Shown: positions 1 to 64,000 of the stretch, in pieces | Layout of the letters: every line of letters begins with the position of its first letter | Position numbering within the stretch: the stretch's first letter is position 1 | NCBI GenBank assembly: GCA_050250855.1 | Contig: JBFWNW010000002.1 | Coordinates: forward strand, 210,719-274,718 | Source: Candidatus Babeliales bacterium | GTDB taxonomy: Bacteria > Babelota > Babeliae > Babelales > JACPOV01 | Reading direction: 5' to 3' | Length of the DNA: 64,000 nt | Position numbers and translations under genes: made by a program | The notes under the pieces: model-generated | Database searches by the model: none | What the model was told of the DNA's origin: nothing | The model's input: the letters and a program-made list of their open reading frames with translations, nothing else

Positions 1-373
1 TGAAGAATGAATCTTTTTTAACTAAGTGAAGCAAGCTATATATTAAATAAAAAACCAAGATGCCGGCTATAATATGGAAGCTAATATTAAATAAGCGATA
101 ATAAAAAGGCTTAAACATACCCAAGCGATAATTAACGGCATTAAGCCAAAAGGGGATCCAGCGCGTGCTGGTGAAAAATGCTTGGTCAAACGTTAAGTGG
201 CGAATGGAGAAATACTTTTGAATATTTGCTACATCATCAAACTGGAAATTATAATTGAGCGAAGGATAATAAAAAAGTCCTGTTAAAAAAGAAAGCACAA
301 CGGGAGGAATAATCCAATAAAGCCATGATGAAATTTTACCCGAACTGCTTTGTAGAATAGTTGTTTTTTCCAT
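1..373 (-). CDS. Partial (runs off window) membrane GT-C glycosyltransferase, TMTC/PMT-like
   Basis: Not in ORF track; manual translation from ATG 373 (AGGAG RBS upstream): MEKTT...GLFYYPSLNYNFQFDD...YYRLFNISFHIIAGILVF. TM helix followed by FxFDD and an N-x3-H motif, typical of TMTC-type GT-C N-termini. Confidence 0.6.
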   Translation of the reverse strand, partial: MEKTTILQSSSGKISSWLYWIIPPVVLSFLTGLFYYPSLNYNFQFDDVANIQKYFSIRHLTFDQAFFTSTRWIPFWLNAVNYRLGMFKPFYYRLFNISFHIIAGILVFYLIYSLLHLVKKDSFF

Positions 374-529
374 TGCATCTCCTTTTTGAGAATATGGATT
401 ATGTTTTTCTAATAGCTAAAGCTTAGTCTACTGAACTCATCAATCTTGTCGAGCTCTTTTTTTATAGCGCGTTTGACCTGAATGGTTCTTTGTTTTACAC
501 TAAAAGAAGTTTTTTAAGGAATAAAAATT

Positions 530-1231
530 ATGATAAATCTTCGTTTAATTCAAGACGTTAATTGGTTGATCGCCGTTTTACTTGCCTACACTTTTAGCGC
601 TACAACGGCCGGATATTTTCAAGCATGGGCTGCACGTAAACTGGGTGATTCTGCTCCAGAACAAGAAGGATTTTTGACCTGGTCACCTTTGGTGCACATA
701 GATCCTCTTGGCGCATTCTGTTTATTATTTTTTGGCATAGGGTGGGGCAAATTTATGCCACTCCATCCAGAGCATCTGCGCAGTAAATTTCGCGTATTGT
801 TGCTATTTTTAGCAAAGCCTGCTGCGTATATGGGTATTGCATTTTTTGCATTACTTTCCTTATTGCGCTTTTTTGGACTCCATGCATTATCAGTTGTTTT
901 ATATATGATTAGCGCAGAATCAATGTCTCTGCGTCCCTTGGCAGAGTTGTATCCAACACATTCTTCATTTACATTAGCACTAGCGCTTATTCTTTTTATG
1001 TTGGTCTACATAGGGATTCTATTTGCAGTTCTTAATTTAATTATAGGATGTTTGCGTTTTTTAACCTTTACTTCACTCGAGCGCTATTTTAATCTACAGG
1101 AAGGTGATTTTGCTTCCTTACTTCTTTCTTTTTTGTTAATTTTATTATTAGCGCGTCCCTTAAAATTACTGGTTGTTTATACAATCTATACACTGGCTTA
1201 TTATGGAGCCCCTTTTATAGGAGCAATGTAA
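530..1231 (+). CDS. Site-2 protease (M50, YwhC-like) homolog, apparently lacking catalytic motifs
   Basis: AWAARKLGD...LTWSPLVHIDPLG...GWGK matches M50 YwhC-type motifs; HExxH and NLxPxxxLDG are absent. Confidence 0.7.
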   Translation: MINLRLIQDVNWLIAVLLAYTFSATTAGYFQAWAARKLGDSAPEQEGFLTWSPLVHIDPLGAFCLLFFGIGWGKFMPLHPEHLRSKFRVLLLFLAKPAAYMGIAFFALLSLLRFFGLHALSVVLYMISAESMSLRPLAELYPTHSSFTLALALILFMLVYIGILFAVLNLIIGCLRFLTFTSLERYFNLQEGDFASLLLSFLLILLLARPLKLLVVYTIYTLAYYGAPFIGAM

Positions 1232-1232
1232 C

Positions 1233-2429
1233 GTGACTGACTATGAAAAGCAGTTTCAAACATTAAAAGCTGGCACTGCGCAGGTAGTTCCAGAAACTGA
1301 ATTTTTGAAAAAATTAAAAAAAGGTAAAAAATTACGTATAAAACTTGGCATGGATCCCACAGCGCCAGATTTGCATTTGGGCCATGCAGTTGTGCTTTCT
1401 AAAATGCGTGAGTTTCAAGATTTAGGACATGAAGTAATTTTTTTAATTGGTGATTTTACAGCGCGTATCGGTGACCCAACAGGAAAATCAAAAACGCGTC
1501 CTCCTTTAACCGAAGAAGAAATTGCACGTAATACTGCCACCTATTTTGAACAAGTAAGTCGCATTTTAGATCCTAAAAAAGTTTCTATTCGCTTTAATGC
1601 AGAATGGCTTGATAAACTTTCTGCAAAAGATATTATCAACATAACTTCAAAAATTACGGTAGCGCAGCTTATTGAGCGTGAAGATTTTGCTAATCGTATC
1701 AAAAAGCATGAGCCTATTAGTTTTCATGAACTGTTGTATCCTCTTTGCCAGGCGTATGATTCTGTAGAATTAAAAGCAGATGTTGAACTTGGTGGTACTG
1801 ACCAAACATTTAATTTATTAATGGGGCGCGATTTGCAAGAACGCTTTGGGCAAGAGGGGCAAGTTATTATGACGCTGCCAATTTTAGAGGGGCTTGATGG
1901 CGTACAAAAAATGTCAAAATCATTGGGCAATTATGTTGGTCTTGCAGAACAGGCTTCACAAGCATTTGGTAAATTGATGTCAATGCCCGATAGTATAATG
2001 TGGCGTTATTTAAAATTGTTACTTGCAATGCCAGATGCAGAAGTTAGCCGCTTGCAAGAGCAAGTTGCTGCTGGTACTACGCATCCCATGGCACTCAAAA
2101 AGAAAATGGCGCATGATATTATTGCAAAATTTTGGTCACCAGATCAGGCAGTTGAAGCTGAACGCCAATTTGAAGCGGTATTTCAGCAGCGTGATTATTC
2201 AAAAGCAACAGAATTTGTTATGCCGGCAGATTCACCAAACCCGATCTGGATTATTGAGCTTATGAAACTACTCGGCACTATAGATTCATCTTCACAAGGC
2301 CGCCGATTAGTGCAAGAAGGTGCTGTAAAAATTGATGAGAAAAAAGTAGCTGATGTACAAGAAAAAATTCATTGGCGCACTGGCATGCAGGTAAAGATTG
2401 GGAAACATCATATTTTTAAACTGATGTGA
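1233..2429 (+). CDS. tyrS: Tyrosine--tRNA ligase
   Basis: GMDPTAPDLHLGH (HIGH), GGTDQ, KMSKS, C-terminal S4-like domain; GTG start. Confidence 0.97.
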   Translation: MTDYEKQFQTLKAGTAQVVPETEFLKKLKKGKKLRIKLGMDPTAPDLHLGHAVVLSKMREFQDLGHEVIFLIGDFTARIGDPTGKSKTRPPLTEEEIARNTATYFEQVSRILDPKKVSIRFNAEWLDKLSAKDIINITSKITVAQLIEREDFANRIKKHEPISFHELLYPLCQAYDSVELKADVELGGTDQTFNLLMGRDLQERFGQEGQVIMTLPILEGLDGVQKMSKSLGNYVGLAEQASQAFGKLMSMPDSIMWRYLKLLLAMPDAEVSRLQEQVAAGTTHPMALKKKMAHDIIAKFWSPDQAVEAERQFEAVFQQRDYSKATEFVMPADSPNPIWIIELMKLLGTIDSSSQGRRLVQEGAVKIDEKKVADVQEKIHWRTGMQVKIGKHHIFKLM

Positions 2430-2648
2430 TTCTTGCTACTTTTTTTTAATTCATGCTAGGATGACAAAGATAGTTTCACACTCATAACCCAAAGGAGATA
2501 GTGTTATGAAATTTTTCCGTAGTTTATCCTTTATTGCCTTTTTGGCAGTAGCTTGTGTTCATGCAGGAGAAGCACAAAGACTTTCTGGTGAATTAAAACA
2601 ATTGGATATGCAACTTGATGGCTTGACCCAGTCTCTTAATAAATTGGG
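2422..2648 (+). repeat. Direct repeat copy 1 (promoter + RBS + first ~47 codons); copy 2 at ~3349-3576
   Basis: tgatgtgattcttgc...tcatgctaggatgacaaagatagtttcacactcataacccaaaggagatagtgttATGAAATTTTTCCGTAGTTTATC... is near-identical in both copies; contains a TTGCWA-18-TGcTAGGAT promoter-like motif. Confidence 0.9.
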
Positions 2649-3228
2649 AGAGGTGAAGTCAGAGCCTAAGAAAGCACCAAGAAATGTTTTTGAGCCTAAG
2701 CAACAAGTTATATTAAATGTAGAAAAACTACATTATATAATTTCATCTGAAGCTACTAAGTCATTGCTTGATGTTTTCCGTCAAGGATTAGCTGTGAATC
2801 CAATGCTAGCTTGGACTGATTTAAATAACATTCAAGCATCTGATAATTATGAAAAACCTATTGTTTTGATTCAAGCAATGGGAGATAAAAATGCATTATT
2901 TACACCTGCGCATAGTGGTGGATATTCTGCTATAACAGAAAAAATATTAGATGTTAATCATAAGACAAAAAAACCTATTTTTATTATTTTGTCATCTAAA
3001 ATTCCTGCAATTCAATCTAATGTTGAATGGTTTAAAAAAACACTTGCAGATCAGCTTAACGAACAAGATCATAAGAGCTTTGTAGCGAATGGAGGCACTA
3101 TTTACTTCTTTACAACTAATGATGCTTTTTCAGAAATAATTAATTTTATGGATAATAACAGTTTCACAGATTATAATCAAAAGCAATTTAATGAAATTCA
3201 TCAGCAGCTTAAATCAGAAGTATTATAA
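2506..3228 (+). CDS. Secreted hypothetical protein (signal peptide + heptad coiled coil + alpha/beta domain)
   Basis: AGGAG RBS; MKFFRSLSFIAFLAVACVHA signal; paralog of 3434..4174. Confidence 0.8.
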   Translation: MKFFRSLSFIAFLAVACVHAGEAQRLSGELKQLDMQLDGLTQSLNKLGEVKSEPKKAPRNVFEPKQQVILNVEKLHYIISSEATKSLLDVFRQGLAVNPMLAWTDLNNIQASDNYEKPIVLIQAMGDKNALFTPAHSGGYSAITEKILDVNHKTKKPIFIILSSKIPAIQSNVEWFKKTLADQLNEQDHKSFVANGGTIYFFTTNDAFSEIINFMDNNSFTDYNQKQFNEIHQQLKSEVL

Positions 3229-3252
3229 AATTAAGATCTTTTATTTTATGTC

Positions 3253-3284
3253 AATGGGACCCCTACTAGGTCCCATTTTTTTTT
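3253..3284 (+). terminator. Rho-independent terminator
   Basis: aatgggacc-cctacta-ggtcccatt followed by a T run. Confidence 0.8.
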
Positions 3285-3348
3285 CTAGATAAAGGTTCTT
3301 TTTTCATTTTTTGTATTAAAACTTACCAGAGATTTTTATAGCAGGAAT

Positions 3349-3576
3349 TGATGTGATTCTTGCAACTTTTTTTTAATTCATGCTAGGATGACAAAAGATA
3401 GTTTCACACTCATAACCCAAAGGAGATAGTGTTATGAAATTTTTCCGTAGTTTATCTTTTATTGTTTTTCTGGCAACTGCCTGCGCTCATGCTGGTGAAG
3501 CACAAAGACTTTCTGGTGAATTAAAAAATTTAAATATGCAATTGGATGGCTTGAATGATTCTCTTGGCAAATTAGG
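3349..3576 (+). repeat. Direct repeat copy 2 of 2422-2648
   Basis: Same promoter/RBS/N-terminal coding block. Confidence 0.9.
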
Positions 3577-4174
3577 TATGATGCCAACTAGAACGCCAAA
3601 AGAAGAGCCAAAAGAAAAGTCTGCATATGAACGACAAATGGAGCTAGAAAGAGAGAGAGAAGAAAGAGAAAGTAAAAAAGAAGTGGCAGTTTTGGCTACA
3701 CAAGCAGATCAACAATCAGCAACCGATATTGTTAAACAATTGCCGGATTTAAAAATTCAATTTAACGCATCTCCTAAATCTGTAATACCTCCTCATCTTG
3801 CTAATAATAAAGATTATGCTTTAGTTTTTTTATTTGATAAAGATGTTCCGTATATTCAAGAAGAAGAACATGAACAACAAAAAGCAACTATTGCAGCTGT
3901 AGTTGAACATTTTAAAAAGAATTATAAAGATTTGATAGAGAAATCTGCAAGTAGTATAACAAATCCTATATATGTTTTCTTTAGTGACAGAGTTTCTCAG
4001 CTCTATTCTTCAAATCTAGAAAGAGCATTGAAGAATGATTTAGAATTAGGAAAAATATTTACTCCAAAAAGACTAGAGCATTTTCAAATAATTACCCCAG
4101 AAGGGGGCAATTATAAGCTTAGTCAAAATGCGGTGCAAACTATATACAGTTTTGTACAGCAGTTTGAAAAATAA
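3434..4174 (+). CDS. Secreted hypothetical protein, paralog of 2506..3228
   Basis: Shared N-terminal ~48 aa, divergent C-terminus. Confidence 0.8.
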   Translation: MKFFRSLSFIVFLATACAHAGEAQRLSGELKNLNMQLDGLNDSLGKLGMMPTRTPKEEPKEKSAYERQMELEREREERESKKEVAVLATQADQQSATDIVKQLPDLKIQFNASPKSVIPPHLANNKDYALVFLFDKDVPYIQEEEHEQQKATIAAVVEHFKKNYKDLIEKSASSITNPIYVFFSDRVSQLYSSNLERALKNDLELGKIFTPKRLEHFQIITPEGGNYKLSQNAVQTIYSFVQQFEK

Positions 4175-4194
4175 AATTAATTTTTATTTTTACT

Positions 4195-4220
4195 AAAAGG
4201 AGCCTATACAGGCCCCTTTT
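4195..4220 (+). terminator. Probable terminator hairpin
   Basis: aaaaggagcct-atac-aggcccctttt. Confidence 0.55.
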
Positions 4221-4238
4221 AACCTCTAGGGGAATAGT

Positions 4239-5360
4239 ATGAAAAAACTTCTTCTCTTTTTATCAATAACTTCTCTTTATGCAGCGGAAATGCCGGATAT
4301 TTCTGGTTTGCAGCAAGAACTGAATACATTAAATAATGAACTTGGAAATTTATCACAAAAATTGCAAGTAACGCAGCAATCACGGTTTGCTCCACCTCCA
4401 ATAATTCAACCAGCGCCAACTGGTGGTTCTGAAAAACCAGCGCCAAGCGGCCAACCTGGCCCGCAAAGAGGGGGGCAGCAGCAAGCGATGCCGGTTATTT
4501 ATAATGATGAGAGTTATTTTAACCAAAAATTTCCTGAGTTAGCACAACAAGTTGGATTGCAAAACTATACAGGCTATAATATTACCAATATAGCAAATGT
4601 TCCTAATTCAGATAAAGCAATAATACTTATTAATGCACAGAACAATTATGCTGTAGGATCTGCACTTACTAAACAAGTAGTTGCAGAGATTACGAAAAAA
4701 ATCAAATATCCTATTGCTATCGGTATTTCAAATCAATCTTTTGACCCAGCTTGGTTATCAGACCGCATAAAAGAAGGAAAAGTCCTTATCGTTGATACAA
4801 ACAATTTTAGCCAAGATAATAAAAATGAAATTTCTTATTATGTTCACAAACCATTAGTATCTACAGGCTCAATTCCCGTTTATTTTTCGTTTCTTGGAGA
4901 GTATGAAGCTATGAAAATATTAAAACAATTAGTGCCGGGTATTGAGAAAAATTTGGGAAATTTTGTTGAAATAGAATCAGGAACAAAAGCGCCAGCTGTA
5001 AACTTTACTCAAGCACAAAAAGGTATTTATATTGGAAAGATTAGAACTCGCGGCGCTGACCATGCGCTACATACTAATACCCCAAGCAGATTAAATAACT
5101 TTATTAATGCATATCAAACACCAATTGCTATTGTTATATACGCCGGAGCAGGTGAATTTAATGTTGAACTAGGTAATATTAAAGATATAGCAAAGAAAAT
5201 ATTAGAAGAAGGTCTTAAAGCAAAAGGAATCCTATCTATAACTCAAAATTTCGAAAACTTTCATGGTTTTGCTTTTGAATTAGACAAGGGCAATGTAGTA
5301 ACAAGTCCTTCATATGCTAAAACAAGAATTGAAGAGCTCAAAAAACTTTTGGGTAACTAA
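4239..5360 (+). CDS. Secreted hypothetical protein (signal, coiled coil, P/G/Q linker, probably two alpha/beta domains)
   Basis: MKKLLLFLSITSLYA signal; ISGLQQELNTLNNELG shared with 5421..6119. Confidence 0.8.
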   Translation: MKKLLLFLSITSLYAAEMPDISGLQQELNTLNNELGNLSQKLQVTQQSRFAPPPIIQPAPTGGSEKPAPSGQPGPQRGGQQQAMPVIYNDESYFNQKFPELAQQVGLQNYTGYNITNIANVPNSDKAIILINAQNNYAVGSALTKQVVAEITKKIKYPIAIGISNQSFDPAWLSDRIKEGKVLIVDTNNFSQDNKNEISYYVHKPLVSTGSIPVYFSFLGEYEAMKILKQLVPGIEKNLGNFVEIESGTKAPAVNFTQAQKGIYIGKIRTRGADHALHTNTPSRLNNFINAYQTPIAIVIYAGAGEFNVELGNIKDIAKKILEEGLKAKGILSITQNFENFHGFAFELDKGNVVTSPSYAKTRIEELKKLLGN

Positions 5361-5420
5361 TTTCTAGAGAGGGATGAAGAAGCCTTTTTTCATCCCCCCG
5401 CCATTTTTTGAAAGGTACGT

Positions 5421-6119
5421 ATGAAAAAACTTTTGCTTTTCTTTTCTCTTTTTTCTTTGCATGCAGCAGAAATGCCGAATATTTCTGGTTTGCAGCAAGA
5501 GCTGAATACATTAAATAATGAACTTGGAAAATTATCAAAAAAATTAGAGGCAACGCAGCATCCGCAGGTTACTCCGCCGCCAACAGGTCACCTAGGTCCT
5601 AAAGGAGGTCAGCAGCAAAAAATTCAAGTGCTGTTTCACGGCACCGATATAAATAATGCTCAAACATTTTTTAACCAGTTTGGCTTGCAGGGTAACTTTG
5701 AGTTTCTAAAATTACAAGATAATCTTAATATTATACAACCTGCACAAAAGGGTATTATATTGGTAAATTTTTCGGCAGGAAGGCAAAGAAATGTATTACC
5801 TTTAGAGCAAGATTTAAAAAAGAGTATAGATTTCTTTGATCAGCCTATTATTATTATGGTAAAACCAGGAACTGCTCAAAATCTGCAGCCATACGATGGC
5901 CCTGTGGCAAAAATTGCACAAGAAAAGATTGCGGATACTGATAGCTCAAAATATTCTGACCAAGAAAATAAAAAAAGAATGGAAGAGGCATTAAAAAATC
6001 CAAAAGTAGCAAATATTAAAGGCTTTGGCTTTTGGTATACTCCTGACTTTACTATAATCAAGCAAGAAGATGATGCATATCAAAATAAAATCGATCAGCT
6101 CAAAAAACTTCTGCAGTAA
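5421..6119 (+). CDS. Secreted hypothetical protein, paralog of 4239..5360
   Basis: Shared N-terminus, and C-terminal I-x-(E/Q)-LKKLL. Confidence 0.8.
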   Translation: MKKLLLFFSLFSLHAAEMPNISGLQQELNTLNNELGKLSKKLEATQHPQVTPPPTGHLGPKGGQQQKIQVLFHGTDINNAQTFFNQFGLQGNFEFLKLQDNLNIIQPAQKGIILVNFSAGRQRNVLPLEQDLKKSIDFFDQPIIIMVKPGTAQNLQPYDGPVAKIAQEKIADTDSSKYSDQENKKRMEEALKNPKVANIKGFGFWYTPDFTIIKQEDDAYQNKIDQLKKLLQ

Positions 6120-6798
6120 TCTCTGAATGATTTTTTGTAGCCTGCGTTATGTGCAAAAAATTCTCCACCGCATCCATATGTTTTTTTAATTCTTGCGCAT
6201 CCGTTTCAAACTCTTTATTGCAATCAAGTACTAAAACAGGAACTTCTTTTAATTCTGGTAAAATTCCCGATTTTTCTATTAAAAAGCTTTCATGATGCTC
6301 ATGAATTTGCTGCAAATAGGCAAAGGTAATCTTTTTTTCTGCCAGGCGGTTACGCTTTTTAATGCGCTTGTAAGCAACTTCCGGGTCTGTCTGTAAATAA
6401 ATAAATCCCTGCGGCGCTTTGCATTTTTGTGGAATTAAAAAATTGAACCACTGGTTATACAGTTCCCATTCAAGATCACTCATAAAACCATGTTTGTAAC
6501 CATTGAGCGAAAAGCAATAATGCCCAGAATAGATAGAACGTTCAATAACATGGTGAGGATTGGGATGTTCTTGATCTTTTAAGTGCTCTTTAACGCGGCA
6601 CATCATGGCAAATGTTTCTAAACTATAAGACCAGCGTTGTGGGTTTTGATAAAAATTAGCAAGCAACGATTGCCCGTATACTTTTTTCTGCCAATTATGC
6701 AGCGGCTCTTGCGCAATATTTACATAAGGAAGATGCTGTGCAATAAGGTTCAAAAATGTTGATTTTCCCGCGCCAATGTTGCCTTCAAGAATATACAT
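6100..6798 (-). CDS. Deoxynucleoside kinase (dCK/dGK family)
   Basis: LEGNIGAGKST P-loop, EP..W, ERSIYS, RIKKRNR..E lid. Confidence 0.92.
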   Translation of the reverse strand: MYILEGNIGAGKSTFLNLIAQHLPYVNIAQEPLHNWQKKVYGQSLLANFYQNPQRWSYSLETFAMMCRVKEHLKDQEHPNPHHVIERSIYSGHYCFSLNGYKHGFMSDLEWELYNQWFNFLIPQKCKAPQGFIYLQTDPEVAYKRIKKRNRLAEKKITFAYLQQIHEHHESFLIEKSGILPELKEVPVLVLDCNKEFETDAQELKKHMDAVENFLHITQATKNHSEITAEVF

Positions 6799-6869
6799 AA
6801 AAATCCCTGGAGTTTAATATTTAAGTGTTTTTAGTATAAGGATTTTTAAAGAATTGTTAATGAAAAATG

Positions 6870-7424
6870 TTACTTTTTTACCACCGCAATGCGTTGCTCA
6901 ATTTTTTTTGGCTCTGCCTTCTGAAAAGTAATAGTTAAGGTATCATGCTCATATTCTGCTTTGATATCCTCAAACTGAATTTCTGCTGGTAAAGCTTGGC
7001 GTACTACTGATGAGCCGTAGCTGTAATAGCTTGCAACCTGTTTTCCATCTTCAGTCTTTTCTTCTTTTTGTTCATGCTTACGTTCATACGCGATGGTAAA
7101 AGGGGTTACTACTATTTCTAAAAAACCATGTGCTCCAGGTACCGTAATACGAACATATTCCTCTTTTTGTTCGAGTACTTTTTTAATGTCTATTTTTTCA
7201 TGGTCAATGTCGGGAGCTTTAATACTTAAAGAAAGCGTTGCGTCATCAAGGCGAATGTACGGAGCATTATCTGCTTTTGGTTGTGTAAAAAGATCTTTCA
7301 TAAGATCTTCAATTTCATGATGAATGCGCATGCAGCGTGTATTAAAACTATCAAAATCATGAGCACAGGTTACTGATGGTGCTAAAAAAAGAAAAGCAAA
7401 TACAGAAAGGCTTTGTTTGAGCAT
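6870..7424 (-). CDS. Hsp20/alpha-crystallin domain protein with N-terminal signal peptide
   Basis: SYGSSVVRQALPAEIQFEDIKAEYEHDTLTITFQK plus C-terminal IAV (IxI/V) motif. Confidence 0.75.
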   Translation of the reverse strand: MLKQSLSVFAFLFLAPSVTCAHDFDSFNTRCMRIHHEIEDLMKDLFTQPKADNAPYIRLDDATLSLSIKAPDIDHEKIDIKKVLEQKEEYVRITVPGAHGFLEIVVTPFTIAYERKHEQKEEKTEDGKQVASYYSYGSSVVRQALPAEIQFEDIKAEYEHDTLTITFQKAEPKKIEQRIAVVKK

Positions 7425-7566
7425 AAAAGGCCTCCGGTTTTAGATATATTAGATTAATCGTTTATAGTTCGATTATAGTGAAAATAGTGCTATATTTCAA
7501 TAGTTTTTGGTTTCTTATTATTGCATTCTCCTCTATACTATTTGTAAACCTTTAGAGAGGAATAGC

Positions 7567-8304
7567 ATGGCAAAAAAATTAGATAAAAATACGGAAGTTA
7601 TATACGGAGCGCATCCTATTATAGAGTTGCTTAAAGCAAAAAAGCGACGTCTTTTAGAGTTATATACCAGCAAGCCGGTTCCAAAAGCTTTTAAAAAAAT
7701 TGAATCTTTGTTGCCAAAAGGGTTGCCAGTTTCTTATGTTAATCGAGATAGATTAACTGCTTTGGCTGGTACTACAGAGCATCAAGGTGTCGTTGGTCTA
7801 ACAACGCCTTGCATTATAAGAAAAAAATTTTTTGAACCAGACAAGCAACCGTTTTTACTTATGCTTGATGGTATTCAAGATCCTCGTAATCTTGGTGGCA
7901 TTTTGCGTTCTGCCTATTGCACGGGTGTTGATGGTGTTATTATTACGCAAAAAGCAAGTGCACCACTTAATGCAGCAGCATTTAAAGCTTCAGCTGGGTT
8001 AGCTGAGTATTTAGATATTTATTATGCGCCTTCGGCAAAAGCTGCGGTGTTGCAGTTAAAGCAAGTCGGTTATGCAATATATCTTTCCATGCTTTCTGAT
8101 AAAGCAAAAACTGTTACCGATGTTACTTTTAAACAACCACTTTGTATTGTTATTGGTAGCGAAGAAATGGGAATTTCTTCTGATATTAAAGCAGATGGCC
8201 AGGCAATTATTGTACCGCAAAAAAAGGCGGATATTTCTTATAATGCTTCGGTTGCTTCTGGTATTTTGTTGTTTTTAGCTGCTACGCAGTTGGAGCGGAT
8301 ATAG
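7567..8304 (+). CDS. rlmB: 23S rRNA G2251 2'-O-methyltransferase (TrmH/SpoU family)
   Basis: YGAHP, HQGV, LDGIQDPRNLGGILRSA, GSEEMG, SYNASVA motifs; ATG 7567 preferred start. Confidence 0.9.
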   Translation: MAKKLDKNTEVIYGAHPIIELLKAKKRRLLELYTSKPVPKAFKKIESLLPKGLPVSYVNRDRLTALAGTTEHQGVVGLTTPCIIRKKFFEPDKQPFLLMLDGIQDPRNLGGILRSAYCTGVDGVIITQKASAPLNAAAFKASAGLAEYLDIYYAPSAKAAVLQLKQVGYAIYLSMLSDKAKTVTDVTFKQPLCIVIGSEEMGISSDIKADGQAIIVPQKKADISYNASVASGILLFLAATQLERI

Positions 8305-8410
8305 GTATATATTGATTTATTTTTAGATATATTTTTGAGTTTCACGGTTTTTATGCGGGCCATTTTTTTTGTTAATTTTGTTTATTATATTTTTTTAAGT
8401 ATTTAATTAT

Positions 8411-8880
8411 CTCATGGCCCTTACCCAGGGCGGGGCCAGCCCCTTTTGCTTGTACAAAAGGGCTGGACAAAAATACACCAACATGCTGTTGGATCCGCTT
8501 GCTCGCTCAGACATCAACCACTCATCCTTCGGCTTCAGGTCGATGATTCGCTACCGGAGTGAATGTATAAAAAATAGTTTAATGCACCTTGACCCTTCGA
8601 TACAATTTCGATTTCATCGAAATCACTCCCTTCGACAAGCTCAGGACAGGCAGGGTGAGCGCACAGAACTATACTTAGTATCAAAAATAAGAAATTTACA
8701 TAAATGAATTCATTATAACGCGCTCATCTTGAGTGTTTTTCCGTTAGGAAAAATGTATCAGCCTGCCCGGCGAAGCTTTTTAGTCCGAAGAAGTTTTTAA
8801 CGAAGGCGGATTATGCGAAGCCTGGGAAAGATAAAGCGCTTGAAAAGAGGCTGGTCCCGTCCCGGAGAGGGACTGGTAAG
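8411..8880. repeat. Composite palindromic-repeat element (locus A) with imperfect ~37 bp inverted ends and nested REP-like units
   Basis: Left end ctcatggcccttacccagggcggggccagcccctttt resembles the reverse complement of 8843-8880 and of 17633-17668; 8731-8854 matches 17521-17644 (6 differences in ~124 bp) and, inverted, 12180-12262. Confidence 0.85.
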
Positions 8881-9047
8881 ATATACAAAAAACAAAATGA
8901 TTATTAAATTCCCTTAAAACCAAATTTACCTTAAAAAATGAACACAACTTCTGAGCTTTCTTTAATATTATTGACTCCTTAAGCACAAAACTGTTATGAA
9001 CATGGTAGCAGACTATAAAAAGAGGGGCTTTAAAAAAGGGATAGTCA

Positions 9048-9755
9048 ATGAAGCGCATACGCAGTTGCATAGCGCCAGCTATTATTATCTGTTCATCATT
9101 ACTGTTGCTACGCTCGGGATATCAGTATATACAAGCGCCGGGAGAGGTATATATTTCTTTTGATACTGTTCTTTCTTGCAAAGCTGCTCAAGAATTTTCT
9201 GATTATTGTACTGCTACTTTTCCTACGGTTGATCGTGCTACGTTTTGTAAAGTGGCACAAGAACATTTTCCTTATATAAAAGATATAGAAGTGCACCATC
9301 GTATGCTGGGCAAAGATAGACTAAAGGTGGCAGCTTATTATCCATGCTATCGCATTAATGAGCAAAAAATTCTTTTAGAATCAGGATCTTTTATTGATCA
9401 AGATTATTTTAATACAGAATGTAGAGAGGATTTATTTCATCTTTCTTGTACGCAGGACATTGTATTTTCATCCTCGGCAAGGAATTGGTTGCAAGAATAT
9501 GAAGATATTATTTTTGACTCTTTTTATGTAGCATTTAAAAATCCAACAGAGATTATATTAACAGATAAAAAAGATAGTTCTTTTAAAGTTGTTTGTTCAG
9601 AAAAAACAAGAATAGAACAAAAAGCTCTGGATTCGTATGCACAGATAAAAGAAATGATGAAGCGTTCTGGGCGTTTAAAAAAAGGGATATATTGCAAAGC
9701 AGATTTTCGCTTTAAAAATCAGATAATCGTGTCTTGCAAAAAGGGGGAGTCATGA
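9048..9755 (+). CDS. ftsQ: Divergent FtsQ/DivIB-like cell division protein
   Basis: N-terminal TM, POTRA-like FPYIKDIEVH segment, C-terminal DFRFKNQIIV (cf. DLR motif); directly upstream of ftsA-ftsZ. Confidence 0.6.
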   Translation: MKRIRSCIAPAIIICSSLLLLRSGYQYIQAPGEVYISFDTVLSCKAAQEFSDYCTATFPTVDRATFCKVAQEHFPYIKDIEVHHRMLGKDRLKVAAYYPCYRINEQKILLESGSFIDQDYFNTECREDLFHLSCTQDIVFSSSARNWLQEYEDIIFDSFYVAFKNPTEIILTDKKDSSFKVVCSEKTRIEQKALDSYAQIKEMMKRSGRLKKGIYCKADFRFKNQIIVSCKKGES

Positions 9756-10990
9756 AAGGGAAACTATTTTCGCATGAGCCGCTTATTGCTATTGATGTTG
9801 GCACAACCAAAATTTGTGTGCTGGTAGCACAACAAACGGGAGCTGAATCAATAGAATTGATAGGTGTTGGCAAAGCACCATCCGATGGTTTATCAAAGGG
9901 TGTTGTTGTTGATATTAATAAAACTATTCGTTCCATAAAAAAAGCAAAAGAAGAAGCTGAATTAATGGCGGGAATTAGTATAGAATCAGCATGTATAGGT
10001 ATTTCTGGAAGCCATATTCATTCTATAAACTCACAAGGCGTAGTGCCCATAAAAAGAAAAGAAGTAACGCATGAAGATATTAAGCATGTTTTAGAGTCTG
10101 CAAAAGCGGTGGCACTACCAGAGGGGCAGCAAATTCTCCATGTATTACCGCAGTACTATATTATTGATGGGCAAGATAAAGTGCGTGATCCTCTAGGTAT
10201 GCATGGTGTACGTTTGGAAGCGCAAGTGCATATTATTACGGGCTCAATTTCTTCAGTACAAAATTTAGTAAAATGCTGCGAGCAGGCTGACATAAAAGTA
10301 ACAGATATTGTACTTGAACAGTTAGCATCTGCCCTAGCGGTGCTCAGTCCAGATGAGCGCACCTTAGGCGTAGGTATTTTAGATATTGGTGGCGGGACGT
10401 CTGATTTTGCGTTGTATCATAATAATAGCATTATACATACCATGGTTTTACCTATCGCGGGAAATCACTTTACGAATGATTTGGCATTAGGGTTACGTAT
10501 TACTTTAGAAGATGCCGAATGTATTAAAAAAACATGCGGCTTTGCTTATCAGCATGATTTTCAAGAAGGAATTGTACAAGTTGAATCCGTGCAAGGAGGC
10601 GTGCATAAGCAAGTAACCTTGAGCGCATTGGGTTCAATTTTAATGCCCCGTGCAGAAGAGTTATTTTTACTTATTAATAAAGAATTAAAAAAATATTCTT
10701 TCAAGCCATTAATGCCGGCAGGTCTTGTTTTGACTGGTGGTGGTGCGTTGCTTGAAGGTATGCAAGAATTGGCAGAGAAGATTTTTGAAATGCCTGTTCG
10801 CATAGGAAGACCTCGTGCTGATAATAAATTGTTATTAGAATCACTTGATCATCCAAAATATGCTACTGGTTATGGACTTTTATTACATGTAATTGCGCAC
10901 AATAAAGATTCATCATTACATGCGCTACAAGGGGCATTATTGCAGCGCCTTGCAGCTCGCATGAAAACATGGGTATCAGATTTTTTTTAA
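9752..10990 (+). CDS. ftsA: Cell division protein FtsA
   Basis: IDVGTTKI, DIGGGTSD, VLTGGGA, YATGYGLL, C-terminal amphipathic helix. Confidence 0.97.
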   Translation: MKGKLFSHEPLIAIDVGTTKICVLVAQQTGAESIELIGVGKAPSDGLSKGVVVDINKTIRSIKKAKEEAELMAGISIESACIGISGSHIHSINSQGVVPIKRKEVTHEDIKHVLESAKAVALPEGQQILHVLPQYYIIDGQDKVRDPLGMHGVRLEAQVHIITGSISSVQNLVKCCEQADIKVTDIVLEQLASALAVLSPDERTLGVGILDIGGGTSDFALYHNNSIIHTMVLPIAGNHFTNDLALGLRITLEDAECIKKTCGFAYQHDFQEGIVQVESVQGGVHKQVTLSALGSILMPRAEELFLLINKELKKYSFKPLMPAGLVLTGGGALLEGMQELAEKIFEMPVRIGRPRADNKLLLESLDHPKYATGYGLLLHVIAHNKDSSLHALQGALLQRLAARMKTWVSDFF

Positions 10991-11014
10991 GAAAGAACCA
11001 ATAAAGGGGGAGCT

Positions 11015-12178
11015 ATGATCGATTTTGTTGAAGAAAAAAAAGAGTTCAGCGCAGGAGTTTCTATTAAAGTTTTAGGAATTGGCGGTGCTGGCGGTAATAC
11101 CGTAAACAGTATGATTGATGCTGGTTTTGAAGGTATTGATTTTATTGTAGCAAATACTGATGCACAAGCATTACACTTATCAAAGGCACGCAATAAAATT
11201 CAGCTTGGCGTAAAATCAACCAAAGGCCTGGGTACTGGTGCAAATCCAGAACTGGGAAAACGAGCTGCAGAAGAAGATCTTGAAAAAGTAATGGAAGCTT
11301 TAGAAGATGCAGATATTGTATTTTTGACTGGCGGCATGGGCGGCGGCACAGGATCTGGCGCATTGCCCGTTGTAGCGCATGCACTTAAAGAAAAAGGTAT
11401 TTTATCAATTGCTGTTGTTACCAAGCCGTTTGTTTTTGAAGGAAAACGCCGTGCGCAAGTAGCAGAGAATTCTTTAGAACTTCTGAAAAAAGAAATTGAT
11501 ACGTTAATTATTATGCCGAATCAAAAACTACTTGATGTTGTTGATAAACATGTTTCTATGATTGATGCTTTTGCCATGATTAATGAAGTTTTAAATAGAT
11601 CCGTTAAAGGTATTGCTGATATTATTGCAAAAACAGGGCATATGAATGTTGATTTTGCAGACGTTCGCACTATCATGAAAGATATGGGACTTGCTGTTAT
11701 GGGAACGGGCAGAGCAAGCGGCGAAGACCGTGCAGAACTTGCTGCAATGGAAGCAATCGAATCGCCATTGCTTGAGAATATGAGCATTGCTGGAGCGCGT
11801 GGCGTATTGCTTAATATTACGGGCGGCAAAAACTTAGGGCTCCATGAAATCAGACAAGCGGCGAATATTATTTATGAACAAGCTGATGAAAACGCCAATA
11901 TTATTCTAGGTTCTGTTATTGATGATTCGTTAACTGATGAAGTAATTGTTACCGTTATTGCAACGGGCTTTGAATCAAAAAATGCTCAAGAATGCAAAAA
12001 ACAAGAAGAGCCAATGCCGGTTAAAGCTACTATTAAAGATGGTTCAATGCAGTATGAAAAAGTAATGCCAGACTATAAAAAAGAAGAAGCAAAGAAATAT
12101 GAATTGAGCTCTGTTGATGATCTTGATATTCCAACATTTATGCGTAAAAAAGAAGGCACAACAGGAAGAATTGACTAG
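11015..12178 (+). CDS. ftsZ: Cell division protein FtsZ
   Basis: GGAGGN, GGGTGSG, NVDFADV, C-terminal DLDIPTFMRK. Confidence 0.98.
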   Translation: MIDFVEEKKEFSAGVSIKVLGIGGAGGNTVNSMIDAGFEGIDFIVANTDAQALHLSKARNKIQLGVKSTKGLGTGANPELGKRAAEEDLEKVMEALEDADIVFLTGGMGGGTGSGALPVVAHALKEKGILSIAVVTKPFVFEGKRRAQVAENSLELLKKEIDTLIIMPNQKLLDVVDKHVSMIDAFAMINEVLNRSVKGIADIIAKTGHMNVDFADVRTIMKDMGLAVMGTGRASGEDRAELAAMEAIESPLLENMSIAGARGVLLNITGGKNLGLHEIRQAANIIYEQADENANIILGSVIDDSLTDEVIVTVIATGFESKNAQECKKQEEPMPVKATIKDGSMQYEKVMPDYKKEEAKKYELSSVDDLDIPTFMRKKEGTTGRID

Positions 12179-12179
12179 A

Positions 12180-12318
12180 GCTTTATCCTTCCCAGGCTTC
12201 GCATAATCCGCCTTCGTTAAAACTTCTTCGGACTAAAGAGCTTCGCCGGGCAAGCTGATACAATTTTCTACGCAAATCACTCAGGATGAGCGTATATTTT
12301 TATGCGCTCATCTTGTCT
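12180..12318. repeat. REP-like repeat (locus B) directly after the ftsZ stop
   Basis: Inverted copy of 8755-8837, followed by aaatcactcaggatgagcg and the start of a partner unit, gcgctcatcttg. Confidence 0.88.
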
Positions 12319-12380
12319 GTTTTTTTCTTCGTAGTACGCTAACAAATGATTTTAATAAAAAAATATACGGAGAGAAATGT

Positions 12381-13811
12381 ATGATTTCACTTAAAAAAAA
12401 GAGTACTCTAGAAGTAGTATTTGGCGTAACAGCTTTCATTATATTATTGATGATAGGATCACATTTCCTGAGCAAAAGATCATTACAAGAAAAATATATT
12501 GCCGCGGTTATCACCTCATTTAATAATGCACCATGGGTAGAAAAAAATTTAGATTCTATTTTTGCACAAGATTATAAAAATTTTCATATTTTTTATATAG
12601 ACGATTGTTCAACTGATGGTACTGCAGACAAGGTGCAGGAGTATATACAAAAAAGAAATTTAGAAAACTACTTAACGCTTATTAAAAATGAAACACGCTC
12701 AGTAAAAATGCTTAATTTATATAAAATATATCATCAACTTGATGATTGGGCTCTTGTTGCTCAAATTGATGGTGATGATTGGTTGGAAAATAAGCATGTT
12801 TTTAAAACTATCAATGAAGCGTATGCTAAAGATATATGGCTTGCTTATACGCAATTTTCTATGACAACGGGTGGTAAAGGTTCAAATGCAGTGCCACCAG
12901 CATGGGTGCAGTGGCAGGGTGCTTTTAGAAAATATAAGTCGACATGGTTTATGTATAGTCATTTAAAAACTTTTTATGCATGGCTTTTCAAGCAGATAAA
13001 ACTACAAGATTTTATTGATGATGCTACCGGTAAATTTTTACCAAGTAATGATGACGTACTTATGATGTATCCTATGCTTGAGATGGCGCGCAATAATTTT
13101 TCATTTATTCCAAAAAGCTGTTATGTATGGAATGTTTCACCTGGCTTTAGACCGGAGCTACGCTTGCAGAGTAATCCAGATTTTCAAGAACAGTTTTTTA
13201 AAAAACCTGCATATCAAGCGTTTGAAAAAAATCTTTTGAAAAAAATGAATCAAGGCGATTACAAAGTAGATATTATACTGTTGGCTTTGCGTGGTGGAGC
13301 GGATATAGAGCAGTGTATTGATGCTCTTAAAAAAAATGTTTCTGGTTTTACAAAAATTATAGTACTTACACATAAGCTAGAACATGTGCAAGCTATCAAG
13401 CAGGATGATACAATTTCAGTGGCATTACTAGATTCATATAATATAGGGAAAAATCAGCTGAGTGATTATTTCTTGATTATTGATGATGAATATGCATTTT
13501 CTGAAAAAATATCATTACAAGAATGGGCTCAAGAATTAGAAAAAACGAAAGCGGATGCTTTTTATTGCAAGCAGGCACAGGAGCTTTCTTCGTGCTATCA
13601 GCCGTTATATAATTCTTTGTGTGCATGGAAGTATGGTTTTAAAAAATCTGAAGACATTGATTTGAGTAATTATTTTGGACTGTATAGAAAACAGGCAGCA
13701 GATGATATAGTGCAAAAAATAGTATATAATAAAGAATTATATAATCATGATAACTCGGTAGTTGGTTTAGCGTACGAAAAACCTTTACTCAAAAAAATTG
13801 AACATATATGA
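12381..13811 (+). CDS. Family 2 glycosyltransferase, N-terminal membrane anchor, degenerate second domain
   Basis: VITSFN, IDDCSTDGT, IDGDDW motifs. Confidence 0.88.
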   Translation: MISLKKKSTLEVVFGVTAFIILLMIGSHFLSKRSLQEKYIAAVITSFNNAPWVEKNLDSIFAQDYKNFHIFYIDDCSTDGTADKVQEYIQKRNLENYLTLIKNETRSVKMLNLYKIYHQLDDWALVAQIDGDDWLENKHVFKTINEAYAKDIWLAYTQFSMTTGGKGSNAVPPAWVQWQGAFRKYKSTWFMYSHLKTFYAWLFKQIKLQDFIDDATGKFLPSNDDVLMMYPMLEMARNNFSFIPKSCYVWNVSPGFRPELRLQSNPDFQEQFFKKPAYQAFEKNLLKKMNQGDYKVDIILLALRGGADIEQCIDALKKNVSGFTKIIVLTHKLEHVQAIKQDDTISVALLDSYNIGKNQLSDYFLIIDDEYAFSEKISLQEWAQELEKTKADAFYCKQAQELSSCYQPLYNSLCAWKYGFKKSEDIDLSNYFGLYRKQAADDIVQKIVYNKELYNHDNSVVGLAYEKPLLKKIEHI

Positions 13812-14524
13812 TTTATCACGCAGAAGGGCTTTTTCAGATTGCATTTGGTAATGCCTCCTTTTCTTTTAATCCGAAAAAAATTAAAGAAAAAAATTTATTA
13901 CAGCAAATTCCTTTTGAAAAACTTAATCCTATTATGAAGTTGCGTCATCTTGTTTTTCTGCATCAAATTCATGGCAAGGATGGCTTAGCACTCAAATCAT
14001 TACCTCAGGTGCGCACTATTAAACCATTTTCAATAGATGGTGATTTTTTAGTAACGCAACTTTCTCATGTCGGGTTGGCAATTGCAACAGCAGATTGTTT
14101 ACCGATTATTTTATTTTGTCCACGAACACTTACGGTTGCCTTGATACATGCTGGTTGGCGCGGCGCGGTGCAAAAAGTTGCCGCTGCAGCTTTAGAATAT
14201 ATGGAGCGACTGTATCAGGTAAACCCTACGCAAGTACGGGTATTTTTTGGCCCCAGTGCTAAAAGTTGTTGCTATGCTGTTGGCAGTGAAGTTATAGACT
14301 CTCTTAATGCCTTTAGCTATAAAGATGATGTTTTGAAAACAAGGGGTACAGAGACCTTTTTTGACCTTCCCCGTTTTAATATGATACAGCTTCAAGATGC
14401 GGGTATTCCTATAGCCTCATGTAACACTACGTATAATATATGCACCATTTGTGATCCTTCATTTTGCTCATATCGGCGGGATAAGAATGTACAACGGCAG
14501 ATGACCGTTGTGGCATTAAGGTAA
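13808..14524 (+). CDS. pgeF: Peptidoglycan editing factor PgeF / YfiH family
   Basis: QIHG, TADCLP, HAGWRG, CTIC, SYRR. Confidence 0.9.
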   Translation: MIYHAEGLFQIAFGNASFSFNPKKIKEKNLLQQIPFEKLNPIMKLRHLVFLHQIHGKDGLALKSLPQVRTIKPFSIDGDFLVTQLSHVGLAIATADCLPIILFCPRTLTVALIHAGWRGAVQKVAAAALEYMERLYQVNPTQVRVFFGPSAKSCCYAVGSEVIDSLNAFSYKDDVLKTRGTETFFDLPRFNMIQLQDAGIPIASCNTTYNICTICDPSFCSYRRDKNVQRQMTVVALR

Positions 14525-14600
14525 GAATAAAAGCATAGTTGTTGAGGCAATTGCTGATCTGTGCTAGATTAAAGAAAAAATATTATCTTAGGAATTGATT

Positions 14601-17135
14601 ATGATAGCACGTATTTTATCTCTTATTTTGGGCACCAATAATGCCCGCCAATTACGCAAATTAGAGCCGATAGTAAAACAAATTAATGCTCTAGAGCCTT
14701 CAATGAAAGCTTTATCTGATGAACAGCTAGCGGCAAAAACAGTAGAATTTCGCCAGCAACTTGCACAGGGTAAAAAGCTTGATGATATTTTACCAGAAGC
14801 ATTTGCCGTAGTCCGTGAAGCATCGCGCCGTATCTTAGGCCAGCGTCATTATGACGTACAGCTTATGGGTGGTATGATTTTGCATCAAGGAAAAATTTCT
14901 GAAATGAAAACAGGCGAAGGAAAAACGCTTACGGCAACACTTCCTTTATACTTGAATGCTCTTGAAGGTAAAGGTGCTCACTTAGTGACCGTGAACGATT
15001 ATTTAGCACGTCGAGATGCTGCCTGGATGAGTCCTGTATTTGAATTTTTAGGCTTAACCGTTGGCGTTATACAAAACCAGATGTCAGATGAAGATCGTAA
15101 AAAAGCGTATCAATGTGATATTTTGTATGCTACCAATAATGAGTTAGGTTTTGATTATTTAAAAGATAATATGAAATTTCGCTTAGAAGATTATGTGCAG
15201 CGTGATTTGAACTATGCAATCGTTGATGAGGTTGACTCAATTTTAATTGATGAAGCGCGAACGCCCCTTATTATTTCCGGTTCTTCTGAAGAAAAAAGTC
15301 ATTTATATGTTCAAATTGATAAAGTAATTCCTCGTTTAAAAAAAGATGAAGATTACGAAGTTGATGAAAAACAACGTACGGTTCAATTAACTGAATCGGG
15401 TAATGATAAAGTTGAAGCAGCACTTGGTCTTGAGAATATTTACGATATTAAAAATTTAAATACTCTGCATCATGTCAATCAGGCATTACGCGCGCATGTA
15501 CTTTTTAAGCGTGACGTTGATTATGTTGTCAAAGATGGAGAAGTTTTAATTGTTGATGAATTTACCGGACGTATTTTGCCAGGTCGCCGTTATAGTGACG
15601 GTTTGCATCAAGCAATTGAAGCAAAAGAAGGAGTTAAGGTTGAACGTGAAAGCCAAACATTAGCTTCAATTACTTTGCAAAACTTTTTCAGACTTTATAA
15701 AAAATTGGCTGGTATGACCGGTACGGCAGTAACCGAAGCTGAAGAGTTTCATCGTATCTATAAATTGGATGTAGTGACTGTTCCTACTAATAAACCAATG
15801 ATTCGTCTTGATAAGCCAGATGTTATTTATCTTACTAAGAATGCAAAATACAAAGCAATTGCAGAAGATATTGAGGAGCGTCATAAAAAAGGGCAACCGG
15901 TTTTAATTGGTACCATTGCTATTGAAACCTCTGAACTTATTAGTAATGTTTTAGAAAAACATGGCATTCCTCATGACGTTTTAAATGCAAAGCAGCATGC
16001 ACGTGAGGCAGATATTGTTGCCAATGCTGGTCAAGCTGGGCGTGTTACTATTGCAACAAACATGGCTGGTCGTGGTACTGATATTAAGCTAACGCCAGAA
16101 GCGGTAGATGCAGGAGGTCTTTATATTCTAGGAACAGAGCGTCATGAAAGTAGACGCATAGATAACCAGTTACGCGGACGTTCTGGGCGCCAAGGAGATC
16201 CGGGTGAATCTCGCTTTTATATTTCATTAGAAGATGACCTCATTCGTATTTTTTCTGGTGGCGGTGATTCTCTGAAAAAAAATATGGAACGTGTTGGTAT
16301 GACTGAAGATGAGGCGATTGAATCAAAATTCATGTCAAAAACTATTGAACGTTCTCAAGAAAAAGTTGAAAAACATAATTTTGAAATGCGTAAGCATTTA
16401 CTTGAATATGATGACGTACTTAATCAACAACGTATGGTTATTTACCGTTATCGCCGTGAAGTCCTTGAAGGTTCTCAACAGATTCAAGACCTTTTCTTTG
16501 ATATGCTTGTTGGCGTGGTCCAAGATATTTTAGAGCGTTTGGCACCAAAAGGAGTTATTACTAAAGAGCGTTTTGAAGAGATGCTCAAAATTATTCATGC
16601 ACTTTCTGGTATGCCGCTAGAAATACTTAAACAAGCAAACTTTAACTATAGTTCACAAGGCACACTTTCTCGTGATGTTATTGCATTCTTAATGAAGCAT
16701 TATGAAGAGCAACGTCGTGCTAAGGATGCTGCAAGAATTCATGATGCAGAAAAATGGCTCATGCTTGAAATGATTGATCAAGCATGGAAGCAGCATATGC
16801 TTAATCTTGATCATTTAAAAGAGGGTATCGGCTTGCGAGGTTGGGGCCAGAAGAATCCTTTGATTGAATACAAACGAGAAGCATTCTATATGTTCCAGGA
16901 TATGATGCGCGCGATCAGATTTGACGTTGTGTATAATGTTTTCCATCTTAATCTTGAGCATTTTAATAAACAAGATTTAGAAAAAAAGCGTGAAGCTGAA
17001 CTTGCTGAACTTCATATGGCTGCGAGTGCTCAAGAAGAACCAAAGCAAATGGTACGCGAAGGTGATAAAGTTGGGCGCAACGATCCTTGCACATGTGGGT
17101 CTGGTAAGAAATATAAAAAATGCTGCATGAAGTAA
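14601..17135 (+). CDS. secA: Preprotein translocase ATPase SecA
   Basis: MKTGEGKT, DEVDSILIDEARTPLIIS, TNMAGRGTDI, C-terminal GRNDPCTCGSGKKYKKC. Confidence 0.98.
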   Translation: MIARILSLILGTNNARQLRKLEPIVKQINALEPSMKALSDEQLAAKTVEFRQQLAQGKKLDDILPEAFAVVREASRRILGQRHYDVQLMGGMILHQGKISEMKTGEGKTLTATLPLYLNALEGKGAHLVTVNDYLARRDAAWMSPVFEFLGLTVGVIQNQMSDEDRKKAYQCDILYATNNELGFDYLKDNMKFRLEDYVQRDLNYAIVDEVDSILIDEARTPLIISGSSEEKSHLYVQIDKVIPRLKKDEDYEVDEKQRTVQLTESGNDKVEAALGLENIYDIKNLNTLHHVNQALRAHVLFKRDVDYVVKDGEVLIVDEFTGRILPGRRYSDGLHQAIEAKEGVKVERESQTLASITLQNFFRLYKKLAGMTGTAVTEAEEFHRIYKLDVVTVPTNKPMIRLDKPDVIYLTKNAKYKAIAEDIEERHKKGQPVLIGTIAIETSELISNVLEKHGIPHDVLNAKQHAREADIVANAGQAGRVTIATNMAGRGTDIKLTPEAVDAGGLYILGTERHESRRIDNQLRGRSGRQGDPGESRFYISLEDDLIRIFSGGGDSLKKNMERVGMTEDEAIESKFMSKTIERSQEKVEKHNFEMRKHLLEYDDVLNQQRMVIYRYRREVLEGSQQIQDLFFDMLVGVVQDILERLAPKGVITKERFEEMLKIIHALSGMPLEILKQANFNYSSQGTLSRDVIAFLMKHYEEQRRAKDAARIHDAEKWLMLEMIDQAWKQHMLNLDHLKEGIGLRGWGQKNPLIEYKREAFYMFQDMMRAIRFDVVYNVFHLNLEHFNKQDLEKKREAELAELHMAASAQEEPKQMVREGDKVGRNDPCTCGSGKKYKKCCMK

Positions 17136-17380
17136 CAGTTTTAAAAACTTTTGAGTTTTATTTTAAGATTAACGATTTTTTTTGCTTTCATAAATCTTAC
17201 GGCGCCTTCATGCCAGGCGCAGGGCATAAGGGTATTGCGTGCCCAATACCCTTAACACAAGGGCACATAAGAGAAGATCTCTTATGTATCTCTCTGCACT
17301 CATAACTCGGCTTCCAGATTTTTTCCAAAAATCTGAGAAGCTCTCAAACCTATGAGCTTTCAAGGTGCATAAAATTAAAT

Positions 17381-17668
17381 TGACTCTTCGATACAATTTA
17401 CTACGTAAATCTTTCAGAGTGAAAGCGGAATAAAGATAGAAATTATATTTATGCGCTCATCTTGCCTGTCCTGCCGTGCCCGACGTAGCTTTTATGCGAA
17501 GTCTGGGAGTTTATCGAAGGGAGTGTTTTTCCGCTAGGAAAAATGTATCAGCCTGCCCGGCGAAGCTCTTTAGTCCGAAGAAGTTTTAACGAAGGCGGAT
17601 TATGCGAAAGCCTGGGAAAGATAAAGCGCCTGAAAAGGGGCTGGCTCTGTTCCGAATAGGGCCATGAG
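17381..17668. repeat. Composite nested REP-like element (locus C) between convergent secA and galE
   Basis: Convergent pair of palindromic units; the right part matches locus A, with an extra doubly nested insert at 17464-17520. Confidence 0.88.
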
Positions 17669-17692
17669 TAATTTTAAATACAAAGTAATATT

Positions 17693-18700
17693 TTAAAACT
17701 TCAATTCCTGGCTAATTCTATTACTATTAAGCTCAGTATGCTCAAAGGCAAGAGCAGAACTAATAATAAATTCCAGCTCAGAGTACTTTGGTTGCCATTG
17801 CAAAATGGTTTGAGCTTTAGTTGGATCAGCAACCAAAATGGCTGGATCACCAGCGCGGCGTTTTTCCCACTGTATTTTAATTGGCATTTTAGTTATAGCC
17901 TCTACCGTTTGTACCATTTGTTTGACCGATGTTCCTTTGCCGGTACCTAAATTAAAATAATCAGACTGCTTTCCTTGCTCTAAATGCTTAAGTGCTGCCA
18001 CATGTGCATGCGCTATATCAAGAACATGCAAATAATCACGTATTGCGGTACCATCTTTTGTTTCATAATCATTGCCAAATACAGAAAATGGTGTTTGTTT
18101 GCGCGCAGCTTGCAAAAGGAGGGGGATAATATGTGTTTCCGGTTTGTGCTGTTCACCCAAACCTTCTTGTGCTAATGCACCGGCAGCATTAAAATAACGC
18201 AAGCATATTGAGCGTATGCCGTACGCGTGTCCAACGTCTTGCAAGATCGCCTCCACCATAGCTTTTGTTTTGCCGTAGGGCGAAATTGGGTTATGTGGAT
18301 GATCTTCGGTTAAAGGGATTTTTTGTGGCGTGCCATAGACTGCGCAGCTTGAAGAAAAAATAATCTGTTGAATTTGGTGTGCGCGTAAGATATTAAGTAA
18401 GGCTATAGTTTTGCTGACATTATTTTCATAAAATTTCAGGGGATGTTTTACTGATTCACCAACTTCTATGCAAGCAGCAAAATGCATTACGGCTTTAATA
18501 GGATAAGTTGTTAGCACTTTAGTAAGAACTGTTTCATCTGCATAATCTGCACGAATAATAGTAGCCCAGGAAGGGTTACAATATTGGTTATGTACAAAGG
18601 AATCAATAATAACAGGATGATAACCAGATTTTGCCAAAAGATACGCGGTATGAGATCCTATGTATCCTGCACCGCCTAAAACTAATACTGCTTGTTGCAT
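17693..18700 (-). CDS. galE: UDP-glucose 4-epimerase
   Basis: GGAGYIGSH, FSSSCAVYG, YGKTK, LRYFNAAGA, RDYLHV. Confidence 0.95.
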   Translation of the reverse strand: MQQAVLVLGGAGYIGSHTAYLLAKSGYHPVIIDSFVHNQYCNPSWATIIRADYADETVLTKVLTTYPIKAVMHFAACIEVGESVKHPLKFYENNVSKTIALLNILRAHQIQQIIFSSSCAVYGTPQKIPLTEDHPHNPISPYGKTKAMVEAILQDVGHAYGIRSICLRYFNAAGALAQEGLGEQHKPETHIIPLLLQAARKQTPFSVFGNDYETKDGTAIRDYLHVLDIAHAHVAALKHLEQGKQSDYFNLGTGKGTSVKQMVQTVEAITKMPIKIQWEKRRAGDPAILVADPTKAQTILQWQPKYSELEFIISSALAFEHTELNSNRISQELKF

Positions 18701-18722
18701 ACTAAAACCTTTTTTTAAATTA

Positions 18723-18889
18723 GAGCTTATCGCAAAATTAAAAAACTTTTGCAGTTTTATACTTCGACTCGGGTAAAAACCCTCGCTCAGTATGACCGGG
18801 TTCTCTGTCTCCCTGCCTGTCCTGAGTATTCGCGAAGGGAGCGAGCAGAGTGAGTCGAAGGGTAAATTTATGATTTTTGCGATAAGCTC
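18723..18889. mobile_element. 167 bp MITE-like element (15 bp TIR, TTA direct repeats) carrying a REP-like doublet (locus D)
   Basis: TTA|GAGCTTATCGCAAAA ... TTTTGCGATAAGCTC|TTA; internal tacttcga...ctcagta unit and ccct[insert]gagc...gtcgaaggg unit. Confidence 0.8.
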
Positions 18890-18940
18890 TTATTACTTTT
18901 GAATTACTGTAATGAAAAATAAGGTTTTTGTATAGAAAAG

Positions 18941-18968
18941 AAAAGGCCTGAATATCTCAGGCCTTTTT
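18941..18968 (-). terminator. Rho-independent (bidirectional-looking) terminator
   Basis: aaaaggcctga-atatc-tcaggcctttt. Confidence 0.8.
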
Positions 18969-18989
18969 TAGATAATGATTTTACTATCT

Positions 18990-19538
18990 TTATTTACCTG
19001 CTTTGATGATAGGTCTTGAAAGAAGTTCTTTTGCAGCTTCACTTAAATTTGTGTCTTTAGATTTTGAAGCTTTAATTAAATAAGATTTTAAATTATTAGT
19101 ATAGTTATACATATCAGTTACTAATTTTTCTATAGGTGTTGTTGGATTTTGTATTTTTATTTCCTGATATAATCTTAAAGGATTGCTTCCTATATTAACT
19201 ATAGCTATTCCTAGAGCTCTATCTTTTCTTGGCAAATTTCTTGCAATTTCTTGAGCCTTTTCTAGAAAATCTTTTGTTTTTACAGCTAGTCGATAGGTGC
19301 CCTTTGTTAGTCCAGTATCATATTGCTGTCCTTGAGTTGGCTGCATAGGCTGTTGAACGGGTCTAGTAGGTTGCATAGGCTGTTGAACTGGCTGCATAGG
19401 TTGCTGAACGGGTCTAGTAGGCTGCATAGGCTGTTGAACTGGCTGAGTAGTAGGTTTTTTTCTGCCTCTGAGTTCTTGAAAAGAAAAAGTATAAGCGGGC
19501 ATTCCTAAAAAAATAAGTACAAGCAGATGGCGTTTCAT
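18990..19538 (-). CDS. Secreted hypothetical protein with Pro/Gln tandem repeat
   Basis: Signal peptide; 2x QPVQQPMQPTRPVQQPM. Confidence 0.75.
   Translation of the reverse strand: MKRHLLVLIFLGMPAYTFSFQELRGRKKPTTQPVQQPMQPTRPVQQPMQPVQQPMQPTRPVQQPMQPTQGQQYDTGLTKGTYRLAVKTKDFLEKAQEIARNLPRKDRALGIAIVNIGSNPLRLYQEIKIQNPTTPIEKLVTDMYNYTNNLKSYLIKASKSKDTNLSEAAKELLSRPIIKAGK
19336..19445 (-). repeat. Coding tandem repeat, 51 bp period (4x PVQQPMQ subunits)
   Basis: tgcataggctgttgaac and variants recur four times. Confidence 0.85.
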
Positions 19539-19571
19539 AATTATGTCTCCCTCTTTTTTAATTAACTGTGT

Positions 19572-19606
19572 AAAAAAAGCTATGGTTTTTAGCCATAGCT
19601 TTTTTT
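19572..19606 (-). terminator. Rho-independent terminator
   Basis: aaaaaaagctatgg-ttttta-gccatagcttttttt. Confidence 0.8.
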
Positions 19607-19630
19607 ACTAATTACTATTTAGTTAATCTA

Positions 19631-21190
19631 TCATAGTGATAGTATGAATTTACCCCAAACAGTGTAGCGGCTTACCGCACCTTTATCTGAAGAGATTTCA
19701 TAAGAACCACCAACGTTCAATGCAACTGGGTAGCACCAGTTATCCCAGCGCCAGCCAAGTGAACCGTAGATAGTATTAGTTACTGCGCATGGAGATGCTG
19801 CAGTTTCTAAATCTAAATCTTCAGCTTGGATTGCTGCAGCTGTACGATAGGGATGAGCCACACCAGTAAAAATTTCTTTAATAGTTATTGCACGGTTTAA
19901 ATTGTTATCAGCAGTACCATCGTTATTTATGTTTGCAAATGCTGGTCCAACTTCCCAAGGTCTGTCAAGTTTGATATGTTCACTTGCTTTTGCCCAGAAG
20001 TTCCAACCAATCTCACCTTGGAAGCGGCAGTGTGTATAGACAAACGCTGTGTTAATATCTTTTTGGAAGCGAGGGTTTACTTGAACTTTACGAGTGAAGA
20101 AGTTAATACCATTAGTCACTGCTAGAGAAGCTGTATCAGCTGCCGATGGATATACTAATTGGTAACGGCTCCATGGTTTACCTTTTACGTCAAATGAACG
20201 TCTTTGAGTATTTTTGAAAAGGTAACGACCATTTGTTGCCATTTCAAAGTGCAAGTAGCGATCGCAACCGCTCCACACTTCCCAACCCCAGTAGCCGCCA
20301 TACATGATGCCGCCATGGAAGTTGTTACCAACTATTGGTTCAAATACGTACTCACCTTTAGGTTTGTTACCCGTTGGAATCAAGCCACCGATATAACCTT
20401 CTGCATGGCACATATCTTCACAAAGGTAATCATAACCAATTTTTACTTCGATATCAGCTGCACGGAATTTAGAATGTGAGCCTTTAATTTTGCCATATTT
20501 CCACTCAGAACCAGTTACAACAAGTTGACCACCGATAGCGTTAACTTGACCCTTAAGACCTTTGAACGCTTCTACCATGCTTGTATTTACAAGATCGCTG
20601 CCGTTTATTGGATCAAATGTTCTTGTAGAAGTTTCTTTTAAGTTTACCGAGTTTTTAACCCACTCAAGAGGCGTGGAGATTTGGAACCACCATTTTTTCT
20701 CGCACGCATCACGGCGATGCATATATTGTTTGTAGTCAAGACCAACACCCGCAAAGCTTTGGCGAGGGCGGAATTGAATAGTGCTAACAAAATCATTATC
20801 TTGTGTGAAGATATTGAAGTTATTAGCATTAACATCGCGCAAGTTAGGATTGTAATTAGGAGCGAAAGGCTCAAGAGCCCCATTGAAAGCATCGCCTTCA
20901 GCTACAACTAACTCAGATTTGTTGCAGAACATGAAATACTTAGCAAGATCCTTAGCATTTCGCGTTTGGCCACCAAAAGGCACGATTTGGAACGCACCGC
21001 TTATACCGCAATCACGCGCAAGCGCAGCGTCACGCCAAAAGCCACTTACCTTTTCAGGCATAGCAGTTTGGAATGGAGGGCGAACCCATAGGAACGTATG
21101 GGAATTGTTAGGACCGTCACCGGTACCATCAGCTCGTGCAGCACCTACTGCACAGAAAAGAAGAAGAGAAACTTTAAGATGTTTTCTCAT
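19631..21190 (-). CDS. Secreted, Cys-containing probable outer-membrane beta-barrel protein
   Basis: AGGAG RBS; signal peptide; alternating aromatic/Gly strands; ends ...RYTVWGKFILSL. Confidence 0.6.
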   Translation of the reverse strand: MRKHLKVSLLLFCAVGAARADGTGDGPNNSHTFLWVRPPFQTAMPEKVSGFWRDAALARDCGISGAFQIVPFGGQTRNAKDLAKYFMFCNKSELVVAEGDAFNGALEPFAPNYNPNLRDVNANNFNIFTQDNDFVSTIQFRPRQSFAGVGLDYKQYMHRRDACEKKWWFQISTPLEWVKNSVNLKETSTRTFDPINGSDLVNTSMVEAFKGLKGQVNAIGGQLVVTGSEWKYGKIKGSHSKFRAADIEVKIGYDYLCEDMCHAEGYIGGLIPTGNKPKGEYVFEPIVGNNFHGGIMYGGYWGWEVWSGCDRYLHFEMATNGRYLFKNTQRRSFDVKGKPWSRYQLVYPSAADTASLAVTNGINFFTRKVQVNPRFQKDINTAFVYTHCRFQGEIGWNFWAKASEHIKLDRPWEVGPAFANINNDGTADNNLNRAITIKEIFTGVAHPYRTAAAIQAEDLDLETAASPCAVTNTIYGSLGWRWDNWCYPVALNVGGSYEISSDKGAVSRYTVWGKFILSL

Positions 21191-21575
21191 GGTCACTCCT
21201 TTTTTGGAAGTGTTATACATTACTAGACACTCCGGACACTAATTAAATTTCTACCAATTTTTTTATAGATTAGTCAATCTTTTTATAATTTTTTTTTAAT
21301 TTTTCTTCATCACGCCATACGTACCTCCTTCATCATGTAACAGTGGATCGCTATTTTGCTACAATCATTCGGGGTAATTTTTTAAACCCATGCAAGAATG
21401 ATTTTTATTCTCTACTGATCTTCCCCTATGTTGTATCATCATATGGAAAGAAAAGTCAACTATTTTTAAAAAATAATGTAAAAGTTTTTTACGAATGTGA
21501 TAAGCTATATGTAAATTTTTTATGGAAGTTGCTGCTGTTTTTGTCGATGAGGACATAATTTTAAAGGCCCTAATT

Positions 21576-22826
21576 ATGCTTAATAAAGTCAGAGGAACTC
21601 AAGATTTTCTCAACCTTGCTCTATTCAATTTTATTATTAATACCACGCGCGCATACCTTGAGTGCCATCATTTTTCAGAGATTGCAACACCTATTTTAGA
21701 ACACACCGATCTTTTTAAGCGGTCTTTAGGTTTGCATACTGATGTTGTCACCAAGCAGATGTTTACCATAGCAACGGCAGATGAAGGGGAAAGCATTTGT
21801 TTGCGGCCAGAGGCAACAGCTTCAACGATGCGTGCATTTGTAGAAAATCATATTCTGGAAAGACCATGGAAAGTTTTTTCCTGGGGGCCTATGTTTCGGT
21901 ACGAACGGCCGCAAAAAGGGCGTTTTAGACAGTTTCATCAAATTAATCTAGAAATGATCGATGCCGCATCCATACAGTATGATGCTTATTTAATTATGCT
22001 GCTGGATCGTTTATTTTCTCAAACCTTTTTGCTTGAAAATTATGCATTAATGATTAATTTTCTTGGTTGCAGTGCTGATCGCCAAGCATTTAAGAAAATT
22101 TTAGATACCTTTTTAGCCTCAGTTGTTACGCATTTGTGTGCTACATGCAAAGAGCGTAAAGAAAAAAATGCTATGCGTGTTTTTGATTGTAAAAATGAAC
22201 AATGCCAAGAACAGTACCGCAAAGCACCGCATATGACCGATCATTTATGTTCGGGCTGTAAGCAAGAATGGCAAACAGTGCAAGACAGTTTACAAATGCT
22301 TTCCGTTACCTTTAGCCATGCGCCAAGTTTAGTTCGTGGCCTTGATTATTACAATAAAACAGTCTTTGAATTTGTCAGCACAGATTTGGGTGCGCAATCT
22401 GCTTTTTGTGGCGGTGGGCGCTATGATCATTTACTTACGTATATGGGCGGCAAAAAAGATTATCCTGCTATTGGCGCTTCTATTGGTGTTGAGCGTTTGA
22501 TGTTATTGCTCGAACCATTGCAAGACAAACTACCTTTGCCACAGCACAAGAGTTTACATTGTATACTGCCACTGGAGCCTGAGCAACAAACATTAGCGTT
22601 GTTCTTGGCAGATGAACTTTTTGCGCAGGGGTTATGCGTTGATGTTTTTCTTGATAATGATTCACTCAAAAGTATGATGCGCAAAGCAAATAAGCTTGGT
22701 GCGCAGTATGTACTTATTGTTGGCCCCGATGAGCAGGCAAAAGGGGAGGTTGTTGTTAAAAATATGCAGACCGGTGCAGAAGAACGTATTAAGCAAACGG
22801 ATGTTGCTGCTTATTTAAAGAAATAA
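21576..22826 (+). CDS. hisS: Histidine--tRNA ligase
   Basis: RGTQD, LRPEATA, FRYERPQKGRFRQFHQ, LVRGLDYY, GGGRYD. Confidence 0.97.
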   Translation: MLNKVRGTQDFLNLALFNFIINTTRAYLECHHFSEIATPILEHTDLFKRSLGLHTDVVTKQMFTIATADEGESICLRPEATASTMRAFVENHILERPWKVFSWGPMFRYERPQKGRFRQFHQINLEMIDAASIQYDAYLIMLLDRLFSQTFLLENYALMINFLGCSADRQAFKKILDTFLASVVTHLCATCKERKEKNAMRVFDCKNEQCQEQYRKAPHMTDHLCSGCKQEWQTVQDSLQMLSVTFSHAPSLVRGLDYYNKTVFEFVSTDLGAQSAFCGGGRYDHLLTYMGGKKDYPAIGASIGVERLMLLLEPLQDKLPLPQHKSLHCILPLEPEQQTLALFLADELFAQGLCVDVFLDNDSLKSMMRKANKLGAQYVLIVGPDEQAKGEVVVKNMQTGAEERIKQTDVAAYLKK

Positions 22827-22858
22827 AAAAGAGCCGGAAAATCTCCGGCCCTTTTTTT
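22825..22858. terminator. Bidirectional terminator between convergent genes
   Basis: aaaaaagagccgga-aaatc-tccggccctttttt. Confidence 0.75.
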
Positions 22859-22875
22859 AAAATATGAGATAAGCT

Positions 22876-24144
22876 CTATTGATTTAAAAGAGATTTATAC
22901 ATATTTTTTCTTGCTATTTTTTCAGTAAGGTGCTTATGCCACTCTGGGTCATTCTCTTCTTGTAGTTTCATTTTTTCTTCCCAAGTAAGAGCAGCTTGTA
23001 CCTTCATATCTTGAGTATTTGTATAGCCAGCCAAAGCTTTTTTGGTTTCTTCCAGCGTAACAAGAGAAGAAGGAGTGGTAGTTTTATTTTCTTCTTTTTC
23101 TTTATTCATAAGATATGCATATGCAGAAGGTTCTTCATGCTCTACTTGTTTTTCAACCTGTTGAGTAGAAACATAAATTCCTTTTTCTTCTTGCATTACT
23201 GGCTTTTTCCACCATTGGTAAGTCTTATAAAGACCATAACCAATAAGAGGTGTAGCAACAGCAGCTGCCACTGCATAAGGATGGCATGAAACAAAATTCA
23301 ATGCAGGAGTAGAAAGCTTAGTTGCTAATGCTGAAGCATTATTCCATGAAGCATTCTGCCACAGGTATGTTAACCCTGTTTTAGCGCTTGCTAGATTTTG
23401 TTTTAAGTTAATGCAACGAGCTAAAGAGTCTGGATTGTGTCTGCTAGCCCAAGTAAGTAATGATCCATAAGCCAAAGCAGTTGTTGTTACAACAGTATTT
23501 TCATTTTTACAAAAAGTAAGAATGCCATCTTTAACGCTGATTATGCCGTTTTTAACAACATCAGCAGCTTTTTTGATGTGGCCATTATTGTATACACAAT
23601 ATTCTACAACGCCCGCTGCAACAGCTACTGCTACAACGCCTGTCAAATAAGGGTGTTCTTGAATAGCTTCTAAAGAAAGCTTAACAATTTCATAACCCTT
23701 GTTTTTGAAGTTTGAAGTTATAGTATTAACTTGTTGGTTTGATGTAGATTGCTCAGTTGTAGTTTCAACAACATGTCCCAACTGATGTTCAGTTGAACCT
23801 GCGATGAATTCTGGCTCTATAGCTTGTGTAGTTGCTTCAGGTTTAACTTCACCAAAAGAAAACCAGTTAGATAGTTTTTTAGGCAAAGAAACTGAAGCTT
23901 GAGCTGTTTTTGCAGGTACCGCAGTATAACTCCAATTAGATTTTTTTGGAGTTTCAGCTGGTATAACAAATTTTGTACCAAAGTGTTTCTCTTGGTCCAT
24001 TTTGTACTGCTCAGCGGCCTGTGCCTTTAGATTTTCTAAATACTGAGAGAAAGTTCCTACCGGTGCATAATTAGGTTTTGCGCAGATAGGGCCCATTGCT
24101 AACGCAGCAACGGCTATAAGTGAAAAATAACGAATAGTATTCAT
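22876..24144 (-). CDS. Signal-peptide membrane protein with repeated hydrophobic segments
   Basis: First 18 aa identical to 24183..24584; HPY...YGLYKTYQW segment. Confidence 0.75.
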   Translation of the reverse strand: MNTIRYFSLIAVAALAMGPICAKPNYAPVGTFSQYLENLKAQAAEQYKMDQEKHFGTKFVIPAETPKKSNWSYTAVPAKTAQASVSLPKKLSNWFSFGEVKPEATTQAIEPEFIAGSTEHQLGHVVETTTEQSTSNQQVNTITSNFKNKGYEIVKLSLEAIQEHPYLTGVVAVAVAAGVVEYCVYNNGHIKKAADVVKNGIISVKDGILTFCKNENTVVTTTALAYGSLLTWASRHNPDSLARCINLKQNLASAKTGLTYLWQNASWNNASALATKLSTPALNFVSCHPYAVAAAVATPLIGYGLYKTYQWWKKPVMQEEKGIYVSTQQVEKQVEHEEPSAYAYLMNKEKEENKTTTPSSLVTLEETKKALAGYTNTQDMKVQAALTWEEKMKLQEENDPEWHKHLTEKIARKNMYKSLLNQ

Positions 24145-24146
24145 AA
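24090..24146 (-). repeat. 57 bp identical direct repeat (signal-peptide coding); second copy 24530-24586
   Basis: ggcccattgctaacgcagcaacggctataagtgaaaaataacgaatagtattcataa occurs twice. Confidence 0.92.
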
Positions 24147-24182
24147 GAATACACCTCCATGTTAAAAGATTCGTTTATCTAT

Positions 24183-24584
24183 TTATTTTCCGTTTTTACA
24201 ATATTGGTAAACTTTATAAAGACCATAAAAAATAACAGGAGTAGCAATTGCAGCTGCTGTTATGTAAGGATTATTCTTTATAAATTCTGGTGTCCAGCTA
24301 GAAGCAGTAGAATATACCGTTTCTTTACTCGGCAAAATACTGTTAAAGTAGTTATATCCCGGCACCATTTTTAAATAGTTCAGCTGTTTTTCAGTTGAAT
24401 CTATAGCCAATTGTGATTGTGCAGTTGATTCAGGTTGAATTTGACTGAGTGGTTTTATTCGTATATTAAAACGACTTCCATCATCATTAATAAATGTAGG
24501 ATATCTGGGCTCAGGAACAGCAAAAGATTGGCCCATTGCTAACGCAGCAACGGCTATAAGTGAAAAATAACGAATAGTATTCAT
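24183..24584 (-). CDS. Small paralog of 22876..24144 (signal peptide + C-terminal TM anchor)
   Basis: NPYITAAAIATPVIFYGLYKVYQY. Confidence 0.75.
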   Translation of the reverse strand: MNTIRYFSLIAVAALAMGQSFAVPEPRYPTFINDDGSRFNIRIKPLSQIQPESTAQSQLAIDSTEKQLNYLKMVPGYNYFNSILPSKETVYSTASSWTPEFIKNNPYITAAAIATPVIFYGLYKVYQYCKNGK

Positions 24585-24732
24585 AATTATACCTCCATAG
24601 ATTTACTTACTTCTATCCCTATTTATAACCATTTTATAGGGTAGATAGTACTCTCATTTAATTCCAGGTTCTCATATAAAAAAGGCTTTGTCAAAGGGGT
24701 TTGCATGTTTTTTATTCTAATATGCATTAAAA

Positions 24733-25410
24733 TCATTGCTTTTTAATCTGGCCTTCAGGTTTGGGTTTAAAAAGCTGATTCAAAAATTGTTGTTCTTGTA
24801 TCTCTTGAGTTAGTTTTAAGAGCTTTCTTTGTAAGCTCAAATTATCTGCATAAATATTTAGTTCTTCTTGTAATGAATTTTTTTCATCTAAATTTTCTTG
24901 AGAATGCTCTCTGTCACTTTCTGTTTTTTCTTGTGAATTTGCAGAAGAATAGCTTTGAGAAGATTCCTCTCCTCTCTGTGCTTCAGGCCTTTTTTCATTT
25001 TTTTTCTTAGCAAACCATGCTTTAAAGGTAGTTAGAATGCAATCTTTATAGGTATACAAGCCATAGCACAATAATCCTATACCAGTAATAACTACAGCAG
25101 TAATCACTATAGGTTTAGAGAAAAAAAATTCAGGGTGTTCTTGTAGATCTTTGTCTAGTTCTGGGAGTGCGACATCAATACAATTTTTTTGTTCTAGTGA
25201 TTGTTCTACCTGGGCGCTAACTGTTTGAACGGCGGGGGTAAAGCTTTCTACAGCAAAAGAAGGGGTATTATTAAAATCTTTAACTACAGCTTGTTCTCTG
25301 TTTTGGAAGGCAAAAAGACCCACAGACCAGTAGCCAGCAGTCATATCAGCCCAAAGAGGTTGTGCGGATAGAGAAACAGATAAAAATAGTAATATATAAC
25401 GTATATTCAT
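24733..25410 (-). CDS. Signal-peptide membrane protein with acidic/coiled C-terminus
   Basis: GGAG RBS before ATG 25410; TM KPIVITAVVITGIGLLCYGLYTY. Confidence 0.7.
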   Translation of the reverse strand: MNIRYILLFLSVSLSAQPLWADMTAGYWSVGLFAFQNREQAVVKDFNNTPSFAVESFTPAVQTVSAQVEQSLEQKNCIDVALPELDKDLQEHPEFFFSKPIVITAVVITGIGLLCYGLYTYKDCILTTFKAWFAKKKNEKRPEAQRGEESSQSYSSANSQEKTESDREHSQENLDEKNSLQEELNIYADNLSLQRKLLKLTQEIQEQQFLNQLFKPKPEGQIKKQ

Positions 25411-25448
25411 AATAACACTCCATTTAATGTTCATATTTCTATTATGCA

Positions 25449-26102
25449 TTAATGGAGGAATAGTGCAAGTGGCTTAGCCAAAAATGACTGTAGCACGTAA
25501 AAAAGGGGGATTAGGGCTATAATTGAATCAAAACGATCTAGAAGGCCGCCATGGCCAGGTAGAAGGGTGCCCGCATCTTTGCGCTGAGCACAGCGTTTGA
25601 GCCACGATTCAAAGAGGTCGCCTCCTGTGGCCACGAGCGCAATCAGGATGCTCAGAGCAGCAAAATAAGCATTTGATAGAGCCCAAGGCTTGAATGCAAG
25701 AAGTACTATAAAAACAGCTATAAGCCCCCCTAAAAACCCTTCCCAGGTTTTTTTAGGGCTTAAAGAAGGAGCAAGAAGGTGCTTACCTATTAAATTTCCA
25801 ACCAGGTAGGCAGCAGTATCATGGCAAAAAGCTATAACAAAAAGAAGCTGTACCAGCTTGATATTTTGGTAGGCCATATAAGCAAGGAGCGCAAAGGGGA
25901 CGCCAAGGTAGCAGGTTGCAAGAATAAGGTAATTTTGTGCTGAACGTGAAAGCTGCGGCAATTCTGTGCAAAGGATAAGAAAAAGAATCGTAGCCAAAAG
26001 AGTATAAAAAATCCAAAAAGGAAGAAAAAAGAGTGATGCCAAAATGATGAAAGAAAAGAGAAGGCCTGTAATGCTCCGTGTTAAAAATTCTTGAAAGTTC
26101 AT
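25449..26102 (-). CDS. cdsA: Phosphatidate cytidylyltransferase
   Basis: DTAAY, SPKKTWEG, GDLFESWLKR, KDAG..LPGHGGLLDRFDS. Confidence 0.95.
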   Translation of the reverse strand: MNFQEFLTRSITGLLFSFIILASLFFLPFWIFYTLLATILFLILCTELPQLSRSAQNYLILATCYLGVPFALLAYMAYQNIKLVQLLFVIAFCHDTAAYLVGNLIGKHLLAPSLSPKKTWEGFLGGLIAVFIVLLAFKPWALSNAYFAALSILIALVATGGDLFESWLKRCAQRKDAGTLLPGHGGLLDRFDSIIALIPLFYVLQSFLAKPLALFLH

Positions 26103-26140
26103 AAGTTAACTTTTTTGTATTTCTATAAATTTTTAGTTAT

Positions 26141-26244
26141 TCCGTTCGCCCTGACCCCTCGTCAGCTTTGCAGCCGCTCGGGACTAAAGGCAATTCGAGG
26201 GGAGCATGCCCTGAGCTTGTCGAATGGGTCGAAGGGTGCGAACG
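26141..26244. repeat. REP-like unit with nested inserts, downstream flank of the GIY-YIG gene
   Basis: tccgttcgccctga[...]gtcgaagggtgcgaac is the inverted counterpart of 26537-26570. Confidence 0.85.
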
Positions 26245-26255
26245 ATTTATAATAT

Positions 26256-26531
26256 TTATTTGTTGCTTAACTCTATTATTTTAGTCCAATTGCCATTAAT
26301 TAAAGCGTTTTTCTTTTCTCGTGACCATTCTTTAATTTTTTGTTCAGCAATTAGTGCATCAACTCTTTCCTCAAATTTTTCTAAAAATACTAATTCTATA
26401 GGGAGGCGAGTTGATGTATAGCTTGCATATTTTTTATCATTATGTTCAGCTAATCTCTTTTCAATATTATCTGTATGCCCAGTATAATATGAGTTGTCTG
26501 AACATTTTAGTATATAAACATAAAAATTCAT
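26256..26531 (-). CDS. Small stand-alone GIY-YIG nuclease (UPF0213/SLX1-like)
   Basis: FYVYILKC-SDNSYYTGHT..IEKRLAEHN..YT..RLP..A..AE.KIK.WSREKK.ALI. Confidence 0.92.
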   Translation of the reverse strand: MNFYVYILKCSDNSYYTGHTDNIEKRLAEHNDKKYASYTSTRLPIELVFLEKFEERVDALIAEQKIKEWSREKKNALINGNWTKIIELSNK

Positions 26532-26536
26532 TATGA

Positions 26537-26630
26537 GTTCGTATCCTTCGACAAGCTCAGGACGAATGGAGTGAAGTGCTGAGCGAAGCGTTTACTACTG
26601 AGTATTAATCGAAGTATCAGGATGAACGGA
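26537..26630. repeat. REP-like units, upstream flank of the GIY-YIG gene
   Basis: gttcgtatccttcgacaagctcaggacgaatgga, then tactgagtattaatcgaagta and tcaggatgaacgga. Confidence 0.85.
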
Positions 26631-26636
26631 GAATAA

Positions 26637-26996
26637 TTAACCATACCTCTCCTGCTTAGTGAATGCATTAGGAATATACTGTAATGAATTTTCATTAACT
26701 GCTCCCTGAATGAGCGCAACATCAAAACGGAAGACTTTATTGGTAAGCTGCTTTGAGGCTATATAATGCTGTGCTGCTTTAATTATTTTTTTTTGTTTTC
26801 CATAAGTAATAACTTCAGAAAGATTATACTGATGTGTTGTGCGGGTTTTGACTTCTACAAAGATGACAAGATCTTCTTTCTTTGCAATAATATCAACTTC
26901 ACCATAGAATTTTTTATAGTTGCGTTCAAGAATGGTAAAGCCTTGTTTTTGTATAAACTGAGCAACCAGACTTTCTCCCTGTGTTCCTAAGTTCAT
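26637..26996 (-). CDS. yraN: YraN family (UPF0102) putative endonuclease
   Basis: G..GE, ILERNY, GEVDIIA, FVEVKTR, RFDV. Confidence 0.92.
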   Translation of the reverse strand: MNLGTQGESLVAQFIQKQGFTILERNYKKFYGEVDIIAKKEDLVIFVEVKTRTTHQYNLSEVITYGKQKKIIKAAQHYIASKQLTNKVFRFDVALIQGAVNENSLQYIPNAFTKQERYG

Positions 26997-26997
26997 A

Positions 26998-27990
26998 TTA
27001 AATCCAAGCTCGAATGCCTTTTTTAGGTTTCATTTCTGCAAGCAAGGTAGAAGGCTTGTAATCAGGAAAGCGCTCAGTAAGTTCATCAAGCTTTTTAGCA
27101 ACAATTTTATCTTTACCTTGTTTTTGTGCAACCAAACCTTCGAGCTCAAGAAGCTTAGGCTCAATATCTTTCATAATAGGCAAGAATTCTTCTTTTATTG
27201 CTTCAAGACGTGTTTGCGCGGCAACAAAACGGTGCAAATTAATATATTGATTAAAAATATCCATTTCATAATCATAGAGATCTTTAAAGCATTGATCGCG
27301 CATAGAAGCAACATCATCGACGTGTTTTTTATCAATATCAGATCTGTTTAAATAGAGGTTTGCAAAGGTAATAGTTTTGCGCGTTTTACTTTGATCGTGC
27401 GGTGGACGTAAGCGTGCATAGAAGCGGCATAAAATGCCCTTATATTCAGCATAATCCCGTTGTTCACCAATAAGCCCTTTGTTGCCGCCAGGATAAAATT
27501 CTACATACTTTTGATAAAGCTTGCTTGCTTTTTTATATTCGGCTTTGTCAAAGTAAAGATCAGCTTGTTCAAGATGCAAGAGGCGTTGTAGCTCTTCATT
27601 AGTATTGAGCACAATCATGCGCTCAAGGTAGGTTATGGCCAGATCTTTATTGCCAACCGATTTTGAATAGTCTTTTACTTTTATTAATTCATCAAGAGTT
27701 AAATCGCGGGTATTCTTTTTAAGAAGAGCTTCAATCTCAGCATCTTTGACAATAACAGGTTTTTTAGGGACGATTATTTTTTTAGGGACAAAGAGCTTAG
27801 GGTAACGAGGCTTTACTTTGCGGTTAAACTTGGTAGGTATTCTGAGCTCTTTTTTAACTTTATAACGAAAGGTTTTTGTGCTCGGTTCAGCAACAGGAGT
27901 GTCATCTGTTTTAATGTATGAACAAAATGATGCAAGTATGATTGATAGGGTAATATAAATACAGTAACGAACTATTTTCATGGTACGCAC
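26998..27990 (-). CDS. bamD: Outer membrane assembly factor BamD-like TPR protein
   Basis: ADLYF..EY.KA...Y...YPG, DQSKTRK (cf. DQ..T..A), TPR helices. Confidence 0.7.
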   Translation of the reverse strand: MRTMKIVRYCIYITLSIILASFCSYIKTDDTPVAEPSTKTFRYKVKKELRIPTKFNRKVKPRYPKLFVPKKIIVPKKPVIVKDAEIEALLKKNTRDLTLDELIKVKDYSKSVGNKDLAITYLERMIVLNTNEELQRLLHLEQADLYFDKAEYKKASKLYQKYVEFYPGGNKGLIGEQRDYAEYKGILCRFYARLRPPHDQSKTRKTITFANLYLNRSDIDKKHVDDVASMRDQCFKDLYDYEMDIFNQYINLHRFVAAQTRLEAIKEEFLPIMKDIEPKLLELEGLVAQKQGKDKIVAKKLDELTERFPDYKPSTLLAEMKPKKGIRAWI

Positions 27991-28123
27991 ATTTTCTTTT
28001 TAGTAGTAAGATGCTACATTATGAGTAAAAATTATTTTTCAAAATAGCATATCTTGTGCTCATTAGCAAATCATTCTGGACTCTAGAGCATAAGAACGGT
28101 ATGGTAAAGGGGAGGAGATTTTT

Positions 28124-29833
28124 ATGATAAAACATGATATTGGCGAACTTTTAGTAGCTCAGCAGAAAATAACACATGAGCAGCTTCAAGAGTGTTATGC
28201 ATATTGTAAGCAAACCGGTATTTCTTTAGCTGAGTGCTTGCGTGAGAAAAAATTAGTCTCAAATGAAGACATAGCACGCGCTTTTACTGAGCTTTTTTCA
28301 TTGCTGTATATTGAAAAAATTACTGAAAAAATGGCGGATCCCGCCTTGCTTGCTAAAGTTCCCCTACGTTTTTTGCGCCAAAATAGCATTATACCTATCA
28401 TGCTTGAAGGTCGCATTACCCTCGTTACCACCAATCCTCGCGCTTTTCAGCCCCTTGATGAACTTAATATGCTGCTTGGCTCTGATACTGATACTGCTGT
28501 TTCAACACAAGAAGTTATTATTGATGCAATAAATCGTTACTATCCGCTTGAAGGGACCAAGCAGATGATCGAGGAGCTTGAAGAAGAAAAGGGAGCTCCA
28601 GAAACTATTGAACTTGCTGAGATTGAAGAAAAAGATATTTTAGCAATGGCAGCAGAGGCGCCAATTATTAAATTGGTGAATCATATTTTGGTGCAAGCAG
28701 TAAAACGTGATGCCTCTGATATTCATATTGAACCGTATGAAAAAGAAGTACGCGTGCGTTATCGTATTGATGGTGTTATGTCTGAAGCGTTTAACCCGCC
28801 AAAACGTGTACAAGCGGCTCTTATTTCTCGTATCAAAATTATGGCAAATTTAAACATTGCAGAAAAACGTATTCCGCAAGATGGTCGTATAGAAATTAAA
28901 GTTGCTGACAAAGCATTTGATATTCGTGTTTCTGTATTGCCAACCACCTTTGGTGAGCGGGTAGTAATGCGTCTTTTAGATAAAACAAAAGCATTTAAAG
29001 AGATTAAAAATTTAGGATTCAGTCCTCGCGATCTAAAGACAGTGGAACAAAATATTGCACGCCCTAACGGTATAATTTTTGTTTCAGGTCCTACCGGTTC
29101 TGGTAAAACATCTACGCTTTATTCCATTTTAGTGCAACTTAATAAACCAGATGTAAATATCGTAACGGTTGAAGATCCGGTTGAGTATCAAATGAAGGGC
29201 ATCGGCCAAGTTCAGGTAAAAGAAAAAATAGGGCTTACCTTTGCAGCAGCATTACGTTCTATTTTGCGTCAAGACCCCGATATTATTATGATTGGTGAAA
29301 CGCGCGATCAAGAAACAGCACAAATTGCTATCCAAGCAGCACTTACCGGTCACTTGGTTTTAAGTACCATTCACACGAATAATGCGCCTGCTACCATAAC
29401 GCGTTTAATTGATATGGGTATAGAACCATTCTTAATTGCTTCATCAGTAGTATGTATCATTGCACAGCGTTTGATTCGTACCTTATGTCCTTTATGCAAA
29501 CAAGTATATAAACCAACGCAAGAAGAATTAAGAAGCATTGGTATTACTCAAAGAGAAGCAGAAGGTATTACGTTCTATAAAGCAGTTGGTTGTCCTGAAT
29601 GTGGCGGCACCGGTTATAAAGGCCGTATGGCAATTTTTGAAGTTATGGAAATGACGAATGATATCGCTAATCTTACTATGAGCAAAGCAGATGCTTCCGT
29701 TATAAGAAAACAGGCGTTAGCTGATGGCATGACGTTGTTAGTTGCTGATGGCTTACGTAAGATCAAAGAAGGTATTACCACTATTTCTGAAGTTGCACGT
29801 GTTGCAGCGGTTGAGGAAGAAGAGTTTTCATGA
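28124..29833 (+). CDS. gspE: Type II secretion / type IV pilus assembly ATPase (GspE/PilB)
   Basis: ASDIHIEP, PQDGRI, GPTGSGKT, TVEDPVE, LRQDPD, STIHTN, CxxC/CxxC. Confidence 0.92.
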   Translation: MIKHDIGELLVAQQKITHEQLQECYAYCKQTGISLAECLREKKLVSNEDIARAFTELFSLLYIEKITEKMADPALLAKVPLRFLRQNSIIPIMLEGRITLVTTNPRAFQPLDELNMLLGSDTDTAVSTQEVIIDAINRYYPLEGTKQMIEELEEEKGAPETIELAEIEEKDILAMAAEAPIIKLVNHILVQAVKRDASDIHIEPYEKEVRVRYRIDGVMSEAFNPPKRVQAALISRIKIMANLNIAEKRIPQDGRIEIKVADKAFDIRVSVLPTTFGERVVMRLLDKTKAFKEIKNLGFSPRDLKTVEQNIARPNGIIFVSGPTGSGKTSTLYSILVQLNKPDVNIVTVEDPVEYQMKGIGQVQVKEKIGLTFAAALRSILRQDPDIIMIGETRDQETAQIAIQAALTGHLVLSTIHTNNAPATITRLIDMGIEPFLIASSVVCIIAQRLIRTLCPLCKQVYKPTQEELRSIGITQREAEGITFYKAVGCPECGGTGYKGRMAIFEVMEMTNDIANLTMSKADASVIRKQALADGMTLLVADGLRKIKEGITTISEVARVAAVEEEEFS

Positions 29834-30339
29834 TGCGCTCTCAGGAGCAAGGATCATTATTACTTAACATAGCACTGGTGCTCAGTATACTTCTTGTGCT
29901 CATGAGTATAGCAATTCCTCGGTTGCCTTTTATGCAACGTATGGTACTTCGTTTAGAGCTTGAAAAGATGCACAGCTTTTTTCATTATATGCAGCAACGT
30001 GCACTTGCTTTACATGAAGATCTTACTATTACTTTTGATCCCATTCATAATAGGTATTATGCTGATACGTATAAAGAATCGTTAGCGCCCGGTGTTCAAT
30101 TTGGCGTACTTTTAGGGTCTTCAGGTCCTCCTTCAAAACCTTCTGGCCAAATTCTTTCTCCTATTACGTTTAAAAATAATAAAGCTGTTTTTTATAAAGA
30201 TGGCACGATTGCAGCGGGTACCGTGTATATAACTGATCATAGTAAACATTATTTATATGCACTCAGTAGCCCTGTTTCACAAATTTCTTATTTGCGTATG
30301 TATTCTTATGCTCGCAATCGCTGGATTCCTCTGCAATGA
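29830..30339 (+). CDS. GspH/FimT-like minor (pseudo)pilin with atypical cleavage motif
   Basis: QG|SLLLNIALVLSILLVLMSIAIP N-terminus; F..DG...AGT.YI near the C-terminus. Confidence 0.6.
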   Translation: MMRSQEQGSLLLNIALVLSILLVLMSIAIPRLPFMQRMVLRLELEKMHSFFHYMQQRALALHEDLTITFDPIHNRYYADTYKESLAPGVQFGVLLGSSGPPSKPSGQILSPITFKNNKAVFYKDGTIAAGTVYITDHSKHYLYALSSPVSQISYLRMYSYARNRWIPLQ

Positions 30340-33029
30340 GATTACTGATAAAAATGTCGGCAGCTCTTCTGATAGGCCTAGGCCTTACCCTTGCTATTTT
30401 GCAGCATGAGGAAAGTTTTAAGCAGGCTTTTCATGGACGTTTGAAAAATCTTTTTGAAGCAACCTTTAATTGTGAAGTTTCTTATGAACTTGCATCGATT
30501 AATTTTTTTTCAGGGCGCTTAGTTGCGCATCATGTTTTTGTGAAAGCTCTTGATAAGAAATGGTCTTGGCATGCAGATACGTTTACCTTATCACTCGCGC
30601 CAAGTTTATTATTTATAGCAGGAAAATGTGGCCTTGATGTAGTGATTGAAAACATGCAGGCAGAATCTTTAATGGATAATGGAATTCCTGCCATTTATGA
30701 ACATATAGTAAGTTTTATCTATGGTGCTACTGATATTCCTTTTACGCTCAAGCGCTTAATGATTCGGCGAGGAAGTCTTGCCATAACCGATGCAGCACAT
30801 TTTTTAAAAGGAGAGTTTAATTTTTCAAGTGAAATTGTCATGCAGCTTCATCGAATTCTTTCATCATTTTATTTGACGCATGCACATGTTTCATTATGGG
30901 ATATTCCTTGCTTGCAGGGCGCTCATGTACGCATGAGTTTAGAAAAAGTAGGCAATAAAGCATTGAGTATTACTGCGCAAGGAAAACTGACGCTTGATAA
31001 AGATTTGCAGGATGAGGCAGATTGTTACCTTTCTGCAAACTATGATGGAAGGCAGGGTTGGGTGTATTGTAACAATAAAGATAATTCATTACAGCAGCAA
31101 ATTAGAATTCATCCTGATAGTTGGTGTAGTATAGAAGGTATTTTTCCCGTGGCGTTATTTAATAAATTTTTCTTTGTATCATTTCACGATCTTTCTGGTG
31201 TAGGTAAAAATTCCCTTAAATTTTTTTATCATGATGATTATAAAATGCAGGGCATGCTAGTGCTTGATAATGCGTATTATAAAGGTATTCCATTGGGTAC
31301 GATACGGAGCTTTTTAAATAAAGATAATGCGTTGTGGGATGGTACGCTTTTATTTGATCATGATGCATGGGGAGCATTACAAGGAGCTTGGCATTGGCAT
31401 GAAGAAAAGCATGAAGGTGAAATTTTTTTAAAAAATTCAAAAACATTACAATCGCCCCTTACCTATTTTACGATCAATCCCGGCAATGTTGATATCCGCT
31501 GTTCATACACTAAAGATACGATACTTGGTCGCTATGCTCTTGTTGCGCATCACAGAATTTTGCAAACTATGCTCCAAACAGGAGGAACGTTTGCGCTAGC
31601 AGATGATGCAATTGTTGCAAAAGGTATATTTGATAAAGATTCTTATAGCCTTGTTGGTCGTTTTAATCCTTCGCTAATGCTTACGCATTTTATGTACCAG
31701 GATAGCGATAAAAATACGCTTTTTAGTGTGGCATCTAATCCGCACGCTTGTAATGAACTGCAGGCATTTTTAGATTATCGATGCATACAGAGAATATTAA
31801 AAGAAATATATAATATTGAAATGAGAGGGCAGGGGCATCTTGCTGTTCATGGAACGCTCAAGGATGACTTGTTAGTTACTGGCTCTCTTTCATTACATGA
31901 CGGGCACATTCAGGTTCCTTATACGTATAATTTTATACAAAATTTAGAAGGATCTTTTAATCTTGATATTAAACAGAAATCTCTGTGGTTGCATGATTTG
32001 TTATTAAAATTACACAAAGGAGCTATTGCAGCGCCACGAGCTACTTTTTGTTGGGATGAATATAAAGAATCTTTTTTCATGCATATGCCGCTTTTTTTTG
32101 AAAAGTTATTTTTAAATATGCAAAAAGATATATTCACTGAATGTTCTGGTGCCGTAAGGGTGCACAAAGAAGAACAAGAAAAAATTATACTTAAGGGAGG
32201 AATATCGTTAGATGGTGGTGAATGTAAAAAAAATATTTTTTCATCAGCATTACAAAAAAATAGTATTCCTGCTTTATATGGTAGTGGCAAATTAGGTATA
32301 GAATGTGATTTGTATATAAAAAGTAAAAAACCATTACGCATACAAACCTCTTTTTTAAATACTGATATTGCACTTGATATAGCTATAAAAGAAAAATTGT
32401 ATAATCCATCTTTTACTGGTACTATTACGCTTCAAGGAGGATCACTTTTGTTTCCCTATCGCCCCTTGCATATTACGCGTGGCTTGATTTATTTTCTGCC
32501 TCATCAACTCGATGATCCTGTTATTGAGCTGATTGCAAAAGGAAAAGTTAAAAAATATCACGTTACGTTGCGTACGAGTGGTTCATTGCGCAAACCGCAT
32601 ATTAGCTTGGAATCAACACCTCCTTTAACAGAAGAACAAATCTTAACATTACTACTTGCAGGCTCAGAAGAAGGATCAGTAGCGCTGGTTATGCCAACGG
32701 TTATTATGCAAAATATGGAGCAACTTCTTTTTGGTCCTGAACAATCATATTCAAAGCTTGAGACCTATTTTAAAAATCTATTGGGGCCACTAAAACATGT
32801 ACGCTTTGTTCCTACTTTTTTTGATCAAACAGCACGAGGTGGCTTTAGAGGAACTATTTTAGTTGATGTTTCTGAACGTCTTCATGGTTTAATTCAAAAG
32901 AATTTTAGCTTGCCAGAAGATACTAAAATAGAGATAGAATATCTTCTATCTGATGATGTCACTTTGCGTGCATTAAAAGATCAGCGTGGAGACGTTGGTG
33001 GCGAAGTTGAAATGCGGTGGAAATTTTAG
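30336..33029 (+). CDS. TamB/AsmA-like translocation-assembly protein
   Basis: N-terminal anchor; C-terminal G.L.KP.I.LES.PPL.EEQIL.LL and terminal ...GGEVEMRWKF as in TamB (DUF490). Confidence 0.75.
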   Translation: MRLLIKMSAALLIGLGLTLAILQHEESFKQAFHGRLKNLFEATFNCEVSYELASINFFSGRLVAHHVFVKALDKKWSWHADTFTLSLAPSLLFIAGKCGLDVVIENMQAESLMDNGIPAIYEHIVSFIYGATDIPFTLKRLMIRRGSLAITDAAHFLKGEFNFSSEIVMQLHRILSSFYLTHAHVSLWDIPCLQGAHVRMSLEKVGNKALSITAQGKLTLDKDLQDEADCYLSANYDGRQGWVYCNNKDNSLQQQIRIHPDSWCSIEGIFPVALFNKFFFVSFHDLSGVGKNSLKFFYHDDYKMQGMLVLDNAYYKGIPLGTIRSFLNKDNALWDGTLLFDHDAWGALQGAWHWHEEKHEGEIFLKNSKTLQSPLTYFTINPGNVDIRCSYTKDTILGRYALVAHHRILQTMLQTGGTFALADDAIVAKGIFDKDSYSLVGRFNPSLMLTHFMYQDSDKNTLFSVASNPHACNELQAFLDYRCIQRILKEIYNIEMRGQGHLAVHGTLKDDLLVTGSLSLHDGHIQVPYTYNFIQNLEGSFNLDIKQKSLWLHDLLLKLHKGAIAAPRATFCWDEYKESFFMHMPLFFEKLFLNMQKDIFTECSGAVRVHKEEQEKIILKGGISLDGGECKKNIFSSALQKNSIPALYGSGKLGIECDLYIKSKKPLRIQTSFLNTDIALDIAIKEKLYNPSFTGTITLQGGSLLFPYRPLHITRGLIYFLPHQLDDPVIELIAKGKVKKYHVTLRTSGSLRKPHISLESTPPLTEEQILTLLLAGSEEGSVALVMPTVIMQNMEQLLFGPEQSYSKLETYFKNLLGPLKHVRFVPTFFDQTARGGFRGTILVDVSERLHGLIQKNFSLPEDTKIEIEYLLSDDVTLRALKDQRGDVGGEVEMRWKF

Positions 33030-33068
33030 TATGGTGATGAAAATATTTTTTATAAAAAAGTAAGTAGC

Positions 33069-33758
33069 ATGAAGATATATACAAAAATAATTTTTCTTTC
33101 TTTTCTTTTTTTTACCTCTCTTCAAGCGAATTTTTTTGCTGATTCTATTCTCTATGCGCAGAGAATTTTAACAAAACCATCTTCACGCAAAATTTTTAAA
33201 TCTTTATTTGTCCCGTACAAAGAGCCTGATGCAAAAAAAGTTTTATGTGGTCTTATTGATAATGAAAAAAAATCTATCTCTTTTGCGCAATATGTTTTAA
33301 GTGATAAAGAAATTACTGAGGCTTTATCTCAAGCTCATGCGCGAGGCGTAAAGATACAGGGAATCGTTGATCATTCGGCATTGCATCATGGTAATGAAAA
33401 AGTGACTGATTTGGTGCAGCAGGGTATTGATATTCTTGTTTATAAAAAGCCGTATTCAATTATGCATAATAAATATTATGTTTTTGAAGAAAATTTTTTT
33501 GGAAAACCAGTCGTTTTTATGGGTTCTGCTAATGCTAGTTTTTCTGGTTTTAGAAAAAATAAAGAAAGCATCATGGTATTTAACAACAAAGCATGTTGCC
33601 AAACGTATAAAAAAGAGTTTAGAGCCTTGCAAAAAGAAGTACAAGCACAAAAAATGTATAGCACTCAGAAACAAAGAGAACAGCAAACAGCATTTTATAT
33701 GCTTTTAAAAACTTTTAGGGAATTCAAGCGGCTTATATTTTTAGGAAATTTGTTATAA
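33069..33758 (+). CDS. Single-domain phospholipase D / Nuc-like protein with signal peptide
   Basis: MHNKYYVFE (HxK), GSAN, N.E. Confidence 0.8.
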   Translation: MKIYTKIIFLSFLFFTSLQANFFADSILYAQRILTKPSSRKIFKSLFVPYKEPDAKKVLCGLIDNEKKSISFAQYVLSDKEITEALSQAHARGVKIQGIVDHSALHHGNEKVTDLVQQGIDILVYKKPYSIMHNKYYVFEENFFGKPVVFMGSANASFSGFRKNKESIMVFNNKACCQTYKKEFRALQKEVQAQKMYSTQKQREQQTAFYMLLKTFREFKRLIFLGNLL

Positions 33759-33882
33759 AAAAGAGACGAAAGTGGTCAAAAGAAGCTTCTTTTTTTATTG
33801 AAGGCTTCATTACTACAATTCCTTCTTAGCTGGCATCATCGTATGCCGCTTTTTAAAAAAAAGCAAGAAAATTTTATGCGCT

Positions 33883-34839
33883 TTATTTTTCTTCTAAAAG
33901 AGGGAGTTTTTTTAAAAGATGATCTATATCTTCAGGAAGTGCTGACTTAAATGAGTATGCTGTACCATCAAAAGTAAAGTTCAATTGTGCAGCATGAAGA
34001 GCTTGACGTTTAATATGAGCCGATTCTTTACCATAGGTTCCATCACCAAGAAGGGGATGACCGAGCGTTTTAAAATGTACACGGATTTGATGGGTGCGTC
34101 CTGTCAAAATAGTTACTTCTACCAAGGCAGCATTTTCAAAATAAGTAATTACTTTATATTTTGTTTGTGCTGACCGTGCTTGAATACCATTAACCGTCAT
34201 TTGATTGCGTATATGAGGATTTCGGCCGACAGGAAGATCAATAAGACCTTCTTTGTCAGGATGTCCATGCACGACAGCCAAATATGTTTTTTGAATGCTA
34301 CGTTCTTTAAAAAGCTTAGTAAAATACTGATGAGCATAATTAGTGCGAGCAATAATAATAATTCCTGAAGTATCCTTATCAAGGCGATGCACAATGCCTG
34401 GCCTTTCAGGACTACCAACTTCAGAAAGTTTTTGATCATTATGCATAAGCCAATCAATTAAGGTCATAGCTTTTTTGTTTGGTGAGGTGCGATGTACTAA
34501 TAAACCAGCAGGTTTTTCAAGAATAAAAAAGTGCTTATCTTCATGCATAACATTCACCTTAAGATCTGCAAGAAGTTGACGTTCTTCTGGCAAGAAATCT
34601 TGAGCATACAGAGGTTCTTGGTTTGGAATTGTAAGCGCAATAAGGTCGCCCTTCTTTAAAGAGCAGCTTGATTTTACCTGTTTGCCATTGACCGTAACCT
34701 GATGTTGGCTGATCAGTTTTTGGACAAAAGAACGAGAATACTCAGGCAGCTTATCACTGATAAAGTGATCAAGGCGGCCAGTATTGGCTTCCTGTTGTAC
34801 CTGAAATGTATGGGTGATCGGTGAAAAAATACGCTCCAT
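33883..34839 (-). CDS. rluD: RluA/RluD family 23S rRNA pseudouridine synthase
   Basis: S4 domain, KPAGLLVH, IVHRLDKDTSG, TGRTHQIRVH. Confidence 0.92.
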   Translation of the reverse strand: MERIFSPITHTFQVQQEANTGRLDHFISDKLPEYSRSFVQKLISQHQVTVNGKQVKSSCSLKKGDLIALTIPNQEPLYAQDFLPEERQLLADLKVNVMHEDKHFFILEKPAGLLVHRTSPNKKAMTLIDWLMHNDQKLSEVGSPERPGIVHRLDKDTSGIIIIARTNYAHQYFTKLFKERSIQKTYLAVVHGHPDKEGLIDLPVGRNPHIRNQMTVNGIQARSAQTKYKVITYFENAALVEVTILTGRTHQIRVHFKTLGHPLLGDGTYGKESAHIKRQALHAAQLNFTFDGTAYSFKSALPEDIDHLLKKLPLLEEK

Positions 34840-35028
34840 TTTATTCCTTTGCTCTCTGCTATTAGCTGTTTTACCTGAAAAATTTTATAAAAAATAATAG
34901 GTATAATTAAAGGGTAAAAGAAATATTATTAAAGTCAAATGGACAAGCAAGATTTGATGCGTTATGCTGAGCAAATAAGGGTATTTTTCAGGTGTAACGG
35001 GTAATTACTTTTGGCAAGGAGTAGGGGT

Positions 35029-36402
35029 ATGTCTACTGAGAAAAAAGAAAAAAAAGCTATTATTGCGGAATTAGCAGCGTCAGTTAATCTTTTGGTTTCT
35101 CATGACACACCAGAAGGAGTTCTTGTATGGGAGCAGCTTATTGACCTTCATCCTGCCGATATTGCTGATTTTTTCTCTTTGATCGATCATGATGAAATTA
35201 AAAGTATTTTTATACAATTTACTCCCGACTTACAGCTAGAAGTTTTTAGTCATGTATCAGATTCCATGAAGGTCTTTTTGCTTTCTTGTCTTGATGATGT
35301 GCATAAAGCTTCATTACTTGCCAAAACTCCCATTGATGAATTGACCGATTTATTTGATTCGCTTTCCGATCAAGAACTCAAAAAATACCTTATTCTTTTA
35401 AGTACGCAGGATCGCCAAAAGGTTCTTTCTTTAATGAAATTTGATCCAGAATCTGCCGGTGGTATCATGGATACCGATGTACTTACTTTTTTGCAAAGTT
35501 TTACGGTGGAAAAAAGTATTCAAATTTTACAGCGCTTACAGCCGCGTCGTGAGCTCCATCAACAAATGTATGTTACCGATCAAGATAATATTTTAGTTGG
35601 TTATATTAATTTAGAAGATTTAGTATTGCAATCACCAAAAGAGCGCTTATCAAATTTCTTGCATGAAGTAGAGCTTATTGTTGACGTACAAGAAGATCGT
35701 GAAGAAGTAGCAAAAAAGATGGTGCACTATGAACTTATGACAGCGCCCGTTGTTGGTGAAAATAACTATTTCTTGGGTGTTATTTCAAGTGATATTTTGG
35801 TTGAGGTTTTGGTAGAAGAAGCGGGGGAAGACGTTACCCGCATGGCTTCATTGCCTACCATTAAAGAGCCCTATTTTGAACTTTCTTTTGCAAAACTTCT
35901 TTATTTACGCGGTTATGTTTTGTTGGCGCTTTTAATAGCCGAATCTTTTTCTGGTAATATTATTCGTGCGTATGAAGCAACAATGACCGGTATTCTAATT
36001 TCATTTATTCCTATGCTCACAAGCGCTGGCGGTAACACCGGTAGCCAAACATCTGCGGTTGTTATTCAAGGTATGGCTTCAGGAGAAATTGGTTTTTTTA
36101 ATATGGCTCGTTTTTTGCGCCGTGAATTTTATGTTTCATTAACTATTGCACTTATCATGGCAGTTTATTCATTTGCGCGCAGTTATTCCGTTGGCGGTAC
36201 CGTGCCGGAGAGTTTGGCAATTTGCAGTGCACTTGGTGCTATTGTATTTATTTCTGCAATGCTTGGTAGCGTTATTCCTTTTGTATTGCGCAGATTTAAT
36301 ATAGACCCTGCATTTTCAGCAGGGCCTTTTTTGGCAACATTAATGGATATTCTTGGGATTGTCATCTACTGTTATATTAGCAAACTTATTCTTTTTTCTT
36401 AG
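35029..36402 (+). CDS. mgtE: Magnesium transporter MgtE
   Basis: HPADIA, AGGIM CBS pair, GGNTGSQ, DPAFSAGPFLATLMD. Confidence 0.93.
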   Translation: MSTEKKEKKAIIAELAASVNLLVSHDTPEGVLVWEQLIDLHPADIADFFSLIDHDEIKSIFIQFTPDLQLEVFSHVSDSMKVFLLSCLDDVHKASLLAKTPIDELTDLFDSLSDQELKKYLILLSTQDRQKVLSLMKFDPESAGGIMDTDVLTFLQSFTVEKSIQILQRLQPRRELHQQMYVTDQDNILVGYINLEDLVLQSPKERLSNFLHEVELIVDVQEDREEVAKKMVHYELMTAPVVGENNYFLGVISSDILVEVLVEEAGEDVTRMASLPTIKEPYFELSFAKLLYLRGYVLLALLIAESFSGNIIRAYEATMTGILISFIPMLTSAGGNTGSQTSAVVIQGMASGEIGFFNMARFLRREFYVSLTIALIMAVYSFARSYSVGGTVPESLAICSALGAIVFISAMLGSVIPFVLRRFNIDPAFSAGPFLATLMDILGIVIYCYISKLILFS

Positions 36403-37039
36403 CGGTAGGTAATGAGTCCAGTAAAGAGCGAGTTTTTTCAGGGTGATCTTGTCGAATGGCATTGATTAATTCTTGATGAGCTTTTTCATACATTTTCCAT
36501 GCAAAATTACCCCCGCTGATTATTTGAATCGATTTTTTATATTCATTTTTATCTGTAGTTGCTTTTTCTATGAATGGAATTTGTTGCGCAATCTCTATAA
36601 GTTTAGTTGGATTAAATATAATAGGTTTTGGTGAGCTTTGCTCTTGTTGCCCTTTTTTTATTAAGCTGAGTGAAAAAGAGAAGAATTCATTTTCTGTTGG
36701 TGCAAATAAAAGATCGGTAACAAAAGTAGCAGTTTGGGGTTGTGTATTTTCAGGAAAAGAGTTTGAAATATCAGTAACTTCTTTATCGATTTCTCTTAAT
36801 TTTTGACATGTATGTTGATAAAGATCTTGAATGATTTGCGATTGATCTTTAAGCGAAGATTTGTGTTTCTCATTATTATAAAAAATTCTACTGAAAGCTG
36901 CACGTTTTTCACTATTAATAAGCAAATAAATTACTGTCGGTTCTTCATTTTCCTCACAAAACCTTGCTTTTTTTTCTTCCATAGCAAAATTATTGATGAT
37001 ACATGTTACATTAAAAATAAGGAAAAAAGTTTTTTTCAC
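36386..37039 (-). CDS. Secreted hypothetical protein (signal + AMEE)
   Basis: Probable GTG start at 37039 with AGGA RBS; paralog of 37101..37589 (SLSL...QIP(F/Y)IEK). Confidence 0.65.
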   Translation of the reverse strand: MKKTFFLIFNVTCIINNFAMEEKKARFCEENEEPTVIYLLINSEKRAAFSRIFYNNEKHKSSLKDQSQIIQDLYQHTCQKLREIDKEVTDISNSFPENTQPQTATFVTDLLFAPTENEFFSFSLSLIKKGQQEQSSPKPIIFNPTKLIEIAQQIPFIEKATTDKNEYKKSIQIISGGNFAWKMYEKAHQELINAIRQDHPEKTRSLLDSLPTAKKKE

Positions 37040-37100
37040 AGAAGTTTCCTTGATGTACTGTTGCATTGCGTATGAGTATAGCAATGTTCAAGTGAGAGGT

Positions 37101-37589
37101 CTATTTTATATGGCTTTCAAACTCTTCTTGGGTAAATATTTTTTCAATATACGGAATTTGTAAAATTACTTTTTCTATGCTGGATTTATCAAGTTTTTCT
37201 TCAGATTCATGTGTTCCAAACTTTAATTGAAATGAATGCCAATGGAGGATGCTTAAGGATAGTTTTAAATATTCTTGTTCATTATGAATCATGTATTCTC
37301 GGGCTAATACACCAAAATAAGTTCCCCATTTTGATTTTTCATTAAATTGAGCTATAAGTTCTTTGTTATAAGAAGCTAGATTCTTAAGGGCATCATTGCA
37401 TGTTTCTAAGAATTTTTGGTCTTCTTGATCTGATAAGGTTAAATCAAAAAGGGATAGTTTTTGATAGCGAGTATACTGCTCATTGAGTTTGCAATAAATA
37501 TGTATAGAATTTTGTTGTTTTTCTTCCATGCTTATTATGGGATGGAAGAGAGATAAAAAGAAGAAGGGCAGGGATTTTAGAAGTTTCAT
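37101..37589 (-). CDS. Secreted hypothetical protein (signal + SMEE)
   Basis: Signal peptide; shares LSLS...QIPYIEK with its neighbour. Confidence 0.7.
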   Translation of the reverse strand: MKLLKSLPFFFLSLFHPIISMEEKQQNSIHIYCKLNEQYTRYQKLSLFDLTLSDQEDQKFLETCNDALKNLASYNKELIAQFNEKSKWGTYFGVLAREYMIHNEQEYLKLSLSILHWHSFQLKFGTHESEEKLDKSSIEKVILQIPYIEKIFTQEEFESHIK

Positions 37590-37705
37590 AGTAGTTCCTT
37601 ATCTTAGAGGTTTTTATTATAGTAGGAGAGAACCGGGGCATATGCAAGAGGTTGTAATAATTTTTGCCTAGATACATTATTTTTTTATTTTTTTGAGGCT
37701 TTTTC

Positions 37706-37734
37706 TTGACAAGAAAGCTCTGAATTTATACCAT
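37706..37734 (+). promoter_or_regulatory. Sigma70-type promoter of tRNA-Lys
   Basis: TTGACA-17 bp-TACCAT, 21 nt upstream of the tRNA. Confidence 0.75.
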
Positions 37735-37755
37735 TATAACATCTTTTGAAAGAAA

Positions 37756-37831
37756 GAGCCGGTAGCTCAGTTGGTAGAGCAACAGCCTTTTAAGCTGTGG
37801 GTCGATGGTTCGAGTCCATCCCGGCTCACCA
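37756..37831 (+). tRNA. tRNA-Lys (TTT)
   Basis: GAGCCGG/CCGGCTC acceptor stem, TAGCTCAGTTGGTAGAGC D arm, acagc-cTTTTaa-gctgt anticodon arm, GGTTCGAGTCC, encoded CCA. Confidence 0.96.
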
Positions 37832-37965
37832 GTCTTCGTTTATCCGGGCCTTCAGGCTTGGCAAACTTCGACTGGCTACGCCAGTTTTTTAAATAACTCA
37901 GGTGTAAAAAGAAATTTGAATTTAACGCAAAAGCTGTCCACCGTAGCCTTGTGCGAAGGCTGGAC
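37829..37965. repeat. REP-like doublet on the tRNA-Lys 3' end
   Basis: ccagtcttcgttt...aaacttcgactgg hairpin, and oppositely oriented gtccaccgtagccttgtgcgaaggctggac. Confidence 0.75.
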
Positions 37966-38060
37966 GTCATGCTATAAAAGTTGAAATTAATAAGCTTTAG
38001 GATACACTGATCATAATCAGTTTCTGATAATCTTATCAAAAGATCTTATCTGAAATGTTA

Positions 38061-38138
38061 GTCCCTGTCGTCTAGCCCGGTCTAGGACATCGCCCTTTCA
38101 CGGCGAAAACATGGGTTCGAATCCCATCAGGGACGCCA
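38061..38138 (+). tRNA. tRNA-Glu (TTC)
   Basis: GTCCCTG/CAGGGAC acceptor stem, tcgcc-cTTTCac-ggcga anticodon arm, GGTTCGAATCC, CCA. Confidence 0.96.
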
Positions 38139-38377
38139 TACTTCGCATAAAGCTTCGTATGGCAGGCCATTCTTTTTTAAAGGTTGGTAATAATAAGTGA
38201 AATAAACTAAAAGAAATAAAAGCGAAGTATGCCCTTCGAAGCCTTGGCGTAGTAGGGCAATTTATAAACTATTCAATTTCGCTAACCTGTTCTTCGACTT
38301 GTCCGAAATAACTTGAAAAGCGACGGCGGAAGCTCGAAGAGCGTAGTAGAAAGCTTCGTATGGCAGGCCATTCTTTT
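38136..38377. repeat. REP-like cluster on the tRNA-Glu 3' end, including a triple-nested unit
   Basis: aagcttcgtatggcaggccattctttt occurs twice (~38150 and ~38351); gcccttcgaagccttggcgtagtagggc at 38231-38258. Confidence 0.8.
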
Positions 38378-38544
38378 AAATGAACAATGTTCTGATTTCC
38401 AATTAAAAGACCTTCTAAATTATTTCCCCCCCCCATGCTGTCATGATACAGACGTTCCTAGTACTTTCGAAGATATTTGTGCTACATTGAGATTTAAACT
38501 AGAGCTGCTTTAGCACAATTAAATTTTTTGAAAGGGTATATTAC

Positions 38545-39165
38545 ATGAAACGGCCAATAATTTTGTCTTTATTTATTATGCTTTTTGTGCCTTTTTTTAG
38601 TATGACGAGTGAAGCTAATGAAGCTTTTGATTGCTATGGATTGGGCGACATGCTTTATGGTTTGACCAAAGATATTGGAAGAAATGATTTTCTTTATCTG
38701 GCACGCGCCAATTGGCTATGGTTTTTACAAAAAAAAATTAAATCACAAGAAAACATTGAAGATATTGATAAATACTATGTAGGGTATGGACGAACTATTG
38801 AAGGCGTTGATGCTTCTCTATATCATACACCGTTGCATGAAGCAGTAGGACGAGGCAATCTCCAGATAGTTAAATTGCTTTGTTCTGCTGGTGCTGATTT
38901 GTGTAAAACAGTTAAAAGTATCAAAGAATTAGATTCAAGCGAGCTTGCACAAGAATCATATCAAGTTATTCGTCTACGCTCATCGTGTATACTTCCTATT
39001 TCTGAAAGTGAAATTAATAAACAAATCGAACACTTTAAAAAAGATAATAATCATGGGCTTTCAGCGCTTGAATTAGCAGAGTACATGCTTGAGAATTCTC
39101 AAGATAAAAATTCTGAAAGGCAAGAGATTATGAATTTTTTAAGAATTCAGAGTAAAAAAGATTGA
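38545..39165 (+). CDS. Ankyrin repeat protein with signal peptide
   Basis: TPLHEAVGRGNLQIVKLLCSAGAD; NNHGLSALELA. Confidence 0.85.
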   Translation: MKRPIILSLFIMLFVPFFSMTSEANEAFDCYGLGDMLYGLTKDIGRNDFLYLARANWLWFLQKKIKSQENIEDIDKYYVGYGRTIEGVDASLYHTPLHEAVGRGNLQIVKLLCSAGADLCKTVKSIKELDSSELAQESYQVIRLRSSCILPISESEINKQIEHFKKDNNHGLSALELAEYMLENSQDKNSERQEIMNFLRIQSKKD

Positions 39166-39218
39166 GCAACTTACTTTTATTGAATATAAATTGGGTATAA
39201 AGGCAGCGAAGGAATTGA

Positions 39219-39578
39219 ATGATGAATGGCATTAAATATTTATTGAAGATTGAAGAATTTTTTATGCTTTTGGGAAGTTTAATTTTATATAACTTTCTTG
39301 GTTATTCCTGGTTTGTTTTTTCTCTATTTCTTTTTTTACCTGATATTGGAATGATTGCATATTGGTTTGGCTCAAAAATAGGTGCTATCATTTACAATTT
39401 TTTTCATAGTAGAATCATTGCAGTGTTGTTTTTAATTGCTGGCATATTGCTTTTTTATATTCCACTACAAATATTAGGAATTGCTTTTTTTTGTCACATC
39501 TGTCTTGATCGTATGTTAGGATATGGTTTAAAATATCAAGATTCTTTTTGGAATACGCATCTTGGTAGAATAAAATAA
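39219..39578 (+). CDS. DUF4260 family membrane protein
   Basis: LPDIGM..Y, YNFFH, HI.LDR.LGYGLKY..F..THLG. Confidence 0.85.
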   Translation: MMNGIKYLLKIEEFFMLLGSLILYNFLGYSWFVFSLFLFLPDIGMIAYWFGSKIGAIIYNFFHSRIIAVLFLIAGILLFYIPLQILGIAFFCHICLDRMLGYGLKYQDSFWNTHLGRIK

Positions 39579-39638
39579 AGAGACTTAACAAGCAAAATGT
39601 CTCAAGAATATAGTAAGATTTTTTAGGAGGAGTTTATC

Positions 39639-40472
39639 GTGAATAAATTTTTTTTATATGTATTGATTTTATTTAACCTCATTGAAAGTAATATGGTTTT
39701 TTCTATGCACAAAAATCCTTTTTCCTATGATTTAGGAATTAAACTAATTGATAAAAATACTCATAAATCTGAGCTTACTTTATGTTGCCATGGATATGGC
39801 CATTCCAATGAAATTGTTGATGTAATTAATGCCATAAATATCTTTGATCACACATTAGTTGGTTTTAATTTTCCTGATTATGGCATTACCGATGAATCTG
39901 ATCATACAAAAGTTGCTTATGGCACTATTGATGAGGTTTTACCGTTGCTTTTTTTACTTAAGTTCTATGCGTGTGAGCAAGAAATTGAAACAATTAATCT
40001 TTATGGTTTTTCTGCTGGTGCCGGGGCAATTATAAATGCACTTTCAATACTCAATCAATATTCTCATCAAGAAAAATTGCAGCACGTTGGGATTACGCAT
40101 GAACATGCACAAAAAATAGTTACTGCTCTTGCAAAAGGCGTTATTATTCTTGAATGCCCCTTAAAATCGATGCAAGAGATTATCGATTTTCGCGGTGCTA
40201 CGCAAAATCTTACTTTGATTGCAAGTAACTATAATCGTAATAATTTGAATCCTATTGATGTAATTCCTTTGTTAAAAGGATTAACATTAACTTTTTTTGT
40301 TCATTTTGCTAAACCAGATGAAGTTACGAGCAATAGAGACGATCAAATATTTATTGACCGCTTAAAAAGTGCAAATAAAGGTGTCACTTATATTTCAACA
40401 ACTATGCAGAGCAACCATGCAGGGTACCATCCAGAGCTTTGGCAGAGCTATAGAGAATATAAAAATTCATGA
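39639..40472 (+). CDS. Alpha/beta hydrolase fold protein, probably exported
   Basis: CHGYG oxyanion motif, GFSAG nucleophile elbow, C-terminal D and H. Confidence 0.7.
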   Translation: MNKFFLYVLILFNLIESNMVFSMHKNPFSYDLGIKLIDKNTHKSELTLCCHGYGHSNEIVDVINAINIFDHTLVGFNFPDYGITDESDHTKVAYGTIDEVLPLLFLLKFYACEQEIETINLYGFSAGAGAIINALSILNQYSHQEKLQHVGITHEHAQKIVTALAKGVIILECPLKSMQEIIDFRGATQNLTLIASNYNRNNLNPIDVIPLLKGLTLTFFVHFAKPDEVTSNRDDQIFIDRLKSANKGVTYISTTMQSNHAGYHPELWQSYREYKNS

Positions 40473-40489
40473 AAAGATTTTAGCAAAAA

Positions 40490-40765
40490 ATGATTAAAAA
40501 ATCAGAAAAACAAAGAATATTGGCAGAATTTCAGAAAATTCCAGGTGTTGGTAAATCAATAGCGCAAGATTTGTGGGATTTGGGATTGCGTTCCTTGGAT
40601 GATTTAAAAAGAAAAGATCCTGACAACTTATACGAAGATCTTTGTCTGTTAAAGGGTTGTCACGTTGATCGTTGTATGCTGTATGTTTTTCGGTGTGCTA
40701 TTTATTTTGTTTCAGAAAAAGAGCATGATCCAGAGCTTTTAAAGTGGTGGCATTGGAAGGATTAA
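40490..40765 (+). CDS. Helix-hairpin-helix protein (Cdd1 pathogenicity-locus family)
   Basis: IPGVGKSIA.DL..LG, DP..LY..LC, DRC.LYVFRCA, WWHWKD. Confidence 0.85.
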   Translation: MIKKSEKQRILAEFQKIPGVGKSIAQDLWDLGLRSLDDLKRKDPDNLYEDLCLLKGCHVDRCMLYVFRCAIYFVSEKEHDPELLKWWHWKD

Positions 40766-40778
40766 TATTAATTGAGGT

Positions 40779-41402
40779 GTGAATATGAGCATTACGCAAA
40801 AAGAAAAGCAAACATTAGCGTTTTATGATAAAACTCCTGAAAAATATATGGCAGGTTATGAAAAGGCGCCATCTTTCTGGAAGCAAGAACTTGATGAACT
40901 ATCCATGATGGTTCCTTCTGGTCGAGTTCTAGATATTGGCGTTGGTAAAGGCAAGGAAGCAGAGGTTTTTATTAGTGCAGGTTATGAATATAGCGGTATT
41001 GAGCCGGCAACAGGGTTGCGATTAGAGCTTGAAAAAAGATTTCCTAATCAGCAATTTATTTCTTCAACTATATATGATTGGAATCTAGCACCACATTCCT
41101 TTGACGCTTTTTGGTGCTCTGCTATGTTGCTTCATATTCCTAAAGAAAATATTGATTTTGCTCTACAGCAAATAAAAAAGGTTATGAAGCCATCTGCGAT
41201 TGGTTTTATATCTCTTGCGCAAGGTAAAGATGAATATTTTGATAAAGATTCTGGCAGATATTTTTATTTGTATGAGGACCAGATATTTGCTGATATTTTA
41301 CACAAAAATGGATTTGCTATAAAAAAACAAGGCCATAGAAGTATGGATACGCATAGGCAATGGTTGAGGTCTTGGCTAACGTACTTTGTTGAGATTGTAT
41401 AA
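40779..41402 (+). CDS. Class I SAM-dependent methyltransferase
   Basis: VLDIGVGKG, FDAFWCSAMLLH. Confidence 0.85.
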   Translation: MNMSITQKEKQTLAFYDKTPEKYMAGYEKAPSFWKQELDELSMMVPSGRVLDIGVGKGKEAEVFISAGYEYSGIEPATGLRLELEKRFPNQQFISSTIYDWNLAPHSFDAFWCSAMLLHIPKENIDFALQQIKKVMKPSAIGFISLAQGKDEYFDKDSGRYFYLYEDQIFADILHKNGFAIKKQGHRSMDTHRQWLRSWLTYFVEIV

Positions 41403-41409
41403 ATTTTTG

Positions 41410-42744
41410 TTACCACCCAAACACTGTTTTAGTGAATGCATTTGAAAAGATTCCTGCAGGATCGAGCCTTTTGCGTGCTTGTAAGAATAAATCAAAGTTT
41501 TTGCCATAGAGCCTTGAAGCATCTTGTTTAGTTATATAATTAATTTTCCCCCAATGAGGACGTCCATCAAAGGTGAGCATGAGTTTGTAAAAATCTTTAT
41601 AAAACTCACTTTCTTGCGTTTGGGGCATGGATACATTTAAAAAAACGACATCCTGTCCGGCAGAAGGACTTAAAAGTGCATGAGTATCAGCTAGAACGAA
41701 ACGGCAAATAATGCCATTAATGGCAATTCCTTTTTTATTGTAGTGCGCTATTAAATTTTTTAAAGCTTCAAGGGCTTCTGGGAGTTTTGAAACCGGTACA
41801 GCAACTTCTTCTTCAAGATAATAGGGACTTGGTTCTCCTGCAAGCGCTTTGTAAGAATAAGCGACACTGCTAGTAGGGATAGATAGTGGTGCTATTTTTT
41901 TTGTATCGGGTAAAAATTGATTGATTACATGTACAACAAGCCAATTGTATACAGAAATTATTAATCGTTGTAAGTGAAAGCTTAATGACGATTCAGAAGT
42001 AGCCTCATCAGTTATATCCCATACATCAACCGCTACAGAATCTTGATGTACATTATACATGAAGGTAAAAAAGTCATGGTTGTCATATAATTTTTTATAA
42101 TTTTTTTTAATAAAATCGAATGTTGTGTGCCATTGTTCATGTTTAAGTTTATACAATGGAACGCATGAAAGAGTAACAGAATAGATAATGCCAAGCGAAC
42201 CAATATTGACAAGGGCAGCATTAAAAAAATGAGCATTTTCAGTAGATGAAAGAGTGTATAAAGTGCCATCTGCTGCAACAAGTTCCATATTAACAACAAA
42301 ATTTGCCAGTGTACCAGTTTTGCCAGAGCCATGAGTTCCTGTTGCTAATGCTCCAGCTATTGTTTGCTTTGTAATAGAGGGTATGTTTGGTAATGTTAAA
42401 GTATGTTCTGCTAATGCATGAATTAATTTTTTTAAGGTGATACCTGCCTGTACTTTAATTATTTTATTTTTTACATCAAGAAAGAGTATTTTGTTTAACT
42501 CTTTTGTTTCGAGCAAATATCCTTCAGAGCAGAGGATAGGTCCCCAAGAATGTCCTGAGCCAACGGCACGAATAGTTTGTTTTGTTTGCAAAGCTTGTTT
42601 TATATAGAATTGAATTTCCTCTAGGCAAGAAACTGAAATTACATGCTCAGGATAACAAACATCTTTTTTTGACCAATTTTTCCAGCATAAGAGCGATGAA
42701 TAAAGCATGGTACTATATAAAAAAAGTATAGTTATTTTATTCAC
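41410..42744 (-). CDS. FAD-linked aldonolactone oxidase (ALO/GULO family) with signal peptide
   Basis: WKNWS, RAVGSGHSW, GALATGTHGS, GRPHWGK, LDPAGIF.N. Confidence 0.88.
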   Translation of the reverse strand: MNKITILFLYSTMLYSSLLCWKNWSKKDVCYPEHVISVSCLEEIQFYIKQALQTKQTIRAVGSGHSWGPILCSEGYLLETKELNKILFLDVKNKIIKVQAGITLKKLIHALAEHTLTLPNIPSITKQTIAGALATGTHGSGKTGTLANFVVNMELVAADGTLYTLSSTENAHFFNAALVNIGSLGIIYSVTLSCVPLYKLKHEQWHTTFDFIKKNYKKLYDNHDFFTFMYNVHQDSVAVDVWDITDEATSESSLSFHLQRLIISVYNWLVVHVINQFLPDTKKIAPLSIPTSSVAYSYKALAGEPSPYYLEEEVAVPVSKLPEALEALKNLIAHYNKKGIAINGIICRFVLADTHALLSPSAGQDVVFLNVSMPQTQESEFYKDFYKLMLTFDGRPHWGKINYITKQDASRLYGKNFDLFLQARKRLDPAGIFSNAFTKTVFGW

Positions 42745-42826
42745 AGAGTTCCTATTGTTTTGCTATGGTTTTTAAGAAATTCTCTTTTCTTTTTTTAAAG
42801 ATACTTTTTATTAAAGGTTAAAATCT

Positions 42827-44122
42827 ATGATTTTTTTGTTTTTTTTGGTAGTTCATACTGCTTTAAATTTTTGTACAAATCTTAGTGCGCATGAACATTT
42901 TTCTTCTGTGCAGCCACAATTAAAAGAAGTGACTTCTCATCATGAAATTATGAATCGTGGCATGTATGGTGCTTATCCTATGACGCGGGAAGCATCCGGC
43001 ACTAGCTGGCTTCCTGAGTCAAGCCCCATGGAGGCAATACATCTTGTGCGTCAAGATTGGTCAATGATGTTTCATGGTTATTTCTATACTATTTTTGATC
43101 AGCAGCGAGGTAATCTTGGTGCTATAAAAACATTTGCTGAAAGTATGGGCATGTTTACGGTGCAGAAAAATTTACCGCGTGACACTTTTGCATTTAGAAG
43201 TATGTTTTCCACCGAGCCGTTTACTATAGGAAAGTGTGGTTATCCGTTGCTGTTTCAAACAGGAGAAACGTGTGATGGCGTTACGCCGCTGGTAAACCGG
43301 CAGCATCCACATGATCTTTTTATGGAACTTTCTGTAGTTTATTCTCATATATTTCGTGATGATGCATCGTCAATGTTTTTTTATATTGGCTTGCCGGGAG
43401 AGCCCGCTCTAGGCCCTACGGTGTTTATGATGAGATTTTCAGGAGAATATAACCCTGAAGCTCCTTTAGGGCACCATTGGATGGATTCTACGCATATTAC
43501 CTTTGGTGTTGCTACCGTTGGGGCAGTTTTGAAAAAAAATATTAAATTTGAAGTTTCAGCATTTAATGGCCGTGAGCCAGATCAGCATAGATACGATATT
43601 GAAAAGCCAAAGTTTGATTCTGGCAGTTTTCGTTTTTCATGGAACTGTAATGAAAATTGGTCAATCCAGGCAAGCTATGGGTATTTAAAAAGTCCTGAAC
43701 AGCTAGAGCCAAATGTGCATGAACATCGTTGGATTGCCAGTGCCCAATATAATAAAGCATTTGAGCAGCATTCAAATCTTCAAGTGGTGGCTATTTTGGG
43801 AGTGAAAAAAAATAAACCAGGAAGAACACTGCCGGCATTTTTGCTTGAGGGGACGTACGAACATCAACAGCACCACTTATTCTTTTCGCGCTTTGAAACC
43901 TTGGTAAATGACGAACTTTTTTTTGATCCAAGTCCTTTGGCGAATAAAAAGCTTACCATTAATAAAGCTACCTTTGGCTATATTTTTGAATGGGTTAATA
44001 AGCCTATAAAATGGGGTATAGGGGCACTTCTTGATTTCCCTATGGTGGGCTCAAGGCTTAATACAGCGTATGGCAGTTCGCTTGCCTCCTTTATGCTGTT
44101 TTTCCAGGTAAGAATTATCTAA
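42827..44122 (+). CDS. Conserved His/Met-rich probable outer-membrane protein
   Basis: Signal peptide; REASGTSW.P..SPM, RQHPHDLFMEL, HHWMDSTHITFGV, FNGREPD. Confidence 0.65.
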   Translation: MIFLFFLVVHTALNFCTNLSAHEHFSSVQPQLKEVTSHHEIMNRGMYGAYPMTREASGTSWLPESSPMEAIHLVRQDWSMMFHGYFYTIFDQQRGNLGAIKTFAESMGMFTVQKNLPRDTFAFRSMFSTEPFTIGKCGYPLLFQTGETCDGVTPLVNRQHPHDLFMELSVVYSHIFRDDASSMFFYIGLPGEPALGPTVFMMRFSGEYNPEAPLGHHWMDSTHITFGVATVGAVLKKNIKFEVSAFNGREPDQHRYDIEKPKFDSGSFRFSWNCNENWSIQASYGYLKSPEQLEPNVHEHRWIASAQYNKAFEQHSNLQVVAILGVKKNKPGRTLPAFLLEGTYEHQQHHLFFSRFETLVNDELFFDPSPLANKKLTINKATFGYIFEWVNKPIKWGIGALLDFPMVGSRLNTAYGSSLASFMLFFQVRII

Positions 44123-44462
44123 TAGTCGTATCTATTGACTTTTTATTTTTATTATGTCATACTAGAAAGTGATGATTAATACTTATCATAAATCTCTTTA
44201 TCAAAACCCCCTCTTTTTAAAGAAATTTTCAAGGCTCTTACACGGTATAGTACTACTGAACATAAAGCGTACTTTTACTCTCAATTACGCGCATGCGGAA
44301 AATCAGGGTAGAAGTAAATGTCCATTAATTAACTATAAGTACTTATGCTGTTAAAGGGCCTTTTTTTTAATTCCTATCGCAAAAACATTCTTTTCCCCGA
44401 TACATTTTGTTAAAATCATATGAGAATAATTTTGAAATTTGAAAAAAACAAATAAGGAATAA

Positions 44463-45119
44463 ATGAAATTTAAAACAATTATTTTTGATATGGATGGTAC
44501 CATTATTGATACCGTGCATCTCTGGCAAAAAGCAAATAGATTGCTTTTAGAGCAGTATGGTATTATGTGCAGTCAAGAAGAGCTCAATAAACGCCAAGAG
44601 CATATGCATGGGTTATCAACGGCAGAGCATTGCCTTTTTTTAAAAATGGAGTTTAATATTCCTACCGATGTTATGACTTTAGTTGAGCAAAAAAGTGCTC
44701 TTGCCATGAAGTTATTTGAAAAAGAACTGCAGTTTGTGCATGGTTTTCAAGAGTTTCATCAGCGTGTTATTGATAAAGAGTTAAAAACTGGTATAGCAAC
44801 GAATGCTAATAATCTTACTATTGCAACAACAGACAAAGCGCTGAATTTATCTTCTTATTTTGGTCAGCATATTTATGGTATCTCATGCGTCAAGCAAGGA
44901 AAACCTGATCCTGCAATTTTTTTACATACAGCAGAGCAATTAGAAGCTGAGCCGCGTGATTGTATTGTTATTGAAGATTCGCCACATGGTATTCAAGCAG
45001 CAAAAGCTGCCGGTATGACGTGCATTGGCATTAATACTGGAAAAAATAGAAAAGCATTAGAAGCCGCAGATCATATTATCGATTATTATCATGAAATTAA
45101 TCTTGATGAATTTATATAA
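44463..45119 (+). CDS. HAD family phosphatase (beta-PGM-like)
   Basis: FDMDGT, ATN, KPDP, IEDS..G. Confidence 0.92.
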   Translation: MKFKTIIFDMDGTIIDTVHLWQKANRLLLEQYGIMCSQEELNKRQEHMHGLSTAEHCLFLKMEFNIPTDVMTLVEQKSALAMKLFEKELQFVHGFQEFHQRVIDKELKTGIATNANNLTIATTDKALNLSSYFGQHIYGISCVKQGKPDPAIFLHTAEQLEAEPRDCIVIEDSPHGIQAAKAAGMTCIGINTGKNRKALEAADHIIDYYHEINLDEFI

Positions 45120-45666
45120 ATTTTTATTCCTTATTATTTTTATAGTATATGCGGAGGCATACGATTGTATGATACATTATCAACCTTGCGATCAGCAGAA
45201 TTTTGCTGAAGCATTTTCTTTTTTGTGCTCTACTATAGTAGAATCTCAAAGTAGTTTTTTGACACCTGAACATGTTAAACAAGAAATCTCATTAAAAAAG
45301 AGTGTTATAGAAGAGCGCATTAAAGCTGCACTAATTGATGATGATAAGTATGTAGGAATAGCTAAAAAAGATAATAAAATAGTTGGCTTTATCAGTGCGC
45401 GTGTTGTTGATGATGCTGTTTTTATTGATTATCTTTATGTTGATAAAAACCACAGAGGGCAGGGGATAGGTCCATTGCTTATCAAAGCGTGTATTGCTGA
45501 ATTACGTGCATTAAATATTTTTTCTAAAATTAGACTTCAAGTTCATACAAAAAATCAACGAGCTATAGAAAAATATTATAAAGAAGGATTTAAACAAATC
45601 GGCTACAAAGAGAAAGAAGATTGTAGGTATCTGATCATGGAAAGAGAAGTTGACAATTATAATTAA
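45106..45666 (+). CDS. GNAT acetyltransferase with signal peptide
   Basis: LYVDKNHRGQGIG, N.RAI..Y.K.GF. Confidence 0.85.
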   Translation: MNLYKFLFLIIFIVYAEAYDCMIHYQPCDQQNFAEAFSFLCSTIVESQSSFLTPEHVKQEISLKKSVIEERIKAALIDDDKYVGIAKKDNKIVGFISARVVDDAVFIDYLYVDKNHRGQGIGPLLIKACIAELRALNIFSKIRLQVHTKNQRAIEKYYKEGFKQIGYKEKEDCRYLIMEREVDNYN

Positions 45667-45680
45667 TCAGAGGATTATAG

Positions 45681-46730
45681 ATGAAAATTTTTATGCTTTC
45701 TTTTATTTTCTATAGTTTTTTTTCATTAGCTCAAGAGCACCTTGTTTTAGAAACTATCTATGGTAAATATACTATTACTGAACCGGTATTAATAGAATTG
45801 CTTGAGCACCCCATGATGCAGCGGTTAAAAAAAGTTCGTCAATATGGCGTTAATCATTTTATGATCAAGCCAGAAGAGTATCACCGCTATGAGCATTCTA
45901 TTGGGGTATTTTTATTGTTGCGTATGCACGGGGCAAGTTTGCATGAGCAAATTGCAGGATTGTTACATGATGTTTCCCATACCGTATTTTCCCACGTTGG
46001 CGATTGGGTGTTTCAACATGCTGATGGTCTTTTTTCGTACCAAGATACTATTCATGAAGATTTTTTATACAAAAGTGGTTTGCATGTAGTTCTTGAAAAA
46101 CATGGTTTTGCACCATGCGACGTTGTACATAAAAATAAAGAGTTTAGCATGCTTGAGCAGGATTTACCTGATCTGTGTGCTGATCGTATAGAATATAATC
46201 TGCAGGGTGGTTTGCGTGAGCAGTTAATAACGCAAGAAGAATTTCAGGCATTACTTGAAAATTTACACTATCAAAATGGTCATTGGTTTTTTACTGACCA
46301 AAAACTTGCACGCAGCTTTGCAGAAATTTCTTTGTATCATACCAAGTATATATGGGGTTCATGTGAGGATCTTATCGTTTATATGCTCGCTGGCAAGATT
46401 TTAAAAGATGCGGTAGCAATTCATTATTTGACGTTAGATGATATTCATTTTGGTACGGATGATGATATTTGGCAGCGCTTATGCTCATGTACACATCCAG
46501 ATATCGTTGCCGGTATGCATGAGCTCAAGCAGTACAAAGAACTGTATCAACCTACACAAGATTCTGAGCATGCTATAAAACTTTGTTCAAAGTTCCGTGG
46601 CGTTGATCCCTATGTTAAAAAAGAGGGTAGATTATATCGCTTGACGGAGCTTGATGTAGAGTATAAGCAGCGTTATGATGCGTATAAAAAAGAGAAAACA
46701 ACTGGCTGCTATTTTGTAAAACTATTGTAA
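45681..46730 (+). CDS. HD-domain phosphohydrolase (SAMHD1/dNTPase-like) with signal peptide
   Basis: QRLKKVRQYG, RYEHSIGV, GLLHDVSH.VFSH, ADRIEY. Confidence 0.85.
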   Translation: MKIFMLSFIFYSFFSLAQEHLVLETIYGKYTITEPVLIELLEHPMMQRLKKVRQYGVNHFMIKPEEYHRYEHSIGVFLLLRMHGASLHEQIAGLLHDVSHTVFSHVGDWVFQHADGLFSYQDTIHEDFLYKSGLHVVLEKHGFAPCDVVHKNKEFSMLEQDLPDLCADRIEYNLQGGLREQLITQEEFQALLENLHYQNGHWFFTDQKLARSFAEISLYHTKYIWGSCEDLIVYMLAGKILKDAVAIHYLTLDDIHFGTDDDIWQRLCSCTHPDIVAGMHELKQYKELYQPTQDSEHAIKLCSKFRGVDPYVKKEGRLYRLTELDVEYKQRYDAYKKEKTTGCYFVKLL

Positions 46731-46794
46731 TATGCTGTTTCTATTTCTTATTATAGTACGGGTATATTTTTTAATATTGTATTAAAGGAATAGT

Positions 46795-47544
46795 ATGAAA
46801 TTTTTAAAATATGCACTCTGCATAGTGAATATAGCTTATGCAGCGCAAGAGCACGCAGCATTATCATTGTATAAAGAAACAGATCACTTTAAAATCTATT
46901 GTACTGATGTTGATTGTGCTGTAGCAGATAATATTCTTGATGAAGCTGAAGTTTTTTTTGAACAATTAACATCTGATTTTAACCACAAATTCGAAGGTTC
47001 TAAAATCTTGTTTAATATTTATCCAGATCTGGTATCTTTTCATAAAGCAATTGCTTGGGACGCTGCTCCTGATTGGGTTGTTGCTTTTCATGATAAAAAT
47101 AGTACTACCATGTGTTCTCCGTTAAATCCGGGACCGCATCACTCATATGCAAGTCTGATGAAATCAAGTAAAAATGGTTTGGTACAATTTTTTATACACG
47201 ATACCTTTAAGGGGCAGACAATTCCTCGCTGGCTTTACCAAGGAGTTACTTTATATAAAACTAATTATTATTCAGATCAAAGTATTAATGAGCTTTTTTA
47301 TGAAGATGGATCATTACCACTTTTTGAACAATTAGAAAATGTAGAAGATACTTTGGCATTTGATAAGCTTAATGGATTTAGTGCTTCCTTTTGGATGGTG
47401 AGATTTCTTAATGAACGTTGGGGTTGGAATACTATTTTAGGATTGCTAGAAAATTATTCTAACTTTGAAGCTATTTTGGGCATAACAAAAAAAGAGTTTG
47501 GCGAACATTGGATTGAATTTATAAAAAACAAAAAAGAAAAATAG
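46795..47544 (+). CDS. Secreted peptidase MA-like protein lacking HExxH
   Basis: APDWVV, SPLNPG, IPRWLYQG (cf. PxWxxEG). Confidence 0.5.
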   Translation: MKFLKYALCIVNIAYAAQEHAALSLYKETDHFKIYCTDVDCAVADNILDEAEVFFEQLTSDFNHKFEGSKILFNIYPDLVSFHKAIAWDAAPDWVVAFHDKNSTTMCSPLNPGPHHSYASLMKSSKNGLVQFFIHDTFKGQTIPRWLYQGVTLYKTNYYSDQSINELFYEDGSLPLFEQLENVEDTLAFDKLNGFSASFWMVRFLNERWGWNTILGLLENYSNFEAILGITKKEFGEHWIEFIKNKKEK

Positions 47545-47551
47545 AGAAACT

Positions 47552-48016
47552 ATGACTTTCCTTATCTCACTTTTTATTGCACTACAAATTATTCTTTTTT
47601 TTGTTATGACGTTTCATGACTGGGTGCATATACCACCGCTGACTGATATACGCGAACTTGAAAAGCATAGCACTAAAAAAGGGCGCTTTATTAATTCATT
47701 AATTTTTGCTCTTATTGTTGCCTATCCACTATATCTTACGTATGCATATAGAGATCATTATACGTTTGGCAGTATGCTTTCAATAGTTTTAGTCTATGGC
47801 CTTTTAACGCTAGGCACCATTCTTTCTTGGTGGATTCCATATTTTTTTGGCAGTTATTCAGCAGCGCATAAAGAGGCTTTTGCAGAATATCGTACTACGC
47901 ACCATTTTTTACCCCCGATTGGTGATAGCGTAGTTCCTAATACGTTTCATGTTCTCTTGCATCTTTTGATTTGGACCTGTTTTGGCATAGCGTTGTATCT
48001 TCTCTGTTCTTTCTAG
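47552..48016 (+). CDS. Four-TM membrane hypothetical protein
   Basis: Hydrophobic segments; HDWV..PP, WWIPYFFG, PNTFH. Confidence 0.7.
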   Translation: MTFLISLFIALQIILFFVMTFHDWVHIPPLTDIRELEKHSTKKGRFINSLIFALIVAYPLYLTYAYRDHYTFGSMLSIVLVYGLLTLGTILSWWIPYFFGSYSAAHKEAFAEYRTTHHFLPPIGDSVVPNTFHVLLHLLIWTCFGIALYLLCSF

Positions 48017-48081
48017 AAAAATAACTTTTTGAATGGTATACTTCCCTGCAATAAAAACCTCATGTCATAAGGAAGTTAATT

Positions 48082-49245
48082 ATGAAGATAAAATTTTTAT
48101 TATTTATTGGTTTAAGCTTTCAATTTCTTTATTGCAAAAAAGAAGAGATTAAAGCAGGAATAACGTATGAACACGTGCAGCAAGAAAAACCTGATCGCCT
48201 TTCAATGCATATAGTTACGCTTGATCTTAAAAAAGTAGATATTTCATTAGAGCGAGCTTTGGGTGGCAAGATGAATCGCGAAGAGCCTTCGTCGATTGCA
48301 TCGCGAACAGGCGCTGTTGTTGCTTGTAATGGTGCAAATTATAGACGAGGTGGTCGTTATAATGGCAATCAATTAAATCTTTGTTTAATGTATGGAAAAG
48401 TTTTTAATGATCCTCAATTTGCGCGGGGTGTTATTGCGTGGAATAAAGCTGGTAGCGTGATAATAGAGCAGTTAAAGCTTAATTGGCATTGTAAAATTGG
48501 ATCTTTAGAACTTCCTGTTGATAGAATTAATCAGCCAAAAGCGCTGCATGAAAAAATTCTTTATAATAGTACCTTTAATACGCATACATTAACTGATAAA
48601 AATAGTACCGATATCGTTATAAAAGATGGTAAGGTTATTGCTCTTAAAAAAGGAGGTAATGCCAAAATTCCTTCACATGGCTATGTATACAGTTGTGATA
48701 GCGAGGATACTCTTCTTGCAAAAATAACGGTTGGAGCACCAGTATCTGTTGATTTTACTTATAACTCTGCTGATACTGCAGATGAAATGTGGCGTAGTAT
48801 GGATTTTATATTAGGTGGTGCTGGCCTTATTTTAAAACATGGTGAGGTTGTTACTAATTTTGATCAAGAGTTTACGAATGGAAAACAAATTTTGCATTCA
48901 CATGATGAGGCTGCAGCAGATTTTCACAATGATCAAGAACGTAATTGGCTTGTTAATAAGCGTCATCCTCGAACTGCATTAGGAATACAAGAAAATGGTA
49001 CTATAGTGTTGGTGGTTGTGGATGGTAGAAAACCTGAACATAGCGTGGGAATGACGTTGCCCGAACTTGGTGCTTACATGAAATCCTTGGGATGCAAAGA
49101 TGCATTAAACCTTGGAGGTGGGGGCTGCTCAGCTTTATATATTGTTGATAAAATTGTTAATGAAGTTTCTGGTAGCGAAATTCAAGGTTCATTTTCAGCC
49201 CAAGAGCGGCCAGTTTCTGAGGCTTTTATTGTTATGCCAAAATAG
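48082..49245 (+). CDS. Phosphodiester glycosidase (NAGPA) family exported protein
   Basis: RHPRTALG, VVVDGR, G.TL.EL, ALNLGGGGCS, ERPVS. Confidence 0.85.
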   Translation: MKIKFLLFIGLSFQFLYCKKEEIKAGITYEHVQQEKPDRLSMHIVTLDLKKVDISLERALGGKMNREEPSSIASRTGAVVACNGANYRRGGRYNGNQLNLCLMYGKVFNDPQFARGVIAWNKAGSVIIEQLKLNWHCKIGSLELPVDRINQPKALHEKILYNSTFNTHTLTDKNSTDIVIKDGKVIALKKGGNAKIPSHGYVYSCDSEDTLLAKITVGAPVSVDFTYNSADTADEMWRSMDFILGGAGLILKHGEVVTNFDQEFTNGKQILHSHDEAAADFHNDQERNWLVNKRHPRTALGIQENGTIVLVVVDGRKPEHSVGMTLPELGAYMKSLGCKDALNLGGGGCSALYIVDKIVNEVSGSEIQGSFSAQERPVSEAFIVMPK

Positions 49246-49265
49246 TAATCATAAAGGATTATGTT

Positions 49266-49799
49266 ATGAAAAATATTTTATATACGTTCATGTTTTTATC
49301 GTTTGCTGTTGCCAATGCACATGATGAGAATCAACCGTGCTATACTATTTCTGTAGTAATGCATTATAAGGATACTCTTGCTACAAAATGGCAAGAAGTA
49401 ACTGATCGTGTTGCTGCCGTAGTGCAACAGTTTGAGGATGAAGAACAAAATGAAAATACAGCAGAGAGTTTTTCTCAAGATTTAACAACGGTTGCTCAAA
49501 CTATAAAAGCCCTCTATGAATTATGTGCCCCAGGTTTTTCTCACGTTGTAACAATTAATGTAGCAGATAAAGAAGAAAAAATTGATACAAATGAAAATTC
49601 TAAAGATGTTTTAGTGCAGGTGATCTTTAAACTTTCTAAGGGCATTTCTCAAGAGCAAAGAGATGCGATAAGCTTCTTAGTGACTAACTTTAAATCACTA
49701 TGTACATCAAGCATAGAGGCTTCACTTGAAAAATTGGATGATATTTTTCAAGCTATTTTTGTTTGCGCTGAGGAAGGAAGAATTTTAATTAATACTTAA
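49266..49799 (+). CDS. Secreted hypothetical protein
   Basis: Signal peptide ending ANA; RBS; acidic. Confidence 0.65.
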   Translation: MKNILYTFMFLSFAVANAHDENQPCYTISVVMHYKDTLATKWQEVTDRVAAVVQQFEDEEQNENTAESFSQDLTTVAQTIKALYELCAPGFSHVVTINVADKEEKIDTNENSKDVLVQVIFKLSKGISQEQRDAISFLVTNFKSLCTSSIEASLEKLDDIFQAIFVCAEEGRILINT

Positions 49800-49822
49800 T
49801 TAATCAAAGAGTGCTATTACCT

Positions 49823-50287
49823 ATGAAAAATACAGTAACCCTTTTTGCTTTGCTTGGAGTTTTATCAAGTAGCGCAGAGCCAATTAAAATGCCAAGCAAA
49901 AAGATCTTAAGAAGTCGTTTAAAGCTTATTTCTGGTATTTTTAATTTTGATAAAATAACCAAGTTTTCCGATAACGTAGCCAATAAAAATATAGAGCCAT
50001 TGGAGCTATCTAAATTAACTGAAGAGGCTGTTGAGTTTTATACGCTTAAGTTGACTGGTATGCTGGAGCATGATAAAAAAATGTTATCAAGGTTTATAGC
50101 TTCTCTTCCTATTAAAAGAGCTGAAGTGTTGGCTTGTTGTCTTAGAGATCATCCAAAAGCATTATTGCAGGTGTTAAAGCCTTGTGATGAAAAGACTATT
50201 ACTACTGATTTTGTTGTAGAATATGATGATAGGGCTGCTGAAGGCCATATAAAATTTTTAAAAAAACTTATTAAATCCAAACTCTAA
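49823..50287 (+). CDS. Secreted hypothetical protein
   Basis: Signal-like N-terminus MKNTVTLFALLGVLSSSA. Confidence 0.6.
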   Translation: MKNTVTLFALLGVLSSSAEPIKMPSKKILRSRLKLISGIFNFDKITKFSDNVANKNIEPLELSKLTEEAVEFYTLKLTGMLEHDKKMLSRFIASLPIKRAEVLACCLRDHPKALLQVLKPCDEKTITTDFVVEYDDRAAEGHIKFLKKLIKSKL

Positions 50288-50957
50288 TCTTTTTCCCAAT
50301 AAAAACTACTGAGCCCACATTCATGATCACCAGATGCTTGAGGAAGTTCGCATAAAATTTCCAGGCATTCTTGCTCCGAGTTAACAACAGTGATTATTTC
50401 AAGATGTTTTGTATGCAAAAGTTTGTGTTCTTGCATAACGTTGAATTGCTGTAATAAATGGCTCCAGTAACCTTCACTATTTACTATAATAATAGGCGTT
50501 TTTTGATCAGTTCAAATTGACTGTGCACTAAAAAATCCATCAGTTCATGCAAAGTGCCATAGCCGCCAGGTAAGATAATAATGGCATCACTTGCATTATG
50601 AAATGCCGTTAATCTGTTATGCATGGTATCAACCCACAATAATTGATTTTCAGGAATTTTTTTATGCTGCGCATTATACGGCCTGAGCGCCTCTGGCATA
50701 ATGCCATATAAATAATCTAATGTTTGTGCGGTAGAACAATAGCCATCAGTAACTTCTTTCATTAACCCAGTTTGTGAGCCGCCGGTTACAAGGCCAAATC
50801 CATGCTTGCCGAGTAACGTTCCAAGGTTGTGAGCAAGTAGTTTAAAAGAGTCTGCAACCTTATTATCTGCACTACAAAAAACTGCAACGTTATAGGGTGT
50901 TTGGGAAAAGCTGTTCGGTAACCAAAAGGTTAGGATAAAAAATATAATTTTTTTCAT
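50284..50957 (-). pseudogene. LOG family (TIGR00730) nucleotide phosphoribohydrolase with signal peptide, frameshifted at an A6 run
   Basis: VAVFCS, TGG..GLM, MH.R, PGGYGTLHE. The frame stops at 50484, but adding one A at 50499-50504 continues TPIIIVNSEGYW... to TAG at 50284-50286. Confidence 0.8.
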
Positions 50958-50974
50958 GGGTTCTCACAATAATA

Positions 50975-52327
50975 TTAAGGGATATCATCAAAGTCACAAG
51001 GCAGGTCACTGAAAGCTAACTCTGGGGCCGGTTTATTTAGGTTTATTTTTTTTTCTCCTTGCAAAGCTAAGAGTTCTTGTAAGGGTAATTCAAAAACTTC
51101 GTTATTAGGATCTTTAATGAATAATGATTTTTGTGTCAAGAAAAAATTTTCCTTAAGATATTTATTAAAAATAAGTTTAAGTTTTGCTTTTTGAGAAGGG
51201 CTTTGTTTTATTACTTTATTAAAATCAAATATATAAAGGGCGCTTTTTTCTTGGGTTACTGGCGGTGATTCAAAATAAGAATACCGATGAAGATCACTTT
51301 CTTTTTTTTCTTTTTTGTGAGTTATTATCGCTAAATAGCTATCAGTTGGATCAAGCTGTAAAGAACGTATTTTCTCTTTTCTATCTATAGGTAGAGAGGA
51401 TATATAAGGATTTAGAGTATTTTGAAAATCTTGTGTACCATTATTTTCCCAAACCATTATTTTTTTTTCTGATTTATTATCTGATGATTTATCAACAATG
51501 GCAAAAATATTTTTTTTATGAGAAAAAATAGGTAGGTTGCTGGAAACAAGTGCGAACTTGTTATAGGGCTTTCCACTTGCAAAATGAGGTAAATTCTCGG
51601 TAACAATTTTTTTATTTTTTGGGTCAAAATGGCAAAGCTGAAATCCTGTTAGATTTTCATTTTCAGCAATAAAATAGTTATCTTTGAAAAACAATAGATC
51701 ATCACACAAAGGATAATCTATGATGCTTGTTTGGCCAGTTTGAGTGTCAAAGAGCGTTGATTGCATTTCCCATAAGATTAACAAATCATGGTTATTTATA
51801 AATGCTATTTTTCTTAAGTGGCGGGGGTAAAGTCTATTATTATTTATTTCATATGATTTTTCTTGCGCAAAATTATCGGTAGACTGAATTCTCAGGGTAA
51901 ATCCAGGGTCATTACGCGCACAATAATGGAGAGTGGCAATTAAGGCATTATTCGGACTTATTGCTAGTTCTGAATAGTTATTAATATTTAAAACGTGGGT
52001 GTTTTTATGGTAACCAATTTCTTTAAAAAGCTCACTGGTAATAAATAAAGAAGACTTTTCACTTTCAATTATGGCCCGTAAACCCGTTAGCTCTTGGCGA
52101 TAGGAAAAAGTTGGGTCTTTTTCCTGGGTGGGATTTTGCTGCGGCGTGTTAGGGATTTTTTGCAAAGGTTGGTTAGGTTTTTTTAATTGAGGTTTTATTG
52201 AGGGCTTCTTTTTTTCAGGTTGCTTGAGCAATGCTTGCAAATAGCTGAGTTTTTCTATTTTTTTTTCTTCCATGCCAGAAAGAGGCAACATATACATGAA
52301 GTGAAAAACAAATAATAGCTTTTTCAT
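50975..52327 (-). CDS. Secreted hypothetical protein, possible beta-propeller
   Basis: Signal + GMEE; P/Q/K linker; WD-like segments (LAISPNNALIAT, SLQLDPTDSYLAI). Confidence 0.6.
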   Translation of the reverse strand: MKKLLFVFHFMYMLPLSGMEEKKIEKLSYLQALLKQPEKKKPSIKPQLKKPNQPLQKIPNTPQQNPTQEKDPTFSYRQELTGLRAIIESEKSSLFITSELFKEIGYHKNTHVLNINNYSELAISPNNALIATLHYCARNDPGFTLRIQSTDNFAQEKSYEINNNRLYPRHLRKIAFINNHDLLILWEMQSTLFDTQTGQTSIIDYPLCDDLLFFKDNYFIAENENLTGFQLCHFDPKNKKIVTENLPHFASGKPYNKFALVSSNLPIFSHKKNIFAIVDKSSDNKSEKKIMVWENNGTQDFQNTLNPYISSLPIDRKEKIRSLQLDPTDSYLAIITHKKEKKESDLHRYSYFESPPVTQEKSALYIFDFNKVIKQSPSQKAKLKLIFNKYLKENFFLTQKSLFIKDPNNEVFELPLQELLALQGEKKINLNKPAPELAFSDLPCDFDDIP

Positions 52328-52421
52328 GATTCCTGAGAATTCATATGGTTCCTTTATTTTTTTTTGATAGTTTAGCATAATGAAGGCATGTTGAATATGT
52401 GTTTTATTAGAAGGATTTTTT

Positions 52422-53090
52422 ATGAAACGTTTATTTTTTTCTTTGATTATGCTGGGCGCTATTTTTGTGGCTTGTGCAACAGGTCAAGAACAGTACTCTT
52501 TTGCCCTTGTTAAAGGTGATGCTGTTGAGCAGATATTTCCTTTGTATCGTTATTTATACTTAGTGGAATATCAAGAATATCCGTATTTATATAAAGGGAA
52601 TGCGCAGGAAGTTGAAGAGTATATTACTTTCTTGAAAGATCAACCAGATACGGTTGTTGCGATTGTATATTATAACGATGAGCCCGTTGGTTTTGCTTGC
52701 GCTACGTCGTTTTTAAATTTTGATAAACATTTTGAAGGATCTGCTCAAGTTTTTAAAGACGCAGGATTGCAACCGGAAGACTATTTTTATGGTGCTGATG
52801 TTTTTATACAAAAAGAGCACCAGGGTAATTTTTTAAGCAAAAAACTTTTGCAGGCTCTAGAAGAGCATGCTCAGCAATCTGGCTACAATAAGATCTGCTT
52901 TATTTATGAATCTTATGATGAACATCCTAGCAAGCCGAGTGATTTTGTAGATCCTGAGCCAGTGTATCAGCGCTTGGGGTATATCAAAACTGATCTTGCT
53001 ACAAAATTTACCTGGAATACTATACTACCAGATGGAACTACTAATGATCGTGAGCACGTTCTTACGTATTGGGTAAAAAACATAGAGTAA
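52422..53090 (+). CDS. GNAT acetyltransferase with signal peptide
   Basis: EYPYLY.G, EHQG, HPSKP.D, Y.RLGY, L.YWVK. Confidence 0.8.
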   Translation: MKRLFFSLIMLGAIFVACATGQEQYSFALVKGDAVEQIFPLYRYLYLVEYQEYPYLYKGNAQEVEEYITFLKDQPDTVVAIVYYNDEPVGFACATSFLNFDKHFEGSAQVFKDAGLQPEDYFYGADVFIQKEHQGNFLSKKLLQALEEHAQQSGYNKICFIYESYDEHPSKPSDFVDPEPVYQRLGYIKTDLATKFTWNTILPDGTTNDREHVLTYWVKNIE

Positions 53091-53118
53091 AAAATTTTAA
53101 AAAGTTTTTTATAAGGTG

Positions 53119-53163
53119 TTTCGTATGCTTCGAGACGCTCGCTGAGCTCCTCAGCACGAACGG
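53119..53163. repeat. Single REP-like unit (locus G)
   Basis: ttcgtaTGCttcgagacgctcgctgagctcctcaGCAcgaacgg fits the NNCTTCGA...CTCAGNN consensus. Confidence 0.75.
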
Positions 53164-53278
53164 GGATTTAAAAATTTGATTATTGGAAAGTTAATTTATT
53201 CTTTGAATAGCTGATTTATGTCGTCCTATTGCGATATTTCATAAAAAATATATACTGTATTAAAAACGATATAATATT

Positions 53279-54058
53279 ATGAAACCTCGTAAAAACGCCA
53301 TTATTATTACCGGTATTGATGATGCCACCAAATGTCCCTGTATAGGCAGTATTTTTGTTGCCGGGGTGGTGGCAGATAAAACCACTATTGCTCGGTGGAA
53401 AAAACTAGGCGTCAAAGATAGTAAGCTTGTTGCCCCAAAAAAGCGTTTTAAGCTTGAAAAAATTATCAAAGAAACCGCGCTTGCCTATTCTATTTGCCAG
53501 ATAACGCCGGCCATGATTGATGATAAAAGCCTTAATCTTAATGATTGGGAAATGGTTACTGTTTTTAACATTCTCAAAGAGCTTTATCAAAAGCAATCAA
53601 TGCTTGGTGATGTGCATGTTGATAACTGGGAAACATCAACAAAAGGGTTTAACGAGCGCTTTGCCAGGATATTGAGTGATGAGGTTTCCACGCAACTTCA
53701 TGAAAGAAATATAGCATTTGATAAAGAGCAACTGCGTGCTACCTACTTTTTGCCCGAACACCGCGCCGATGAGCTGTATACCATTGTTGGCGCTGCTTCT
53801 ATATTAGCAAAAACTTCATCTGATATTCAATATCAAGAATACAAGAAAATCTATGGTGATTTTGGCAGCGGGAGCCCTGCAGACCCTAAAACACGGTTTT
53901 TTGTCTGGCAGCACCGCCAAAATCCCTTGCCCATTATACGCAAGAGTTGGAATACATTCAAAACATTAGTGAAGTTAACATCAATTACGCAAGATCCTCT
54001 TTACAAAATAAAGAAGAAAAAAGCTAAAGATCAAATAACAATCTCCAATCCATCATAA
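53279..54058 (+). CDS. rnhB: Ribonuclease HII, divergent archaeal/eukaryotic-like type
   Basis: GIDDATKCP, GVKDSK, AASILAK, YGDFGSGSPADPKT, IRKSW. Confidence 0.75.
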   Translation: MKPRKNAIIITGIDDATKCPCIGSIFVAGVVADKTTIARWKKLGVKDSKLVAPKKRFKLEKIIKETALAYSICQITPAMIDDKSLNLNDWEMVTVFNILKELYQKQSMLGDVHVDNWETSTKGFNERFARILSDEVSTQLHERNIAFDKEQLRATYFLPEHRADELYTIVGAASILAKTSSDIQYQEYKKIYGDFGSGSPADPKTRFFVWQHRQNPLPIIRKSWNTFKTLVKLTSITQDPLYKIKKKKAKDQITISNPS

Positions 54059-54723
54059 CCGACAATAATTTCAATATCATATTTTTTTGCCAATTTTTTA
54101 AACTCTTTATGCGCTTGTTTGTTATCTTTATAAAACCACGCACCAAAATGCATAAAAGCGATAACATGTGTATACGGTTTAAAAAGCTTTATCAAATTTG
54201 GCACGCCGGTGTGCCCATAAATTTGTCCGGTTTCTTTTTTTCTGCGCACCATGCCACCGGTACGCATAAAACTAGCTTCAGTGATAACTAGATCAAGATT
54301 CTTAAGAAGCTTGTGATATTTTTTTTCAATCCAGATCATATCGCCCGTATAGAGTATTTTTTTGCCATTATGTTTAATAAGATAAGCATTTGATTGTACC
54401 TTTGCACTATGAATGGTAGGAATAGGAATAATGGTATAGTTTCCTATTTTGAAAGCTTTTTTAGTGACCTGTATGGCAACATCATCATATTCTTCCGGTG
54501 CATAGATAGGTATTTTTGTTACAGGCTTTTCATGATGACGTACAAAATAAGCATGATCAGGATGCAAATGAGTAAGCAAGAGAGCTTTTGGTTTATAAGA
54601 TAAAAAGCTTTGTTGGCCACAATCAAGCAAGAGCGTAGTATCTATAAGTACGCCCGATTTTTTTGAATGATACGGAGCAGATTCTTCAATCTCACCACGC
54701 GTACCTAATAGTTTAATCTTCAT
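54031..54723 (-). CDS. MBL-fold metallo-hydrolase
   Basis: LLGT, LDCG, THLHPDH, HS, YTGD, H, YDG. Confidence 0.88.
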   Translation of the reverse strand: MKIKLLGTRGEIEESAPYHSKKSGVLIDTTLLLDCGQQSFLSYKPKALLLTHLHPDHAYFVRHHEKPVTKIPIYAPEEYDDVAIQVTKKAFKIGNYTIIPIPTIHSAKVQSNAYLIKHNGKKILYTGDMIWIEKKYHKLLKNLDLVITEASFMRTGGMVRRKKETGQIYGHTGVPNLIKLFKPYTHVIAFMHFGAWFYKDNKQAHKEFKKLAKKYDIEIIVGYDGLEIVI

Positions 54724-54773
54724 AGTTTTAAGCTTAGAAGATTTTTAGCGTTATTTTCTAGAGTTAATAAATT

Positions 54774-55601
54774 TCATTTTATGAGATTATTTAAATAATC
54801 AAGGACTGTACTCATAATGGTCATAGTTATTACAACACCACAAAGACGAGGTGCTGTTCCTCTATAAAAATTAAAAAAAGAAGGCTTATTATTTTTTCCA
54901 TAATAGACTGATTGCGCTACTTTTTTAATAGAATTATTGTTCATAGTTCCTTGCATATTGGTTTTAACAGTATCCAGAGGTTGTGTTGCAAGAGCTGAAA
55001 ACATTCCTGCAGCCATTCCAGGAGCAATGGTTTGAATAGTAGCATTATCAATTTTTTCTGAAATTCTTTTTTTTAATACTGGATGCACATAAAAAAGGGC
55101 AGCAGAAGAAGTAATATCTCGTGCTATAATAAGCTGTATGCCGCGCAGTAATCCTTGTATTCCATAATTTTTTATGATTGATGCTAAGGCAGCAAAACAG
55201 GTTCCACCATTGTTTTGTTGTTGAGTAATTAAAAGCTCACGAGGGCCTGAGATAGTACTTGATGCAAAGCCTGCTCCAATAATAGGAATAAGTTTTTGTA
55301 TTTCAAGTGGTAACGAGGCATCTTGCATTTTATTGTTTAAAAAACTGAAAGTCGTATTTTGTACTGCAGATCTAGGAACATAACCAGAGATATTTATTGG
55401 AAGACCTCGAAACCAATGTAGAGGGTTTTTGCTGAAAGGCATATTTTGTTGCGATTTATTTTTCCAATAAAAAAATGGTTGGACTGCAGTACTAGCTAGC
55501 GAGCCAGCTGCAGCTCCGATAGCAGCATTTTTTAGCATTTCATGTTCAGTTGCCTGTATGCAGTACCATAAAAAAACAATACAAGAGGATAATTTCCACA
55601 T
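54774..55601 (-). CDS. Mitochondrial carrier (SLC25) family protein with N-terminal signal-like peptide
   Basis: Three repeats: QPFFYWKNKSQ/WFRG, GPRELLITQQQ/GLLRG, QPLDTVKTNMQ/FYRG. Confidence 0.85.
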   Translation of the reverse strand: MWKLSSCIVFLWYCIQATEHEMLKNAAIGAAAGSLASTAVQPFFYWKNKSQQNMPFSKNPLHWFRGLPINISGYVPRSAVQNTTFSFLNNKMQDASLPLEIQKLIPIIGAGFASSTISGPRELLITQQQNNGGTCFAALASIIKNYGIQGLLRGIQLIIARDITSSAALFYVHPVLKKRISEKIDNATIQTIAPGMAAGMFSALATQPLDTVKTNMQGTMNNNSIKKVAQSVYYGKNNKPSFFNFYRGTAPRLCGVVITMTIMSTVLDYLNNLIK

Positions 55602-55691
55602 TACAAATCCTTTTTACATTGCTAAAAGAGTAAAATTGTTTTATTGTGTAACCACCATTAAAATATACTATTTTTACCAAGAAGGGGTACT

Positions 55692-57356
55692 GTGAAATTA
55701 ACGAATCTTCTCATAGTATTTGTTATCATTGTATCATCAATATTTTCAACACTTGTCATGAGTTACATTGCTATGGCTTCCGGCATAGGGCCATGGATTG
55801 AAACAACGCTGGTACTTTTTTCTATGCTTTTTTTTAATATAGCAGCACGGTTTATTGCTCTTCCTTATGTTGAATCCATAGGTCTGACAACTTCTGCTGG
55901 TGGCATTGGTGGCATTATGGCAACAAGCTTTGCTTTTTCTTTGCCAACACTTTATTTTATTGCACCCGAAGTATTTAATGCATGGATGGCAAATCCATTA
56001 CTTTTCTTTTTTATTTTTACCGTATTTGCTTTGGCGGCAGGAAGTTTTGGTTTTTTAATGGCAGAAGCATGCGAAGAACAGTTATTAGTGCGTGAGAAAA
56101 TGAAATTCCCTATCGGCGAACTGGTTTATAATACTATTGTTGATAAAGGGCAAATAAATAGGGCACGCGAACTGGTAGCAGGTTTTTTTGGTACACAGTT
56201 TTTTTTACAGATTATTACGCGTTTCAGATTGATTTCTGAAACAATAGTTTTAAATAATACGCATCAATTTTCTATGTTTATAGTGCCCACATTTATTATT
56301 CCTTTGACGCAATTTCCTATGTATATTGCCGTTGGCTTTGTAACCGGTTATGTTATTGCAATGCCGTTGCTTGTTGGTTTTTTACTCAAAATGCTCTGTT
56401 TAAATCCTCTTTTTTATATATACACTAATCCGCATGCATATTTTCCTTCGCCAATATTTTCTTGGCTAACACCTAATAGTTTAACAGAGAGTGAATTTTC
56501 ATTAGCATTTTGTAGCGGCATGGTTGTTTATGGTGCTGCTGCAGGATTTTGGATGTTGCTTCCTTCGCTAAAAAATTTTGTTGTTTCGCTCAAGGAAAAA
56601 GAATATTCCTTGCGTATGAATGTACGAGAATACGCGCAAATCCCTTGGCTTGCATCAGTGCTGATTTTGTTGCTTAACAGCATTATATTATGGCATTTTG
56701 AGTTTTCATTACTCATGCAGCTGTACCTTTTTATATTTTCAGGAATTTGTATCTATCAAATGCTTATTATTGCCGGCAAAATGGGGATTATTCCGTTAGG
56801 ACGTTTTGCCACCTTTGTTATGATTCCTGGTATGCTTCTTTTTAATCTCAATGCGGTACAAATTACGTTAATTGCAGCATTCGTTGAAATTGCTGGTGGC
56901 GTTGCGGGCGATATTTTGTTTGGGCGTCGGGTTGCGCAACTTGCTTCTATTGAACGAAAAAAAATGGTATGGGCTCAATGGATTGGTTTTATAGTAAGTG
57001 CCTTAGTAATCGGTGTTATTTTTTGGGTATTTATTAATAATCTAGGGCTTGGTAAAGCTGCAGGCTTGCCGGTCATAAAAGCTTACAATCGTGCATTGCT
57101 TATTAATTTTAAAAGTTTTGATTTTTATGTGCTGGTGATGGGAATCTTTTTTGGCTATTTTGTAAAGTTTACCAAAATTAATCCAGCCTTATTATTAGGT
57201 GGTATTTTAATGCCTCCGAATATTTCTCTTATGCTTATTGTTGGAGGATTGGTATCCCTTATGGTATATAATAAAGAGCAGTATTATCCATTAATGTCTG
57301 GTATTTCTGCGGGTAATTCTGTATGGCTTTTATTGCATGCATTATTACGCGCATAA
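55692..57356 (+). CDS. OPT/YSL family transporter
   Basis: About 16 TM segments; YIAM..G, KMKFP.G motif, GR.A. Confidence 0.7.
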   Translation: MKLTNLLIVFVIIVSSIFSTLVMSYIAMASGIGPWIETTLVLFSMLFFNIAARFIALPYVESIGLTTSAGGIGGIMATSFAFSLPTLYFIAPEVFNAWMANPLLFFFIFTVFALAAGSFGFLMAEACEEQLLVREKMKFPIGELVYNTIVDKGQINRARELVAGFFGTQFFLQIITRFRLISETIVLNNTHQFSMFIVPTFIIPLTQFPMYIAVGFVTGYVIAMPLLVGFLLKMLCLNPLFYIYTNPHAYFPSPIFSWLTPNSLTESEFSLAFCSGMVVYGAAAGFWMLLPSLKNFVVSLKEKEYSLRMNVREYAQIPWLASVLILLLNSIILWHFEFSLLMQLYLFIFSGICIYQMLIIAGKMGIIPLGRFATFVMIPGMLLFNLNAVQITLIAAFVEIAGGVAGDILFGRRVAQLASIERKKMVWAQWIGFIVSALVIGVIFWVFINNLGLGKAAGLPVIKAYNRALLINFKSFDFYVLVMGIFFGYFVKFTKINPALLLGGILMPPNISLMLIVGGLVSLMVYNKEQYYPLMSGISAGNSVWLLLHALLRA

Positions 57357-57373
57357 ATATTGTAGGGGAATAT

Positions 57374-57658
57374 ATGAAAAAGAGCATACTCGTGTGCGCA
57401 TGTGCTATTTTTACGACTTTTATGCAAGCAGACCATATTGTTTCTTATAATATTGTGGATGGCGCCACAGTATATATTAAGTATGGTGATGAAAAAGATA
57501 TTTATGTTACCTATAATTTAAAGACATACTCAATGCTCATTCACCATTGCTCTTCCAACACATGGACCAAGGAAGATTCTTCTTTGGCAGAATTAACCTT
57601 TAAGGAGTTTAAAGAATCTAGCCAGTTTTTAAAGGTTCTAGGGGGAAAAAATGAATAA
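57374..57658 (+). CDS. Small secreted protein, family member 1 of 3
   Basis: Signal; YNLKTYS...AELTFKEF. Confidence 0.65.
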   Translation: MKKSILVCACAIFTTFMQADHIVSYNIVDGATVYIKYGDEKDIYVTYNLKTYSMLIHHCSSNTWTKEDSSLAELTFKEFKESSQFLKVLGGKNE

Positions 57659-58004
57659 ATTTTTTTTAGTAGTATTGTTTATACAGGGTATGTTGATGGC
57701 ACAAGAAGCACAAGAATGTGTGCATAAGGGAACTACAAAGTTTAAAGGAAGTTTAGAGTATACAGAGCGCGGGAATGAAATTTTTTATGTTGATCATCAA
57801 ACAGGATGTGATACGTGTGTATTTTTTAATAGGCAAACACAAGAATATACAGCACATGTGCGTTATTTTAAGTCGCATGCTATTAACCATGAAGCTTCAA
57901 AAGCTCAAACTATGTTTAATGAGCTGAAAAAGCGTTATGAAGATGCTCAAGAGGAAGAGTTAGCTGTTTCATTTGAGTATATAATGACTGAAACTAATGA
58001 ATAA
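57651..58004 (+). CDS. Small secreted protein, family member 2 of 3
   Basis: Signal; FNRQTQEYTA...AQTMFNELKKRYE. Confidence 0.7.
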   Translation: MNKFFLVVLFIQGMLMAQEAQECVHKGTTKFKGSLEYTERGNEIFYVDHQTGCDTCVFFNRQTQEYTAHVRYFKSHAINHEASKAQTMFNELKKRYEDAQEEELAVSFEYIMTETNE

Positions 58005-58016
58005 TCGGGATTTTTT

Positions 58017-58361
58017 ATGAACTATAAAGCACTAGTGCTCGTTAATTTTTTTATTTTTAATATTTGTGCAATGGAAGAGGAAGAGAGAAGCAGTTATCCT
58101 ACCAGTGATCCAGATACTGTTATTATCAGAAAAGAGACTAAAGAAAACATTACGTTTATTAAAAAATATGAAAATGAAAAATATCCTTTTGCCTCAGCTA
58201 GCACTATAACTTTTTATGACAAAAATACAAAAACTTACTCTGCTGTTTTAGCGAGAATGAGGGGTGGTTTTTGTCCATTAACTGATGAGGCTGATACCTT
58301 TTATGAGTTGCAAGAACTCTATGAAGCGTGCAAAAAAAAGGCTGAGACTACAAAGAATTAA
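58017..58361 (+). CDS. Small secreted protein, family member 3 of 3
   Basis: Signal + AMEE; YDKNTKTYSA...ADTFYELQELYE. Confidence 0.7.
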   Translation: MNYKALVLVNFFIFNICAMEEEERSSYPTSDPDTVIIRKETKENITFIKKYENEKYPFASASTITFYDKNTKTYSAVLARMRGGFCPLTDEADTFYELQELYEACKKKAETTKN

Positions 58362-58377
58362 CCTATAAAAGACCCTG

Positions 58378-58457
58378 TTGTAACTCTTTTCTTTCTATGG
58401 TATAATAATTACAAATAGCTAAAAAATAGCTATTTTTTGTTTAAAATAGCTAAAAAT
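58378..58457 (+). promoter_or_regulatory. Sigma70 promoter plus operator-like repeats
   Basis: TTGTAA-17-TATAAT with extended TG; three AAATAGCTA copies, including the perfect 18 bp palindrome aaaaaatagctatttttt at 58421-58438. Confidence 0.65.
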
Positions 58458-58468
58458 GGAGGACTTTT

Positions 58469-59479
58469 ATGAAAAAGCTATTATTTATACTTATTTCTCT
58501 TTTTTCTTATACACTCGTTGGATCAGAACAGGGAGATTTTCCATCTCCAAAGAAACTCAAGGGCGAGGAAAGCCCAGAAGTTTCTGAGGTTCAAGTAGTT
58601 CAAGAAAATCCGCTTGTTCTTGCTATCAAAAAAGAAATTTTTGCTTTAAATCCAGAGCAATTGGCGAAGGTTTTAGAAGAGCAAGGAATTGAACAAATCG
58701 ATAAAAAGACAAAAGATGATTTGTTAGAATTAGCTTCGTCTAACAATAAAAAATTCATTAACTTTGCACTACTTGCATCAAAATTTGGTCAACCATTTAC
58801 CAGCAAAGATCTTCAGGAAAAACTCAATTTTGGTATACAGATAAAAAGTACAAAAAGAATAGAAAATTACTTAAAGGCTTTTATTCTACTAGAAAGAGGT
58901 TTTAAATTTCCTCAGGCATTTTTTAACCCTGCACCGTATATTCCAAATGATCCTCGTCCTTCATTAGATGACATTCTGAAAGCTCTTATTAAAAATGAAC
59001 AAGAAAAAATTCAAGTTTGTTGCTTTCATTTTACTTTATATAACGTTGCAGATTGTTTGGTGCAACAAAAAAATAATGAGGGCGTGTGCGTTGAGGTTTT
59101 AACAAATCAAGATCAGGGTGAAAATCCGGTTTTGCAACCACTTGAACATTTAATCAGTAATGGTATTGTAGTAAAAGCACCGGTTAGAAATAACTGTGAA
59201 ACTAATCACCATAAATTTGTTATATTTACTGCCAATGTAGGCGGTAAAAGCTTAGTCTGGCATGGTTCTTATAATATGACGGGGCATTCTAATAAACGCT
59301 CATGGGAAGAGGTTACTATTTTGAATGACTCTTATATAATCAATCAGTTTATCGACAGATTTAATGAGATCTCAAATCTTGGTGGAACTATTACTTTAGA
59401 TATTCTTAATACTATTCAAACTAATCCAAGCCCTTGCAGCTATGATATTAATAACGTTCCTGCTGAATTAAGAAAATAG
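58469..59479 (+). CDS. Secreted protein with C-terminal PLD/Nuc-like domain
   Basis: GGAGG RBS; signal; HHKFVIF, GSYNMT, S.E. Confidence 0.8.
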   Translation: MKKLLFILISLFSYTLVGSEQGDFPSPKKLKGEESPEVSEVQVVQENPLVLAIKKEIFALNPEQLAKVLEEQGIEQIDKKTKDDLLELASSNNKKFINFALLASKFGQPFTSKDLQEKLNFGIQIKSTKRIENYLKAFILLERGFKFPQAFFNPAPYIPNDPRPSLDDILKALIKNEQEKIQVCCFHFTLYNVADCLVQQKNNEGVCVEVLTNQDQGENPVLQPLEHLISNGIVVKAPVRNNCETNHHKFVIFTANVGGKSLVWHGSYNMTGHSNKRSWEEVTILNDSYIINQFIDRFNEISNLGGTITLDILNTIQTNPSPCSYDINNVPAELRK

Positions 59480-59529
59480 TATAAAGAGAGGGCAAAGGAA
59501 TTTTATTTTTCTTTTGCCCTCTCTTTATA
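59480..59529. terminator. Long bidirectional terminator hairpin
   Basis: tataaagagagggcaaa...tttgccctctctttata between convergent genes. Confidence 0.75.
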
Positions 59530-59551
59530 TCCTTTGTAATTGCTGCTCTAA

Positions 59552-59980
59552 TTAATCTTCATATACCTTTGTTTGACGCATTTTTTTAGTAAAGCTTCTT
59601 CGTTTTTTTTCTTCTAACCGTTTTTTCTTTTGTTCTTCAGAAAGTTCAGACTTTTTACGTTTTTTGGGTACATGCAGTGCTTGTGCAACAAGGCGCCCAA
59701 GCTGTTCAAGAGCACTTTTTTTATTATGCTGCTGGCTGCGCGATGCACTGCTGTGAACGATAAGGTCTCCATCTGCACTAATATGGTTCTGTAATTTTTC
59801 AAGCACGTGTTGTTTTTGTTCTTCAGTTAATGCACGCGTTTCTTTTACCTGCCAGCGAACAGTAATTTTGGTACTTGTTTTATTAACGTGCTGGCCACCA
59901 GGCCCACCAGCTCTGCTTGCGGTAATAGTTAATTCATGCGCGGGAATTATTATGCCATTTTTGACAATGATATCATCCAT
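59552..59980 (-). CDS. arfB: Alternative ribosome rescue factor B
   Basis: GGPGGQHVNK, RSQ..N, basic C-terminal tail. Confidence 0.93.
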   Translation of the reverse strand: MDDIIVKNGIIIPAHELTITASRAGGPGGQHVNKTSTKITVRWQVKETRALTEEQKQHVLEKLQNHISADGDLIVHSSASRSQQHNKKSALEQLGRLVAQALHVPKKRKKSELSEEQKKKRLEEKKRRSFTKKMRQTKVYED

Positions 59981-60082
59981 AATGAATCCTAAATAAGTCT
60001 ATTTGTTTTAGTATAAAAAAGGGTATGTTTAAAAAGCGATAGTTTACTATAATATCGTTAAAATTTTAGAGCAAAAGGGATT

Positions 60083-60484
60083 ATGATGTTTATAAAATGG
60101 CGCACTTTTTCAATAGGAAGTTTGTTATTAATTTTTTCATTAAATGCTATGGATGATAATCAAAGATTATCAAATATTCAAAGTGCTATCGGCAAGATGG
60201 ATATCATTAACTTTTTTAAAAATTTAGAACAAGTAGAACTTTCATGGCTTAAAGAGAATGAGGAAACTCTTGAAGCTGCCATTCATAACAGTGAATTAAT
60301 ATATTTAATGATGGGCCAAAAAAGTTGGCCTAATTTGACTGAACAGCAAAAGAAACAGATTTTGCCTTTTACTACTATGAAAATGGGAATAGCTGCTCTT
60401 ATAGGGCAATTAGAGCAGCAAAAGGTTCAAAATGAATTTGATTTACTTGTTCAGCAAAAAATAGATGAGACTTTTAATAATTAA
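60083..60484 (+). CDS. Secreted hypothetical protein (signal + AMD)
   Basis: Signal peptide ending LNA-MDD. Confidence 0.65.
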   Translation: MMFIKWRTFSIGSLLLIFSLNAMDDNQRLSNIQSAIGKMDIINFFKNLEQVELSWLKENEETLEAAIHNSELIYLMMGQKSWPNLTEQQKKQILPFTTMKMGIAALIGQLEQQKVQNEFDLLVQQKIDETFNN

Positions 60485-60685
60485 TTTTTTCTAATCTCCA
60501 TAAGCTAATTTTCAAAGAATATTTCTTCAATGTGGCCTTATAGAGGGCCTTTTAGGCATTTGCTTTTTACCCATGCTACTGGCATACTTTTCATGAGAAA
60601 TAGATTGTTTTATTGGCTAAAAGAGTCTATTTTTTAGCATAAAAATTCTATTATAAAATATTTAATTTAAATAGGGGTTTTTCTT

Positions 60686-61576
60686 ATGATATTTACCAGA
60701 TGTATAAGGTTATTTATGTTTGCTGTGGTCGTGTTCGGCCAAGGCGTGATATTCGGTGCTGACCAACAGATTATACAATATATGCAAAAGCTTAAGCAAA
60801 TAGTTGCTCAAAAATATAATGTGCAAGATCCTGACCCTGTTATTAGAAAGATAGCAGAGGATGCCCTTGATAAGTGTGGCTTTGAGCATATTTTTTCTAA
60901 AGAGCTTAATAAGCAAAATTCTTCTGAGCTTAATTTTGACCTGAAAAAACAGGAAGTTGTTTTTGATAAGTGTGGTTTTGACCGGGTTTATTTGTCTGGT
61001 ACAAAATTGCAGGATGATCCTCTTCGTTTCGTTACCATTTTGCAAAGTAATACTCGTAGAGCAGCAGAGAGCTTTCTTTTTTTGCCAGCCACTCCTAAGC
61101 TGCAAAATTATTTTTTAATAATAGGTGTGGATGGAGCGCTTGATGAGATTGAGGGAACAATTTATCATGAATTAGGTCATCTGGCTTATGAGCATGGATA
61201 TTTGGATCTTAAGGAAGGTATGACGTTTGAGCAGCACATTGCTAAAGAAAAAGAAGCTGATGAATTTGGCTATAGAAAGCTTATAGAACATGAAAAAGTT
61301 TATATAGCGCTTGGCCGTATAGCTGATGGTATTGCTAGCCATGAATTTATTTTGAATTTAAATGAAAACGATAGATTAGAATATGAAGAGAAGAATTTTA
61401 AAGATCCTCACCCTACTGCTTTAGAAAGAGCAAGAATGGGCCTTGATATCTTGCAAGAAAAAGGTTTTAAGATTGCCGAGCTCATGAAGAACTTGCCGCC
61501 AGAGCTTGATGAGGGTTTGAAAAAGACTTTACCAGGAAAAATAAAAGAATATTTTCCTGAAAAATTTAATAATTAA
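60686..61576 (+). CDS. Secreted zinc metalloprotease, M48-like
   Basis: HELGH, EKEADEFG, HPTALER. Confidence 0.8.
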   Translation: MIFTRCIRLFMFAVVVFGQGVIFGADQQIIQYMQKLKQIVAQKYNVQDPDPVIRKIAEDALDKCGFEHIFSKELNKQNSSELNFDLKKQEVVFDKCGFDRVYLSGTKLQDDPLRFVTILQSNTRRAAESFLFLPATPKLQNYFLIIGVDGALDEIEGTIYHELGHLAYEHGYLDLKEGMTFEQHIAKEKEADEFGYRKLIEHEKVYIALGRIADGIASHEFILNLNENDRLEYEEKNFKDPHPTALERARMGLDILQEKGFKIAELMKNLPPELDEGLKKTLPGKIKEYFPEKFNN

Positions 61577-62115
61577 TCTTTTCCAATTCCTACTACGCCG
61601 CAGCCAACGCGTGCGCCCGCATTGCCGGTAGGTTGCGAGGTTAGATCATCTTCTTGTGCATGAATAATAGCGGCCCTGCCAATAATGGAATGTGGGCCGT
61701 TTAGCGTTGCAACAGTATCAATTTGTTCGTAATGTGCATGGCCATCTTTACCTGCTTTTAAATTGCCAAAATCACCAGCGTGGCGTTGTGCAGCATCAGG
61801 GCCGCCATGCAGTTGATCTGTTGGGTTAAAATGCCCGCCAGCGCATACCGCATCATCACAAGCGCAATCCCCATATTCATGAATATGAAAACCATGCAAG
61901 CCCTCTGAAAGGCCATAGATATCCGCCACAATTTTGAGCCCATCTTTTTCGTGCGTAAAATAAACAACGCCGCTGCACGTATTGCCTTTGGTGGGATGAA
62001 TAACGGCAGTAGCTTTATATGTTTTTTTGTAGAGTGGTGGTGAATAGTAATAGTATTGAGTGCCTAGAAAAAATGCAGCAAGTGCGCTTACTATTATAAC
62101 GATACTATGTTTCAT
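61573..62115 (-). CDS. sodC: Cu/Zn superoxide dismutase
   Basis: HGFHIHE, GGHFNP, RHAGDFGN, IIHAQEDD, GNAGARVGCGV. Confidence 0.95.
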   Translation of the reverse strand: MKHSIVIIVSALAAFFLGTQYYYYSPPLYKKTYKATAVIHPTKGNTCSGVVYFTHEKDGLKIVADIYGLSEGLHGFHIHEYGDCACDDAVCAGGHFNPTDQLHGGPDAAQRHAGDFGNLKAGKDGHAHYEQIDTVATLNGPHSIIGRAAIIHAQEDDLTSQPTGNAGARVGCGVVGIGKD

Positions 62116-62246
62116 AAAATCCTTTATTTAAAAGTTTACTAGTTTTACGCTAACTCCATTTTTTACAAATTTCAACCAAGGTCTCATTGAATTTTTTCTG
62201 TAGAAATATTATGGTGACTCCAGGTATTTTAAAGGAAGAAAAATAA

Positions 62247-63188
62247 ATGAAGTTAAGGTTTTTTTTGTGTATAATTGCAACAGTTTCTTGTGCATACCCC
62301 ATTTCTTTAGTGTACAACTTAAAAATTCGTAGAGCATTTCCAGGACTAGATGATCTATTGCGAAAACCTAATGGTAAAACTTGGGTGGTGACGGCTGTTC
62401 CTATTGTGTATAATGTTGATCGCAGTATTACCAGCCAAATTTTTAACATAGATGCTTTTCAGAATCATTTTTTATTTGGCTCACTTATTAATATTGCTTT
62501 TGTTCCTAAAAAAGGTTATTGGGTAGAAGTTACTAGTGCTATTGAACATGAACGTGCTAAATCTAAAGGAATGCCAACTTTTAATACATCAAAAACTGGT
62601 GTAGATGACATTGTCATAGCAGGTGGCAAAAATATATTTTTTGGCAATAAGAAAACGCAGCTTTCAATTTTTGGCTTGGTTGGTTTTCCTACTACATGGA
62701 AAGTTACAGCATTTGATGCACAAGATGCATTGGTTGGAACTCGTTTTTATGGTATTGCTGCAGGTGCAGAGCTTTCTCATGCATTGTTACAAAATCATAA
62801 GCAAGCACTTATATTCTTTTTACAAACACGTCTTTTACATTTTTTTGATAGAAAATGGGAGCCGATTTTGCCGGTTGGGGGTAGAATTCAACCAGGAAAT
62901 GTTTCTGACTATATTTTTGCTTTGCGCTATCGGCATATTCAAACTATGATGGAGGTCGGTTTTAACGAAACTATTTTTACTAATCAAGCGGTTAAGTTTT
63001 CTGGACAAACTGTAGCATCATCAGCATATTATCGCCATAGCTTTTTTGCACGTCTTAATTATTTGACTATGCGTTTACCTATGACCAATAAACCAGGTTC
63101 TTTTGGGGGTGGTTTTTTAGTCAGCAGAGCAAAACGCTTTAATACTAAAATTGTCTCAGGATGGATTAATGTTGCAACAGCATTTTAA
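62247..63188 (+). CDS. Secreted probable outer-membrane beta-barrel protein
   Basis: Signal; amphipathic strands; G.DD..I and GFPT motifs; terminal Phe. Confidence 0.55.
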   Translation: MKLRFFLCIIATVSCAYPISLVYNLKIRRAFPGLDDLLRKPNGKTWVVTAVPIVYNVDRSITSQIFNIDAFQNHFLFGSLINIAFVPKKGYWVEVTSAIEHERAKSKGMPTFNTSKTGVDDIVIAGGKNIFFGNKKTQLSIFGLVGFPTTWKVTAFDAQDALVGTRFYGIAAGAELSHALLQNHKQALIFFLQTRLLHFFDRKWEPILPVGGRIQPGNVSDYIFALRYRHIQTMMEVGFNETIFTNQAVKFSGQTVASSAYYRHSFFARLNYLTMRLPMTNKPGSFGGGFLVSRAKRFNTKIVSGWINVATAF

Positions 63189-63201
63189 AAAAAGGAACCA
63201 T

Positions 63202-64000
63202 ATGAAAAAAATGATAGTTTTATTATTATTAGTATCTCATCTTTATATACAAGCGTATCATCAGGCAGGAGGAACGAATTATACCGAGCAAGGTGTGCAT
63301 GCTTATGCAGTGTCGCGTCATGGTGTAGACGGCGCACTTTTTTTAGATCCATATTTTATGCCATTCTTGGAAAATGTTAAAGATCTTACCTTATTAGATG
63401 CAGGATGTGGCGTTGGCCCATGGTCCTTATATGCTGCACAGCATGGAGCACACGTTTATGGCATTGATATTCAAGATGGTATGATTCAACGAGCACGACA
63501 AGAAGCTCAGGAGCAAGGATTAGATTCGATTACTTTTGAGGTCGGCACCGTAGCACATTTACCGTATGCGGATAATTTTTTTGATCGAGCGGTGAGTATT
63601 AATGTTGGTTGTAATTTGCCACAAGATATTTTTGTAGCACATTTTAAAGAACTATACAGAGTTTTAAAACCTGGTGGCGCAGTAGTTATTACTGCACCGG
63701 CAAATTTTGCAACCGTGTTTTCAACCCTAGAGGCAGAGCGCGATGCACGAGAAAAGATAACTTCTTTACTTGCAAATATTCATGATGAAAAAAGTTTAGT
63801 AGAGCAGATTGGTGCATTAAGTTCTATTTTGCGTGCAACTATAATTAATCGTGATAACAATTTTTATCTTTTATCAGATGAAGATGCATTGCAAGAAGGG
63901 GATGCTATATGGCGCAAGATACCAGGATTGGTTGTTCCTAATTATTATCATACGCAAGAGAGTTATGTGTGCGCTGCTCAAGATGCTGGTTTTACCATTT
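63202..64000 (+). CDS. Partial class I SAM methyltransferase with signal peptide
   Basis: Manual translation: MKKMIVLLLLVSHLYIQA...LLDAGCGVG...YGIDI...LPYADNFFD...RVLKPGG; open to the window end. Confidence 0.85.
   Translation, partial: MKKMIVLLLLVSHLYIQAYHQAGGTNYTEQGVHAYAVSRHGVDGALFLDPYFMPFLENVKDLTLLDAGCGVGPWSLYAAQHGAHVYGIDIQDGMIQRARQEAQEQGLDSITFEVGTVAHLPYADNFFDRAVSINVGCNLPQDIFVAHFKELYRVLKPGGAVVITAPANFATVFSTLEAERDAREKITSLLANIHDEKSLVEQIGALSSILRATIINRDNNFYLLSDEDALQEGDAIWRKIPGLVVPNYYHTQESYVCAAQDAGFTI

Follow-up and report, generated by a model that had tools for sequence, protein, structure and literature searches.

The SDRs of cyanobacteria are reportedly about 21–27 nt in length and are also said to nest in each other. 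For one of them, SDR5, the SDR passages of PMC4390886 describe an insertion into the HIP1 octamer, exactly between its bases 3 and 4. Small palindromes are also the hosts of REPs, which are regularly inserted within them according to a passage in Di Nocera et al. 2013 (PMC3733652). The part of the same paper that deals with Rickettsia palindromic elements (RPE) presents selfish-looking palindromic repeats in a reduced intracellular bacterium. REPIN/RAYT systems, as outlined in a section of PMC3116915, are hairpin repeats found as doublets that flank an enzyme gene. In the Ssn/NTS system, the passages on the enzyme (Chenal et al. 2025, PMC11893778) describe a 94-aa GIY-YIG protein that cuts single-stranded DNA, on one strand only and a few bases 5' of a flanking hairpin, and the authors note a likeness to an insertion sequence.

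The repeats analyzed here are from a genome of 1.22 Mb and 36% GC, which is assembled in 11 contigs and is 95% complete. The window, i.e., the whole stretch of DNA that was analyzed, is 64,000 nt long and represents positions C2:210719–274718; C1 and C3 are other contigs of the same genome. U1 is a unit of 23–24 nt and U2 a unit of 34 nt (17473–17506), with U2-type units ranging from 32 to 34 nt. I33 is an inner unit of 32–33 nt. H1, at 35 nt, is the commonest hairpin in the genome. MITE-A is a host hairpin with copies at positions 17453–17629 and 8720–8839 on the plus strand and 12178–12293 and 8592–8662 on the minus strand.

The MITE-A copy at 17453–17629 has both of its insertion sites filled. 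It consists of an outer stem, CTT^GAG (site 1; the caret marks the bond), a central small hairpin, C^GAA (site 2) and the outer stem again. Site 1 is occupied by a 23-nt U1 (17464–17520, plus strand), which is in two parts, 17464–17472 and 17507–17520, its own CCT^GAG being interrupted by the 34-nt U2 (17473–17506, plus strand). Site 2 is occupied by a U2-type unit that measures 66 nt with its inner unit (17550–17615, plus strand). The inner unit, I33, is 32 nt here and is located in the loop of the site-2 unit (17568–17599, plus strand, edges ambiguous by 1–2 nt).

A MAFFT alignment of four paralogous MITE-A copies, in which the gap edges are exact, reveals a series of states: empty, U1, U1 with U2 inside, U2-type, and U2-type with a 32-nt unit inside. 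Both sites are empty in C1:308478. The copy at 8720 lacks an insert at site 1 (between 8730 and 8731), and its site 2 is occupied by a composite of 66 nt (8760–8825). C1:113696 has U1 without U2 at site 1 and a 33-nt U2-type unit without the inner unit at site 2. In the copy at 17453 both sites hold nested units, U2 within U1 at site 1 and I33 within the U2-type unit at site 2. On the minus strand, the copy at 8592–8662 has U1 at site 1 (8629–8651) and an empty site 2, and the copy at 12178–12293 has an empty site 1 (between 12282 and 12283) and a 65-nt composite at site 2 (approximately 12192–12256). All four of the empty and filled cases quoted in a preliminary description of this DNA are present, strings and coordinates alike. 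The two sites are filled independently of each other: among 14 clear MITE-A copies, with one further complex copy set aside, 7 are empty at both sites, 2 are filled at site 1 only, 3 at site 2 only, and 2 at both. A different repeat, element F (approximately 18762–18872), has a 24-nt U1 at its CCCT^GAG (18815–18838, plus strand). At least four copies of element F elsewhere are empty at exactly CCCT^GAGCGA, the bond that holds U1 at 18815.

The inserts are real and not chance matches, as one unit interrupts flanks that are otherwise continuous in each of at least five host families (H1, U1, the 58-nt element, MITE-A and element F). The junction ambiguity is only 0–1 nt for U1, U2 and the C^GAA unit; thus there is no target duplication, in agreement with the preliminary description. 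A genome-wide scan with exact flanks of 10+10 nt, i.e., 20-mers whose halves occur 12–90 nt apart elsewhere in the genome, gave 372 filled intervals compared with 82 for a decoy, and the events that have several empty partners are hairpin repeats in every case. A looser scan with 9+9-nt flanks produced mostly noise (7309 loci with a flat length distribution) and was replaced by the stricter scans. Single "empty" matches with one mismatch in the junction search may be due to chance and were not taken as proof.

The repeats are break points in the public contigs from the source sample, as would be expected if the composites were assembly artefacts from collapsed short repeats. This explanation has a negligible probability. 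One contig, assembled from a second sample of the study, runs through positions 17268–17567 with 0 differences, and therefore the composite is not an assembly chimera; the same architecture is also found at many loci here and in other assemblies. The public contigs (X1–X4), broken as they are at the repeats, display no filled/empty polymorphism at these loci and no empty allele at 17464. A contig joint that skips 8760–8825 was considered as a polymorphism and is explained instead by the empty paralogue C1:308478. A genome of the same genus, G001, lacks the repeats altogether in the orthologous intergenic regions; its genes are only about 75% identical, so the exact junctions are not comparable.

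The U2 in the window is identical at 34/34 positions to a copy at C3:220093, where the surrounding U1 differs at several positions. The presence of an identical U2 inside diverged U1 copies points to a recent gain of U2, into U1 copies that had already diverged. Units of this kind may be mobile at the present day. The reverse order of events, in which the long forms came first and slippage across palindromes removed whole hairpins precisely, leaving the empty copies, is very improbable. Palindromes are prone to deletion, and one H1 copy (C1:427329) is without 14 nt of the core. Slippage normally needs more than the flanking direct repeat of 0–1 nt that is found here, however, and every nesting level exists separately. 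The occurrence of the same unit in at least five unrelated host families also needs insertion at some point.

A fuzzy U2-type pattern has 46 matches in the genome, 2 of which are false, leaving 44 copies. By hand count 10 of these are directly after tRNA genes and 34 are not (an automatic flag mislabels two rows). The right flank of the 34 non-tRNA copies is GAG in 12, GAA in 6 and GAT in 1, where the genome background is 0.9% for GAG and 1.9% for GAA. The binomial P for the GAG flank treats the copies as independent and so exaggerates the significance. On the left side, YYT is found before the leader in 13/13 GAG or GAT cases, and C in 6/6 GAA cases; these copies have various hosts, namely H1, U1, the 58-nt element and MITE-A. 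The leaders also differ: U2 has GCNN at T^GAG and A/GGCC at C^GAA. The C^GAA bond had been predicted as a second site, and it is occupied by the 6 U2-type copies with a GAA flank. The orientation specificity proposed for the insertions is borne out as well, since all 19 U2-type copies at Y^GAR sites are oriented the same way and the reverse context is found in 0/34.

The other 15 of the 34 copies are in different contexts: loop replacements (4), a repeat termed host X (3), GATT...AAACC (3), the tops of H2 hairpins (2) and single cases. Contexts outside the rule include, for example, GGGG^GTCGAAG and GGTGA^GGG in addition to the loop replacements and H2 tops. U1 has a total of 19 copies, i.e., 18 pattern matches and the interrupted copy at 17464. 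T^GAG holds five of them, four in MITE-A copies and one in element F. Eleven share a single position within a larger composite, clearly one that was propagated whole, 3 are two bases off a T^GAG, and 2 are in H2 hairpins. The preliminary description had proposed a fixed YYT^GAG site. This site is strongly preferred, but with 15/34 non-tRNA U2-type copies and about 14/19 U1 copies elsewhere it is not exclusive.

U1 brings with it a CCT^GAG of its own, as previously proposed, and U2 uses it in 6 places. Because each U1 carries this new site, the units stack three deep. The third unit enters the loop of U2 and not a Y^GAR bond.

H1 provides a larger sample of hosts. It is present in 65 distinct copies, of which 42 are uninterrupted and 19 are real length variants. 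The copies were aligned to a degenerate consensus in which long gaps are cheap, and 4 apparent insertions that bridge neighbouring hairpins were dropped. All 19 length variants differ at consensus positions 10–13, which is the T^GAG bond within the alignment ambiguity, and at least 6 have a second difference at the equivalent of the C^GAA bond. None of the 19 differs in the outer stem or at the center of the loop. Insertions of U2 in H1 hairpins number only 3, one among the 65 aligned copies and two more from the pattern search. The genome has no "topless" H1 that could be the target of the larger composites, so these composites, and one H1 that has an H2 top (an H1/H2 chimera), are best read as replacements of the segment between the two bonds. 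The composites had been described as simple insertions, but some look like an exchange of the hairpin top between the two sites. That the units are true insertions with a site preference is very probable.

The target has a structural motif in common in H1, MITE-A, the 58-nt element, element F and the H2 hairpins. In H1 it consists of CCT-GA-G, a 5-nt loop and C-GA-AGG, i.e., a tandem G.A/A.G mismatch that is closed by Watson-Crick pairs; in the family as a whole the top between the two parts varies, and the outer stem encloses both. The mismatch is highly conserved: in 49 ungapped H1 copies GAG is present in 49/49 and CGAAG in 48–49/49. The base pairs next to the motif covary, with T-A in 34 and C-G in 15 copies at one pair, and G-C in 31, C-G in 16 and A-T in 1 at the other. 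Each mismatch G has one of the two bonds, T^GAG or C^GAA, directly on its 5' side; the two positions are symmetric, and the strand is the same for both. To judge from these sequences, the mismatch may be the feature that is recognized. The location of both bonds 5' of a mismatch G suggests that the target would be read as a folded single strand and nicked there.

The units themselves consist of a leader of 3–6 nt, which is GCC(N)TG in U1 and U2, and an imperfect hairpin with GG at its end. They start with GCC... and end with ...GG and have no inverted ends. U2 has one free stem position, which is a Watson-Crick pair in 41/41 copies (about 30 genomes are represented, and each of the four pair types occurs), and a C.T mismatch and G.A/A.G positions that are fixed, the remainder of the unit being fixed by the search pattern. 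GTAG is found in the stem in 21/41 copies and GAAG in the other 20. The units had been termed palindromic. They do form imperfect hairpins, but U1 and U2 fold no better than shuffled sequences with DNA nearest-neighbour energies (z ~0), and they are therefore palindromic only in a loose sense. With standard DNA energies H1 folds better than shuffles (z ~ -3), and the 180-nt composite has no unusual stability on either strand.

The covarying pairs and the conserved mismatches are also what would be expected if selection maintained the modules for a structural function, for example as terminators, as tRNA 3' trailers or as hairpins that bind proteins, with the composites formed by ordinary recombination and duplication. 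The genomic context offers some agreement with this. Twelve of 35 tRNA genes have a U2-type hairpin directly after them that shares the CCA, and the same arrangement is found in other genomes. Two examples are on the minus strand of the window: tRNA-Lys is directly followed by a U2-type hairpin in which an inner unit is nested (37829–37884) and which has the CCA in common with the tRNA and is antisense to it, and tRNA-Glu is directly followed by another U2-type hairpin (38136–38168), which also has the CCA in common. H2-type hairpins are in the sense orientation with the upstream gene in 15/16 intergenic copies. H1, however, shows no significant orientation bias with respect to neighbouring genes, and an Rfam search of the repeats matched no family, only two tRNAs. 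Selection on function also leaves unexplained the exact gain of one unit of 23–34 nt at one phosphodiester bond in unrelated hosts and the independent occupancy of two sites. As an explanation of the composites it is improbable.

The U2 core is not confined to this genome. The core pattern is found in 42/201 sampled genomes of the order (30/117 genera), with 0 for a reversed-pattern control. Thirty-one copies from 29 loci in other genomes of the order have a right flank of GAG in 5 and GAA in 1, and in 27/31 the flank begins with G. A scan for the U2 core with GAG on the right, in one genome per prokaryote species, gave 84 stretches with 81 copies; as GAG was required, these counts say nothing on the frequency of other contexts. 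CCT is found directly before a leader of 3–4 nt in 48/81 copies, and a CGAAGG-like arm is within 30 nt in 44/81. The presence of CCT and GAG around U2 in these sequences means that the nest of U2 in CCT^GAG exists far outside this genome. Record titles in the scan include Babeliales/Dependentiae/TM6, several Patescibacteria groups, Verrucomicrobia, Alphaproteobacteria and others, a list of phyla that bin contamination could inflate. From the core scan and the titles, U2 is near-identical across phyla.

A search for enzymes gave the following results. Profile searches of the 95%-complete genome had 0 matches to the Y1 transposase (PF01797), for which a control matched in 6/14 genomes, and 0 matches to reverse transcriptase or TnpB families; at 95% completeness, the absence of these families is not proven. 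One IS4-like DDE gene is located on a small contig. A 3.1-kb block between inverted U2-type hairpins was considered as an enzyme carrier and was rejected, as it has no transposase. The genome has two small GIY-YIG genes besides one of 445 aa, and each of the small genes is bracketed by inverted hairpins, which are of H1 type for the copy in the window and of H2 type for the copy on C1. The gene in the window, a candidate for the enzyme, encodes a 91-aa single-domain GIY-YIG nuclease (26256–26531, minus strand). On one flank is a composite H1-type hairpin (26143–26245, plus strand), and on the other an inverted H1-type hairpin with a part that resembles the 58-nt element (26536–26631, minus strand).

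The 91-aa protein matches the Pfam GIY-YIG domain alone and has no NCBIfam match; its nearest solved relatives are the UPF0213 proteins 1zg2 and 1ywl. Of 11 homologues sampled from other genomes, 8 are bracketed by inverted hairpins and 3 have a hairpin on one side only. Homologues at E<=1e-5 are found in 103/201 genomes, many in multiple copies and some with stop codons. They are present in 32/42 genomes that have the U2 core and in 71/159 that do not, counts in which related genomes are not independent; 10/42 U2-core genomes have no match at this threshold. The 91-aa GIY-YIG gene is the prime suspect. The hairpin-bracketed, UPF0213-like protein, whose gene has a layout like that of the Ssn/NTS system, may be the nicking enzyme, a guess that is possible but is more probably wrong than right.

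The mechanism that best fits these features would have three steps. The GA strand would fold as single-stranded DNA, and a structure-specific nuclease would then nick 5' of a mismatch G. In the last step, a single nick would receive a unit made of leader plus hairpin, either by joining or by copying, or else two nicks would allow the hairpin top that they enclose to be exchanged. The precise gain of units at two bonds, in one orientation and with no duplication, the independent occupancy of the bonds, the nesting by way of the U1 site and the conserved mismatch are seen directly in the aligned copies; what we infer is that the strand is single, that it is nicked, how a unit is joined in and which enzyme acts. 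Orientation relative to GC skew (17:8) has no significant bias. No replication-strand bias was thus detected, and a lagging-strand mechanism is not supported.

The main rival to this mechanism needs no dedicated enzyme. A nascent strand that is stalled at the G.A mismatch of an empty hairpin would switch to a filled one that shares CCT/GAG, copy the unit and return, by template switching or microhomology-mediated copying. Several of the observations would fit. The donor and the target always share the same few flanking bases, and the separate leader subfamilies at T^GAG and C^GAA look as if copying took place between like sites. The top replacements and the H1/H2 chimera resemble recombination between stems, and no enzyme is proven to move the units. 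Against this, different host families have no more than 3+3 nt in common at the site, very little for copying driven by homology, and more than 3 insertions of U2 in H1 would be expected given their long shared homology. Template switching also leaves unexplained the first insertion into each new host family and the near-identical unit sequence across phyla. It is considered unlikely.

The insertion of very small, site-preferring modules into a folded mismatch hairpin, with the enzyme left open, is not the sole reading of these data, and it is the one that is rather more probable than the others together. A more specific proposal is that a structure-specific activity on single-stranded DNA, probably the hairpin-bracketed UPF0213-type GIY-YIG nuclease, reads the tandem G.A/A.G mismatch, nicks 5' of either mismatch G and pastes in modules of 23–34 nt or whole tops, and that the modules have spread horizontally among Dependentiae, Patescibacteria and other phyla and have been recruited as tRNA 3' trailers. 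Taken as a whole this is tentative and would be correct with a fairly low probability.

If the junction rule holds, DNA of 23–34 bases can act as a site- and orientation-specific insertion module. To our knowledge, modules of this length are among the smallest site-specific insertions known. If the reading is correct, the target is defined by a non-Watson-Crick structural motif and not by sequence alone, and the lower size limit of mobile DNA would be extended to what would be the smallest self-nesting, site-specific mobile DNA described. It would also provide uncharacterized UPF0213 GIY-YIG proteins with a testable substrate (nicks at T^GAG and C^GAA), and it could explain how intracellular and episymbiotic bacteria with reduced genomes come to accumulate GC-rich hairpin mosaics. 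Ssn enzymes are already of practical interest, and so would be a nuclease that recognizes a hairpin with a G.A mismatch in single-stranded DNA.

A search of article full texts found no description of these hairpins, and they are compared here with the closest systems that are described. The units are unlike MITEs derived from insertion sequences in that they have neither inverted ends nor a target-site duplication. The likeness to IS200/IS605-type elements is in behaviour: a hairpin is recognized, insertion is next to a specific short sequence and leaves the target unduplicated, and both strand and orientation are specific. The differences are that no Y1 transposase was found here, that each unit has one hairpin and not two subterminal ones, that the units are only 23–34 nt, and that no replication-strand bias was detected. 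With REP and REPIN-RAYT systems, as presented in the sections cited above, the repeats share short hairpins, often as inverted doublets, that flank a presumed enzyme gene. They differ in that no Y1/RAYT gene was found in this genome and there is no conserved GTAG/CGTC end tag (H1 has no GTAG tag, and in U2 GTAG is inside the stem only, in 21/41 copies), and in their smaller size and their three-deep nesting at a defined bond. RPEs resemble the present repeats as selfish-looking palindromes of a reduced intracellular bacterium, but they exceed them in length and are known to insert into genes in frame, and the RPE part of PMC3733652 reports no fixed bond or nesting rule for them.

The Ssn/NTS system, in the passages cited, shares with this genome a GIY-YIG gene of about 91–94 aa that is bracketed by inverted dispersed hairpins. 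The hairpins here differ from the NTS motif printed in PMC11893778. Ssn is defined as the cd10448 clade. The protein here, which matches Pfam GIY-YIG, has the UPF0213 proteins 1zg2 and 1ywl as its nearest solved relatives. The word "nested" occurs 0 times in the passages of PMC11893778 that deal with the system, and these describe no insertion of a unit at a fixed bond.

The SDRs of Nostoc and other cyanobacteria, as far as the SDR passages of the source extend, have in common with the present units that they are modules of about two dozen bases and that they enter a short palindromic host precisely, at a position that is fixed. Dispersed modules (U1, 23–24 nt, 19 copies; U2, 32–34 nt, 44 copies) with a fixed insertion position are found here, the size with which they are compared being the one reportedly typical of SDRs. 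U1 and U2 are from a different phylum and probably differ in sequence, and in place of HIP1 their target is a hairpin with a G.A mismatch and two sites that are symmetric. The nearest known systems are REPs, Ssn/NTS and the SDRs of cyanobacteria, the last being closest in kind, and the present analysis adds the junction rule and its statistics.

The repeats at positions 8304–9048 and 12178–12381 of the window are all absent from the orthologous intergenic regions on contig C22 of G001, a genome of the same genus with genes approximately 75% identical to those of the genome studied here (G000). Of the two G001 counterparts, one has just a simple terminator-like hairpin, and the second consists of different DNA. 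The contig ends of G001 tend to fall at such repeats.

One composite in G000 consists of a copy of H1 (35 nt), the commonest hairpin of the genome, that holds a 58-nt element as a tandem double of 116 nt (C1:389354–389483). The GA motif of the element is in the opposite orientation to that of its host H1, and the element lies between direct repeats of approximately 13 nt; because of these two properties, it obeys a different rule. A chimeric hairpin at C2 about 30025–30080 has outer arms from H1 and a top from H2, another hairpin family with the same GA motif; the exchanged segment runs precisely from the T^GA bond to the C^GA bond.

A 3.1-kb block (C1:113760–117011; L146 361–3612) is bordered by inverted repeats of 54 nt that are 93% complementary and contain hairpins of the U2-type, i.e., leader-plus-hairpin units of 32–34 nt. 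The block encodes an RPE65-family carotenoid oxygenase, a TPR protein and an unknown ORF, but no transposase. A single IS4-like DDE transposase (473-aa frame, C6:1398–1916) is present on a 4.4-kb contig. A second small GIY-YIG gene (C1:93273–93533; L002 about 1500–1780) has a reading frame that is open across 97 codons, with no in-frame ATG, GTG or TTG seen upstream of the conserved N-terminal motif. Either decay of the gene or initiation at an unusual start codon could account for this. Outside the window, the GC skew switches from negative to positive near 140 kb of C2, which likely represents a replication origin or terminus.

U2-type hairpins immediately follow 12 of the 35 tRNA genes in the genome-wide list, two of them in the window (37829–37884 and 38136–38168). 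They are antisense to the tRNA and have the CCA in common with it; a T-run is found a few bases beyond, and some contain a nested inner unit. A free-standing U2-like hairpin is situated between tRNA-Lys and tRNA-Glu (window 37933–37965). Other genomes of the order likewise display U2-type hairpins after tRNAs.

Follow-up and report, generated by a model that had tools for sequence, protein, structure and literature searches.

A gene for a 91-amino-acid GIY-YIG nuclease that stands between palindromic repeats in the genome of a Candidatus Babeliales bacterium poses the question of whether gene and repeats make up a single element and, if so, of what kind. The genome (1.22 Mb, 95.08% complete) is the reduced genome of a protist (amoeba-type) parasite, and the window that was analysed is a stretch of 64,000 nucleotides (64 kb) from it. 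The original prediction was that the gene and its inverted hairpin flanks constitute one cassette, a candidate non-RAYT REP system. The first proposal is supported by the evidence given below, while the second does not stand as new, the kind being already in print as the Ssn family of nucleases with NTS/SRM hairpin repeats, according to the text of Chenal et al. (Nat Commun 2025, PMC11893778). We consider it probable that nuclease and repeats form a compact cassette of the Ssn type, in which the nuclease gene lies between inverted copies of its probable cognate hairpin and gene-less copies are dispersed elsewhere.

The repeats are GC-rich units that follow the formula CGYTCR-N3-YGAG-apex-CGAR-N3' and are present as inverted copies on both sides of the nuclease gene. 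The features of the locus are the following.

25449 to 26102, minus strand: cdsA (CTP_transf_1), neighbour, co-directional with the nuclease gene
26142 to 26244, plus strand: downstream composite unit, inverted relative to the upstream unit, reading TCCGTTCGCCCTGA..(nested CCCCTCG..CGAGGGG hairpin)..CCTGAGCTTGTCGAA(TGGGTCGAA)GGGTGCGAACG
26256 to 26531, minus strand: GIY-YIG nuclease gene, 91 aa, single-domain, ATG at 26529-26531
26537 to 26570, minus strand: gene-proximal upstream unit, on the gene strand CCATTCG-TCC-TGAG-CTTGT-CGAA-GGA-TA-CGAAC, which is CCATTCGTCC-TGAG-CTTGT-CGAA-GGATACGAAC, 5 nt from the ATG
26571 to 26631, minus strand: distal upstream part, a degenerate second unit with the 5' tag CCGTTCATCCTGAT at its outer end and a small inner TAC-TGAG..CGAA-GTA core on the opposite strand
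26637 to 26996, minus strand: yraN (UPF0102), neighbour, co-directional with the nuclease gene

The open reading frame and its Pfam match confirm the gene in the position first described, between yraN and cdsA. PF01541 (Pfam GIY-YIG) matches the protein over residues 3-74 with an E-value of 9.2e-19 and leaves no further domain, and a search of NCBIfam gave no family match. Five residues (Y6, Y16, R26, H30 and E63) are invariant in a family alignment of 25 homologues, indicating that the catalytic residues are intact. A GIY-YIG homing endonuclease of the I-TevI or Seg type was considered and rejected, because the nuclease domain alone fills the 91 residues and the context is chromosomal and intergenic.

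The start of the right flank at 26537 places it 5 nt from the start codon, as had been stated, and under a relaxed definition the upstream unit extends from 26544 to 26568 with TCC as N3 and an apex of 5 nt. Within the distal upstream part, positions 26616-26628 match the 5' half-motif with one mismatch, and partial copies of this part are present elsewhere at 85-90% identity. The left flank is indeed the inverted counterpart of the right, although a second, nested hairpin and a duplication of 9 nt break it up. It is a member of a 104-nt repeat family, of which seven more copies are 92-98% identical over 93-104 nt, with sharp ends and unrelated flanks. The outer ends of the cassette mirror each other, with TCCGTTCGCCCTGA at 26142 and CTCCGTTCATCCTGA as the reverse complement ending at 26631.

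Comparison of units provides strong evidence of covariation. Among 265 5' halves, 216 have an exactly complementary 3' half, a proportion that becomes 5.3% when N3 is swapped. Pairing cells make up 97.3% in 118 distinct units compared to 72.8% in shuffles, and the cells changed on both sides number 135 compared to 48 ± 4.6, with none of 500 shuffles reaching 135. The covarying parts are the 3-bp stem and a T-A/C-G pair. Next to these, invariant GA/GA positions are placed such that they could form tandem sheared G.A pairs, and there is a further G-C pair. The apex is freely variable, from 4 nt to about 100 nt. A possible outer arm, formed by pairing of the conserved 5' tag CGYTCR with a 3' CGAACG, was rejected, since at least five of six bases are complementary in only 23 of the 118 cross-phylum units, compared to 11% in tail-swapped controls. 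Outside the source genome, therefore, the tag is mostly unpaired. Folding of the flanks as DNA is weakly better than that of shuffles (z −0.63 to −2.57), and thus the structural case rests on covariation rather than on energy.

The units recur without the gene. Within the 64-kb window, the 16-mer CTGAGCTTGTCGAAGG has four matches with up to three mismatches when 0.21 are expected (0 of 100 shuffles reach four), and the 5' half-motif with up to one mismatch is not significant there (13 matches versus 7.4; 6 of 100 shuffles reach 13). Genome-wide, the exact 5' half is present 129 times, compared to a mean of 5.05 and a largest value of 11 in 20 shuffled genomes, and 117 of these halves have an exactly complementary 3' half no more than 110 nt away (0.05 expected). 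Stop-free frames of at least 120 codons cover 91% of the genome, and 103 of the 129 units lie outside them. The repeats thus exceed chance and are mostly intergenic, as are those of Ssn systems. The gene-less units of the window include the following.

53126 to 53162, minus strand: clean gene-less unit, N3 = TGC, apex 17 nt
18760 to 18798, minus strand: gene-less unit, N3 = TAC, apex 19 nt, one mismatch in the 5' tag
12178 to 12310, no single strand: inverted doublet of a minus-strand long-apex unit (exact 5' half at 12280-12292, 3' half with one mismatch), an 11-nt AT spacer and a degenerate plus-strand 5' half
8629 to 8733, no single strand: degenerate units, with the exact core CCTTCGACAAGCTCAG at 8629-8644 lacking a proper tag and the exact 5' half CGCTCATCTTGAG at 8721-8733 lacking a matching 3' half

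Five gene-less sites had been proposed. Those at 53.1, 18.8 and 12.2 kb hold up, the latter two with the single mismatches given above, whereas the sites at 8.6 and 17.4 kb are degenerate, the copies at 17.4 kb being intermixed with another repeat family. The proposed tendency to form inverted doublets is borne out across the genome, where 42 of 46 adjacent pairs are inverted, 29 of them tag-to-tag with spacers of mostly 14-27 nt and 13 tail-to-tail with spacers of 23-60 nt. Relative to neighbouring genes, units are found in both orientations. The source genome also carries a second copy of the nuclease gene with its own TGG-stem units, and gene-less +- doublets of the TGG class have both ends in common with this copy.

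Homologues of the nuclease, 45-63% identical, are present in many bacterial phyla and share the signature YYTGHTDN..KR..EH...YT..RLP...IKxWSRxKK. The predicted enrichment of units in their flanks was found, with a unit within 200 nt at 72 of 80 broad homologue loci and a density of 4.67/kb near homologues versus 0.133/kb at distances of 600 nt or more, a 35-fold difference. Units in the expected orientation are located upstream at 51 of the 80 broad loci, downstream at 60 and on both sides at 44, and on both flanks at 7 of 16 Babeliales loci. By the same definition, units are absent at 8 of the 80 broad and 4 of the 16 Babeliales loci. Both flanks of one gene belong to the same stem class at 35 of 51 loci, which argues that the gene and its units travel together. 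A protein tree made by a quick method (93 rows and 91 columns, after removal of L059 and L011, which have in-frame stops, and of L015, which has 64 aa) has low resolution (9 of its 90 inner branches are starred) and does not tell whether a single origin underlies the Babeliales copies. One starred clade unites rows from Fibrobacterota, Campylobacterota, Thermodesulfobacteriota and Pseudomonadota, which hints at transfer between them.

The cassette spans about 490 bp at the yraN-cdsA junction, and a relative has one of 376 bp. In genomes from three related genera (G002, G003 and G004), yraN and cdsA are separated by 17-50 nt; in G001 the gap consists of 640 nt of other non-coding DNA, and in G005 synteny is lost. 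The junction is therefore empty in three of five relatives, as was anticipated, and the gene is not vertically fixed there. The nuclease gene with its cassette is an insertion at this site. The closest homologue in a genome of the same genus sits at another locus, and the best homologue in G001 precedes a gene that we take, reading its sequence by eye, to be that for the tRNA(Ile)-lysidine synthase TilS. Two cassette copies in G004 are 90.7% identical over 376 nt, and this identity breaks off precisely where the two 32-34-nt units have their outer ends, beyond which the flanks are unrelated. The gene and both units evidently duplicate together as one sharply bounded block.

Across 41 Babeliales genomes there are between zero and eight matches to the nuclease gene in each, some of them with stops or at contig ends. 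Because the cassettes are patchy, multicopy and sharply bounded, they look like insertion sequences. Neither a target-site duplication nor a conserved target was seen at the eight copies of the 104-nt unit or at the two G004 cassettes, and hence transposition chemistry is not indicated. The cassette encodes a GIY-YIG domain only and no transposase of a known class. Close homologues are found in 8 of 11 repeat-rich and 7 of 30 repeat-poor Babeliales genomes (Fisher p 0.008, a value that overstates the association because kin genomes are not independent). The predicted correlation of gene presence with repeat number is therefore seen, but the link is loose. One repeat-rich genome (G006) has only weak nuclease matches, another (G019) only a divergent relative, and G017 yielded no nuclease gene with either protein or profile queries despite having 44 units versus 8 for a control pattern; conversely, seven genomes have the gene and few units. 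Taken together, the occupied and empty sites, the block duplication and the gene-less partners form the pattern that a mobile element would leave if it is, or recently was, active.

How does this cassette relate to the Ssn systems? SsnA is NMV_0044 of Neisseria meningitidis and belongs to CDD cd10448 (GIY-YIG_unchar_3), and the paper covers the NTS-ssnA-NTS architecture as well as the analogy with IS200/IS605 and REP/RAYT elements (PMC11893778). It reports that four Ssn proteins cleave single-stranded DNA beside their own hairpins in vitro and leave dsDNA and RNA uncut, that repeats are located on both flanks for 42% of SsnA homologues, and that the role demonstrated for SsnA is control of transformation, not mobility (PMC11893778). 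The present system likewise has a single-domain GIY-YIG protein of about 91-94 aa, inverted hairpin repeats on both sides of the gene, repeat orientation given by a conserved 5' tag, and dispersed repeats that are often in inverted pairs. In both, a genome can hold several paralogues, each with its own hairpin class (at least five in G042, Parerythrobacter lacustris).

The differences are also clear. NTS-flanked Ssn-type proteins are 50-61% identical among themselves, but the present protein shares only 24-35% identity with them. With one of these, L125, whose genome is listed in Supp Data 4 of the paper as holding a homologue of >60% identity (PMC11893778), it shares 28% identity at an E-value of 1.6e-9 in a 13-sequence database; the Ssn family is delimited by membership of the cd10448 clade or a tblastn E-value < 1e-10 to N. 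meningitidis SsnA. The tag is CGYTCR here and CGTCA in Ssn repeats. The NTS is built as an 8-bp stem with a 3-nt loop, whereas the present hairpin combines a 3-bp stem with a T-A pair, tandem G.A pairs and a G-C pair, and its apex is open-ended. The published SRM pattern, HGTCWYN(0-2)YYVSBRHN(0-5)WNVSBRGN(0-2)RNCYNB (PMC11893778), gave no match in the source genome (0.95 in shuffles), none in the 118 units, and in the set of 96 gene neighbourhoods only one, which fell on a true NTS-like repeat; as a positive control, it matched the flanks of three of nine Ssn-type genes. The pattern is thus blind to this class of hairpin, and surveys based on it undercount such systems.

In the paper's genome table, Babela massiliensis, the sole Dependentiae genome there, is entered with neither an SRM nor an ssnA homologue, and Thalassolituus pacificus is entered as 'no' by tblastn, 'yes' by cd10448 psiblast and 'no' for a CDD score over 100 (PMC11893778). 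The only small GIY-YIG genes of T. pacificus are one of the present clade and one of the YhbQ type. Motif strings of the present unit are absent from supplementary files 1-13 of the paper's 14, the last being a plasmid list, and the literature searched contained, besides the Ssn paper, no relevant description of this motif or of a GIY-YIG protein with REP, RAYT or MITE elements. The cassette appears to be a real variant within the Ssn kind, and what seems new is the divergence of the protein, the build of the hairpin, and the patchy multicopy pattern that resembles that of insertion sequences.

Similar architectures are known from other systems. As in REP/REPIN-RAYT systems, a nuclease gene lies between inverted palindromic repeats, and gene-less copies are mostly arranged as inverted doublets like REPINs, or as intergenic mosaics like BIMEs. 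An origin of the repeats in a RAYT/TnpA encoded elsewhere finds no support, as Y1_Tnp (PF01797) and RAYT searches gave no match in the source genome (95.08% complete). GIY-YIG chemistry also differs from that of RAYTs in being hydrolytic, without a covalent tyrosine intermediate, and we know of no strand-transfer activity in a hydrolytic GIY-YIG nuclease. RAYTs have been reported as single-copy and vertically inherited, whereas the nuclease gene here is patchy and multicopy. The cassette resembles IS200/IS605 elements and bacterial MITEs in its very small size, in hairpin-forming ends that are probably recognised as ssDNA, and in having autonomous and gene-less partners with common ends. It differs from them in having no transposase of known class, and neither a target-site duplication nor a fixed target was seen. 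Furthermore, the ends of IS200/IS605 elements are asymmetric and located on one strand, whereas those of this cassette are inverted.

If it acts as SsnA does (Chenal et al. 2025), the protein would bind the folded unit in single-stranded DNA, read the 5' tag for orientation, and nick the tagged strand beside the hairpin. Because the inverted units have their tags on the outside, the nicks would fall at both outer boundaries of the cassette, one per strand. A weaker inference is that host replication or repair of the nicks (gap repair, or copy-choice from another copy) might then duplicate cassettes and gene-less units, and the nuclease would be a driver of spread rather than a self-sufficient transposase. 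Function is transferred from Ssn by analogy, given that identity to NTS-flanked Ssn-type proteins is 24-35% and that a protein of the YhbQ/UPF0213 type is about equally near. Recognition of these hairpins by this protein is thus a prediction, and a driving role in their spread is a more tentative one. A bolder version, which we regard as tentative and rather improbable, is that the clade is a second family of ssDNA nucleases guided by hairpins, with a specificity of its own and sister to Ssn and UPF0213, that reads a 6-nt tag plus a 3-bp stem closed by tandem G.A pairs, and whose 376-490-bp cassette is autonomous, moves between phyla and seeds REPIN-like doublets.

The nuclease could instead be a domesticated host function without mobility, cutting unit-bearing ssDNA so as to limit or steer recombination of incoming DNA or to resolve hairpins at forks, with the units spread by other means. 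The strongly intergenic location of the units would fit, as would a putative PilB/GspE-like ATPase ORF and a possible pseudopilin ORF 1.6 kb away (28124-30339, judged by eye from translations), and modulation of transformation is the only experimentally shown function given for any Ssn in the published account (PMC11893778). We nevertheless judge this unlikely, since a Babeliales distribution of zero to eight copies at differing loci in close relatives, with fragments and stop codons, the empty orthologous site, the duplication of gene and units as a single block, and starred clades that mix phyla are all easier to reconcile with a selfish element than with a conserved gene of the host.

Less probable still is a homing-type parasite, in which the spread of the units is due to another agent (slippage of host replication or a different enzyme) and the gene targets the centres of doublets and copies itself in. 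This would explain why the gene is always between 3'-facing units, as in the gene-less +- doublets, why a further, outer palindrome is centred on one of the G004 copies, and why G017 has its many units with no gene detected. However, across phyla one protein clade goes with one unit sequence, the flanks share a stem class as described above, and a gene-free allele of an occupied doublet was not found.

Tandem G.A pairs are also frequent in RNA motifs, 5 nt separate the upstream hairpin from the ATG, and the 3' arm of this hairpin, CGAAGGA, resembles a ribosome-binding site. Even so, there is only the slightest chance that the flanks act at the RNA level, as leader and trailer hairpins for regulation, stabilisation or termination of the nuclease mRNA, and that the dispersed copies are REP-like terminators or stabilisers. 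The units lack a terminator-like T-run, are present in both orientations to neighbouring genes and mostly in inverted doublets, and match no Rfam family at gathering score (with chance-level matches at E < 1), and the Ssn proteins assayed are reported not to bind RNA (PMC11893778). At gathering score, only two tRNAs pass in the 64-kb window, and with only chance-level matches around the locus the flanks are not a catalogued RNA. A scan for promoters and terminators gave no more than chance matches, and the units do not look like terminators. By eye, CTGAnGA...GAA could suggest a hammerhead, but this reading was rejected because the core lacks the required helices after it and Rfam is silent.

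The preferred reading, an Ssn-type cassette, bears on two points that the Ssn paper leaves open in its text, namely the role of Ssn repeats outside Neisseria and mobility. If the cassette is autonomous, it would rank with the smallest DNA elements known to propagate themselves, and would do so by means of a hydrolytic nuclease and host repair rather than a transposase. For tool-making, a nuclease that reads a tag and a tandem-G.A hairpin with a free apex would give the proposed ssDNA-cutting toolbox a new type of specificity.

The protein also resembles UPF0213/YhbQ proteins, which are of equal size and single-domain. With the one YhbQ-type protein compared, L126, it shares about 31% identity (E 3e-13), scoring as well as or better than with the Ssn-type L125; the flanks of the L126 gene differ in being free of unit-like repeats. 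By sequence profile, the closest solved structures are BH0048 (PDB 1zg2, E 4.7e-22) and EF2693 (PDB 1ywl, E 2.5e-18), whose molecule names as given by the depositors state no function and which are both of the UPF0213/YhbQ type.

The nuclease-plus-hairpin cassette between yraN and cdsA is real, and the coordinates and mirrored flanks of the original prediction are correct. The genome encoding it (G000) carries a second gene of this type on contig C1.

26256..26531, minus strand: small GIY-YIG gene, 91 residues, matching PF01541 over residues 3-74 (Pfam, E 9.2e-19)
26637..26996, co-directional with the GIY-YIG gene: yraN (UPF0102)
25449..26102, co-directional with the GIY-YIG gene: cdsA (CTP_transf_1)
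C1:93266-93550 (L030:1494-1778): second small GIY-YIG gene, 59% identical, with flanking units of the TGG class

The upstream flank, CCATTCG-TCC-TGAG-CTTGT-CGAA-GGA-TA-CGAAC on the gene strand, stops 5 nt short of the ATG. Its inverted counterpart downstream (26142-26244) has two interruptions, a second hairpin nested within it and a 9-nt duplication. The outermost ends mirror each other, with TCCGTTCGCCCTGA at 26142 and CTCCGTTCATCCTGA, read as the reverse complement, ending at 26631.

Flanks of many loci yielded a common unit, 5'-CGYTCR-N3-YGAG-(apex)-CGAR-N3'-3', where CGYTCR is termed the tag and N3 defines the stem class. When 265 occurrences in 108 loci were selected on the 5' half (CGYTCR-N3-YGAG) alone, 216 had CGAR and the exact N3 complement within 110 nt, compared to only 279 of 5,300 (5.3%) when N3 was swapped between units. 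TGAG pairs with CGAA in 197 cases and CGAG with CGAG in 16, leaving only three mixed. Covariation was assessed with 118 distinct units that have a 5-nt apex and were picked without regard to N3'. Among these, 97.3% of cells pair versus 72.8% in shuffles, and two-sided changes occur in 135 cells versus 48.0 +/- 4.6, a value reached by none of 500 shuffles. Sliding the partner by one column lowers pairing to 69% or 43%. The GA dinucleotides of YGAG and CGAR are invariant and, judging from their geometry, are placed such that sheared G.A pairs could form in tandem, with the Y-R pair on one side and a G-C pair on the other. The apex is free, as short as 4-6 nt or as long as about 100 nt, and is often a hairpin itself. 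The tag is conserved, and a complementary 3' arm is present in only 23 of the 118 units (11% in controls), so that outside G000 the tag is mostly single-stranded. Nearest-neighbour DNA folding gave weak z-scores (-0.63 to -2.57).

The window alone contains 13 matches with at most one mismatch versus 7.4 expected, which is weak; the repeat case is carried by the whole genome (1,218,285 bases in 11 contigs, 36% G+C, 95% complete). There the 5' half occurs 129 times, versus 5.05 on average and at most 11 in 20 shuffled genomes, and for 117 of these CGAR and the exact N3 complement come within the next 110 nt (0.05 expected). The stem classes of the 117 are TGC (39), TGG (37), CCC (29), TCC (8), TAC (3) and TCT (1). 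Requiring both halves and allowing one tag mismatch again returns 129 units, and k-mer counts identify the units as the source of the most frequent G+C-containing 12-mers. Only 26 of the 129 unit midpoints fall inside stop-free frames of at least 120 codons, which make up 91% of the genome. Adjacent units are inverted in 42 of 46 pairs. Seven further copies exist of the 104-nt composite unit that lies downstream of the gene; they show 92-98% identity over 93-104 nt, end sharply and are set in unrelated AT-rich DNA. A second, unrelated repeat containing TGCCATCTGGTGACCATGCTACTGA and CCTGATGCAAGCTTGGTGCCATCTGG roughly equals the units in abundance, its 16-mers being present in 20-34 copies. In the window, a mosaic repeat family resembling BIME-type mosaics (8706-8871, 12177-12268 and 17439-17661) is built from 50-71-nt segments that are 94-97% identical, some direct and others inverted, beside degenerate units.

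Species-representative genomes from many bacterial groups contain homologues with 45-63% identity; by record title, these groups include Burkholderiales, Sphingomonadales, Legionella, Coxiellaceae, Nitrospirota, Dehalococcoidia, Thermodesulfobacteriota, Campylobacterota, Acidobacteriota, Fibrobacterota, Cloacimonadota, Binatia and Dependentiae. From at least 605 matching stretches, 569 were confirmed and 80 kept. At least one unit lies within about 200 nt of the gene in 72 of these 80 loci, and units in the expected orientation are found upstream in 51, downstream in 60 and on both sides in 44. Among Babeliales loci, 12 of 16 have a unit (in the expected orientation 9 upstream, 10 downstream, 7 both). 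Gene-adjacent density is 4.67 per kb (200 in 42,812 nt) versus 0.133 per kb at least 600 nt away in the same loci (21 in 157,684 nt), so that the flank enrichment proposed as a check on homologues is present. Nuclease gene and units are shown to go together as a probable cognate pair. Median distances are 27 nt from unit to match start and 25.5 nt from match end to unit, and over-long database ORFs of the clade run through units as PFVLSLSKH, VRPEPVEG, LRQAQGER and FDKLRAQD. The correlation with repeat number is loose. A close homologue is present in 8 of 11 repeat-rich Babeliales genomes (at least 40 matches and at least threefold a reversed-pattern control; 41 genomes considered) versus 7 of 30 others (Fisher p = 0.008, with kin not independent). 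The exceptions are G017 (89% complete), where neither protein nor profile queries found the gene despite 44 unit matches versus 8 in the control, G006, with only weak gene matches, and G019, with only a divergent relative.

The cassette at yraN-cdsA is an insertion. The order TPR gene-yraN-cdsA is preserved in four same-family relatives, and the empty junction that had been proposed as a check is present in G002, G003 and G004, where the spacing is only 17-50 nt. In G005, cdsA is not adjacent to yraN. In G001, from the same genus, the gap (L031:860-1500) measures 640 nt and consists of other non-coding DNA with repeats, among them other palindromes such as GCTCTACGCTCGAACTCGC. It contains no GIY-YIG gene, and this intergenic site seems to have served as a landing place more than once. 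The closest G001 homologue, 67% identical, maps to another locus, ahead of a gene with a putative TilS-like product. Close homologues (E below 1e-15) occur in 15 of 41 Babeliales genomes, with up to eight matches each, several of which have stop codons or lie at contig ends. Two cassette copies in G004 are 90.7% identical over 376 nt, and identity stops exactly at the outer ends of their 32-34-nt units, beyond which the DNA is unrelated. One of the G004 copies (L140, contig C13) is centred exactly within another perfect inverted repeat of 55 nt beginning GCGCTCGTCCTG, giving nested palindromes whose apex is the gene. The second G000 gene has no in-frame ATG; its only ATG (93266) is on the far side of a CCTTTTTA run, in the -1 frame, which could reflect a 1-nt indel pseudogene, a homopolymer assembly error or a frameshift site. 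Another copy of the unit follows 130 nt downstream. Gene-less tail-to-tail TGG-class doublets have both ends in common with this copy, with a 46-60-nt AT-rich spacer where the gene would sit. Homologues in a Coxiellaceae MAG (L059:1501-1767, stop at codon 2) and in G031 (L011:91-357, mid-gene TAG) retain both flanking units despite in-frame stops, indicating that decaying copies keep their hairpins. A search of G000, which is 95% complete, turned up no Y1/RAYT transposase.

The idea of a non-RAYT, REP-like nuclease system is not new, since the Ssn family of GIY-YIG nucleases is already published (Chenal et al., Nat Commun 2025, PMC11893778); its authors liken NTS-ssnA-NTS to an insertion sequence, draw the analogy to IS200/IS605 and REP/RAYT, and propose domestication. 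There, SsnA of N. meningitidis (94 aa, single domain, assigned to cd10448) binds ssDNA at the NTS hairpin repeat and cleaves immediately upstream of it, without acting on dsDNA or RNA, and 'Ssn-related motifs' occur on both sides of 42% of its homologues. The clade described here differs in several respects. In genomes holding both types, Ssn-type proteins whose genes have canonical NTS-like hairpins as flanks are 50-61% identical among themselves and only 24-35% to the clade. A YhbQ/UPF0213-type protein is equally close (31%); the nearest solved structures are UPF0213 proteins. The published SRM pattern has no match in G000 (0.95 expected) or in the 118 units, and matches in 1 of 96 clade gene neighbourhoods compared to the flanks of 3 of 9 Ssn-type control genes. 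The genome table of that paper scores Babela massiliensis as having neither SRM nor ssnA homologue, and reports no SRM enrichment for Thalassolituus pacificus (0.83-fold) or Sphingobium subterraneum (1.03-fold) (PMC11893778). Both of the latter species hold clade genes. Searches of the literature library returned no relevant paper for the unit motif strings and no later paper extending Ssn. Parerythrobacter lacustris (G042, the genome with L070; loci L117, L120, L124, L128, L132, L133) has at least six small GIY-YIG genes, one of the clade and five Ssn-type, each flanked by its own hairpin class, and thus several nuclease-hairpin pairs coexist without mixing.

The small cassette probably encodes an Ssn-like nuclease that would recognise its own tagged hairpin in single-stranded DNA, and has probably moved and duplicated together with its hairpins. 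By analogy with Ssn, the enzyme would cut ssDNA, and gene-less units and doublets may be non-autonomous relatives of the cassette. The weakest step is the proposal that copying is driven by the nuclease, presumably by way of outer-tag nicks that the host repairs. Alternatively, the protein might serve a domesticated ssDNA-restriction role without mobility, or the gene might be a homing-type parasite of pre-existing hairpins; an RNA role for the units is poorly supported.

Elsewhere in the window (22876-24592), adjacent ORFs of 422 and 133 aa both start with the signal-like peptide MNTIRYFSLIAVAALAMG. Over 63 nt their 5' ends match at 97% identity (24090-24152 and 24530-24592), and a 79-nt repeat is common to their 3' parts.

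What the first reader, a model, noticed from the sequence alone, without database searches (positions are those of the whole stretch)
54774..55601. Eukaryote-type mitochondrial carrier (SLC25) with a signal-like N-terminus
Seen: three carrier repeats; the Px[DE]xx[KR] signature is intact only in repeat 3 (PLDTVK) and degenerate in repeats 1 (PFFYWK) and 2 (PRELLI). Known: SLC25 carriers are essentially eukaryotic; bacterial examples such as Legionella LncP are host-targeted effectors. Inference: horizontally acquired effector or metabolite-theft transporter whose altered salt-bridge network may make it a uniporter or leak.
Basis: partly seen in the sequence, partly recalled or inferred. Interest (0 to 1): 0.72.

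Follow-up and report, generated by a model that had tools for sequence, protein, structure and literature searches.

The report
Signal-peptide mitochondrial-type carrier in a bacterium
A small-genome, parasite-like bacterium carries a genuine mitochondrial-type transporter gene that starts with a bacterial export signal, so it most likely sits in the bacterium's own membrane to take up host metabolites rather than being injected into the host.

Summary
ORF 54774..55601 (-) encodes a 275-aa SLC25/Mito_carr protein. Each of its three repeats passes Pfam's cut-off. The AlphaFold model (pLDDT 92.5) matches only mitochondrial carriers in the PDB.

It is neither a contaminant nor a one-off:
- It lies among FtsA/FtsZ/SecA genes in a 1.2-Mb genome that has three ATP/ADP-translocase loci.
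- 39 of 261 genomes of its phylum hold a homologue.
- The family also has a eukaryote-containing clade with choanoflagellate, foraminifer and green-alga sequences.

The "degenerate" motifs are a trait of the whole family. The acid of helix 1 and the base of helix 3, partners of one matrix salt bridge, are both hydrophobic, and the other two bridges are kept. The cytoplasmic network is missing.

What sets the bacterial copies apart is a Sec-type signal peptide, present in 31 of 31 loci of the phylum and almost absent from the eukaryote-containing clade. The phylum lacks type III/IV secretion cores.

Best reading (about 0.55): a resident inner-membrane importer, not an LncP-like effector. This is untested. 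Earlier notes of this scan reached the same reading on other genomes.

The parts
54774..55601 (-). Whole gene: 275-aa mitochondrial-carrier-family (SLC25 fold) protein with N-terminal presequence
   Evidence: ORF list and translation. Pfam Mito_carr 87.3 bits. AF2 pLDDT 92.5, pTM 0.87. Foldseek top hits are UCP1 and AAC, TM 0.70-0.74.
55608..55612 (-). Shine-Dalgarno-like AAGGA, 6 nt before the ATG at 55601
   Evidence: Read directly from the sequence. It supports the upstream ATG, and so translation of the presequence, over the internal Met22.
55551..55601 (-). Residues 1-17: Sec-type signal-peptide-like presequence (n-region MWK, h-region LSSCIVFLWYCI, c-region IQA, then acidic TEHE)
   Evidence: Feature scan. 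It is the most hydrophobic 10-residue window of the protein's N-terminus, KD 2.18. In the model it is a low-confidence separate helix at residues 2-17. A like feature is present in 31 of 31 in-phylum homologous loci.
55302..55550 (-). Carrier repeat 1 (residues 18-100: H1, very short matrix loop, H2). The motif PFFYWK at 55461-55478 lacks the acid and keeps K47.
   Evidence: Pfam 26.0 bits on its own. Helices 21-51 and 67-92. In the alignment to bovine AAC1, F44 falls at E29 and K47 at K32.
55041..55310 (-). Carrier repeat 2 (residues 98-187: H3, matrix helix, H4). The motif PRELLI at 55227-55244 keeps E122 and lacks the base. R161-D162 sit at contact point II.
   Evidence: Pfam 27.1 bits. Helices 99-131 and 155-183. 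In the alignment to AAC1, E122 falls at D134, I125 at R137 and R161-D162 at G182-I183. In UCP2 the same arginine aligns.
54777..55049 (-). Carrier repeat 3 (residues 185-275: H5, matrix helix, H6). The motif PLDTVK at 54963-54980 is canonical. R252 is invariant.
   Evidence: Pfam 48.7 bits. Helices 187-219 and 249-274. R252 is present in 31/31 phylum, 55/56 eukaryote-clade and 23/23 third-clade sequences.

Best explanation
The gene encodes a functional SLC25-fold solute carrier that works in the bacterium's own cytoplasmic (inner) membrane.

Proposed route and topology (inferred):
1. The N-terminal Sec-type signal peptide takes the protein to SecYEG/YidC.
2. The signal peptide is probably cut by signal peptidase I after IQA17.
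3. This leaves the mature N-terminus in the periplasm.
4. The six helices then thread so that the side that faces the matrix in mitochondria faces the bacterial cytoplasm. This is the same orientation as in a mitochondrion, with the periplasm standing in for the intermembrane space.

Proposed function (inferred): the carrier alternates between outward- and inward-open states and brings a host-derived metabolite into a metabolically reduced, energy-parasitic cell. Two of three matrix salt bridges are kept and there is no cytoplasmic salt-bridge network. This favours spontaneous return of the empty carrier, that is net uptake by uniport or proton symport, rather than strict exchange. The R-[DE] pair at contact point II hints at an amino-acid-class substrate (low confidence).

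Shown here: family membership, the fold, the conserved presequence, the charge bias, and the lack of type III/IV secretion core genes. Inferred: cleavage, location, orientation, direction of transport and substrate.

Origin: one old exchange with eukaryotes, then patchy retention within the phylum.
For: 1. It is a real carrier. Mito_carr scores 87.3 bits overall, and each repeat passes the cut-off. The AF2 model has pLDDT 92.5 and six long helices. All listed Foldseek PDB rows with E <= 1e-3 are mitochondrial carriers; 14 were counted.

2. It is native to a bacterial chromosome. FtsA, FtsZ, SecA, TamB, tRNA synthetases and a T2SS/T4P ATPase lie in the same window, and GC is even at about 0.35.

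3. The presequence is conserved as a feature but not as a sequence. In 31 of 31 in-phylum loci (own included, duplicates dropped) there is a charged n-region plus an uncharged hydrophobic run of median 15 residues before H1. 29 of 31 have a (-3,-1) small-residue site, and 29 of 31 reach KD >= 2.0. In contrast, 0 of 3 loci from other bacteria have it, and 54 of 56 rows of the eukaryote-containing clade lack it.

4. Signal peptidase I and SecA are present.

5. No known injection route was found. The own genome (95% complete) has no match to VirB4, VirD4, TrwB or FHIPEP. Phylum-wide, VirB4 is in 0 of 261 genomes and FHIPEP over cut-off in 1 of 261 (G051, which has no carrier). The two other bacterial genomes with presequence-less carriers (G261, G262) both have FHIPEP.

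6. Charge bias fits an N-out topology. The predicted cytoplasm-facing loops hold 12 K/R and 0 D/E. The outward segments hold 5 K/R and 6 D/E.

7. The lifestyle is that of a parasite. The genome is 1.22 Mb and has three TLC ATP/ADP translocase loci.

8. Functional residues are under constraint. K47, E122, D210, K213, R161 and R252 are conserved across the family.

9. The carrier helices are only weakly hydrophobic (mean KD 0.61), whereas the presequence core is 2.18. The presequence is therefore the obvious targeting element.

10. Pagnier et al. [quoted passage not shown]
Against: - There is no experimental localisation, and no SignalP or topology predictor was run. The presequence call is my own feature scan.
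- Many secreted, host-directed proteins of such bacteria also carry Sec signals (several neighbours in this window do). A signal peptide alone therefore does not prove retention in the inner membrane.
- The bacterial copies are slightly less hydrophobic in their helices than the eukaryote-clade copies (0.66 vs 0.79 mean KD, Mann-Whitney p 3e-5). This gives no sign of adaptation to bacterial membrane insertion, and weakly hydrophobic helices could in principle pass fully through Sec.
- PF03135 may miss Dot/Icm-type VirB4 homologues, and type VI secretion was not searched.
- The gene is dispensable. It is missing from the same-genus genome G001 and broken in G002.
- Contact points I and III are glycines in this protein, so the binding site departs from the family consensus. 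The substrate guess is weak.
- The positive-inside pattern is also what any mitochondrial carrier shows, so it does not discriminate between the readings.
Confidence: 0.55

Rival explanations
1. Host-directed effector. The carrier leaves the bacterium and inserts into a host membrane (mitochondrial inner membrane, as Legionella LncP does, or the membrane of the bacterium-containing vacuole). There it drains or redirects host metabolites.
For: LncP is a precedent: a Dot/Icm-translocated carrier that is assembled in host mitochondria (PMC3252375, abstract and passages). The closest non-bacterial kin are eukaryotic, so the protein could be compatible with host import machinery. The weak helix hydrophobicity resembles what I recall of membrane effectors that avoid inner-membrane capture (recalled, not checked). 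Many Sec-signal proteins of this window are likely exported. The genome has two secretins and a T2SS/T4P-type ATPase.
Against: A cleavable Sec signal followed by six helices is the signature of inner-membrane insertion. LncP-type delivery needs a type IV system, and none was found in the own genome or in 261 genomes of the phylum by VirB4. There is no type III core either. Type II systems export folded soluble proteins (established knowledge), not polytopic membrane proteins. All 31 in-phylum copies keep the presequence, whereas the eukaryote-containing clade, which does use host import, lacks it.
Confidence: 0.15
2. Resident membrane protein, but the N-terminal hydrophobic segment is an uncleaved anchor (a seventh helix), or the protein has a role other than solute transport. 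Examples of other roles are lipid scrambling or protein insertion, as in the atypical SLC25 members MTCH1/2.
For: Some in-phylum h-regions are long, up to 19 residues with clear starts. Several in-phylum lineages have lost nearly all network residues (for example the L035-L038 and L005/L033/L034 groups), which suggests relaxed transport constraints there. The cytoplasmic network is absent family-wide. Atypical SLC25 members with other roles are known (PMC7611774, 'Peculiar Family Members' passage).
Against: In this protein the h-region has only 12 residues and is followed by IQA|TEHE, which is typical of a cleaved signal and too short for a membrane span. The protein keeps the P-kinks, two matrix salt bridges, the Q braces at 51, 129 and 217, and R161/R252 in the cavity. 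These are features of working carriers.
Confidence: 0.12
3. Evolutionary leftover. A horizontally acquired gene that is drifting toward loss and has no present function.
For: Distribution is patchy: 38 of 260 other genomes, and 1 of 9 in its own family, that one broken. It is absent from the same-genus genome G001. There is no conserved gene neighbourhood. No RNA data exist.
Against: The 275-codon frame is intact with a ribosome-binding site. The fold is predicted with high confidence. Key residues are conserved against relatives that are only 25-40% identical. Composition matches the genome. The family persists across at least 26 of 145 genera with the presequence kept in every copy examined.
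Confidence: 0.06

Closest known systems
Mitochondrial carrier family transporters of Babela massiliensis (TM6/Dependentiae), listed in Pagnier et al. 2015 (PMC4378268, passage seen)
   Same: Both are SLC25-type genes in a small-genome amoeba-parasite-type bacterium that also has several ATP/ADP translocases. The authors list them among the bacterium's own nutrient transporters, 'with unknown specificity'.
   Different: The paper gives one sentence, with no analysis of signal peptides, motifs, distribution or eukaryotic kin. That link rests on genome size, gene content and an earlier scan note.
Legionella pneumophila LncP and L. longbeachae Llo1924 (Dolezal et al. 2012, PMC3252375)
   Same: A bacterial-encoded SLC25-fold protein of an intracellular bacterium, presumed to have been acquired from eukaryotes.
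   Different: LncP is injected by the Dot/Icm type IV system and works in host mitochondria. Here there is a Sec-type presequence and no type IV or type III core genes.
Orphan protist SLC25 subfamily (for example P0060 from Didymoeca costata, P0038 from Ammonia sp., P0112 from Ostreobium quekettii; source names)
   Same: It has the same motif pattern: H1 P-x-hydrophobic-x-x-K-N, H3 P-x-E-x-x-hydrophobic, H5 P-x-D-x-x-K. It also has R-[DE] at contact point II, proline in place of the H4 cytoplasmic-network acid, and the invariant R252. It is about 25-32% identical to this protein.
   Different: It has no hydrophobic presequence (54 of 56 rows). Some members carry fusions (kinase, Clp_N). It forms a separate clade (99 SH-aLRT). 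I know of no function or location for this subfamily.
Amino-acid carriers of SLC25 such as SLC25A29 (basic amino acids) and the ornithine carriers
   Same: The family consensus at the three contact points (S/N; R-[DE]; R) resembles the Asn73, Arg160-Glu161 and Arg257 named as ligand-binding residues for SLC25A29 (PMC8598871, highlights in the search listing only). Contact point II sets the substrate class (PMC7611774 and PMC12410006, passages).
   Different: This protein has glycine at contact points I and III. No close sequence relationship to those carriers was shown. That R-[DE] marks amino-acid carriers is recalled from Robinson and Kunji 2006 and was not read here.
ADP/ATP carrier and UCP1/UCP2 (solved structures 1OKC, 4C9Q, 8G8W, 2LCK)
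   Same: Same fold: TM 0.70-0.74 to the cytoplasmic-open structures and 0.59 to the matrix-open 6GCI. The profile E-values are 1.7e-33 to UCP2 and 7.7e-20 to AAC1.
   Different: Sequence identity is 13-17%. The protein lacks the nucleotide-type G-[IVLM] at contact point II, lacks one matrix salt bridge and lacks the whole cytoplasmic network.

Membership tests
SLC25 / mitochondrial carrier family (Pfam PF00153, homology and fold) | Score above the curated family threshold | tested here: met
   87.3 bits against a cut-off of 22.3, E 5.9e-25.
SLC25 / mitochondrial carrier family (Pfam PF00153, homology and fold) | Three tandem homologous repeats of about 100 residues | tested here: met
   The three thirds score 26.0, 27.1 and 48.7 bits separately, all over the cut-off.
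SLC25 / mitochondrial carrier family (Pfam PF00153, homology and fold) | Six-helix barrel with three short matrix helices and threefold pseudo-symmetry | tested here: met
   The AF2 model has six long helices plus short matrix helices, pLDDT 92.5. Foldseek matches carriers only at E <= 1e-3. The Atlas's own model has TM 0.83 to Mito_carr clusters.
SLC25 / mitochondrial carrier family (Pfam PF00153, homology and fold) | Px[DE]xx[KR] on H1, H3 and H5 forming the matrix salt-bridge network | tested here: inconclusive
   The P-kink proline is present in 3 of 3 motifs, but the full motif in only 1 of 3. By alignment to AAC1, the H1 acid and the H3 base (one bridge) are both hydrophobic, and the other two bridges are retained. 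The AAC pairing scheme is recalled. Recognised SLC25 members also vary in network strength (PMC7611774).
Canonical strict-exchange SLC25 carriers | [FY][DE]xx[KR] cytoplasmic salt-bridge network on H2, H4 and H6 | tested here: not met
   The aligned positions are S86/N89, P174/K177 and L267/L270, giving 0 of 3 acid-base pairs. The family-wide pattern is alike, with proline at the H4 acid position in 52 of 56 eukaryote-clade rows.
LncP-type translocated carrier effectors | Type IV (Dot/Icm) secretion system in the genome | tested here: not met
   No match to VirB4, VirD4 or TrwB in the own genome, which is 95% complete. VirB4 is in 0 of 261 genomes of the phylum. Caveat: divergent Dot/Icm ATPases might escape these models.
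LncP-type translocated carrier effectors | No Sec signal; the protein is delivered from the bacterial cytoplasm | tested here: not met
   A Sec-type presequence is present here and in 31 of 31 in-phylum loci.
LncP-type translocated carrier effectors | Import into and function in host mitochondria | not testable with these tools
   This needs infection or heterologous expression experiments.
Sec-dependent inner-membrane proteins with cleavable signal peptide | n-region with positive charge, h-region of about 7-15 residues, (-3,-1) small residues | tested here: met
   MWK / LSSCIVFLWYCI / IQA|T by my own feature scan. No dedicated predictor was available.
Sec-dependent inner-membrane proteins with cleavable signal peptide | Actual cleavage and inner-membrane location | not testable with these tools
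   SecA and signal peptidase I genes exist. Processing itself needs experiment.

The most novel reading that the evidence does not exclude
A whole phylum of intracellular bacteria has domesticated a eukaryotic SLC25 carrier as its own inner-membrane nutrient importer by putting a Sec signal peptide in front of it. This would be the first case of a 'mitochondria-only' carrier working natively in a bacterial membrane, in the same orientation as in mitochondria, and probably as a net importer because it lacks the cytoplasmic gate network. The unrooted tree also does not exclude the reverse direction, in which a protist-wide orphan SLC25 subfamily was seeded from these bacteria.
Probability: 0.5. 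Interest if true: 0.72.

Novelty: new variant of a known kind. Interest (0 to 1): 0.58.

Why it matters
SLC25 carriers are treated as a eukaryotic hallmark. A 2025 specialist review does not contain the words Legionella or prokaryote at all (PMC12410006, term counts). The one studied bacterial example is an injected effector.

A carrier that a bacterium installs in its own membrane would be a second, different way of using this fold. It mirrors the ATP/ADP-translocase story of energy parasitism and shows how a targeting signal swap retargets a membrane protein across domains. It would also give the field a carrier that is naturally made for bacterial expression, which is useful for structural and transport work, and a handle on an orphan protist subfamily.

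For the biology of these uncultured parasites, it names a candidate route for metabolite theft.

Tried and rejected
- Word-index protein search found only the query itself. With the family profile it found only 6 proteins. Neither was useful for naming relatives.
- The search for related loci with the 35-row alignment failed for lack of a conserved stretch. With 10 rows it gave only 5 loci, two of them duplicates of phylum genomes.
- Single-sequence PDB search gave only UCP2 at E 1e-3. The profile search was needed.
- Synteny: no neighbour of the window's carrier (MBL-fold, RNase HII, GNAT, OPT, PLD) recurs beside carriers in the other loci (1.5-4 kb flanks) or beside the OPT orthologues of five related genomes. 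No operon logic can be drawn.
- Promoter and terminator scan: hits no more frequent than in shuffles, and no terminator.
- Expression: no RNA holder was listed among the sequencing runs. No reads were laid.
- The test 'bacterial copies more hydrophobic than eukaryotic ones' gave the opposite sign, so I dropped that argument.
- Contamination by eukaryotic DNA was rejected because of the bacterial neighbours, the even GC and the presence of the family in single-contig genomes of the phylum.
- Literature: 'mitochondrial carrier' with 'Dependentiae' gave 0 papers. With TM6 or Babela it gave only Pagnier 2015. Searches for signal peptide plus carrier plus bacterial inner membrane gave nothing on this topic. 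The preprint on CysZ/YihY ancestry (abstract and outline only) concerns a different question.
- Naming the phylum from record titles failed. The titles of L006 and L007 disagree with the grouping of the identical DNA.
Full report
**1. The observation**

A 275-codon ORF runs from 55601 down to 54774 on the minus strand. An AAGGA element sits 6 nt before the ATG.

- Pfam's Mito_carr model scores the protein at 87.3 bits (cut-off 22.3, E 5.9e-25).
- Scanned as three separate thirds, each third passes the cut-off on its own: 26.0, 27.1 and 48.7 bits.
- The three motif strings are as reported: PFFYWK at 42-47, PRELLI at 120-125 and PLDTVK at 208-213.

An AlphaFold2 model built from a 35-sequence alignment has mean pLDDT 92.5 and pTM 0.87. 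It has six long helices (21-51, 67-92, 99-131, 155-183, 187-219, 249-274), short matrix helices, and a separate low-confidence helix at residues 2-17.

Foldseek against the PDB counts 14 matches at E <= 1e-3. Every such row listed is a mitochondrial carrier: UCP1, a Tetrahymena oxoglutarate/malate-type carrier, and ADP/ATP carriers. TM-scores are 0.70-0.74 to cytoplasmic-open structures and 0.59 to the matrix-open 6GCI. The ESM Atlas holds its own model of this sequence, with TM 0.83 to Mito_carr clusters.

**2. Where it sits**

The window is ordinary bacterial chromosome. It holds TyrRS, HisRS, FtsA, FtsZ, SecA, TamB, a T2SS/T4P ATPase, MgtE, RNase HII and two tRNAs, with even GC near 0.35 and no dip at the gene.

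The gene is transcribed divergently from an OPT-family transporter gene. An MBL-fold hydrolase gene follows 50 nt downstream on the same strand, and no terminator-like site was found in the scanned 54600-55800.

The genome has 1.22 Mb in 11 contigs and is 95% complete. This is its only carrier gene, and it has three TLC ATP/ADP-translocase loci. This is the profile of an obligate intracellular energy parasite.

An earlier scan note calls a similar gene's host Babeliales (Dependentiae/TM6), which fits. I could not verify it, and the record titles of two related genomes are inconsistent.

**3. The family**

A full HMMER pass over 1.84 billion representative proteins found 3811 hits at E <= 1e-3, 417 at <= 1e-10 and 12 at <= 1e-30. 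The best hit is only 40% identical.

With a profile of 35 top hits, 39 of the 261 genomes held for the phylum (own included) have a match at E <= 1e-5.
- 30 of 189 high-quality genomes have one.
- 26 of 145 genera have one.
- It is usually a single copy, and it occurs in several single-contig genomes.
- In the window's own family only G002 has one (1 of 9), and that copy is broken into two short ORFs with in-frame TGA.
- The same-genus genome G001 (95% complete) has none.

The plain Pfam model finds far fewer (3 of 40 relatives), which may be why the family has gone largely unnoticed.

No gene neighbourhood is shared between the loci.

**4. Eukaryotic kin**

I built trees on the carrier core only, with the presequence columns removed.

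In the FastTree of 176 rows, one clade of 56 rows almost entirely lacks a presequence (54 of 56). It contains every sequence for which a source gave a eukaryotic origin:
- a choanoflagellate (Didymoeca costata);
- a foraminifer (Ammonia sp.);
- a green alga (Ostreobium quekettii; a gene model spanning 5 kb for 989 codons, fused to a protein kinase);
- further MMETSP/EukProt transcripts.

Only six of the 56 rows were looked up and found to have a eukaryotic source (one of them through MMETSP members of its cluster); the origin of the rest is inferred from the clade.

In an IQ-TREE (LG+C20 PMSF, quick search) of 64 rows:
- this clade's core has 99% SH-aLRT support;
- a second presequence-less clade (which contains the two loci L008 and L009 from an unnamed bacterial bin) has 98%;
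- the two clades group together at 85%;
- the window's protein groups at 100% with loci from two other families of the phylum (L013, L021).

The backbone among the phylum's sequences is unresolved. Forcing all 31 to one side of a branch gives a tree 5.3 log-likelihood units better than the free search found, with p-AU 0.673. A single origin within the phylum is therefore not rejected.

The tree is unrooted, because I had no set of named canonical carriers to use as outgroup. The direction of transfer for this subfamily is therefore not shown. A eukaryotic origin of the fold as a whole is established knowledge.

**5. The motifs re-read**

I aligned the family profile to bovine AAC1 and to UCP2.
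- F44 falls on AAC E29 and K47 on K32.
- E122 falls on D134 and I125 on R137.
- D210 falls on D231 and K213 on R234.

In AAC the matrix bridges are E29-R137, D134-R234 and D231-K32 (recalled from the structural literature, not read here). On that scheme the family has lost both partners of exactly one bridge and kept the other two.

This holds across groups.
- Eukaryote clade: no acidic residue among the residues tallied at the H1 acid position (52 of 56 rows shown), K at the H1 base in 56 of 56, none of K or R among the residues tallied at the H3 base position (55 of 56 rows shown), and D and K in H5 in 56 of 56.
- The phylum's copies follow the same pattern more loosely. Some lineages have lost nearly everything.

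The positions of the cytoplasmic network are S86/N89, P174/K177 and L267/L270. No acid-base pair remains, and proline at the H4 acid position is family-wide (52 of 56, 21 of 31 and 21 of 23 in the three groups).

Ruprecht and Kunji write that a weak network can break spontaneously and allow uniport (PMC7611774, passage).

The contact points, counted +8 from each [KR]G, are G73, R161-D162 and G255. The family consensus is S/N, R-[DE] and R. Contact point II sets the substrate class. R-[DE] is, as I recall, the amino-acid signature, and it resembles the SLC25A29 site residues quoted in a search listing. This is a weak lead only.

**6. What is special about the bacterial copies**

Every one of the 31 distinct in-phylum loci I could read opens with the same kind of presequence. 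Before counting, I dropped L006, L007 and L004 as duplicates of L013, L021 and L037, and I dropped a partial second ORF in L011.
- A short, positively charged start.
- An uncharged hydrophobic run: median 15 residues, range 9-27. The two longest values are inflated because no start codon was assigned there.
- Usually small residues at -3/-1 (29 of 31 loci).
- An acidic stretch before H1.
- 29 of 31 reach a 10-residue Kyte-Doolittle mean of 2.0 or more. The other two reach 1.93 and 1.76.

The sequences of these leaders are unrelated to each other, so the feature itself is what is conserved.

The three loci from other bacteria have none (a Parachlamydiales record, L010, and an unnamed bin, L008/L009). 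Both of those genomes encode an FHIPEP export-gate protein, which may be type III or flagellar.

In the window's genome the models for VirB4, VirD4, TrwB and FHIPEP find nothing. Signal peptidase I, SecA and two secretins are present. Across the phylum, VirB4 is found in 0 of 261 genomes and FHIPEP over cut-off in 1 of 261, and that one genome has no carrier.

**7. Mechanism proposed**

A Sec signal followed by six helices should end up in the inner membrane with the N-terminus out. The matrix-type loops would then face the bacterial cytoplasm.

The charge census fits: 12 K/R and no D/E on the predicted inner loops, against 5 K/R and 6 D/E outside. Any carrier would show a similar bias, so this is consistent with the model but not discriminating.

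The carrier helices are weakly hydrophobic (mean 0.61). A dedicated leader (2.18) is a plausible requirement for targeting.

One result counts against the idea of adaptation to bacterial insertion. The bacterial copies are slightly less hydrophobic than the eukaryote-clade copies (0.66 vs 0.79, p 3e-5).

I therefore put the resident-importer reading at about 0.55, an exported effector at 0.15, a resident protein with an uncleaved anchor or a non-transport role at 0.12, and a decaying relic at 0.06. The rest is unassigned.

**8. Comparison with what is known, and novelty**

What I found in print:
- LncP and a few carriers in Legionella and Neorickettsia (PMC3252375, passages).
- 'A handful' of carriers in Chlamydiales, Rickettsiales and Legionellales (PMC5621508, passage).
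- One sentence on Babela (PMC4378268, passage).

My searches found no paper on signal peptides of bacterial carriers or on their distribution in this phylum. Supplements were not consulted.

Within this scan, earlier notes on other genomes reached the same 'own membrane' reading: e1-2615080 in a Babeliales bacterium, and e1-4922628 and e1-3204575 in other lineages. They are not independent evidence, but they mean that this window is a further member, not a first sighting.

- the phylum-wide count;
- the 31-of-31 presequence tally;
- the eukaryote-containing sister clade;
- the one-bridge reading of the motifs;
- the phylum-wide lack of type III/IV cores;
- the AU test.

**9. Verdict**

It is a new variant of a known kind. 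Interest is moderate to good because the central claim can be tested directly with standard carrier methods.

Noticed in passing
window 57323-58361 (+): Three tandem small ORFs (111, 117 and 114 aa), each with a signal-like hydrophobic N-terminus. They may be a paralogous set of small exported proteins.
   Followed up: no
window 33069-33758 (+) and 58469-59479 (+): Two PLD-like (PLDc_2) proteins. The second has a clear signal-like N-terminus. They are candidate secreted phospholipase- or nuclease-type enzymes.
   Followed up: no
window 41410-42744 (-) and 48082-49245 (+): Eukaryote-flavoured enzymes in a reduced genome: a D-arabinono-1,4-lactone oxidase (ALO + FAD_binding_4) and a NAGPA phosphodiester-glycosidase-like protein.
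   Followed up: no
L003 1067-1324 and 1501-1752 (genome G002, same family as the window's genome): The carrier homologue there is broken into two short ORFs with TGA inside the matches. It looks like a pseudogene in the nearest genome that still has the gene.
   Followed up: partly
L011 (genome G243), second match about 400 nt downstream of the full carrier: A partial carrier-like ORF, with only the third repeat recognisable, follows a full-length carrier. This may be a decayed tandem duplicate.
   Followed up: no
proteins P0112, P0025, P0087: Family hits with fusions: carrier + protein kinase in an Ostreobium gene model, Clp_N-like + carrier in metagenomic sequences, and a 979-aa double carrier annotated as Aralar1 in Intoshia.
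   Followed up: partly
L006 = L013 and L007 = L021: The public record titles assign these genomes to Pseudomonadota and Saccharimonadales. The genome collection groups the identical DNA in the window's phylum and order, so the deposited labels are probably wrong.
   Followed up: partly
window 26143-26631: An earlier scan note (e1-2418634) describes a hairpin-flanked small GIY-YIG nuclease gene here. It is unrelated to this finding.
   Followed up: no
window 54031-54723 (-): An MBL-fold (Lactamase_B_2) hydrolase gene lies 50 nt downstream of the carrier on the same strand, with no terminator-like site found in the scanned 54600-55800, so the two may be co-transcribed. It is not found beside carriers in other genomes.
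   Followed up: partly
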